Virus record (IMG/VR): IMGVR_UViG_2778261058_000002
Location: 1-5,365 of that record
DNA length: 5,365 nt
Direction: 5' to 3' (one strand)
Source of the DNA: a virus
Taxonomy: Duplodnaviria > Heunggongvirae > Uroviricota > Caudoviricetes
Part shown: positions 1 through 5,365 of the stretch, in pieces
How the letters are laid out: every line of letters starts with the position of its first letter
How positions within the stretch are numbered: position 1 is the first letter of the stretch
The notes under the pieces: model-generated
What the model was told of the DNA's origin: nothing
Databases searched by the model: none
The model's input: the letters and a program-made list of their open reading frames with translations, nothing else
Translations under genes and position numbers: made by a program

Positions 1-332
1 ACGTCTGCGCCATGTTTTGACGCATTCATGGGGGCTGCGGTGGCATAAATGGTGATCCGGCGGGGAGGACCGCCACTTGCCACCTGGCAGACGGTAAAGC
101 TGCCTTTATTTACCAGTTTTCCGTTGAATCCCAGTCCCAGCGTTAATACTGCGCCTTTTGGTGGCAGCGCCATCGTCTCACTGAACAGGGTTATCATCAG
201 TTCATCGGAGCGCTTTGTGGCAGCACCATTATCGGTATAACGCAGTTCAGCCAGCCCCCGCTTTATGGCCTTCGTGATATCCTCACCCTCTGCTGTCAGG
301 CTGAAATCCGGCTGATACTCATTCAGTCCCAT
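1..332 (-). CDS. D: Tail protein D (gpD / late control D family, baseplate hub-like), partial: N-terminal ~110 aa only, gene continues past the window start
   Basis: Minus-strand frame is open from ATG at 332..330 to the window edge (checked codon by codon, no stop). In-frame TGA at 362..360 makes 332 the first possible ATG. AAGGAG Shine-Dalgarno-like motif about 11 nt upstream. Translation begins MGLNEYQPDFSLTAEGEDITKAIKRGLAELRYTDNGAATKRSDELMITLFSETMALPPKGAVLTLGLGFNGKLVNKGSFTV..., which fits the gpD-family N-terminal pattern as I recall it. Absent from the ORF track because it is truncated by the window edge. Start overlaps the stop of X by 10 nt. Confidence 0.75.
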   Translation of the reverse strand, partial: MGLNEYQPDFSLTAEGEDITKAIKRGLAELRYTDNGAATKRSDELMITLFSETMALPPKGAVLTLGLGFNGKLVNKGSFTVCQVASGGPPRRITIYATAAPMNASKHGAD

Positions 333-541
333 AGCTGAAACGTCTCCTTTTCCTCCGGTTCATACACCCAGTCCGGCAACACGATTTCCACTCCCGCCGG
401 ATAGACCGGACCAATATCAGCCAGTCCGGGATTGGCTTCCAGTACCGCCGCCAGTGACTGGTTAAGTCCGGCGCTGCCATAGTGTCTCTGACAGATATCA
501 TCCAGCATATCGCCGTCAGTGGTCCGCCAGTTTTTCGCCAT
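323..541 (-). CDS. X: Tail protein X (gpX-like, small LysM-like tail protein), 72 aa
   Basis: ORF 541..323 with ATG start. Translation MAKNWRTTDGDMLDDICQRHYG...LEANPGLADIGPVYPAGVEIVLPDW closely parallels the P2 gpX pattern (GDTLDAICVRYYG...LAANPGLAELG...LPD) from memory. Size matches gpX (about 67-72 aa). Lies between U and D as in phiCTX/R-pyocin-type clusters. Confidence 0.85.
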   Translation of the reverse strand: MAKNWRTTDGDMLDDICQRHYGSAGLNQSLAAVLEANPGLADIGPVYPAGVEIVLPDWVYEPEEKETFQLWD

Positions 542-1004
542 AGTATTTCAGCTCCAGTGTGAACGTTTTGTTCTTCGGCGCACCGCCGGGAAGAAATGAC
601 GTGGTGTTATCTGAATAGGCAGTTGCCACGAAATACCCCATCACATCACCTGTGCTCGAGACCAGAAGATGCGGGGCCGGATTGTCATCCACCATCTGAA
701 CCAGTGTATCAAGAGCGTCCATTCCCACACCGTCACGAAATCCTGCATGCGCCATACCTTCAAGGGTTATTGTTCTGGCCCCCTTGCCGGTATACTGCAG
801 CAGGTCGTTTTTTCCGATAAGCTGTTGTTCATCCCATCGCCATTCCATCGTGCGCTTCATGGCGTTATAAGCAGCAGTATCAATACTGAATTCAAACTCA
901 CCAAACGACAGCATGACGCGGGAGGCGACATCCGTTAATGATCCCACCGCGTCCCATGCTTCACGCTCAAGCCGGTTTACGCCCCAGCCCAGCAAATCCA
1001 CCAT
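516..1004 (-). CDS. U: Tail protein U (gpU-like), about 162 aa
   Basis: ORF in track is 516..1010, but the codon at 1010..1008 is GTG; the first ATG is at 1004..1002, preceded by a GGGGGTG Shine-Dalgarno-like run (1014..1008), so 1004 is the preferred start. Size and position (directly after tape measure) match P2 gpU. Its 3' end overlaps the X start by 26 nt. Confidence 0.8.
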   Translation of the reverse strand: MVDLLGWGVNRLEREAWDAVGSLTDVASRVMLSFGEFEFSIDTAAYNAMKRTMEWRWDEQQLIGKNDLLQYTGKGARTITLEGMAHAGFRDGVGMDALDTLVQMVDDNPAPHLLVSSTGDVMGYFVATAYSDNTTSFLPGGAPKNKTFTLELKYYGEKLADH

Positions 1005-1006
1005 AT

Positions 1007-2659
1007 TCACCCCCAGAATGCATCACCATCAGTCATGCGGGAACGCTGACCAAAATTAATATCTCCCAGATTTTTCGTTACCCTGTCTGCCAGTTGTCCG
1101 GCATCCTCGCCGGGCTTCTGAGTGATGTTAAATTCCGCCCGTATCTGATATGTGGGTTTTACTTCCACCTGGCTGACACTGCCGGGTGTATACTGAAGAG
1201 CTGAGAGGGGATCCGAATTACCCTGCCCCGGATCTGCTGCATGAAGTCCATCAATGTAGGTGCGGGATTTCTCTTTTATCGCCTTAAAATCAGGTTCTTC
1301 TTTCGGCCCCAGCAGAGGGTCGAGAAATGCATCAAACTTTTTATCGTCATGATTCCAGGGGAGATAACCGCGGGTGTCTTTATAAGCCTGTACAACCTGT
1401 TTCGTCAGATCCGGATTTTGCCTGAGCAGTTCATCAAACCATTCTCCCTGGCCGTTTTTCTGCGCCACCGCTCTCGCCAGCTCCGGCGACCCCATTTTTG
1501 CCAGATATTCCAGTACCTCTCGCCGGTCCTGACGCGGATCATCTGCCAGCCCCCACTCAATGGCTTTCTGCGTTATTCCGGCCAGAACTTTTCCAAATTT
1601 CCACATCCAGGCAGCCATGTCGATCAGCGCCGGCAGGGCATCATCACGAATAAATGCCCGGATTTTTTCCAGCCCACCATTCTTAAACCAGGCCGCAAGG
1701 TCATCCGTCACCTGTTGAATATGTGGGGCAAGTTCATTACCCAGCTGTCCGCTGATTTCATCAATGGAAGAACTCAGAACATTACGGAGATTTGACAGTG
1801 CCACATGTCCCTGAACTGCGCCATCAGCCCCTGCCTTTGTCACCAGGTTATAGCGTTTCTGCTCACTGATAAGCTCCCGATAAGTTTTCCCTGACAGACG
1901 CATCCAGGTCAGAATTTTATTGGCCTCACCACCGAACAACGCATCTGCCATTCCGGCAGCCACCTGTTCATTCTCTACCTGCAGTAAGCGATCAAATAAA
2001 AATTCGACCTGCTCCTGGTTACTTTTCCCTGCCATCACCCCGGCTTTCAGTCCCAGTTTGCCAAAGACCTCCTGAATGGCCCCTTTATCCGTGGCACCAT
2101 TATCATCGTCAAAAACCTTGTTCCGGTACTCCTCAAACAGATCACCGATGTTTTCACCGTTCAGCCCCATCAGTCGGGCCAGAGAATCCCATGACGCATA
2201 GGTTTCATAATCCACCCCATAACTGCGGGCTATCCCTGCCCGCTCTGCCGTCTCCGTATTCCGGTTAAGCACAGCGGCAGTGCCCGCTGCCAGCGTCAAC
2301 CCGGAACCAACCGAAAGCCCAAAACCGGTTTTAAGGACCGTCCCCGCCCGCCCTTTCCAGCGTTCCAGGCGTTCCGCACGAGCCAGTTTACGGTTAAATT
2401 TGTCCTGCTCTCCGGTGGCATCATGAATTTTTTTACCCAGCTTTTCATACTGCTTTCGCAGATCGGTAATATCCTGTCCTGCCAGTACAGCAGCCTGAAT
2501 TTTTCGTTTCAGTACGTCCTGCTGGCGTGTCAGACGAGCCACTTCCTGTGTTGCCCCTGATAATCCGTGCTTCAACCCATCAACCGATTTTTTCCACGAC
2601 GGATCTATCGTGCCTCCGATCCGGATATTCGCTTTAAGGTTATCGCCCACCGTTGCCAT
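1007..2659 (-). CDS. T: Tail tape measure protein (gpT-like), 550 aa
   Basis: Longest ORF, ATG at 2659..2657 preceded by GAGAGGAAG Shine-Dalgarno, TGA stop at 1009..1007. Located directly after the E/E' frameshift chaperone with its start inside the E' frame, the conserved arrangement for tape measure genes. Composition is charged/Ala/Gly-rich with predicted helical stretches, typical of tape measures. Confidence 0.85.
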   Translation of the reverse strand: MATVGDNLKANIRIGGTIDPSWKKSVDGLKHGLSGATQEVARLTRQQDVLKRKIQAAVLAGQDITDLRKQYEKLGKKIHDATGEQDKFNRKLARAERLERWKGRAGTVLKTGFGLSVGSGLTLAAGTAAVLNRNTETAERAGIARSYGVDYETYASWDSLARLMGLNGENIGDLFEEYRNKVFDDDNGATDKGAIQEVFGKLGLKAGVMAGKSNQEQVEFLFDRLLQVENEQVAAGMADALFGGEANKILTWMRLSGKTYRELISEQKRYNLVTKAGADGAVQGHVALSNLRNVLSSSIDEISGQLGNELAPHIQQVTDDLAAWFKNGGLEKIRAFIRDDALPALIDMAAWMWKFGKVLAGITQKAIEWGLADDPRQDRREVLEYLAKMGSPELARAVAQKNGQGEWFDELLRQNPDLTKQVVQAYKDTRGYLPWNHDDKKFDAFLDPLLGPKEEPDFKAIKEKSRTYIDGLHAADPGQGNSDPLSALQYTPGSVSQVEVKPTYQIRAEFNITQKPGEDAGQLADRVTKNLGDINFGQRSRMTDGDAFWG

Positions 2660-3079
2660 AACATCGCTTCCTCTCTTCCGACTCCGCCAGCATCATTGCC
2701 ACAAAATCCGTATACGGCAGCGCCATCACATCTCCGGGAGACCACCCGAACCAGGCACCGGCACGCCGTATCGCTGTCAGGATGCTTTCTTCTTCCGCCG
2801 GACCGGCGGCAGCAAAAAAACATTAAACTGACGCTCCAGGGCCAGGTAATCACACGCTTCCATGTTCATCATGTCTGCCGCGTCCATCCCACACAGACCG
2901 GCAATCATATCCAGATCAGCCTCTGCTTCCGGTTTGTTACTCCGGCGATGCAACAGACGATCGCGGACAGTGGGCGCACGCATAGTGACGTGCGTGATCG
3001 TCTGTCCTGATGCGGTGACATACGGCACGGATAACACAATTTCCACGCTGCTGGCAGGAACACTGTTTTTTTCCGACAT
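2640..3079 (-). CDS. Tail assembly chaperone E+E' fusion made by programmed -1 ribosomal frameshift (E frame 3079..2814, E' frame 2813..2640); about 146 aa
   Basis: Slippery heptamer T_TTT_TTG at 2819..2813 (minus strand) sits in the E frame as GTT TTT TTG. The -1 frame is open from the slip site to a TAA at 2642..2640 (translated by hand: AAAGPAEEESILTAIRRAGAWFGWSPGDVMALPYTDFVAMMLAESEERKRCYGNGGR) and overlaps the tape measure start at 2659, as for P2 E/E'. Confidence 0.7.
2777..3079 (-). CDS. E: Tail assembly chaperone E (gpE-like), about 100 aa, unshifted product
   Basis: ORF ends at TGA 2779..2777 with C-terminus ...ERQFNVFLLPPVRRKKKAS. Track start ATG 3085 sits directly against the AGGAG (3090..3086) with no spacer; the ATG at 3079..3077 has a 6-nt spacer and is the preferred start (MSEKNSVPASS...). 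Position between tube and tape measure and the internal slippery site identify it. Confidence 0.8.
   Translation of the reverse strand: MSEKNSVPASSVEIVLSVPYVTASGQTITHVTMRAPTVRDRLLHRRSNKPEAEADLDMIAGLCGMDAADMMNMEACDYLALERQFNVFLLPPVRRKKKAS
2813..2819 (-). promoter_or_regulatory. Programmed -1 ribosomal frameshift (recoding) site, slippery heptamer T_TTT_TTG
   Basis: Plus strand 2813..2820 reads caaaaaaa, i.e. TTTTTTTG on the minus strand, phased in the E frame as G-TT|TTT|TTG. This is the canonical X_XXY_YYZ slip motif reported for tail chaperone pairs (lambda G/GT, P2 E/E'). Confidence 0.75.
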
Positions 3080-3091
3080 AAGCATCTCCTT

Positions 3092-3119
3092 TAAAAAGAA
3101 AAGGCGGCCTGAGCCGCCT
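3092..3119 (-). terminator. Rho-independent terminator-like hairpin between tube and E (minus-strand transcript)
   Basis: Perfect 7-bp GC-rich inverted repeat AGGCGGC (3102..3108) / GCCGCCT (3113..3119) with 4-nt loop, followed on the minus strand by TTTTCTTTTTAAA (3101..3090). Lies in the 59-nt gap between the tube stop (3139) and the E Shine-Dalgarno. Confidence 0.7.
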
Positions 3120-3138
3120 GAATGACAGGATCCCCGGA

Positions 3139-3657
3139 TTAAACCCGGATGATTTTTTTCAGATCCGCCAGAACATTAACGCCGTTAATACGGCGCACAA
3201 ATTCCTCCGGAATAATGCAGATGGTTTCCACACCGTCAACAGCCTGACGGTAATAACTCAGTGACATTTCCACCGTCACCGAAGCCTCTGCCTGTGACGT
3301 TGCGGGACGCGCATCCGGCGTGATACTGGTGATCATCCCCTGCAGGGTTTCCACCTGTCCGCTGGTCGCATTCCCCACCTGGTAAGCCTGGCGGACAACA
3401 ATCTCCGGCGAATAAAGCCCGGCCTGTAATCCCAGCAGCGTAAGCATGGCAACATCATAACCATAAATCTTAAACGAACAGGTCAGCGCTTCCATGCCGT
3501 CATCCACTGCCACCGGTGCATCCATTGCGCCAGTTTTGATATCCACTGTCGTGATATTAATGGCTGGCGGCGTATATTCGTGCGCCCCCTGAAGACGGAT
3601 CCCACCAGGAAGAAATAACGCCCATGCGCGCAACAGTTTTTTTTCACCCGTAATCAT
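3139..3657 (-). CDS. FII: Tail tube protein (FII-like), 172 aa
   Basis: ORF 3657..3139, ATG start overlapping the sheath TGA (ATGA overlap). Same length as P2 FII (172 aa) and directly downstream of the sheath. C-terminal region ...ICIIPEEFVRRINGVNVLADLKKI resembles the tube-family C-terminus. Confidence 0.85.
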   Translation of the reverse strand: MITGEKKLLRAWALFLPGGIRLQGAHEYTPPAINITTVDIKTGAMDAPVAVDDGMEALTCSFKIYGYDVAMLTLLGLQAGLYSPEIVVRQAYQVGNATSGQVETLQGMITSITPDARPATSQAEASVTVEMSLSYYRQAVDGVETICIIPEEFVRRINGVNVLADLKKIIRV

Positions 3658-5129
3658 ACCGTCAGCTCCTCCAGCGCCAGTTTATTGTTAATCATCGCCC
3701 GCAGTGTCAGGCGCTCCAGTGGTGACTTCGGCCCAAAGTCATAATCGATATACAACTGCCCGGCGGCCAGGGTTTCTGCTGTGTTCAGTTCATCATTCAG
3801 CCAGGCACTGCCACCGTGGATCGCGCCCAGATTTTTAAGCTGACGCATATAGGCATTAATACTGCCAAGAATGTCGTCCGCCACATCACGATCCAGCGGA
3901 CGGTCAACATAAGGCAGCATGGCCTCCTGAATACTGTCCTCTATCACATCTGCAGTACGGCGTACCGGCTCAAAACGCCACTGACTGTGGGATGAACACA
4001 GACGGTTGCCCCAGTGTTTAAAACCGTCATGCCGAATAATGGTGGAGATGTTTTCCATGTTCAGCAGGTTTGCTGTGCAGTTCTGCTCCCCGAGAATAAA
4101 TGTGTCCACCTGCTCCAGACCGGTGATATTCATCACGTCCTGGTTTGATTTGGACCACCACCATCCCTTTTCGTAATCTATGCGGGCACGCAGCCCGGCA
4201 GCACGAGCCGAATACGGACGAAATACCGTTTGCCCGCTGTCATCCGTTACTGACACGCGCGGGCGCAGCAGCTCCACGCGCCCGCCAAAGGATGCGCGCC
4301 TCTGAACCACATCCTGCGGCGTTGCCATTGAGGGAGAGTCGATATAGGCCACGGCCCGCAGCTTCGCGGCATACGTTTCCAGCGCCTTTGCCACACCATC
4401 ATCCTCACTGTAACCCGTGGCAATGAGGATGCGCGGTTGATAGCCTGTCACGCCCTTACTTTCTGTCAGCGCCTCCATGGCCTGAATCACCGCCGCACGC
4501 TGTTCGGCCTCTTTCGCCTTTGTTTTGCTTTCCGCACGCACCACAATCACCAGCGCACCGGTCTGGTCAAAAATATCACGCAGGGCCGGATATAATGTCC
4601 CGGCTGAGCCCAGTTTCCCGGCCTGAGTAATGGCCCCTGCCACCACCACCGGTGTATTGACCGGGAACGCCTCATCCTCCCCGCCGGATAACGTCAGGCT
4701 GAACGGCGACACCACATTATTTTCAGCGCTTCCTGCATTCAGGGTACTGACAGCCGCCGTCACAGGCGAATCCCCCAGCGCATTCACCACTTCAGTCACA
4801 CGGTCCGCCGTGGCGTTAATCTGGCTGTGTTCGTCCGTCCCCAGCGTTATCGTCAGGGTTGTGCCTTTCAGCGATGCCGCTGTCTGCGCGTTTTGTTCTG
4901 TGGCAGCCACAGCAACAACCGAAATCTTATTACCGGCCCGACCTTCCTGTTTCGCCGTGAAATCCAGCGCCGTTCCCAGCAGCCAGGAGCCGGCTGTGCC
5001 GGAAGCGCACACACCACCAGAGGCGTCCGGCGCAGTCCCCACCAGGCCAATCACTGCCGTGGAGATGGTCTGCACGGCAACCGTGCCTGTCGTCAGTTCA
5101 ATGGTTTCAACACCATGTAATCCGGACAT
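3654..5129 (-). CDS. FI: Contractile tail sheath protein (FI-like), 491 aa, with an extra ~110-aa N-proximal insertion
   Basis: ORF 5129..3654, ATG preceded by GGGAG Shine-Dalgarno. Several blocks match the P2 FI sheath from memory: [32 protein letters not shown] vs [50 protein letters not shown] vs [34 protein letters not shown] vs [43 protein letters not shown] vs [27 protein letters not shown]. Confidence 0.9.
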   Translation of the reverse strand: [491 protein letters not shown]

Positions 5130-5141
5130 ACATTTCTCCCA

Positions 5142-5164
5142 TAAAAAAACCGCCCTCAGGCGGT
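5142..5164 (-). terminator. Rho-independent terminator-like hairpin between tail fiber assembly gene and sheath (minus-strand transcript)
   Basis: 6-bp GC stem ACCGCC (5149..5154) / GGCGGT (5159..5164) with 4-nt loop, followed on the minus strand by seven T (plus-strand A run 5143..5149). Only about 13 nt separate the T tract from the sheath ATG. Confidence 0.65.
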
Positions 5165-5183
5165 CAGATGATTAACTTCTTTT

Positions 5184-5365
5184 TCAGGTATTTTGTGGCT
5201 GCTCAGGCCAGCTAATATTGTTGTAAGTGGTCTTATCCGTAATAGCGCTGAAATCCATCGCCTGCAGCGATTTCGCGTAAATGCGGTACGCTTTCAGCTT
5301 CTCCCTGTCTTCGTCACTGATTAATCCCAGCAGCAGGTCTTTTTCCCATTCGCTGGTCATGATGC
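5184..5365 (-). CDS. tfa: Tail fiber assembly protein (Tfa / P2 gpG-like), partial: C-terminal ~60 aa only
   Basis: Minus-strand frame open from the window edge to TGA at 5186..5184. Translation ...MTSEWEKDLLLGLISDEDREKLKAYRIYAKSLQAMDFSAITDKTTYNNISWPEQPQNT* has the C-terminal W-P-E-x-P motif and preceding helical segment typical of enterobacterial tail fiber assembly proteins. Position just upstream of the sheath matches P2 order (H-G-FI). Confidence 0.7.
   Translation of the reverse strand, partial: IMTSEWEKDLLLGLISDEDREKLKAYRIYAKSLQAMDFSAITDKTTYNNISWPEQPQNT

Follow-up and report, generated by a model that had tools for sequence, protein, structure and literature searches.

The R2 pyocin of P. 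aeruginosa (PA0616–PA0628) has the same gene order as the tail locus described here, its U-like, X-like and D-like genes being the consecutive loci PA0626, PA0627 and PA0628, as the original prediction stated. Among solved structures, these three proteins are the best relatives of our U, X and D; the pyocin R2 entries contain 6, 6 and 3 chains of them, respectively. Different from our locus, R2 pyocin is without head, packaging, integrase and replication genes; PA0626 is 290 residues in size and has an extra N-terminal half, compared to the 162 residues of U. The sequence similarity between R2 pyocin and the window proteins is weak, with E-values of 1e-9 to 1e-16.

Like our locus, P2 and phiCTX encode homologous FI, FII, E/E′, T, U, X and D proteins and place a V-W-J-I-H-G block before FI. 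However, their X gene is located between L and the holin gene, U lies directly against D, and both head genes and regulation are of the P2 type. This place of X in P2 agrees with the original prediction, as does the F operon of P2, which reads FI-FII-E-E′-T-U-D. The U-X-D order that the prediction also ascribed to phiCTX was mistaken; phiCTX has the P2 layout, in which the X-like orf8 lies before the holin gene and the tail operon reads T-U-D.

Contiguous U-X-D genes are present in 64 phage records, including VHML, ECO1230-10, Chris1, yong2 and Wolbachia WO; among them, the full annotation was read for Chris1 and yong2. Both are lambdoid temperate phages with a contractile tail, and both share with our locus the sheath-tube-E-T-U-X-D order and the 26-nt U/X overlap, and with its E. 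coli relatives the lambda-type terminase, W, portal and protease. At the amino-acid level, the sheath is 64% identical to that of Hafnia phage yong2 and 61% to that of Citrobacter phage Chris1, and U-X-D are ∼53% identical. In Chris1 and yong2, W, J and I are located after D, as are the fibre genes, and only one V-like baseplate gene precedes the sheath gene, whereas V, W, J, I, H and Tfa all precede it in the E. coli prophage. Our literature search found no virion description of yong2 or Chris1.

In Milano, PVC and Afp, the U-like centrepiece protein carries a fused X-like LysM domain at its C-terminus (PMC10811340), which supports U-then-X as a general arrangement; the position of gene X is not discussed in PMC4684702. 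U-X-D is the common layout for P2-type tails, and P2 and phiCTX are the exceptions, with X moved beside the lysis genes. One element of the same kind as ours, for which the same tailocin question was raised, is ‘prophage 5’ (s2-ST131) of E. coli ST131. It was scored intact and contains 14 tail genes in the exact R2-pyocin order (PMC9205054), together with 10 head genes and lysis genes after the tail genes (Tantoso et al. 2022, PMC9205054); it was called a tailocin though it carries head genes (PMC9205054).

Gene content of the window

The window, i.e. the whole stretch of DNA analysed, is one complete draft contig of 5365 bp (NLNZ01000110.1) that ends inside Tfa and inside D; a look-up of its tape measure protein led back to this contig only. 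As the original prediction stated, an intact prophage tail module and a tailocin cannot be told apart from the window alone, the window being the entire contig. In the ORF scan, all coding in the window is on the minus strand, which carries the sheath, tube, chaperone E, tape measure T, U, X and the start of D; all ORFs inside the window are intact, with D partly present. The plus-strand ORFs within 1–1010 are antisense to well-supported genes.

The first minus-strand feature is the 3′ end of a tail fibre assembly gene (Tfa, 5184–5365; PF02413 Caudo_TAP, 9.2e-12), which is cut at the contig end. Positions 5247–5365 share 99–100% identity with phiP27 and with many unrelated prophages of E. coli. 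In a megablast search of the phage collection, the match was confined to the last ∼120–145 bases, the tip of Tfa, and no isolate of the lineage was found at the nucleotide level. Tfa is followed by the FI-like tail sheath gene (3654–5129, 491 residues; PF04984 and PF17482) and the FII-like tail tube gene (3139–3657, 172 residues; PF04985, 4.4e-24). Two terminator-like hairpins, both consensus matches only, are located on the minus strand in the gaps between Tfa and sheath (5148–5165, a 7-bp stem followed by TTTTTT) and between tube and E (3102–3119, a 7-bp stem with six G-C pairs followed by TTTCTTTTT).

Gene E (2777–3079, minus strand) encodes a tail assembly chaperone (PF10109 Phage_TAC_7, 2.2e-12). 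A candidate E′ extension (2640–2819) is probably reached from E by a −1 frameshift: the slippery site T TTT TTG is at 2819–2813, the open −1 frame is 57 codons in length with its stop at 2642–2640, and the candidate E′ shares an F-x-W-x-P...[DE][LV] motif with the E′ of P2. Small ORFs are annotated at the E′ place in yong2 and phiCTX; the extension alone gave no Pfam or PHROG match. Gene T (1007–2659, minus strand, 550 residues) is presumed to encode the tape measure from its position between E and U. Although the Pfam search placed T in no family, it matches PHROG 3654 over its full length (7.6e-216) and several tape-measure PHROGs weakly; its RefSeq names are ‘phage tail tape measure protein’ or ‘hypothetical protein’. 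The T stop codon (1007–1009) abuts or overlaps the start of U.

Gene U (minus strand, 162 residues) spans 516–1004 from an ATG, or 516–1010 from an alternative GTG start at 1010. It matches PF06995 Phage_P2_GpU (E 3.4e-27) and PHROG 76 (1.1e-45), and its best solved relative is ‘Ripcord PA0626’ of PDB 6u5b, in the C-terminal half only; by these matches, U is assigned as the tube-initiator or baseplate centrepiece protein. Gene X (323–541, minus strand) encodes 72 residues and matches PF05489 Phage_tail_X (E 6.6e-19, 67.7 bits, cut-off 22) and PHROG 46 ‘baseplate hub’ (2.2e-23). The best solved relatives of X, ‘Tail protein X’ (2ltf) and ‘Glue PA0627’ of pyocin R2 (6u5b), are of LysM fold, which bears out its description as LysM-like and identifies X, by homology, as a small LysM-fold baseplate ‘glue’ protein. 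Gene D (1–332, minus strand) is cut by the contig end after its first 110 codons, and 109 of these 110 residues are identical to the 366-residue D of E. coli A36. The complete A36 protein matches PHROG 52 (5.5e-95) and pyocin R2 PA0628 (PDB 6u5h_C, 3.6e-16), and its Pfam Phage_GPD score is sub-threshold (22.1 versus a cut-off of 30.1 bits); from these relatives, D is assigned as a gp27/PA0628-like baseplate hub. In the NCBIfam search, the tube gave a sub-threshold match, and U, X, T, D and the sheath gave none.

Read from the sequence, U and X overlap by 26 nt (516–541) and X and D by 10 nt (323–332), confirming the predicted placement of X between U and D with overlapping coding regions. In the proposed assembly, T would set the length of the tail, with E and E′ acting as chaperones; U would start the tube on the hub, X would be the ‘glue’ between hub and wedges, and D would form the trimeric hub that bears the spike V. 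By the pyocin R2 chain counts, each tail would contain about six copies each of U and X and three of D. The overlapping frames probably couple translation, and these low-copy parts would then be made together, a suggestion drawn from the sequence only.

The module in E. coli prophages

At least 80% of the window is present in 74 of 5426 complete E. coli genomes (∼1.4%) at 92–98% nucleotide identity, and this identity to E. coli chromosomes supports an E. coli origin of the window. The genomes have up to six matching places each, and 63 of them hold at least 80% of a 24-kb head-plus-tail region in one place. Among the relatives, gene order and overlaps are identical over the whole window; H, Tfa, the second fibre gene after D, the integrases and the insertion sites are variable. 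Many listed carriers of the prophage lineage are livestock, food, STEC or ETEC isolates. A nucleotide-level link to s2-ST131 was considered and rejected, as only the Tfa tip matches outside the 74 genomes.

The closest copy, in E. coli A36, is 98.1% identical over all 5365 bases. The A36 prophage spans ∼43 kb and a 23/24-nt repeat of the 3′ end of ssrA marks its two boundaries. It contains an integrase, cI/cro-type regulators, replication genes, the Q antiterminator, two tRNAs, and lysis genes for holins and an M15 endolysin. Its head genes are terS, terL, W, portal, S49 protease, decoration protein, major capsid protein and FI; they are followed by V-W-J-I-H-Tfa, the genes of the window and then a second fibre gene. 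The same late region, with head and lysis genes, is present in 52F4, E275a and SC407, and the late genes of the relatives read V-W-J-I-H-Tfa-sheath-tube-E/E′-T-U-X-D. In eight sampled genomes, five copies are integrated at ompW (52F4, SC407, C012, STEC316 and PSS-15), one at ssrA (A36), one beside the Rac prophage and one beside a tRNA-Ser gene near hya.

In IMG/VR, the same tape measure was found in 32 loci; U-X-D are present in all 30 loci that extend past T, and capsid, FI and head-tail genes in 15 of the 15 loci with far-enough flank. D is mosaic among these loci, being either 89–90% or 96–98% identical to that of A36. No copy without head genes was observed among the eight sampled genome contexts or the 15 capsid-reaching IMG/VR loci. 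The closest phage isolates are only 53–64% identical at the protein level.

Taken together, we consider the window, with a probability of roughly 0.92, to be the tail-core module in the distal late operon of a lambdoid temperate E. coli myovirus, with a lambda-type head and a P2-type contractile tail. The sheath, tube, E(E′), T, U and X of the tail set are present and intact in the window and D is partial; the lambda-type head, cI/cro, Q, lysis cassette, integrase and att are all found in the A36 prophage. Because the window is a lone contig ending inside Tfa and D, we infer its prophage context from the copies of 92–98% identity.

Alternative readings of the locus

The next most probable reading after the lambdoid myovirus is that the source strain contains a defective, cryptic copy, in which D or one of the head genes might be disrupted, and makes no functional phage; we regard it as unlikely. 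D is broken off at codon 110 by the contig end, and this D-side end of the window is covered by full-length copies and by no partial match, so the sequence may be rearranged there, by an IS insertion or otherwise. Decay is seen in the relatives: in E275a an IS66 element lies beside D, the portal gene of A36 is frameshifted, and 52F4 and PSS-15 contain IS21-family elements. However, a second related prophage of the same genome could explain the contig break equally well, as the genomes have up to six matching places and D is mosaic, and the genes inside the window are all intact.

It is far less probable that the module of the source strain (GCA_002229985.1) is a domesticated R-type tailocin, i.e. 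that the head genes were lost and the intact tail module is used by E. coli as a headless contractile bacteriocin that the host keeps to kill competitors. Such a reading would fit a lone contig whose flanks lie outside it and whose ORFs are all intact, and the order V...FI-FII-E-T-U-X-D of the relatives equals that of R2 pyocin PA0616–PA0628. The tailocin order V-W-J-I-H-chaperone-sheath-tube-E-T-U-X-D is indeed found from sheath to D in the window and in full in the relatives; it is non-discriminating because it is common to many phages, and U-X-D is shared by 64 records of virion-forming or complete phage genomes. Against the tailocin stand the lambda-type head and packaging genes, which are contiguous with the module in at least 63 of the 74 E. 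coli genomes (capsid, portal and terminase being annotated in the relatives A36, 52F4, E275a and SC407), and the capsid-side genes in 15 of 15 informative IMG/VR loci; in none of the sampled contexts were head genes absent. Different from a fixed locus devoid of integrase and att, the element occurs in ∼1.4% of genomes and at four or more chromosomal sites among the eight sampled copies, with an integrase and att repeats in A36.

The original prediction had suggested a possible tailocin, and had named two observations that would speak against it: flanks with a complete head and packaging module, integrase and att sites, or a U-X-D order that is routine in P2-family genomes. Both were made on the comparators. 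Near-identical modules lie in complete, mobile prophages that carry terminase, portal, protease and capsid genes as well as an integrase and att repeats, and the order is routine in P2-type-tail phages, outside the P2 family proper. On these comparators, the suggestion is not supported, and U-X-D is no sign of a tailocin.

Least probable of all is that the window phage belongs to the P2 family proper (Peduoviridae) with a moved X: its tail proteins fall in P2-named Pfam families (GpU, tail X, FII and sheath), but they are only ∼30–35% identical to those of Peduoviridae, X lies between U and D rather than beside the lysis genes (between L and the lysis genes, with U then D) as in P2 and phiCTX, and for the sampled relatives membership is refuted by lambda-type head and packaging genes (terS to FI instead of Q-P-O-N-M-L) and by lambdoid regulation (cI/cro and Q instead of Ogr).

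Significance of the gene order

We take the U-X-D module for ordinary tail genes of a prophage, and nothing points to a tailocin. Neither U-X-D nor an R2-pyocin-like tail gene order indicates a tailocin, and caution is needed where such orders are met; the ST131 prophage literature shows the same trap, with a tailocin label given despite head genes (PMC9205054). The prophage lineage, which has no close cultured isolate, combines a lambda-type head with a pyocin-ordered tail, and it might be mildly useful for obtaining tail parts specific to E. coli.

Gene content of the window

All credible genes of the window lie on the minus strand, and the plus-strand GC skew is negative throughout. From 5′ to 3′ on that strand, the window contains the 3′ end of the tail fibre assembly gene (Tfa; 5365–5184, PF02413), a 491-residue sheath (5129–3654, PF04984 and PF17482), the tube (3657–3139, PF04985), chaperone E (3079–2777, PF10109), a 550-residue protein T presumed from its position to be the tape measure (2659–1007), the 162-residue U (1004–516, PF06995, E = 3.4e-27), X (541–323, PF05489, E = 6.6e-19) and the first 110 codons of D (332–1). 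The stop codon of T abuts the start of U; the U/X overlap is 26 nt long and the X/D overlap 10 nt. The domain matches are far beyond chance, confirming the original prediction of a U-X-D order with overlapping frames.

T belongs to no Pfam family. Its full length aligns with PHROG 3654, labelled 'unknown function', and it has weak matches to several tape-measure PHROGs; its naming in RefSeq is inconsistent. Compared to the 815-residue tape measure of P2, T is short, and a tail shorter than that of P2 is expected. The D fragment is identical at 109 of 110 positions to the 366-residue D protein of Escherichia coli A36; the full-length A36 protein matches PHROG 52 (5.5e-95) and the R2 pyocin hub PA0628 (3.6e-16), with a Pfam GPD score under the cut-off.

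A slippery T TTT TTG at 2819..2813 (minus strand) opens a 57-codon −1 frame. This candidate E′ extension (2640–2819) fills the otherwise non-coding 117-nt gap between E and T, extends 20 nt beyond the T start and has an F-x-W-x-P motif in common with P2 E′. Together, these features suggest the usual E/E′ chaperone pair, produced by a candidate −1 programmed frameshift; the pair is regarded as putative because the extension has no match in Pfam or PHROG. In the RefSeq relatives, E alone is annotated, with no E′. Two strong terminator-like hairpins with T-runs are located on the minus strand, at 5148–5165 in the Tfa/sheath gap and at 3102–3119 in the tube/E gap; the scan gave nine terminator-like sites, versus 4.4 expected from shuffles. 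The hairpins may be operon boundaries, or may attenuate the genes 3′ of the tube gene; the Q-modified polymerase of a lambdoid phage would presumably read through both.

Gene order in phages and R2 pyocin

The U-X-D order had been proposed to resemble phiCTX and the R-type pyocins rather than P2. For P2 and R2 pyocin, the comparison holds: in the annotated P2 genome, X is located between L and the holin gene Y and the F operon reads FI-FII-E-E′-T-U-D, and PA0626, PA0627 and PA0628 are consecutive within the R2 cluster PA0615–PA0628. For phiCTX it fails, as the annotated genome has the P2 layout, with the X-like orf8 before the holin gene and orf25 (T), orf26 (U) and orf27 (D) adjacent. Among solved structures, U is closest to 'Ripcord PA0626', X to 'Glue PA0627' and D to PA0628; different from PA0626, U is P2-sized and lacks the N-terminal half. 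In Milano phage, PVC and Afp, the U-like centrepiece protein carries an X-like LysM domain as a C-terminal fusion (PMC10811340). Therefore, U followed by X is general in contractile injection machines, and the position of X in P2 and phiCTX is the exception.

Judged by the homologous pyocin R2 baseplate and by PMC10811340, the inner core of the tail would be made up of T, U, X and D. D is predicted to be a trimeric, T4 gp27-like hub bearing the spike V, with U extending the tube onto it; X would be a LysM-fold, T4 gp53-like 'glue' joining hub and wedges, and T would fill the tube and determine its length. The pyocin R2 structure entries contain six, six and three chains of the U-, X- and D-like proteins, respectively. 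Translational coupling, by way of the overlapping frames, is likely for these low-copy components.

A tblastn search of 50,697 phage records with concatenated U, X and the D N-terminus matched 511 records in any part. At least 80% of the query, a coverage that demands X between U and D, was found in one place in 64 of them, including Citrobacter phage Chris1, Hafnia phage yong2, Vibrio phages VHML, MAR and VP585, Escherichia phages ECO1230-10, ECOO78 and ep3, Enterobacter phage Arya, the Xanthomonas FoX phages, Pseudomonas PPpW-3, Wolbachia WO and AcaML1. Coverage was only ∼71% in Pseudomonas phages Dobby and BR319a and fell at two places in each record, a pattern that an X located elsewhere would give. 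The nearest cultured phages, yong2 and Chris1 (sheath 61–64% identical, U-X-D about 53%), are annotated T-U-X-D, their U and X likewise overlapping by 26 nt, and also possess integrase and lambda-type terminase, portal and protease genes. The U-X-D order is no tailocin signature.

Genomic context of near-identical copies

The window is the entire contig NLNZ01000110.1 (assembly GCA_002229985.1), so its flanks cannot be read; the evidence for a prophage comes from near-identical copies found elsewhere. Of 5426 complete E. coli genomes, 74 contain ≥80% of the window, with identities of 92–98%. The best copy, in A36, is 98.1% identical across all 5365 bases and sits within a ∼43-kb prophage that contains, in order, integrase, cI/cro-type regulators, replication genes, Q antiterminator, two tRNAs, holins, an M15 endolysin, terS, terL, W, portal, S49 protease, decoration protein, major capsid protein, FI, head-tail genes, V-W-J-I-H-Tfa, the window's genes, a second fibre gene and a DUF4376 gene. 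The prophage is bounded by copies of a 23/24-nt repeat of the ssrA 3′ end: one lies in ssrA, the other ∼130 bp outside the integrase gene. Annotations of strains 52F4, E275a and SC407 show this late region too, again together with head and lysis genes. In a separate search, counted independently of the 74, the 24-kb head-plus-tail region of A36 was found in one place at ≥80% in 63 genomes.

In IMG/VR, the same tape measure occurs at 32 loci (77–100% amino acid identity), many on contigs of 38–48 kb. U-X-D has the same spacing in all 30 loci reaching beyond T, and capsid, FI and head-tail genes are present in 15 of 15 loci with a long enough upstream flank. No copy without head genes was found among eight sampled genome contexts or the IMG/VR loci whose flank reaches the capsid gene. 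The eight genomes carry the element in an interrupted ompW (five), in ssrA (one), beside the Rac prophage (one) and beside tRNA-Ser near hya (one). P2 family membership was rejected, as the relatives examined lack P2-type head genes and X is positioned differently.

The copies have further features. A tRNA-Gly and tRNA-Thr pair lies upstream of the lysis genes in A36 (locus positions 42502–42655), E275a (42222–42375) and SC407 (42721–42874). A second fibre locus lies 3′ of D in A36 (16055–19206), 52F4, E275a, SC407, PSS-15 and three further sampled copies (L043, L044 and L046); it encodes a lambda Stf-type 'prophage tail fibre N-terminal' protein (PF08400, E = 2.6e-55) and a DUF4376 protein, is additional to the P2 H-like fibre and Tfa 5′ of the sheath gene, and is highly variable (41–98% identity). 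Decay is visible as a frameshifted portal gene in A36 (34587–36112), an IS66 element adjoining D in E275a (16672–19287) and IS21-family elements in 52F4 (41525–43827) and PSS-15 (4814–6615).

Prophage, defective copy or tailocin

Some uncertainty remains, because the flanks of the source contig cannot be read and the contig ends inside D without an obvious repeat. Within window positions 5220–5365, the Tfa C-terminus, the last ∼90–145 bases match phiP27, E. coli W, DH5alpha and some 130 further E. coli genomes at 88–100% identity, in the absence of the rest of the module. The Tfa tip is a mosaic junction, and this widely shared segment is the likely cause of the contig end there. The opposite end (window 1–10) falls within D at codon 110; full-length copies aside, no partial match covers it. 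This break could reflect an IS insertion, or the presence of a second related prophage in the source genome. Such an end is what a defective prophage copy in the source strain might leave, and we consider that reading unlikely. A domesticated tailocin, suggested by the original prediction, is highly improbable, since its defining features, absent head genes and a fixed locus, fail in every relative examined.

We therefore favour a prophage tail module, of a kind already described. The ST131 'prophage 5' (PMC9205054), scored intact, has its tail genes in exact R2-pyocin order, with the head and lysis genes after them; it is the same kind of element, but differs at the nucleotide level. At the ompW insertions, a 126-nt ompW remnant is annotated as a pseudogene in 52F4 (12832–12957), SC407 (14051–14176), L043 (7921–8046), L044 (4320–4445) and PSS-15 (4044–4169). 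With five of the eight sampled copies in ompW, such lysogens may be without an intact ompW gene.

Follow-up and report, generated by a model that had tools for sequence, protein, structure and literature searches.

The window, the whole stretch of 5,365 nucleotides of caudoviral DNA analysed here (positions 1 to 5,365 of IMG/VR record IMGVR_UViG_2778261058_000002), carries tail genes on its minus strand, among which a short gene, E, lies between that of the tail tube (PF04985) and that of the tape measure protein, T, while gpU and gpX come after T. This order of sheath, tube, E, T, U and X agrees with P2-type tails. The features discussed below are as follows, with the basis of each in brackets.

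3139..3657, minus strand: tail tube gene, FII-like, directly upstream of E (PF04985, 4.4e-24)
2777..3085, minus strand: E gene, zero frame, tail assembly chaperone (PF10109, phrog_166, RefSeq name)
2813..2819, minus strand: slippery heptamer T_TTT_TTG, within a T7 run at 2814..2820 (sequence, conservation, identical site in P2)
2640..2813, minus strand: E' extension, -1 frame, 57 codons plus TAA 2642..2640 (pN/pS, database ORFs)
2640..3079, minus strand: predicted E+E' fusion, of 146 aa if started at ATG 3079 and of 148 aa if started at ATG 3085 (sequence, AlphaFold model, structural match)
2605..2853, minus strand: 82-aa +1-frame ORF, spurious (no Pfam match above threshold, pN/pS, stops)
2667..2674, minus strand: RBS-like AGAGGAAG, inside the E' coding sequence and 7 nt 5' of the T start (sequence reading)
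1007..2659, minus strand: tape measure gene T, 550 aa (phrog_3654, position between E and gpU)

At its longest, the E ORF encodes 102 aa, from ATG 3085 to TGA 2779..2777. The start is likely to be ATG 3079, giving an E of 100 aa, because this codon has AAGGAG 6 nt upstream and is also the choice of RefSeq, whereas ATG 3085 is left without a spacer. The only family matched by E in the Pfam search was PF10109 (Phage_TAC_7), at 2.2e-12 and 47 bits (cutoff 25); in PHROGs it matched phrog_166 'tail protein' at 6.5e-24, and the 100-aa protein is named 'phage tail assembly protein' in RefSeq. T starts at ATG 2659..2657 in the frame of E and shares its first 20 nt with the end of E', and AGAGGAAG at 2667..2674 presumably serves as its ribosome binding site. 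T matched phrog_3654 at 7.6e-216 and tape measure PHROGs more weakly, at about 1e-9, and is called 'phage tail tape measure protein' in some RefSeq records. An earlier sequence-only reading of this DNA had proposed a tail assembly chaperone upstream of a tape measure gene, which is borne out by the membership of E in PF10109 and its position between tube and T.

In the frame of E the heptamer is read as GTT (2821-2819), TTT (2818-2816) and TTG (2815-2813), followed by 11 sense codons (LPPVRRKKKAS) and, as the 12th codon, TGA 2779..2777. A tandem -1 slip would set the following codon at G2813; from there 57 codons of the -1 frame are open (AAAGPAEEES...YGNGGR) up to TAA 2642..2640, which lies 17 nt beyond the T ATG, an overlap of 20 nt with the T ORF. 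The predicted fusion junction reads ...ERQFNVFF/AAAGPAEEES..., with QFNVFFAAAGPAEEESILTAIR as the predicted tryptic junction peptide. Phase, distance to the stop, length and end of the -1 frame had all been given in the sequence-only reading with the same coordinates and counts, and so had the junction peptide ...NVFFAAAGPAEEE.... A stop closes the -1 frame one codon ahead of the heptamer, and the conserved E' core RRAGAWFGWSPGDVMALP is not preceded by a start codon; as the sequence reads, the extension is reachable solely via the shift. TTTTTTG occurs once in the window on both strands counted together. Further in-phase heptamers (A_AAA_AAC at 3071, A_AAA_AAA at 3643 and others) are followed by short -1 frames and were taken as chance occurrences.

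Comparison of about 55 loci, with identities of E between 37 and 100%, revealed an in-phase T_TTT_TT[G/A] in all of them, 7-11 codons before the E stop, and a -1 ORF of 50-59 aa after the heptamer, likewise in all. Within the close clade this ORF ends 20 nt inside T, one locus excepted, and in more diverged clades, where the T start could be resolved, its end lies at this start or shortly past it. The conservation that had been claimed for the -1 frameshift is thus seen in relatives down to 37% identity of E. More distant clades display T_TTT_TTG, T_TTT_TTA or G_GGT_TTT as heptamers; at identities of E of 35% or less, a canonical in-phase heptamer is often absent, yet these homologs still have an E'-like peptide, placed in a different frame or behind a different site. 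Given the codon usage of the element itself, x-Phe-Leu would be encoded as NNT TTT TTR with a probability of about 0.027 per lineage. The prophage lineage was found in 74 of 5,426 complete E. coli genomes; these 74, and independent viral contigs and species numbering in the dozens, show the identical arrangement. Six database ORFs (P0008, P0014, P0017, P0018, P0033 and P0097) match the E' part alone, with identities down to 51%. A DNA search of the phage collection gave no match, and a word-indexed protein search returned close relatives only, none of which covered E'.

Selection was analysed in the 117-nt stretch between E and T that is left unannotated by RefSeq, using 27 unique sequences. 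The -1 frame showed a pN/pS of 0.28, against 1.80 and 1.86 in the other two frames; it contained no stops, against 59 and 13 in the others, and its variable sites were distributed as 7/7/24 over the three codon positions (p = 5e-4). Purifying selection acts on the -1 frame in this gap. The sequence-only reading had also stated that automated annotation often misses such products, or miscalls this one as the 82-aa ORF at 2605..2853, which lies in the wrong, +1 frame. Both parts hold: ten E. coli RefSeq feature tables annotate the short E alone, and the 82-aa ORF was ruled out as a gene by its pN/pS of 1.86 in the gap and its 13 stops in the 27 relatives, and it has no family match above threshold. 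One of the ten RefSeq records, that of strain UMNF18, contains a 45-aa fragment of E', labelled as a hypothetical protein.

The relatedness of E' to known gpE' homologs, to which the sequence-only reading had pointed as a check, was visible at one level of comparison and not at another. Direct searches with E' in Pfam, NCBIfam and PHROGs gave no match, for PF06528 none at E-values up to 10, and BLASTP against P2 E' returned nothing except a spurious match of six residues. Two of 12 clade members matched PF06528 weakly (0.052), and hhalign of E' against a clade in which 8/12 members match PF06528 gave a probability of 87% (E-value 4e-6, 31 columns). E' therefore appears to be a distant relative of P2 gpE', with a kinship visible at the profile-profile level alone. 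The AlphaFold model of the fusion obtained from an alignment is confident (mean pLDDT 84) and displays two domains, with a linker of low confidence between them where the junction lies; a model from the single sequence was unusable (pLDDT 51). The best viral structural match of the fusion model, among annotated full-length chaperones of myophages, was the 'Tape measure chaperone' of Burkholderia phage Mica (A0A873WGT4, Foldseek E-value 1.2e-6), with which the model aligns across both domains over 138 columns (the Mica protein has 137 aa), at 23% sequence identity and with a different domain orientation (rmsd 11.7 A). A sequence search of the PDB gave no match, and a fold search of the PDB found the HK97 chaperone 2OB9 only, which was non-significant.

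The closest precedent is phage P2, where a shift at TTTTTTG yields E (91 aa) and E+E' (142 aa) (PMC3091744). P2 gpE also belongs to PF10109 (1.5e-12), as does E of the window; its -1 shift is annotated at a T_TTT_TTG in identical phase, hhalign sets GF|LSPN of P2 against VF|LLPP of the window in the homologous column, and the gene likewise lies between those of the tube (FII) and the tape measure protein (T). The two E proteins are nevertheless very divergent, with an hhalign probability of just 42%, and P2 E' matches PF06528 at 2e-22, a model that E' of the window fails. Smaller differences concern the zero-frame tail past the site (six codons in P2, 11 here) and the end of the extension, which lies 8 nt inside T in P2 and 20 nt inside it here, stop codon included. 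While P2 is a Peduovirus, the window belongs to an E. coli prophage of hybrid make-up, which has a head module of the lambda-like kind and gpU-gpX-gpD after T. The nearest isolated phage, Citrobacter phage Chris1 (ON041214), has the same order of sheath, tube, E, T, U, X and D, an E in PF10109 and, by tblastn, an E'-like piece; its E+E' is unannotated too. At an identity of 37%, its site reads GTT TTT ATG and is not a canonical X_XXY_YYZ.

In comparison, gpG/gpGT of lambda shares the logic of a short chaperone and a rare -1-extended form, both encoded directly before the tape measure gene. The slippery sequence is another one, the protein family is unrelated, E of the window having matched no Pfam family but PF10109, and lambda has a non-contractile tail whereas the tail module of the window is of the contractile type. 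The tie to gpG/gpGT is one of mechanism and gene position alone. The G/GT mechanism has been described and is widely conserved; in lambda the slip frequency determines the ratio of the short to the extended form, which is about 30:1, with neither form in the virion, and shift efficiencies in P2-type phages have been reported to be two to three times that of lambda (PMC5009743).

Around the site, folds of 113 nt and 63 nt showed no downstream stimulatory structure better than shuffled sequences (z of -0.82 and +0.51), and Rfam contained no known frameshift element, its sole match being at chance level. P2, too, is reported to be without such a structure (PMC3091744). A GC mini-hairpin at 2795..2809 was rejected as a stimulator: it begins 3 nt past the heptamer, its conservation stops at the FLLPP clades, and dual coding is a confounder. 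An SD-like GGAG is present at 2837..2834, 14 nt upstream of the heptamer, and at 10-14 nt in several clades; it falls on conserved Leu-Glu/Gln-Glu codons.

Taken from sequence and comparison, E and E+E' are very probably made by a programmed -1 ribosomal frameshift of the P2 type. The signal is of a textbook kind of recoding, and what is new here is an unannotated case. Most ribosomes would read GTT TTT TTG straight on and end at TGA 2779..2777, producing E of about 100 aa. In a minority, the P-site tRNA-Phe (on TTT) and the A-site tRNA-Leu (on TTG) would together slip by -1 and pair anew with TTT TTT; reading would resume at G2813, run through 57 codons of the -1 frame and end 17 nt inside T, giving E+E' of about 146 aa. 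We infer the ribosomal nature of the slip, its frequency and its role in assembly. By analogy to lambda G/GT and P2 E/E+E', the shared E domain would coat the tape measure protein and the E' domain would recruit the tube protein, a fixed slip frequency would set the ratio of E to E+E' required by tail assembly, and both forms would be absent from the finished virion and essential to tail assembly, as in lambda and P2 (PMC5009743).

Three other explanations were considered. Transcriptional slippage, in which RNA polymerase would add one U in the run of seven, would lead to the same E+E'. The heptamer does lie in a homopolymeric T7 run, and the product would be identical (...NVFFAAAG...), so that the sequence cannot tell the two routes apart. 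Appreciable slippage by the E. coli RNA polymerase, however, takes runs of about nine or more, which counts against T7. What the clades conserve is the phase-specific X_XXY_YYZ pattern rather than the length of the run: only six T are present in Trabulsiella, in relatives L056-L064 and in P2, and L082, L084 and L087 have G_GGT_TTT, with four T. Furthermore, the P2 case is treated as translational frameshifting (PMC3091744; PMC5009743), and we regard the transcriptional route as very unlikely.

Were E' a separate small gene that starts on its own between E and T, recoding would not be needed, and the 45-aa same-frame ORF called by RefSeq in UMNF18 as well as stand-alone ORFs given by gene callers, such as P0008, P0033 and P0097, would fit this. 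In the window, as in most lineages, however, no ATG, GTG or TTG comes before codon 28 of the -1 ORF, whereas the conserved core begins around codon 15-20, ahead of any such start; an ATG at codon 12, due to a Thr-to-Met change, is present in one sub-lineage only. A gene of its own would also leave unexplained the conservation of the heptamer at synonymous sites, and the -1 ORF opens exactly one codon 5' of the heptamer. A separate gene is extremely improbable.

Hardly credible at all is that no functional element exists and that the arrangement is a coincidence or a single gene that has decayed by frameshift mutation in a defective prophage: a portal gene frameshifted in the prophage of the nearest genome points to some decay and the relative L093 has a plain in-frame fusion, but the window's six genes (1557 codons) contain just five XXXYYYZ heptamers in phase, which amounts to about 0.05 expected in a stretch of 15 codons, and a -1 frame open for at least 57 codons follows 5.8% of the in-gene positions, so that heptamer and open frame have a joint chance of about 0.003 with comparative evidence not yet counted, and the purifying selection on the -1 frame, the recurrence in the 74 genomes and the dozens of viral contigs and species, and the experimentally studied precedent of P2 stand against it as well.

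With the P2-type ribosomal frameshift as the preferred reading, relatives in PF10109 may have several ways of encoding E'. A first one would be the canonical -1 tandem slip at T_TTT_TTG/A or G_GGT_TTT; a second would be a -1 shift at the non-canonical TTTCAAG or GTT TTT ATG. In Pseudomonas relatives, a third is a putative stop-codon-dependent +1 shift at [C/T/G]TT_TGA, which is prfB-like, and the fourth is a plain in-frame fusion. It is conceivable, although we consider it doubtful, that a diverged E' subfamily missed by the profile libraries goes together with one PF10109 family in which E' is reached in no fewer than four ways. Should the +1 shift and the shifts at non-canonical sites prove real and not yet described, the family would form a natural series for studying the exchange of recoding sites while a two-product ratio is kept.

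For annotation, this means that E+E' (~146 aa), a tail product of the essential type, is missing in the RefSeq records examined for this lineage, and that the 117-nt stretch between E and T is treated as intergenic or as a 45-aa hypothetical protein. A ribosomal-slippage join would mend the records, and a profile of the E' subfamily would let pipelines detect E'. For the biology of these phages, the case confirms that selection at the nucleotide level upholds the P2-type T_TTT_TTG site across very divergent contractile-tail modules.

The sequence-only reading had proposed that a -1 programmed frameshift near the end of the short tail assembly chaperone gene E produces a fusion, E+E', overlapping the start of the tape measure gene T, and the layout described here bears this out. 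All genes of the window are carried by the minus strand:

5129..3654, minus strand: sheath protein (PF04984/PF17482)
3657..3139, minus strand: tube protein (PF04985)
3085/3079..2777, minus strand: E, 100-102 aa (PF10109, tail assembly chaperone E/41/14, E-value 2.2e-12)
2659..1007, minus strand: T, presumed tape measure protein, 550 aa (phrog_3654; weaker matches to tape measure PHROGs)
1010..516, minus strand: gpU (PF06995)
541..323, minus strand: gpX (PF05489)

E ends with CAG TTT AAT GTT TTT TTG CTG CCG CCG GTC CGG CGG AAG AAG AAA GCA TCC TGA, in which the heptamer T_TTT_TTG (2819..2813, minus strand) is read in E as GTT|TTT|TTG, with eleven sense codons between TTG and the stop at 2779..2777. 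From G2813, which a tandem slip re-reads, the -1 frame is open for 57 codons (AAAGPAEEESILTAIRRAGAWFGWSPGDVMALPYTDFVAMMLAESEERKRCYGNGGR), passes through the 117-nt gap between E and T and ends at a TAA (2642..2640) 17 nt past the tape measure ATG (2659..2657), giving an overlap of 20 nt. A -1-frame stop lies one codon upstream of the heptamer, so that E' can be entered only from about here. In the six genes of the window (1557 codons), five in-phase XXXYYYZ heptamers were counted and the -1 frame was open for at least 57 codons at 5.8% of in-gene positions; jointly, the two are expected about 0.003 times in the final 15 codons of E. Of the possible starts, ATG 3085 (longest E ORF) directly abuts AAGGAG (3091..3086) without a spacer, while 6 nt separate that motif from ATG 3079, the start chosen by RefSeq; E therefore probably comprises 100 rather than 102 aa, and E+E' 146 aa. 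Another in-phase slippery heptamer, A_AAA_AAC (3065..3071, minus strand) at E codon 5, is followed by 42 open -1 codons and is probably due to chance, since it is missing from Trabulsiella. A_AAA_AAA (3637..3643, minus strand), inside an A8 run early in the tube gene, is also in phase, with the -1 frame open for 26 codons.

Comparison of 27 unique close-clade sequences over the 117 nt of the gap revealed the following frame statistics:

Frame statistics in the gap between E and T
-1 frame (E'): variable sites 7 / 7 / 24 by codon position (chi-square p = 5e-4); pN/pS 0.28; 0 stops
Zero frame: variable sites 7 / 24 / 7; pN/pS 1.80; 59 stops
+1 frame: pN/pS 1.86; 13 stops

The 82-aa ORF at 2605..2853 lies in the +1 frame and was rightly dismissed as the wrong one. 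Relatives were drawn from diverged E. coli copies, 13 loci of species-representative genomes, 80 IMG/VR contigs and two isolated phages. Every locus with an E identity of at least 37%, a set comprising the E. coli clade, Trabulsiella guamensis and five more viral clades, carries an in-phase T_TTT_TTG (T_TTT_TTA in loci L054 and L055) 7-11 codons ahead of the E stop, and each has a -1 extension of 50-59 aa. In the close clade, one locus excepted, the extension stops 20 nt into T; in more diverged clades it stops at the T start or just past it, wherever that start was resolved. Its length is stable while the zero-frame tail varies (stop after 7, 10 or 11 codons), and in diverged clades the +1 frame, read from the same position as a control, usually closes much sooner. 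Given the codon usage of the element, writing x-Phe-Leu as NNT TTT TT[G/A] has a probability of about 0.027 per lineage, and it is nonetheless retained across many clades saturated at synonymous sites; the heptamer is itself held at the nucleotide level. Distant clades (25-38% identity) show T_TTT_TTG, T_TTT_TTA or G_GGT_TTT between one and thirteen codons ahead of the stop, with extensions of 44-66 aa bearing the motif 'LASHTGW.L.ELL.L..EEL..WL'. An exhaustive HMMER scan of database ORFs also recovered E'-only ORFs down to 51% identity (P0008, P0014, P0017, P0018, P0033 and P0097; P0018 begins with MFFAAAG) and two full-length fusion-like proteins (P0041, P0047).

A classical -1 tandem slip is the best-supported reading. 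Transcriptional slippage on the T7 run would yield an identical protein, but the feature conserved across clades is the phased heptamer and not the run length: P2 and several clades have six T, and those with G_GGT_TTT only four. Independent translation of E' from its own start is excluded for most lineages, in which the conserved E' core precedes the first possible start; one sub-lineage has a Thr-to-Met exchange at E' codon 12, from which PGAP derived a 45-aa hypothetical protein. Neither chance nor decay is compatible with so broad a conservation or with the selection signature.

In the tandem slip, the P-site tRNA-Phe (UUU) and A-site tRNA-Leu (UUG) of a minority of ribosomes would move one base back onto UUU UUU, so that E+E' would be made beside abundant E. 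If lambda G/GT is a guide, the domain common to both forms would bind the tape measure and the extension would recruit the tube protein (PMC5009743). Lambda has a ratio of 30:1, and shifting in P2-type phages is 2-3 times more efficient (PMC5009743). A GGAG (2834..2837, minus strand) lies 14 nt upstream of the heptamer, and some other clades have the stronger AGGAGG 10 nt upstream; these could be SD-like stimulators of shifting, although they coincide with conserved codons. A 6-bp GC hairpin (CCGCCG-GUC-CGGCGG, 2795..2809, minus strand), which overlaps conserved codons and could modulate shifting, begins 3 nt downstream. Stimulatory hairpins are usually spaced by 5-9 nt, and by that rule it is too close. 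No significant or conserved downstream stimulatory structure was found at the site, and an Rfam search returned no frameshift element; absence of a downstream structure matches reports for P2 and its relatives (PMC3091744).

In the P2 record (NC_001895), E+E' is annotated as a joined CDS that shifts into the -1 frame at GGT|TTT|TTG, six codons ahead of the E stop, and E' reaches 8 nt into T, stop codon included. PF10109 is common to P2 gpE and the E of the window, and profile alignment places NVF|LLPP of the window opposite VGF|LSPN of P2, which means that the shift sites are positionally homologous. A probable relation of E' to gpE' was seen at one level only: P2 E' matches PF06528 at 2e-22, whereas the E' of the window has no match to it at E-values up to 10, nor any NCBIfam or PHROG match, but its clade aligned profile to profile with P2-type E' (87% probability, E-value 4e-6; core FGWSPGDVMALPYTDF paired with FHWPPSELYPMSLTEL). 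Eight of the 12 member sequences of the P2-type profile match PF06528. Modelled by AlphaFold from 30 homologs, the fusion gave a confident structure (mean pLDDT 84), with about 95 in the E domain, a dip to 56 at junction residues 90-100 and 75-83 in the helical E' domain. Among viral predicted structures, its top match was a full-length protein of Burkholderia phage Mica, 'Tape measure chaperone' (E-value 1.2e-6, 138 columns), with other tail assembly chaperones ranking next; a PDB search gave nothing beyond a non-significant match to the HK97 chaperone 2OB9.

An E'-like peptide is encoded even by homologs that lack a canonical heptamer. The 12 PF10109 homologs of Pseudomonas (L008-L019, ~2760-2882 per locus) all end with GAG/GAA [C/T/G]TT TGA YCC, and a conserved 37-aa E'-like peptide (DPALQRLAAKRLAKELGFSSAEIMSMSFSDMIWWLTD) starts at that stop in the +1 frame, with no stops in the 12 loci and a pN/pS of 0.29 vs 1.3-1.5 in the other frames. 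Such an arrangement suggests a +1 frameshift that depends on the stop codon, as at CUU_UGA in prfB. Forward and backward shifts are both known in tail chaperone genes in general (PMC10885494); no description of the CUU_UGA form in such genes was found in the literature searched. Viral contigs L078, L088 and L090 have an E'-like peptide (DLWRAAGLLARWFRFQPSEIDDL..LRRWLDVAREQIKGE) in the +1 frame, possibly reached by a shift at TTT CGG (candidate site GCC TTT CGG G), and in L093 (1351-1722) both domains form one 123-aa in-frame ORF abutting the tape measure gene. A -1-frame E'-like peptide lies behind TTTCAAG in L065-L067, L069-L073, L077, L079, L080 and L083, and in L094-L104 and Citrobacter phage Chris1 (L105, 2740-2760) the -1 frame is E'-like without a canonical X_XXY_YYZ heptamer. 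The candidate sites of these -1 relatives (GCT/GAT TTC AAG, GCT TTT CTC, GTT TTT ATG) suggest P-site-only or otherwise non-canonical slippage.

The window is 99.9% identical to a prophage of E. coli A36 (701 bases tested), and 74 of 5,426 complete E. coli genomes carry related copies, at 80-99.9% identity. The A36 prophage (L001 1..19707), a mosaic element, adjoins ssrA (tmRNA), with integration there, and its portal gene is flagged as frameshifted (L001 1..614). Its head module is lambda-like (portal, S49 peptidase, decoration protein, major capsid, FI); its tail module is P2-type and contractile, with a P2-type baseplate and gpU-gpX-gpD following T. In the window, the presumed tape measure protein (1007..2659) belongs to no Pfam or NCBIfam family, its PHROG is unnamed, and most RefSeq records call it a 'hypothetical protein'; its 550 aa are short for a myophage, P2 T being annotated at 19850..22297 (~815 aa). 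In Trabulsiella guamensis (L007 2937..4590), T is apparently split into ORFs of 88 aa (2937..3203) and 492 aa (3112..4590); either the gene is disrupted or the assembly is at fault. Between the tube stop (3139) and the E start, a terminator-like hairpin (3093..3119, minus strand; AGGCGGCTCAGGCCGCCT then TTTCTTTTTA) could leave E, T, U and X less transcribed than sheath and tube.

The suspicion that annotation misses the long form was confirmed by the feature tables of ten E. coli records, in which RefSeq has only the short 'phage tail assembly protein'; summary feature labels of other E. coli records hold nothing resembling the longer form, and the gap is without annotation in most RefSeq records examined. 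The 45-aa RefSeq 'hypothetical protein' of UMNF18 (L004 723..860, WP_156841731.1) is the C-terminal part of E', called because of the Thr-to-Met exchange. A word-indexed search of 5.8 billion protein sequences gave no entry spanning E and E' for the lineage of the window, and E+E' is likewise unannotated in Chris1, the nearest isolated phage. The E+E' of the window is thus real, of a well-known kind and missing from annotation, and its identification is correct and, though unsurprising, useful to annotation.

What the first reader, a model, noticed from the sequence alone, without database searches (positions are those of the whole stretch)
3086..3138. Intrinsic terminator between tube and chaperone E likely sets sheath/tube versus downstream gene stoichiometry
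A perfect 7-bp GC stem with a 4-nt loop followed by a TTTTCTTTTT tract lies between the tube stop and the E Shine-Dalgarno. There is no space for a promoter afterwards, so E, E+E', tape measure, U, X and D must be transcribed by read-through. That gives high sheath/tube expression (hundreds of copies per tail) and attenuated expression of the low-copy downstream proteins. Together with the upstream hairpin, the sheath-tube pair is bracketed as a discrete expression unit.
Basis: partly seen in the sequence, partly recalled or inferred. Interest (0 to 1): 0.4.

Follow-up and report, generated by a model that had tools for sequence, protein, structure and literature searches.

The report
Conserved terminator hairpin after tail-tube gene
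A real, evolutionarily maintained terminator-type RNA hairpin follows the tail-tube gene of a lambda-like E. coli prophage with a contractile tail; it is an ordinary kind of operon punctuation, and it probably shapes mRNA ends and stability more than it stops transcription.

Summary
On the minus strand, 3119..3102 forms AGGCGGC-UCAG-GCCGCCU (6 G-C pairs plus 1 A-U, -13.7 kcal/mol). UUUCUUUUU and the AAGGAG Shine-Dalgarno of chaperone gene E follow directly. It is the only strong terminator in the window; none appeared in 300 shuffles. All 31 close relatives keep it, one with a compensatory G-C to A-U change. So do 17 of 22 distant relatives, with different stem sequences.

Prophages 95-98% identical to the window are lambdoid: a Q antiterminator, then lysis, lambda-like head and P2-like tail genes on one strand, with several strong terminators in between. 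Q-loaded polymerase resists terminator hairpins. An equally conserved twin hairpin lies about 20 nt upstream of the sheath start, with no room for a promoter. Termination therefore cannot explain high sheath and tube expression.

My best reading is a read-through 3' boundary. It stops unmodified polymerase and shields sheath-tube mRNA from 3' exonucleases, as in malEF and papBA. This is inferred, not shown.

Predicted terminators at this junction already exist for Mannheimia P2-like phages and SPP1, so this is a new member of a known kind, of low to moderate interest.

The parts
3102..3119 (-). Terminator-type hairpin AGGCGGC-UCAG-GCCGCCU (7 bp: 6 G-C plus 1 A-U; 4-nt loop)
   Evidence: dG -13.7 kcal/mol. 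Only strong hit in the window, with 0 of 300 shuffles giving any. Kept in all 31 close relatives, one with a compensatory G-C to A-U change. Replaced by other stems at the same site in distant relatives.
3093..3101 (-). U tract UUUCUUUUU directly abutting the stem
   Evidence: T-rich in all close relatives although its length varies. Present in 17 of 22 distant loci.
3086..3091 (-). Shine-Dalgarno AAGGAG of E, immediately after the U tract
   Evidence: A GGAG motif follows the T tract in nearly all relatives.
2777..3079 (-). Tail assembly chaperone gene E (PF10109), with its start at the second ATG (3079)
   Evidence: PGAP start in the 98%-identical relative. Translation.
2813..2820 (-). Slippery T7G site for the -1 frameshift that gives E+E' (146 aa, ending just before the tape-measure start)
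3139..3657 (-). Tail tube gene (PF04985). Its ATG overlaps the sheath TGA as ATGA, so it is translationally coupled to sheath.
3654..5129 (-). Tail sheath gene (PF04984 and PF17482, 491 aa)
5141..5165 (-). Twin terminator-type hairpin GACCGCC-UGAG-GGCGGUU plus UUUUUAU, between the tail-fibre-assembly stop (5186..5184) and the sheath Shine-Dalgarno and ATG (5129)
   Evidence: A hairpin at the equivalent position in 19 of 21 loci that reach it, with differing stems.
1..2659 (-). Distal genes that depend on read-through: tape measure (2659..1007), U (1010..516), X (541..323), D (332..<1)
   Evidence: No promoter-like site on the minus strand downstream of the hairpin.

Best explanation
The element is a genuine intrinsic-terminator-type RNA hairpin, kept by selection at the 3' end of the tail-tube gene. 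It lies inside the long late transcription unit of a lambdoid prophage that has a P2-type contractile tail.

During lytic growth the late genes are most probably transcribed from a promoter next to Q by Q-loaded, terminator-resistant RNA polymerase. Most polymerases therefore pass the site and go on to E, E+E', tape measure, U, X and D.

On this reading the hairpin acts mainly as a 3' boundary of the sheath-tube mRNA segment, in two ways. First, it terminates polymerases that are not Q-loaded or have lost Q. Second, once the RNA is made, it blocks 3'-to-5' exonucleases after cleavage downstream. Sheath-tube mRNA then outlasts the distal tail-gene mRNA, as in the malE-malF and papBA models of differential operon decay. 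The conserved hairpin just upstream of sheath would be the matching 5' boundary.

Shown: the structure, its position, its conservation with stem covariation, the lack of a downstream promoter, and the lambdoid Q context of close relatives. Inferred: read-through by Q-loaded polymerase, the exonuclease-barrier role, and any effect on protein ratios.
For: - Canonical hairpin plus U tract: -13.7 kcal/mol, unique in the window, 0 of 300 shuffles.
- All 31 IMG/VR relatives (tube 91-100% identical) keep a hairpin plus T tract, while the spacer, T-tract length and Shine-Dalgarno region vary. L005 has a G-C to A-U double change.
- Of 22 species-level relatives (tube 32-59% identical), 17 have a terminator-like hairpin within 90 nt after the tube stop. 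The background is about one such hit per 2.6 kb. Stems are unrelated in sequence: AACGGCC/GGCCGTT, GCAGCC/GGCTGC, AGCGACC/GGTCGCT, AAGCGGCC/GGCCGCTT.
- At the same junction, P2 and Trabulsiella L035 have strong hairpins but no T tract. The hairpin is thus the more general feature, which fits an RNA-level role.
- Relatives 98.1% and 95.6% identical are lambdoid prophages with a PF06530 Q protein (E = 3e-43) and a promoter-like site right after Q. Three strong terminators precede the holin, and the lysis, head and tail genes are co-directional.
- Other strong hairpins in that late array follow the major capsid and decoration genes. Lambda itself has one right after capsid gene E.
- The twin hairpin before sheath leaves no room for a promoter, and there is no P2 late-promoter dyad.
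- L028 carries two tandem hairpins before the essential gene E.
- Literature: Q forms a nozzle that precludes terminator hairpin formation (PMC9388147). 3' and 5' hairpins set differential decay in E. coli operons (PMC5927463).
Against: - There are no transcript, 3'-end or half-life data for this element or any relative.
- The Q context comes from near-identical relatives, not from the 5.4-kb window itself, and the candidate late promoter is only a consensus match.
- The T tract is conserved in the enterobacterial clade. Termination explains that directly, whereas an exonuclease barrier would not need it. It could alternatively serve as a U-rich leader for E translation.
- Similar hairpins occur in true P2-like phages that are not known to use Q (Mannheimia). 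There a leaky-terminator role is the simpler reading.
- Lambda balances late protein ratios largely at translation initiation (recalled from Sampson et al. 1988, not retrieved here). Any mRNA-level effect may therefore be small.
Confidence: 0.5

Rival explanations
1. The hairpin is a leaky transcriptional attenuator: a fixed fraction of polymerases terminate after tube, and that step in transcription is the main cause of high sheath and tube versus low E, T, U, X and D.
For: - It has every sequence feature of an intrinsic terminator, and the U tract is conserved.
- No promoter lies downstream.
- Leaky terminators that balance expression are documented in phages: T7, and LUZ7 where most terminators are under 50% efficient (PMC9163698).
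- Terminators are predicted at the same junction in Mannheimia P2-like phages and SPP1 (PMC6316719).
- Q antitermination need not be 100% efficient.
Against: - The context is a Q-type late operon with at least 7 such hairpins. Q-loaded polymerase suppresses hairpin formation (PMC9388147).
- An equally strong terminator sits directly before sheath with no promoter after it. A descending staircase of termination cannot give high sheath and tube after the low-copy baseplate and fibre genes.
- The element looks strong rather than leaky, and it is duplicated in L028 ahead of essential genes.
- P2 and L035 keep a hairpin without a U tract.
Confidence: 0.25
2. A fail-safe insulator. The hairpin exists to stop polymerases that are not Q-loaded, such as those from spurious or read-in transcription in the lysogen or early after induction. 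Tail genes would then be expressed only from the antiterminated late transcript, and the hairpin would have no role in stoichiometry.
For: - Strong terminators are spread along the late region of the relatives, three of them before the holin.
- Late promoters of lambdoid prophages are constitutively active but terminated in lysogens (PMC7547250).
- Terminator insulators are known in mobile elements, for example the Tn916 paper listed.
Against: - This does not explain why the hairpins sit specifically after the capsid, decoration and tube genes and before sheath, nor why that placement is conserved across genera.
- Premature tail-protein synthesis is not obviously harmful.
- Hairpins without a U tract at the same site (P2, L035) cannot insulate.
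Confidence: 0.1
3. A translation-initiation element for E, with the twin serving sheath. The hairpin stops the ribosome-binding site from pairing with upstream coding RNA, and the U-rich tract acts as an S1-binding leader that boosts independent initiation.
For: - The U tract runs straight into the Shine-Dalgarno in almost every relative, while the distance from tube stop to hairpin varies from 4 to 33 nt.
- The same hairpin, U tract and GGAG layout precedes sheath, which needs very high translation.
- U-rich leaders as S1-dependent enhancers are established knowledge (from memory).
Against: - A U tract that abuts a G-C-rich stem is the specific signature of termination, and a compact phage intergenic region would produce the same adjacency anyway.
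- P2, ECOO78 and Persinger have the hairpin well separated from the E Shine-Dalgarno.
Confidence: 0.08
4. No present function. The hairpin would be a remnant of an operon end or a module junction, carried along by mosaic recombination.
For: - The tail-fibre-assembly gene just upstream of sheath is a mosaic piece, 99% identical to phiP27 over 119 nt.
- Sequences downstream of the hairpin diverge sharply in some relatives (L028, L032, L033).
Against: - The stem is kept while its flanks drift, and there is a compensatory change.
- Different stems occupy the same site across genera. That indicates maintenance or repeated gain, not decay.
Confidence: 0.05

Closest known systems
Predicted rho-independent terminators at the tube-to-chaperone junction in other phages: Mannheimia P2-like phage vB_MhM_587AP1 (GenBank annotation) and Bacillus phage SPP1 (PMC6316719, Table 2)
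   Same: In 587AP1 a terminator is annotated between FII (tube) and E, and another just upstream of FI (sheath). In SPP1 predicted terminators follow the capsid gene 13 and the tail-tube gene 17.1*, ahead of chaperone 17.5 (PMC6316719). The position and structure type match the window.
   Different: These are computational annotations too, with no measured function. 587AP1 has a late promoter annotated overlapping the pre-sheath terminator; the window has no such site. Those phages are not known to use Q-type antitermination.
Phage lambda late operon: Q antitermination, and the stem-loop right after capsid gene E
   Same: One long Q-dependent late transcript runs across internal hairpins. Lambda has ATGGCCC-UUCG-GGGCCAU directly after the major capsid gene, just as the relatives of this window do after their capsid gene.
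   Different: Lambda has no hairpin between major tail gene V and chaperone G; the gap is only 15 nt. Its post-E hairpin has a poor U tract. Lambda has a non-contractile tail.
Phage P2 F operon (FI, FII, E, E+E', T, U, D)
   Same: Gene order and the T-rich -1 frameshift in E are the same. A 56-nt FII-E spacer holds a 9-bp hairpin at the same place.
   Different: The P2 hairpin has no U tract and is not annotated as a terminator. P2 drives the operon from an Ogr-dependent promoter upstream of FI, and that site is absent here. Tube identity to the P2 group is low, with the best sequenced phage match only 48% (Chris1). The sheath is 491 aa here against 396 in P2. X lies between U and D here.
Differential operon decay with protective hairpins (malE-malF 3' hairpin, papBA 5' and 3' hairpins; PMC5927463)
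   Same: A stable intercistronic hairpin lies at the 3' edge of the gene or genes needed in highest amount. A second hairpin lies at the 5' edge, as in papA, which also encodes a major structural subunit.
   Different: No decay or cleavage data exist here. Most protective structures in E. coli operons lie inside coding regions and lack U tracts.
T7 T-phi and other leaky phage terminators (PMC9163698)
   Same: A terminator sits after a major structural gene, with essential genes downstream that depend on read-through.
   Different: Those act on polymerases that are not antiterminated. Here the polymerase is probably Q-loaded.

Membership tests
Intrinsic (rho-independent) terminator | G-C-rich stem of about 5-14 bp with a short loop | tested here: met
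   7 bp (6 G-C), 4-nt loop, -13.7 kcal/mol.
Intrinsic (rho-independent) terminator | U-rich tract directly 3' of the stem, on the transcribed strand, downstream of a stop codon | tested here: met
   UUUCUUUUU abuts the stem, which begins 19 nt after the tube TAA, on the coding strand only. The opposite strand has no T tract.
Intrinsic (rho-independent) terminator | Generates RNA 3' ends and releases polymerase | not testable with these tools
   No transcript data are available. Term-seq or in vitro transcription is needed.
Q-antiterminated lambdoid late operon | Q-family antiterminator gene upstream of co-directional lysis, head and tail genes | tested here: met
   Met in prophages 98.1% and 95.6% identical to the window: PF06530 at E = 3e-43. 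The window itself is too short to show it.
Q-antiterminated lambdoid late operon | Late promoter with a Q-binding element, followed by terminators that block expression without Q | tested here: inconclusive
   A promoter-like TTGATT-16-TAAAAT lies right after the Q stop, and three strong terminators precede the holin. No Q-binding element or pause site was identified.
P2-type F operon with Ogr-dependent late promoter | TGT-N12-ACA activator site about 55 nt upstream of the start, ahead of the sheath gene | tested here: not met
   Only three intragenic matches, at chance level. None lies upstream of sheath or E. P2 has this site annotated.
Protective 3' hairpin of differential operon decay | Stable conserved structure at the boundary between a stable upstream segment and an unstable downstream segment | tested here: inconclusive
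   A stable, conserved structure at the boundary is shown. Segment half-lives are unknown.
Known RNA families (Rfam 15) | Match to a curated covariance model | tested here: not met
   The only match is a chance-level hit inside the tube gene (E = 0.99).

The most novel reading that the evidence does not exclude
The two conserved hairpins flanking sheath-tube form a post-transcriptional cassette. From a Q-antiterminated polycistron, RNase E processing plus the 5' and 3' hairpins would release a long-lived bicistronic sheath-tube mRNA, in the manner of papBA. The same device after the capsid and decoration genes would set structural-protein ratios in lambdoid late operons, where terminators cannot terminate. 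That would give internal terminators in antiterminated phage operons a general function.
Probability: 0.3. Interest if true: 0.45.

Novelty: new member of a known kind. Interest (0 to 1): 0.25.

Why it matters
If confirmed, it would show how a phage that transcribes all its late genes with terminator-resistant polymerase still gets unequal mRNA doses for high-copy and low-copy virion proteins. It would also explain why terminator-like hairpins persist inside antiterminated operons. In practice, the element marks a natural boundary to respect when engineering tailocins or phage tails from this module. As it stands it is a well-supported but ordinary piece of operon punctuation.

Tried and rejected
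- A nucleotide search of deposited phages found only the tail-fibre-assembly end of the window. No sequenced phage is close; the best tube match is 48% (Chris1).
- The first genome-contig scan, with the single tube protein, found nothing. An alignment-based scan then worked.
- MAFFT put the two stem groups out of register. Pairs were tallied in Python instead. The 100% pairing there is partly by construction, because each segment was chosen as the best local hairpin. The unbiased evidence is how often a hairpin occurs at this site compared with background.
- Rfam gave no family.
- The P2 late-promoter dyad was not found at the sheath or E, so a P2-type F operon was rejected.
- Lambda V-G was checked as a possible parallel. 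It has no hairpin, and my recalled coordinates were wrong.
- Liu et al. 2013 (lambda ribosome profiling) and Christie et al. 2002 (P2 FETUD) are not held. Temple et al. 1991 could not be consulted. Literature searches for transcript data on this junction found none.
- A bidirectional terminator was rejected, because there is no T tract on the plus strand.

Full report
**What is in the window**

All genes run on the minus strand:
- the 3' end of a tail-fibre-assembly gene (stop at 5186..5184)
- sheath (5129..3654, PF04984 and PF17482)
- tube (3657..3139, PF04985; its ATG overlaps the sheath TGA as ATGA)
- chaperone E (3079..2777, PF10109)
- a T7G slippery site at 2820..2813 that gives a 146-aa E+E' product by -1 frameshift
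- a 550-aa tape measure (2659..1007)
- U (PF06995), X (PF05489) and the start of D

**The observation**

The tube stop (3141..3139) and the E start are 59 nt apart. That gap holds the hairpin AGGCGGC-TCAG-GCCGCCT (3119..3102), then TTTCTTTTT (3101..3093), then AAGGAG (3091..3086).

The stem has six G-C pairs plus one A-U pair. Its energy is -13.7 kcal/mol, and a d'Aubenton-Carafa-type score, using a formula recalled from memory, is about +30. The hairpin forms in the MFE and centroid folds of a 161-nt context. The 53-nt interval as a whole is not exceptional (z = -1.46), because most of it is unstructured.

The generic scan ranks this hairpin first among 9 terminator-like hits, against 4.4 expected by chance. 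A stricter scan finds it as the only hit on either strand, and none of 300 dinucleotide shuffles produced one. The opposite strand has no T tract, so the element works in one direction only. Rfam has no family here.

**Conservation**

Close relatives. All 31 IMG/VR loci with tube proteins 91-100% identical keep a hairpin and T tract at this site.
- In 30 of them the stem is the same or nearly so, while the spacer after the stop codon, the T-tract length and the Shine-Dalgarno region carry substitutions and indels.
- L005 has a double, pair-preserving change (AGGCAGC/GCTGCCT).
- L021 and L031 differ only in the loop.
- L034 has a G-U pair.
- L028 has a different stem, plus a second hairpin in tandem, with no gene inserted between them.

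Distant relatives. An alignment-based scan of one genome per species returned 23 loci with tube identity of 32-59%. They come from Trabulsiella, Dryocola, Enterobacter, Scandinavium, Erwinia, Citrobacter, Providencia, Izhakiella, Pantoea, Tatumella, Rosenbergiella, Serratia, Rouxiella and Pseudomonas. One of them, L054, reads as a disrupted tube gene and was left out of the tally.
- Of the other 22, 17 have a terminator-like hairpin within 90 nt after the tube stop (18 of 23 counting the window). The background rate on the coding strand is about one such hit per 2.6 kb.
- The stems are unrelated in sequence: AACGGCC/GGCCGTT, GCAGCC/GGCTGC, AGCGACC/GGTCGCT, AAGCGGCC/GGCCGCTT, AGGGCACC/GGTGCCCT. 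Five of seven pair positions therefore show two-sided changes.
- The pairing tallies are partly circular, because each segment was chosen as the best local hairpin. The unbiased evidence is how often a hairpin occurs at this site.
- Exceptions: Trabulsiella L035 has an 11-bp hairpin with no T tract. Tatumella L049 keeps only a remnant. L053 and the two Pseudomonas loci have none.

Sequenced phages. Chris1, yong2, ECOO78, VHML, Persinger and Mannheimia 587AP1 have a hairpin after tube. P2 has a 9-bp hairpin without a T tract. 569R10 has none.

The hairpin at this junction is therefore a selected, widespread feature. The T tract is selected within the enterobacterial clade.

**The twin hairpin**

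The hairpin upstream of sheath (5165..5148, followed by TTTTTAT) is conserved in the same way. Of the 21 loci that extend that far upstream, 19 have a terminator-like hairpin about 20-30 nt before the sheath ATG; L051 and L057 do not. It starts at the stop codon of whatever gene lies upstream, and its stems covary: GACCTGCC, AACCCGCC, AGCCCCCGC, AACCAGC.

Only the Shine-Dalgarno lies between its T tract and the sheath ATG. No P2-type TGT-N12-ACA site is present there.

**Genomic context**

No deposited phage matches the window at the nucleotide level, except for the tail-fibre-assembly end. In complete E. coli genomes, 74 carry at least 80% of the window, and the best match is 98.1% identical.

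In strain A36 the element is a prophage next to ssrA with this layout, from the repressor region onward all on one strand:
- integrase, XRE-family repressor region and replication genes
- a Q antiterminator (PF06530, E = 3e-43)
- tRNAs, holins and endolysin
- lambda-like terminase, portal, S49 protease, decoration protein, major capsid protein and FI
- V, W, J, I, a fibre gene and the fibre-assembly gene, then the window genes

A promoter-like site follows the Q stop, and three strong terminators precede the holin. A second relative, 95.6% identical, has the same layout. Citrobacter phage Chris1, the closest sequenced phage by tube protein, is also lambdoid.

Within the A36 late array, the strongest coding-strand hairpins lie after the capsid gene, between the decoration and capsid genes, before sheath and after tube. 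Lambda itself has ATGGCCC-TTCG-GGGCCAT directly after capsid gene E.

**Mechanism**

Q proteins form a nozzle on the RNA exit channel that prevents terminator hairpins from forming (PMC9388147). Lambdoid late genes depend on this bypass (PMC7547250).

The late array has at least seven such hairpins, a strong terminator directly before sheath, and two in tandem before E in L028. The simplest reading is that polymerases transcribing the late genes ignore these sites. Terminators can only lower downstream transcription, so a terminator before sheath cannot contribute to high sheath and tube output.

What a read-through hairpin can still do is known from E. coli operons. A 3' hairpin blocks PNPase and RNase II after cleavage downstream (malE-malF). 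A 5' hairpin together with a 3' terminator stabilises the mRNA for the major pilus subunit (papBA) (PMC5927463).

I therefore favour a boundary and stabiliser role with some residual termination, at confidence about 0.5. The pure leaky-attenuator model stands at about 0.25. It remains viable because the U tract is conserved, because Q bypass may be incomplete, and because leaky terminators do tune expression in T7 and LUZ7 (PMC9163698).

Lesser rivals are a fail-safe against unmodified polymerase, a translation leader for E, and a neutral remnant.

Translational coupling clearly contributes to the protein ratios as well. Tube overlaps sheath by ATGA, and the tape-measure/U, U/X and X/D junctions also overlap.

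**Comparison with what is known**

The Mannheimia phage 587AP1 record already annotates a rho-independent terminator between FII and E, and another upstream of FI that overlaps a late promoter. These came from prediction software (PMC4553209).

SPP1 has predicted terminators right after its capsid gene and right after its tail-tube gene, ahead of the chaperone gene (PMC6316719, Table 2).

The kind of element and its position are thus already on record, though without functional tests. New here are this particular prophage family, the breadth of comparative support, and the point that the context is an antiterminated operon.

**Verdict**

The feature is real and under selection. It is a new member of a known kind, with interest of about 0.25.

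Noticed in passing
window 5141-5165 (-); equivalent sites in L035-L057: A second terminator-type hairpin lies about 20 nt upstream of the sheath ATG. It is conserved with covarying stems in 19 of the 21 loci that extend that far upstream (not L051 or L057), and it starts right at the stop codon of whatever gene lies upstream. There is no room for a promoter after it.
   Followed up: partly
L059 8936-10081 (NZ_AP019856.1 4740935-4742080): A prophage 95.6% identical to the window carries heat-labile enterotoxin type II A and B subunit genes between the holin and endolysin genes. The toxin genes therefore sit inside the Q-dependent late transcript.
   Followed up: no
window 5222-5365: The 3' end of the tail-fibre-assembly gene is 99% identical to phage phiP27 over 119 nt and 90% identical to an Actinobacillus phage. 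The rest of the window matches no deposited phage, which suggests a mosaic fibre cassette ending at the pre-sheath hairpin.
   Followed up: no
L001 31487-31505 and 32562-32586 (-); L060 1664-1681 (lambda 7163-7180): Strong hairpins sit directly after the major capsid gene and between the decoration and capsid genes in the related prophage. Lambda has a UUCG-loop hairpin directly after capsid gene E, inside its antiterminated late operon.
   Followed up: partly
L028 3538-3600: One close relative has two tandem terminator-like hairpins between tube and E (GGCGGC-CTGT-GCCGC plus a T run, then AAACGTCCGG-TAA-CGGACGTTT), with no gene inserted between them.
   Followed up: yes
window 1007-2659 and 3654-5129 (-): The tape measure is only 550 aa and matches no Pfam family. 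The sheath is 491 aa against 396 in P2. X lies between U and D. This tail module is a distant branch of the P2 type, found with lambda-like heads.
   Followed up: no
window 3128-3147 (-): A small 4-5 bp hairpin (CCGG-GTTTAAT-CCGG) spans the tube stop codon. Some relatives have a perfect CCGGG/CCCGG version. Its significance is unknown.
   Followed up: no
L003 2381-2401 (P2 19380-19400): The P2 FII-E spacer holds a 9-bp hairpin (CCGGTCAGC-CTG-GCTGGCCGG) with no T tract. It is not annotated in the P2 record.
   Followed up: partly

Follow-up and report, generated by a model that had tools for sequence, protein, structure and literature searches.

Phage tail sheath proteins have been classified (Evseev 2022, PMC9230969) into P2-type, one-domain 'type 1' sheaths of approximately 320–410 aa, the sheath of P2 itself being given as 396 aa, and 'type 2' sheaths of 426–713 aa, which consist of the main domain plus one compact additional domain situated away from the tube. 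Such extra domains have been described as surface-exposed 'Russian doll' insertions that are less conserved than the core, and as dispensable for sheath formation, since sheaths devoid of them still assemble (PMC6088184). In phiCD508 the distal sheath domain III is flexible, and is ordered only where it touches the triplex wing domain of the baseplate (PMC11948020). Ig-like decoration domains are likewise known from the structural proteins of phages (Fraser et al. 2006, cited in PMC9230969). The closest described systems to the sheath considered here are the type 1 sheaths of phage P2 (gpFI) and R2-pyocin (PA0622; 3J9Q), with which it has in common a homologous core, a conserved N-terminal arm (P2 FI), and the same gene neighbourhood (tail fibre assembly, sheath, FII tube, E/E', T, U and X). 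However, whereas in these 386–396 aa proteins the arm leads straight into the core, the present sheath carries some 105 additional residues at that junction.

The window analysed, a stretch of 5,365 nucleotides, is the P2-like tail module of an E. coli prophage, read from the minus strand throughout. Upstream of the sheath gene (3654..5129), as in P2, lies a gene fragment encoding the C-terminal portion of a tail fibre assembly protein (5184..5360; Pfam Caudo_TAP, profile positions 83–131 of 131), and directly downstream of it an FII-type tail tube gene (3139..3657; Pfam Phage_tube, E 4e-24), the start of which overlaps the sheath stop codon. Further downstream are located the gene for a gpE-type tail assembly chaperone (2777..3085; Pfam Phage_TAC_7), with a TTTTTTG slippery site near 2813–2819 for the E+E' frameshift product and, following that heptamer, an open −1 frame reaching the start of the tape measure gene; the gene for the 550 aa tape measure protein (1007..2659), which gave no match in a Pfam search and was assigned from gene order and the RefSeq annotation of near-identical prophages; and the genes for a gpU-type tail protein (516..1010; Pfam Phage_P2_GpU, E 3e-27) and tail protein X (323..541; Pfam Phage_tail_X, E 7e-19). 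Over its whole length the window shared 96.5–98.1% identity with the ten prophages that matched it best among complete E. coli genomes, 74 of 5426 of which contained at least 80% of it.

The sheath gene comprises 1476 nt, equivalent to 491 aa plus a stop codon, and was recognised from its open reading frame (ORF) and its Pfam, PDB and PHROGs matches: Phage_sheath_1 on residues 215–375 (nt 4005–4487; 53.1 bits against a curated cut-off of 31.4), Phage_sheath_1C on residues 380–478 (nt 3696–3992; 61.1 bits against a curated cut-off of 26.9), the R2-pyocin sheath 3j9q (E 5e-53) and the phrog_23 tail sheath (E 4e-110). Three segments, all on the minus strand, can be distinguished within it. The first is an N-terminal arm and linker (residues 1–38; 5016..5129) that aligns to FI. 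The second is an inserted alpha/beta domain (residues 39–150; 4680..5015), the domain proper of which occupies approximately residues 41–145 and which ends in a conserved L-x-G-G motif at residues 147–150. The third is the conserved sheath core (residues 151–491; 3657..4679) which, judged from its Pfam matches and its alignment to residues 33–384 of FI and 34–381 of the pyocin protein, is the equivalent of the whole body of the P2 FI or R2-pyocin sheath.

The original prediction had set a 491 aa sheath against an FI of about 396 aa, and proposed that the N-terminal ~38 residues and residues ~153–491 align with FI while the intervening residues ~39–150, rich in Ala, Thr, Ser, Val and Gly, have no counterpart there; in each of these particulars it proved correct. 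The segment concerned (window 4680–5018, minus strand) translates as GGVCASG...TLSGG, corresponding to residues 38–150 of the 491 aa ORF, and its residue counts (Ala 16%, Thr 13%, Gly 11%, Val 10%, Ser 10%) are those anticipated. A check for canonical P2-family sheaths of ~490 aa established that a Peduovirus FI sheath is 396 aa long, with the segment absent. BLASTP aligned query residues 5–40 with FI 6–41 (44% identity) and residues 146–483 with FI 33–384 (38% identity, E 2e-66), and returned no alignment to FI between residues 40 and 146, so that residues ~41–145 are without counterpart; the alignment with residues 34–381 of the 386 aa R2-pyocin sheath was similarly limited to query residues 147–487. 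In the phage collection, 541 records matched the sheath, most of these matches starting at residues 146–155, and only 26 covered at least 80% of the query. Taken together, the FI, pyocin and phage-collection alignments indicate that the insertion is real, with a length of ~105–113 aa and a position between the N-terminal arm and the core, its boundaries being uncertain by approximately eight residues because FI residues 33–41 align to both flanks.

The possibility that the long ORF reflects a misassigned start codon, fused genes or faulty sequencing can be accorded virtually no weight. The 38 residues N-terminal to the insert align with the FI N-terminus; the 1476-nt ORF was intact and free of indels in all ten E. 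coli alleles examined; the sheath ORF was recovered at a coverage of at least 80% in 74 complete genomes; and full-length homologues of 484–506 aa occur in many genera and in five isolated phages. An annotation artefact was consequently ruled out as the source of the 491 aa protein by the FI alignment, the intact alleles and the full-length homologues.

When the insert alone (residues 27–156, with a 36-sequence alignment) was modelled with AlphaFold2, a mean pLDDT of 88.9 and a pTM of 0.80 were obtained, the order of elements being strand-strand-helix-strand-strand-strand-helix-strand-strand with the helices at residues 64–68 and 108–117. In a full-length model based on a 69-sequence family alignment, residues 31–140 had a pLDDT of ~90, while the low confidence recorded at residues 322–393, which form part of the conserved core, rendered that model unfit for judging domain packing. 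On the evidence of these models the insert is an autonomously folding mixed alpha/beta domain, in agreement with the earlier contention that it constitutes a separate domain as opposed to part of the conserved core. With a length of 491 aa and an extra domain so modelled, the sheath falls outside the one-domain type 1 class and is therefore a two-domain, type 2 sheath with a core of the P2-like kind, the probable placement of the domain on the outside being taken from the literature on sheaths of that type.

The suggestion that the insert would be beta-rich and possibly Ig-like was not upheld. The predicted fold, with its two helices, is not an all-beta sandwich, and Ig, Big and FN3 families gave no match to the insert even at E ≤ 10; an Ig-like decoration domain was thus rejected as its identity. 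The two kinds of module do resemble one another in being accessory and shuffled, those of the Ig-like type having been found in the extra domains of sheaths and at the C-termini of tail-tube proteins, but they differ in that the Ig-like decoration domains are beta-sandwiches.

The best structural matches to the insert-only model, all with moderate scores, were to phiCD508 gp55, DSY3957, the H. borinquense sheath and T4 gp18; each of these is a sheath with extra domains, a result that points to a known multi-domain sheath architecture on a P2-like core. The likeness is one of structure scores: in the insert, no sequence similarity to DSY3957 (3HXL), phiCD508 gp55 (9GB1), the H. borinquense protein (9EZM) or T4 gp18 was detectable, and the core is P2-like, as opposed to the Firmicute or T4 type of core in the DSY3957, phiCD508 and T4 group. 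Against PDB sequences the insert profile gave no match at E ≤ 10, and matches to the full-length sheath profile were restricted to sheath cores. Foldseek searches of the BFVD viral library with the insert model found only uncharacterised phage proteins at E ≤ 1e-3, a word-index homology search with the insert by itself recovered nothing beyond sheath fragments of E. coli, and PHROGs searched with the insert did not cover it (best E 0.18). The Pfam family Phage_sheath_domII (PF17481) gave no match to the window's own insert, but sub-threshold matches in 7 of 36 homologous inserts (best E 6.5e-4) make a distant relationship possible. Extra sheath domains are already a known feature, and it is the domain family of this particular insert that is apparently uncatalogued.

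Among isolated phages, tblastn located the insert in only five, namely Hafnia phage yong2, Citrobacter phage Chris1, Vibrio phage Valp1, Aliivibrio phage H905 and Acidithiobacillus phage AcaML1, in each of which the same domain occupies the same position. Their sheaths, of 487–498 aa, share 37–70% core identity with that of the window, the corresponding values for the insert being 25–39% from whole-protein alignment or 35–47% from tblastn with residues 27–156. All five are annotated solely as 'tail sheath protein' and lack a solved structure, and no description of the domain in these sheaths was found in the retrieved literature. Insert-bearing full-length homologues of 484–506 aa were in addition recorded across the Enterobacterales, including Salmonella, Klebsiella, Enterobacter, Citrobacter, Serratia, Pantoea and Erwinia.

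Among the Enterobacterales homologues, median identity was 43% in the insert, rising to 67% in the core and 82% in the N-terminal arm, the arm also having the lowest column entropy and so being the most conserved part of the protein; by analogy with the pyocin and diffocin literature (PMC6088184), it is inferred to be the inter-subunit 'handshake' strand. The same ranking of insert and core was evident among ten E. coli alleles, each of 1476 nt and without indels, in which dN was 0.105, dS 0.49 and dN/dS 0.21 for the insert, compared with 0.015, 0.36 and 0.04 for the core, an approximately sevenfold faster divergence of the insert at non-synonymous sites. Between individual alleles the two regions diverged unequally: in one (L005) the insert was 99.7% identical and the core 95.7%, and in another (L012) the insert was 76.5% identical and the core 93.7%, a pattern indicative of mosaic exchange. 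From these sequence comparisons, the insert is under purifying selection, much less constrained than the core, and exchanged as a cassette. No evidence of positive selection was found at the level of the gene region, for which the region-wide dN/dS was 0.21; a value below 1 signifies that the insert is constrained, and is compatible with a more specific function.

This fast, mosaic evolution fits an exposed accessory domain, and is difficult to reconcile with the proposal that the insert acts mainly in the terminal sheath rings, contacting baseplate or neck proteins there and not along the tail. The behaviour of domain III at the phiCD508 baseplate offers a precedent for such docking. Nevertheless, the variability of the insert among prophages that are otherwise near-identical is too great for a conserved protein–protein interface, and nothing unusual is apparent in the baseplate or neck genes of this P2-like module, so that docking is considered highly improbable.

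With respect to the age of the insert, the original prediction had pointed to a locally GC-richer stretch of DNA as a hint of domain acquisition; neither this argument nor the idea of a lineage-specific novelty survived comparison. The insert has a GC content of 0.598 and a GC3 of 0.634, the adjacent core (residues 151–300) values of 0.607 and 0.653, and the whole core values of 0.563 and 0.619. The excess GC of the insert lies at codon position 2 and comes from its Ala, Thr, Gly and Ser codons, a GC content of 0.578 being expected from amino-acid composition compared with the 0.598 observed. Since the GC3 of the insert equals that found elsewhere in the gene and its excess GC is driven by composition, the GC argument for acquisition fails. 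As to lineage, alignment against sheath homologues found the insert in Enterobacterales and the five isolated phages, and its absence from the P2 FI, BR319a, MAR and WO sheaths; in a small neighbour-joining tree built from the core only and without bootstrap, which serves as a basis for this qualitative point alone, the insert-bearing sheaths were interleaved with those four. The same domain was present at the same site in sheaths with cores only 26–40% identical to that of the window, and core and insert identities to the query fell together, from 0.86 and 0.49 to 0.34 and 0.18, respectively.

The interleaving and the joint fall in identity point to an old, patchily distributed domain that has been lost or gained several times, as opposed to one recently inserted. 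The contrary proposal, that in this prophage lineage a P2-type FI sheath recently received a foreign domain, can draw on the mobility of the domain family over long time-scales and its presence in unrelated protein architectures, on the argument that the ancestral sheath had one domain to which extra domains were added later (Evseev 2022, PMC9230969), and on recombination of the insert as a unit within E. coli, as exemplified by allele L012. It is nonetheless rated as rather improbable, given that the insert has the GC3 of its surroundings, recurs at the same site beside distant cores, and has an identity that declines alongside that of the core, indicating long co-inheritance. A weak, imperfect 15-nt direct repeat flanking the insert (4641–4655 and 5012–5026) might be read as a trace of insertion, but its two copies agree at only 12 of 15 positions, and two-copy repeats of this kind are often due to chance, as was assumed here.

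When 1.84 billion cluster representatives were searched exhaustively by HMMER, using an insert profile built from the window's sheath and its homologues, 505 of them matched at E ≤ 1e-3. Among the matches listed, approximately one-third were sheaths or sheath fragments with one copy of the domain at residues ~27–160, and approximately two-thirds carried 2–12 tandem copies. Many of the multi-copy proteins were flagellar axial proteins, identified from Pfam, NCBIfam and source names as FlgL, Flagellin_N/C, FlgE, FlgK and FliD, the FlgL identification being above the NCBIfam curated cut-off; their outer (hypervariable) regions contain the 2–12 copies of a domain homologous to the insert. In the flagellin-family proteins checked (P0147, for example) the copies are flanked by the helical regions of the two termini; in both the flagellar proteins and the sheath the domain is found between polymer-building terminal segments. 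The motifs G-x-x-G-N-x-I, L-T-I-T-L-x-T-D-x-x-G and T-A-x-E-V-x-x-A-V-N are common to sheath inserts and flagellar repeats, and the window's own insert exhibits a full-length profile match together with GxxGNxI, LxITLxTDxxG, TAxEVxxAVN and the terminal LxGG; non-sheath proteins match the profile over positions ~12–125.

That these matches are an artefact of composition is countered by a shuffle control, in which real proteins scored 73–156 bits compared with no more than 10 bits for 100 shuffles of each. Alignment of the sheath-insert profile with the flagellar repeats by hhalign gave a probability of 99.3% and an E of 2e-20, a test that is partly circular because the repeats were chosen with the same profile, and a reciprocal tblastn search from a repeat protein found the sheath inserts of Valp1, H905 and AcaML1. 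Homology between the sheath insert and the flagellar and phage repeats is accordingly best described as well supported by sequence. Pfam and NCBIfam models gave no significant match to these repeats, and in seven multi-copy proteins no Pfam family was found at all. A limited literature search found no description of the link between sheath insert and flagellar repeats, only a general architectural analogy of flagellin and sheaths having been noted (Evseev 2022, PMC9230969). It is tentatively suggested that the insert may represent an undescribed, widely shuffled 'filament-surface' domain family, without a significant Pfam or NCBIfam match or a sequence-detectable solved structure, common to sheaths (1–2 copies), the 'major tail protein' family of phages, a family of repeat proteins whose genes lie close to those for phage tubes, and enlarged flagellar axial proteins (up to 12 copies). 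If this is true, phage tails and flagella would have exchanged the same outer-layer module, which could confer a common property on both helical polymers, such as an outer stabilising layer.

The occurrence of the domain in flagella also bears on whether the insert is an adhesion module that binds host-surface glycans weakly and thereby helps adsorption, as proposed for virion Ig-like domains. The domain does occur at sites used by Ig-like domains in other phages, namely sheath extra domains and the C-terminus of the 'major tail protein' PHROG; the insert is highly variable and mosaic between alleles; and adhesion has been put forward as a role for additional sheath domains (Evseev 2022, PMC9230969). 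Its fold is not Ig-like, however, a carbohydrate-binding match was obtained in only one of 36 members and was weak (CBM_6, E 0.037), and in the FlgL, FlgK and FlgE junction and hook proteins there is no obvious need for glycan adhesion. A primary role in adhesion is consequently regarded as unlikely.

The preferred reading, which is assigned a probability of roughly 60%, is that the insert would be an old, outward-facing accessory domain on a P2/R-pyocin-type sheath core, outside the contraction machinery. The N-terminal arm and residues 151–491 would undertake the polymerising and contracting, and the single autonomous alpha/beta domain of ~105 aa, sited between arm and core body, would project from the outer tail surface in the manner of the multi-domain sheaths solved so far, riding passively through contraction and not being needed for sheath assembly. 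It would most likely form an outer layer on the tail, where it could either stabilise the extended sheath through additional lateral contacts or offer weak, variable surface interactions. It further represents a patchily retained module of the sheath superfamily and not a recent gain, belonging to a wider domain family on the outside of helical assemblies that includes sheaths, 'major tail protein', flagellar FlgL and flagellin, hook, FlgK and FliD. The proposed outward location, dispensability and stabilising or adhesive role derive from the likeness of the insert to distal domains in sheaths of solved structure, from where the domain sits in other polymers and from its evolutionary behaviour, and by the same analogies a surface-decoration function is plausible.

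An extra outer domain is evidently present in some P2-like tail modules and absent from others, and P2 FI and the present sheath, the cores of which were rated 'near-identical' in the analysis at a sequence identity of 38%, form a natural pair for testing the role and dispensability of such accessory domains. The insert may also be viewed as a candidate permissive site for cargo display on engineered tailocins or phage tails. Given that two unrelated kinds of bacterial helical machine carry the domain on their exterior and that it has no significant Pfam or NCBIfam match, cataloguing it would improve the annotation of several hundred protein clusters and provide a handle on the evolution of filament outer layers.

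The remaining matches to the insert profile were more diverse. A few sheaths of 590–640 aa contained two copies of the domain, and PHROGs connected other matches with 'virion structural protein', with other sheath families and with a 'major tail protein' family, in the last case at the C-terminus. For repeat proteins of the P0136 type, neither genomic context nor PHROGs yielded an identity. Nineteen of the top matches belonged to one repeat-protein family with shared termini, the gene for one member lying at a distance of 2.5 kb from a Phage_tube_2 gene.

The P2-like tail sheaths of the Escherichia phage HeidiAbel_Bas97 (475 aa; locus L003:5983-7410) and the Xanthomonas phage FoX2 (479 aa; locus L004:2875-4314) both lacked the insert located at residues 39-150 of the query sheath, and were found to carry a different insertion of ~90-100 aa at a site corresponding to the junction between query residues 243 and 244. 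This other segment is Gly-rich and includes two repeats of the motif G-Y-T-x-A-P-x-V/I-T. P2-type sheath cores have thus accommodated no fewer than two additional segments that are unrelated to each other, each at its own site. In a neighbour-joining tree of the core regions, constructed without bootstrap, the sheath of the Burkholderia phage Mica (492 aa; locus L019:427-1905) clustered with those of HeidiAbel_Bas97 and FoX2, and its match to the query was split into two pieces.

Homologues of the query insert were also recorded as multiple copies within single proteins. Two tandem copies were present near the N-terminus of P0270 (599 aa), P0249 (590 aa) and P0148 (642 aa), an arrangement demonstrating that the module is able to duplicate in place. 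P0148 corresponds to a sheath, as evident from its match to the tail sheath family phrog_205, while P0270 and P0249 are presumed to be sheaths from the N-proximal placement of their domain copies. Higher copy numbers characterised the family represented by P0136 (locus L022:8001-10142) and its relatives P0128, P0129, P0132 and P0133, among others: these proteins of 440-1050 aa share conserved N- and C-termini and contain three to seven copies of the domain. Searches of the family against Pfam returned no matches, and on one metagenome contig the relevant gene was located 2.5 kb away from a Phage_tube_2 gene; capsid, sheath-like and fibre proteins are the candidate identities.

Comparison of the window with the equivalent loci of other E. 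coli prophages (L005-L013) demonstrated that the sheath gene (3654-5129, minus strand) has diverged further than its neighbours: for strain A36, identity was 98.1% over the whole window and 95.1% over the sheath. Moreover, the insert and the core of the sheath exhibited histories that differed from strain to strain, a pattern of sequence relationships that indicates recombination within the gene. A 15-nt imperfect direct repeat (4641-4655 and 5012-5026; 12 of 15 positions identical) roughly flanks the insert-coding segment, and is probably due to chance, although it could represent the trace of an old deletion or insertion junction.

Two of the matched proteins were aberrant. P0004 (462 aa), an E. 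coli sheath allele, is missing 29 aa of the conserved core (TESKGV...GVAKAL), a deletion flanked by two short 'AL' repeats, and probably represents a defective prophage copy. P0008 (498 aa) is chimeric: its sheath portion stops at residue 357 and is followed by unrelated sequence, probably as the outcome of either a disrupted prophage or misassembly.

The AlphaFold2 model of the query exhibited a pLDDT of ~30 at residues 322-393 (window 3951-4166), a stretch inside Phage_sheath_1 that is among the most conserved parts of the sheath. The low value possibly results from a shallow alignment of close relatives; alternatively, the region is possibly one that becomes ordered only in the assembled sheath.

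The gpE-type chaperone gene (2777-3085) contains, close to its 3' end, a slippery heptamer, TTTTTTG, at 2813-2819 on the minus strand, and the -1 frame of the gene is open as far as approximately the start of the tape-measure gene. The heptamer would be expected to serve as a programmed frameshift site yielding an E+E' product.

Follow-up and report, generated by a model that had tools for sequence, protein, structure and literature searches.

How is the tail sheath gene of this phage expressed if a hairpin of the terminator type sits directly against its ribosome-binding site? The window, that is, the whole stretch of 5,365 nucleotides analysed here, carries all of its genes on the minus strand, as judged from the list of open reading frames and from Pfam matches. 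On that strand the 3' end of tfa is followed by the genes for sheath, tube, a gpE-like chaperone, tape measure, gpU and gpX. The gap between tfa and the sheath gene (5183..5130, 54 nt) extends from the tfa stop codon TGA at 5186..5184 to the sheath ATG at 5129 and consists, in minus-strand order, of an 18-nt spacer, the hairpin, seven T's, the dinucleotide AT, the SD sequence GGGAG, and six further nucleotides up to the ATG (Table 1). The initial annotation had described a 54-nt gap with a hairpin and a T7 tract ending 13 nt before the sheath ATG, and re-reading confirmed these coordinates. Its statement that the gap is almost filled was overstated, as the hairpin and the T-run together take up 23 of the 54 nt.

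Table 1 Coordinates of the features discussed in the text, given as positions in the window.
Feature	Position	Strand	Basis and remarks
tfa, 3' part	5184..5365	-	cut by window end; match (E = 9e-12) reaching the final position of the Pfam Caudo_TAP profile
A-rich 18-nt spacer, tfa stop to hairpin	5166..5183	-	sequence
Terminator-type hairpin GACCGCC-TGAG-GGCGGTT	5148..5165	-	7 pairs, 5 of them G-C; tetraloop
T7 (U7) tract	5143..5149	-	extends the 3' stem arm, with which it shares its first two T's
Sheath SD GGGAG	5136..5140	-	sequence; 2 nt past the T tract, 6 nt ahead of the ATG
Tail sheath gene, 491 aa	3654..5129	-	Pfam Phage_sheath_1 and Phage_sheath_1C
Tail tube gene, 172 aa	3139..3657	-	Pfam Phage_tube, E = 4e-24; start overlaps the sheath stop
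Twin element after tube	3092..3119	-	hairpin AGGCGGC-TCAG-GCCGCCT (3119..3102), then TTTCTTTTT, then gpE SD AAGGAG
Tail assembly chaperone gene, gpE-like	2777..3085	-	Pfam Phage_TAC_7

The complete tfa gene encodes 180 aa and is found at 19640..20182 of a closely related prophage of Escherichia coli A36 (L001). The N-terminus of the sheath protein, MSGLHGVETIE, is conserved in relatives. With 18 nt in between, the stem should stay free of a ribosome that has reached the tfa stop. Further downstream, the program-called start of the gpE reading frame (ATG 3085) directly abuts a GGAG; translation probably begins at the second ATG (3079), positioned 7 nt past the GGAG and in agreement with the RefSeq start (L001 22287).

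Both sequence hallmarks of an intrinsic terminator were found ahead of the sheath gene, namely a GC-rich stem-loop on the transcribed strand (sought with a stem of 5-14 bp and a loop of 3-8) and a contiguous U tract. For the hairpin alone, the calculated free energy is -10.8 kcal/mol. When the surrounding 81 nt were folded, this small hairpin was the only structure to form (z-score 0.31), with neither a larger structure nor an alternative antiterminator fold. In a scan of the entire window against Rfam (E <= 1), nothing was found at the hairpin site; the sole hit, P9, was located elsewhere in the window and was sub-threshold (19.4 bits compared to a gathering score of 43, E = 0.99). A bidirectional terminator was also considered and ruled out, since the plus strand has no T-run after the stem. 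When strict criteria were applied (a 7-bp stem with five or more G-C pairs, and no fewer than 5 T's among the following 6 bases), the window yielded exactly two hits, 5165..5148 and 3119..3102, both on the coding strand and both intergenic. Dinucleotide shuffles produced 0.007 strict hits per strand, which corresponds to about 7e-5 expected in a given 54-nt gap. The terminator-type element in front of the sheath gene is thus far beyond chance.

In phage P2, the FI gene has its own late promoter, as the initial annotation had correctly stated; an activator site and a transcription start are annotated before FI. We searched for a P2-type activator dyad as TGT-N12-ACA. In agreement with the earlier reading, none was present in 5130..5365; elsewhere in the window the motif occurred at 3003, 4238 and 4894, which is at chance level (3 found compared to 1.24 expected). 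A sigma-70-like site was likewise absent from the coding strand in 5130..5365. The 13 nt between the T tract and the sheath ATG cannot accommodate a promoter, so that the claim of no promoter room between terminator and gene was borne out. One candidate promoter overlapping the hairpin (-35 CTGACC, -10 TTTTAT) was discarded: it is a poor match in which the A2 of the -10 hexamer is missing, transcripts started from it would lack the SD, and relatives do not conserve it. A tblastn search with P2 Ogr against the A36 prophage and the phages yong2, Chris1 and Valp1 gave only E values above 2, while the P2 control gave 4e-48. Both marks of a P2-type late promoter, a dyad some 55 bp ahead of a start site before the sheath gene and an Ogr/Delta-type zinc-finger activator, were therefore missing. 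The implied premise of a P2-like phage had to be given up, as the resemblance to P2 is confined to the tail module of an otherwise lambda-like phage; for this reason, the absence of P_F is expected and not surprising.

The window is 98.1% identical, over its full length and gap-free, to the A36 prophage, which is integrated at ssrA. The tail of this prophage is of the P2/R-pyocin type, and its terS/terL, portal, S49 protease, decoration, capsid and FI genes are of the lambda type; it also carries lysis genes and tRNAs. The entire array from holin to tail fibre is encoded on a single strand. An antiterminator gene some 21 kb upstream of sheath codes for a protein of the Phage_antitermQ family (PF06530, E = 3e-43; phrog_79). 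A promoter-like sequence, TTGATT-16-TAAAAT, lies 13 nt past the Q stop and is followed by several terminators. The second-closest prophage, that of E. coli 52F4 (97.6% identical to the window), carries a different Q-like allele (phrog_753) at the same position. A Q-like protein was also present in all three complete hairpin-bearing phages: yong2 has a lambda-type Q (PF06323, E = 6e-48, phrog_304), Chris1 a Q-like protein of phrog_753, and Valp1, a more distant telomere phage, a Q of phrog_304/PF06323. The A36 prophage thus displays the features of a lambdoid late operon, with Q upstream, a promoter-like site and terminators after Q, and co-oriented late genes. This evidence for Q comes from prophages that are 98% identical to the window, with the Q gene located outside the window, and lambdoid regulatory modules are mosaic. 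In a relative from E. coli STEC316 that is rearranged or fused with a Mu-like element, no Q was found within the range examined. A megablast search of the phage collection with the window as query matched fragments of tfa only (phiP27 and others). The proposal that late-gene logic differs from that of P2 is supported, the closest prophages being lambdoid with Q and without an Ogr homologue; the suggested check of flanking sequence for a late activator or antiterminator gene, carried out on these prophages, returned Q-family antiterminators.

Several other features of these prophages were observed. The interval from the promoter-like site after Q to a terminator holds a 409-aa GIY-YIG/T5orf172 reading frame (L002 28047..29358; L001 1004..1027), which looks like an insertion between pR' and tR'. 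The terminator past this reading frame reads AAACCCGCC-GCCT-GGCGGGTTTTTTG, and its stem resembles one located 68 nt past the Q gene of yong2. The A36 prophage harbors, in the interval from the lysis genes to terS, a gene for a K88-type fimbrial subunit (L001 5438..6220; PF02432, E = 1.9e-46); this gene is flanked by strong hairpins of its own and probably represents a moron. A second tail-fibre gene (phage_tail_N, PF08400) and a DUF4376 gene follow gpD (L001 26160..29311), and the A36 prophage therefore carries two fibre sets. In STEC316 (L172 1..12228), the prophage adjoins a Mu-like tail module and lysis genes follow a DUF4376 gene, an arrangement that looks like tandem or recombined prophages.

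Scans of IMG/VR and GTDB with the sheath protein returned about 160 loci. Where sheath identity was at least 90%, the hairpin was present upstream of the sheath ATG in 29 out of 29 loci; within this group the stem and the T-run were unchanged and the loop varied freely (TGAG, TTAAG, TTTAAG, GTTAAG). At 55-70% sheath identity and with V or tfa upstream, it was present in all 63 loci. The stems of relatives at about 60% identity differ yet still pair (ACCTGC/GCAGGT, ACCCGC/GCGGGT, ACTCGC/GCGAGT). In an alignment of 20 distinct sequences of the hairpin region, pairing was retained in 100% of cells, and three of the seven pairs showed compensatory double changes. None of 500 shuffles reached the observed covariation score, and sliding the partners reduced pairing to 32-66%. 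The six T columns and the GGAG of the SD were invariant in the same 20 sequences. Across loci, the hairpin took 42 distinct sequences and ended 15-34 nt (median 21) before the sheath ATG. The element extends to relatives in Vibrio, Photobacterium and Shewanella (44-48% sheath identity), and most relatives at the Vibrionaceae level have it; it is missing from nearly all relatives of other phyla, at 41% sheath identity or below. Taken together, the pre-sheath element is conserved, with compensatory changes in its stem, in about 100 related loci of Enterobacterales and Vibrionaceae.

An enterobacterial lineage with 47% sheath identity, represented by phage 569R10 (L084 2483..4528) and a prophage of E. 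whittamii (L107), lacks both this hairpin and the one after the tube gene. In this lineage the tube-gpE distance is only 12 nt and the upstream gene overlaps the sheath start, which accounts for the absence of the pre-sheath hairpin. The element is therefore selected but dispensable. The 569R10 record is that of a truncated prophage without the regulatory region.

The neighborhood of the hairpin differs between relatives. In yong2 and Chris1 the tail genes are arranged as V-sheath-tube-E-T-U-X-D-W-J-I-H-tfa, whereas window-type prophages such as that of E. coli A36 have the order V-W-J-I-H-tfa-sheath-tube-E-T-U-X-D. The W-J-I-H-tfa block is thus permuted: it is found after gpD in yong2 (L081 8487..19136) and Chris1 (L082 17749..28467) and between V and sheath in the A36 prophage (L001 15926..26134), the latter placement matching the P2 order. 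In both orders the hairpin lies directly ahead of the sheath ribosome-binding site. Relatives with V upstream have no spacer, and the stem shares its first two bases with the stop codon of V (TGA or TAA). In the window-type order, the gap after V was examined and contained no hairpin. The sequence upstream of the hairpin is unrelated between tfa-type and V-type relatives. The hairpin is therefore linked to the sheath gene and not to tfa, being retained with either V or tfa upstream.

The twin element after the tube gene is shared by the clade that carries the pre-sheath hairpin. Its stem is highly variable, 110 loci having yielded 59 distinct forms, and in most relatives its hairpin is located 17-28 nt past the tube stop. 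At both sites the distance from T-run to SD is short and conserved. In the structural regions of the A36 prophage, yong2 and Chris1, gaps with hairpins are those before and/or after the capsid gene, before sheath and after tube; the other intergenic gaps of these regions have none, save for a weaker one before W in yong2. Specifically, the A36 prophage has terminator-like hairpins flanking its major capsid gene (L001 12780..12804 and 13861..13879), and yong2 and Chris1 have one hairpin after a fused protease-capsid gene. The holin gene of the A36 prophage is preceded by a hairpin-T6-SD unit (L001 3470..3511; GGGCCGCTGGTGGCTC TTTTTTATTTACAGGAG...ATG). In P2, the FII-E gap (L083 4074..4131) contains a G+C-rich hairpin (CCGGTCAGCC..GGCTGGCCGG) after the tube gene that is not followed by a T-run, and hence the post-tube position may predate the terminator design. 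Many terminator-like hairpins besides the pre-sheath one lie on the coding strand of the late region, and counts taken over the two strands jointly exceeded expectation (32 compared to 15.8 expected, and 26 compared to 14.7 expected). Such an excess only makes sense with a processively antiterminated polymerase.

These findings suggest that the hairpin and U7 tract are probably an intrinsic (Rho-independent) terminator within a Q-antiterminated lambdoid late operon. In general, a polymerase modified by Q ignores downstream intrinsic terminators. Late transcription would start at a promoter just downstream of Q, about 21 kb upstream of the sheath gene, where Q would load onto RNA polymerase and render it resistant to termination. 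The modified polymerase would then pass the pre-sheath hairpin and about ten others, so that the lysis, head, baseplate, fibre, sheath, tube and remaining tail genes would be transcribed as one unit. An unmodified polymerase, arising from leaky, moron-derived or spurious transcription in the lysogen, would stop at the T tract, and sheath and tube would consequently be made only when Q is present. The high output of sheath protein would be achieved in translation, by means of the strong GGGAG SD within a U-rich leader free of structure, rather than through a dedicated promoter. Of the routes proposed initially for sheath expression, read-through or antitermination is thus the one favored by the genomic context, with Q, co-oriented late genes and no Ogr. 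Switching on of lambdoid late operons by Q antitermination is established, and without Q the pR' transcripts terminate just past the promoter (PMC2629481; PMC7547250). In the literature searched we found no direct transcript data for such phages or for internal late-operon terminators, and no description of this conserved hairpin pair.

The position of the hairpin corresponds to the G-FI boundary of P2, which is the site of a terminator and of P_F. The hairpin could end a baseplate/fibre operon, and an activator-dependent promoter for the sheath operon could be concealed in the last part of tfa or overlap with the hairpin; a weak sigma-70-like site does occur about 1.2 kb upstream in the fibre gene (L001 18982..19009), at chance level. 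This arrangement is very improbable in view of the lack of a dyad and of a coding-strand sigma-70-like site in 5130..5365, the missing Ogr homologue and the short distance from T tract to ATG, and the unrelated sequences upstream of the hairpin in tfa-type and V-type relatives leave no possibility of a conserved upstream promoter. The tfa region is mosaic, with only its 5' part matching phiP27 (99%), which would be in line with a terminator carried along neutrally with a recombined tail-fibre/tfa module, or with a chance inverted repeat. We find such a leftover scarcely credible given the covariation, the invariant T-run, the spread over Enterobacterales and Vibrionaceae, the linkage to sheath instead of tfa and the low chance expectation. 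Both a hidden P2-type promoter and a neutral remnant are thus contradicted by the data. Translating ribosomes are known to suppress terminators close to stop codons. Read-through might depend on translation instead of Q, in that a ribosome completing the upstream gene, positioned on or close to the 5' arm, keeps the hairpin from folding while the polymerase is at the U tract; translated transcripts would then extend into the sheath gene and untranslated ones would terminate. The overlap of the V stop with the stem makes ribosome-mediated suppression plausible for V-type relatives. In the window, however, the stop lies 18 nt upstream of the stem and thus beyond the ribosome footprint, the post-tube twin is similarly remote from its stop in most relatives, and with Q in all complete genomes examined the mechanism is not needed. 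We consider it implausible for the window and, on the whole, very improbable.

A further possibility is that hairpin, U tract and SD act mainly after transcription, by delimiting a stable sheath-tube segment within a long read-through mRNA. The upstream hairpin would then serve as a 5' stem-loop against RNase E after processing and the downstream one as a barrier to 3' exonucleases, while the U-rich stretch would enhance ribosome (S1) binding, which together would set a high stoichiometry of sheath and tube. Such a role is compatible with that of a terminator, and it takes up the protective 5' stem-loop that the initial annotation had named as one option, for which there is some circumstantial support. 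It would fit the bracketing of capsid and sheath-tube by hairpin gaps in the A36 prophage, yong2 and Chris1, although this pattern rests on three genomes. It would also fit that the hairpin remains with sheath whether V or tfa precedes it, V itself having no hairpin after it in the window-type order, as well as the same design ahead of the holin gene and the P2 hairpin without T-run after FII. The short, conserved spacing from T-run to SD at both sites points in the same direction but may merely reflect genome compaction. On the other hand, the T-run is invariant although a hairpin serving stability could do without a U tract, and no processing site can be inferred from the sequence. We therefore regard a mainly post-transcriptional function as unlikely. 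The same doubt applies to its fullest form, a cistron-boundary cassette of Q-regulated contractile-tail phages that brackets sheath-tube (and capsid), travels with these genes under permutation and sets their stoichiometry post-transcriptionally, with termination being only a fail-safe in the lysogen; in that case the units, nearly identical in design, might also offer microhomology for module shuffling. Nevertheless, a terminator acting purely as an insulator accounts neither for the fixed place of the hairpin beside the ribosome-binding site of sheath nor for the bracketing of precisely the most abundant proteins. The hairpin at this site, its post-tube twin and the capsid-flanking hairpins together suggest a second, post-transcriptional role, and a contribution to mRNA stability or translation in addition to termination is plausible.

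If the terminator is indeed read through with the help of Q, a P2-like tail module does not imply P2-like regulation. A widespread group of enterobacterial and vibrio prophages would have its tail genes on a lambda-type Q switch, and annotators would do well to look for Q before Ogr sites. Heterologous expression of such tail clusters without Q, for example in tailocin engineering, should be expected to stop before sheath and after tube unless the hairpins are removed. The covarying hairpin pair around sheath and tube would provide a natural system to measure Q-dependent read-through, and would also allow a test of whether terminators in antiterminated operons double as mRNA stability or translation elements. 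Current understanding is not overturned. The pre-sheath hairpin is no puzzle, because a P2-like tail is probably paired with lambda-type late control by a Q antiterminator. The residual interest lies in the covarying, gene-linked nature of the pair.

Compared to known systems, the locus most resembles the lambdoid late operons of lambda, 82, 21 and the Stx phages (pR'-tR'-lysis-head-tail). In common are the Q gene directly upstream of a promoter-like site and terminators, and a long, co-oriented and nearly gap-free late array with terminators to be read through (PMC2629481, PMC7547250). Unlike in lambda, the tail module is contractile and P2/R-pyocin-like and not that of a siphovirus, and strong putative internal terminators abut the ribosome-binding sites of holin, sheath and gpE. 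With the P2 G-FI boundary it shares the tail order (tfa/G, sheath/FI, tube/FII, E, T, U, D) and a Rho-independent terminator after the fibre assembly gene, and the sheath protein is 35% identical to P2 gpFI. In P2, however, the terminator after G is followed by about 2 kb with fun(Z) on the opposite strand, and both an activator site and a transcription start (24 nt ahead of FI) are annotated in addition to an ogr gene, in contrast to the 54-nt gap without dyad and without Ogr found here. The closest sequenced phages, yong2 (Hafnia), Chris1 (Citrobacter) and Valp1 (Vibrio), with sheath identities of 64%, 61% and 47%, are lambda-like or telomere phages with P2-type tails. All have the hairpin and T-run before sheath, the post-tube twin and a Q-like antiterminator, but they differ in stem sequences and Q families, and yong2 and Chris1 additionally in their permuted order, with V upstream of sheath and its stop overlapping the stem. 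Intercistronic and 5' stabilizing stem-loops, such as the 5' hairpin of ompA or those that confer differing stabilities on parts of polycistronic mRNAs, have no obligatory U tract. The hairpins described here may be likened to them by position only, in that they flank cistrons whose products are needed in the largest amounts. Judged by its sequence and setting, the pre-sheath element would work like the internal terminators of any Q-antiterminated late operon, a kind that is well known.
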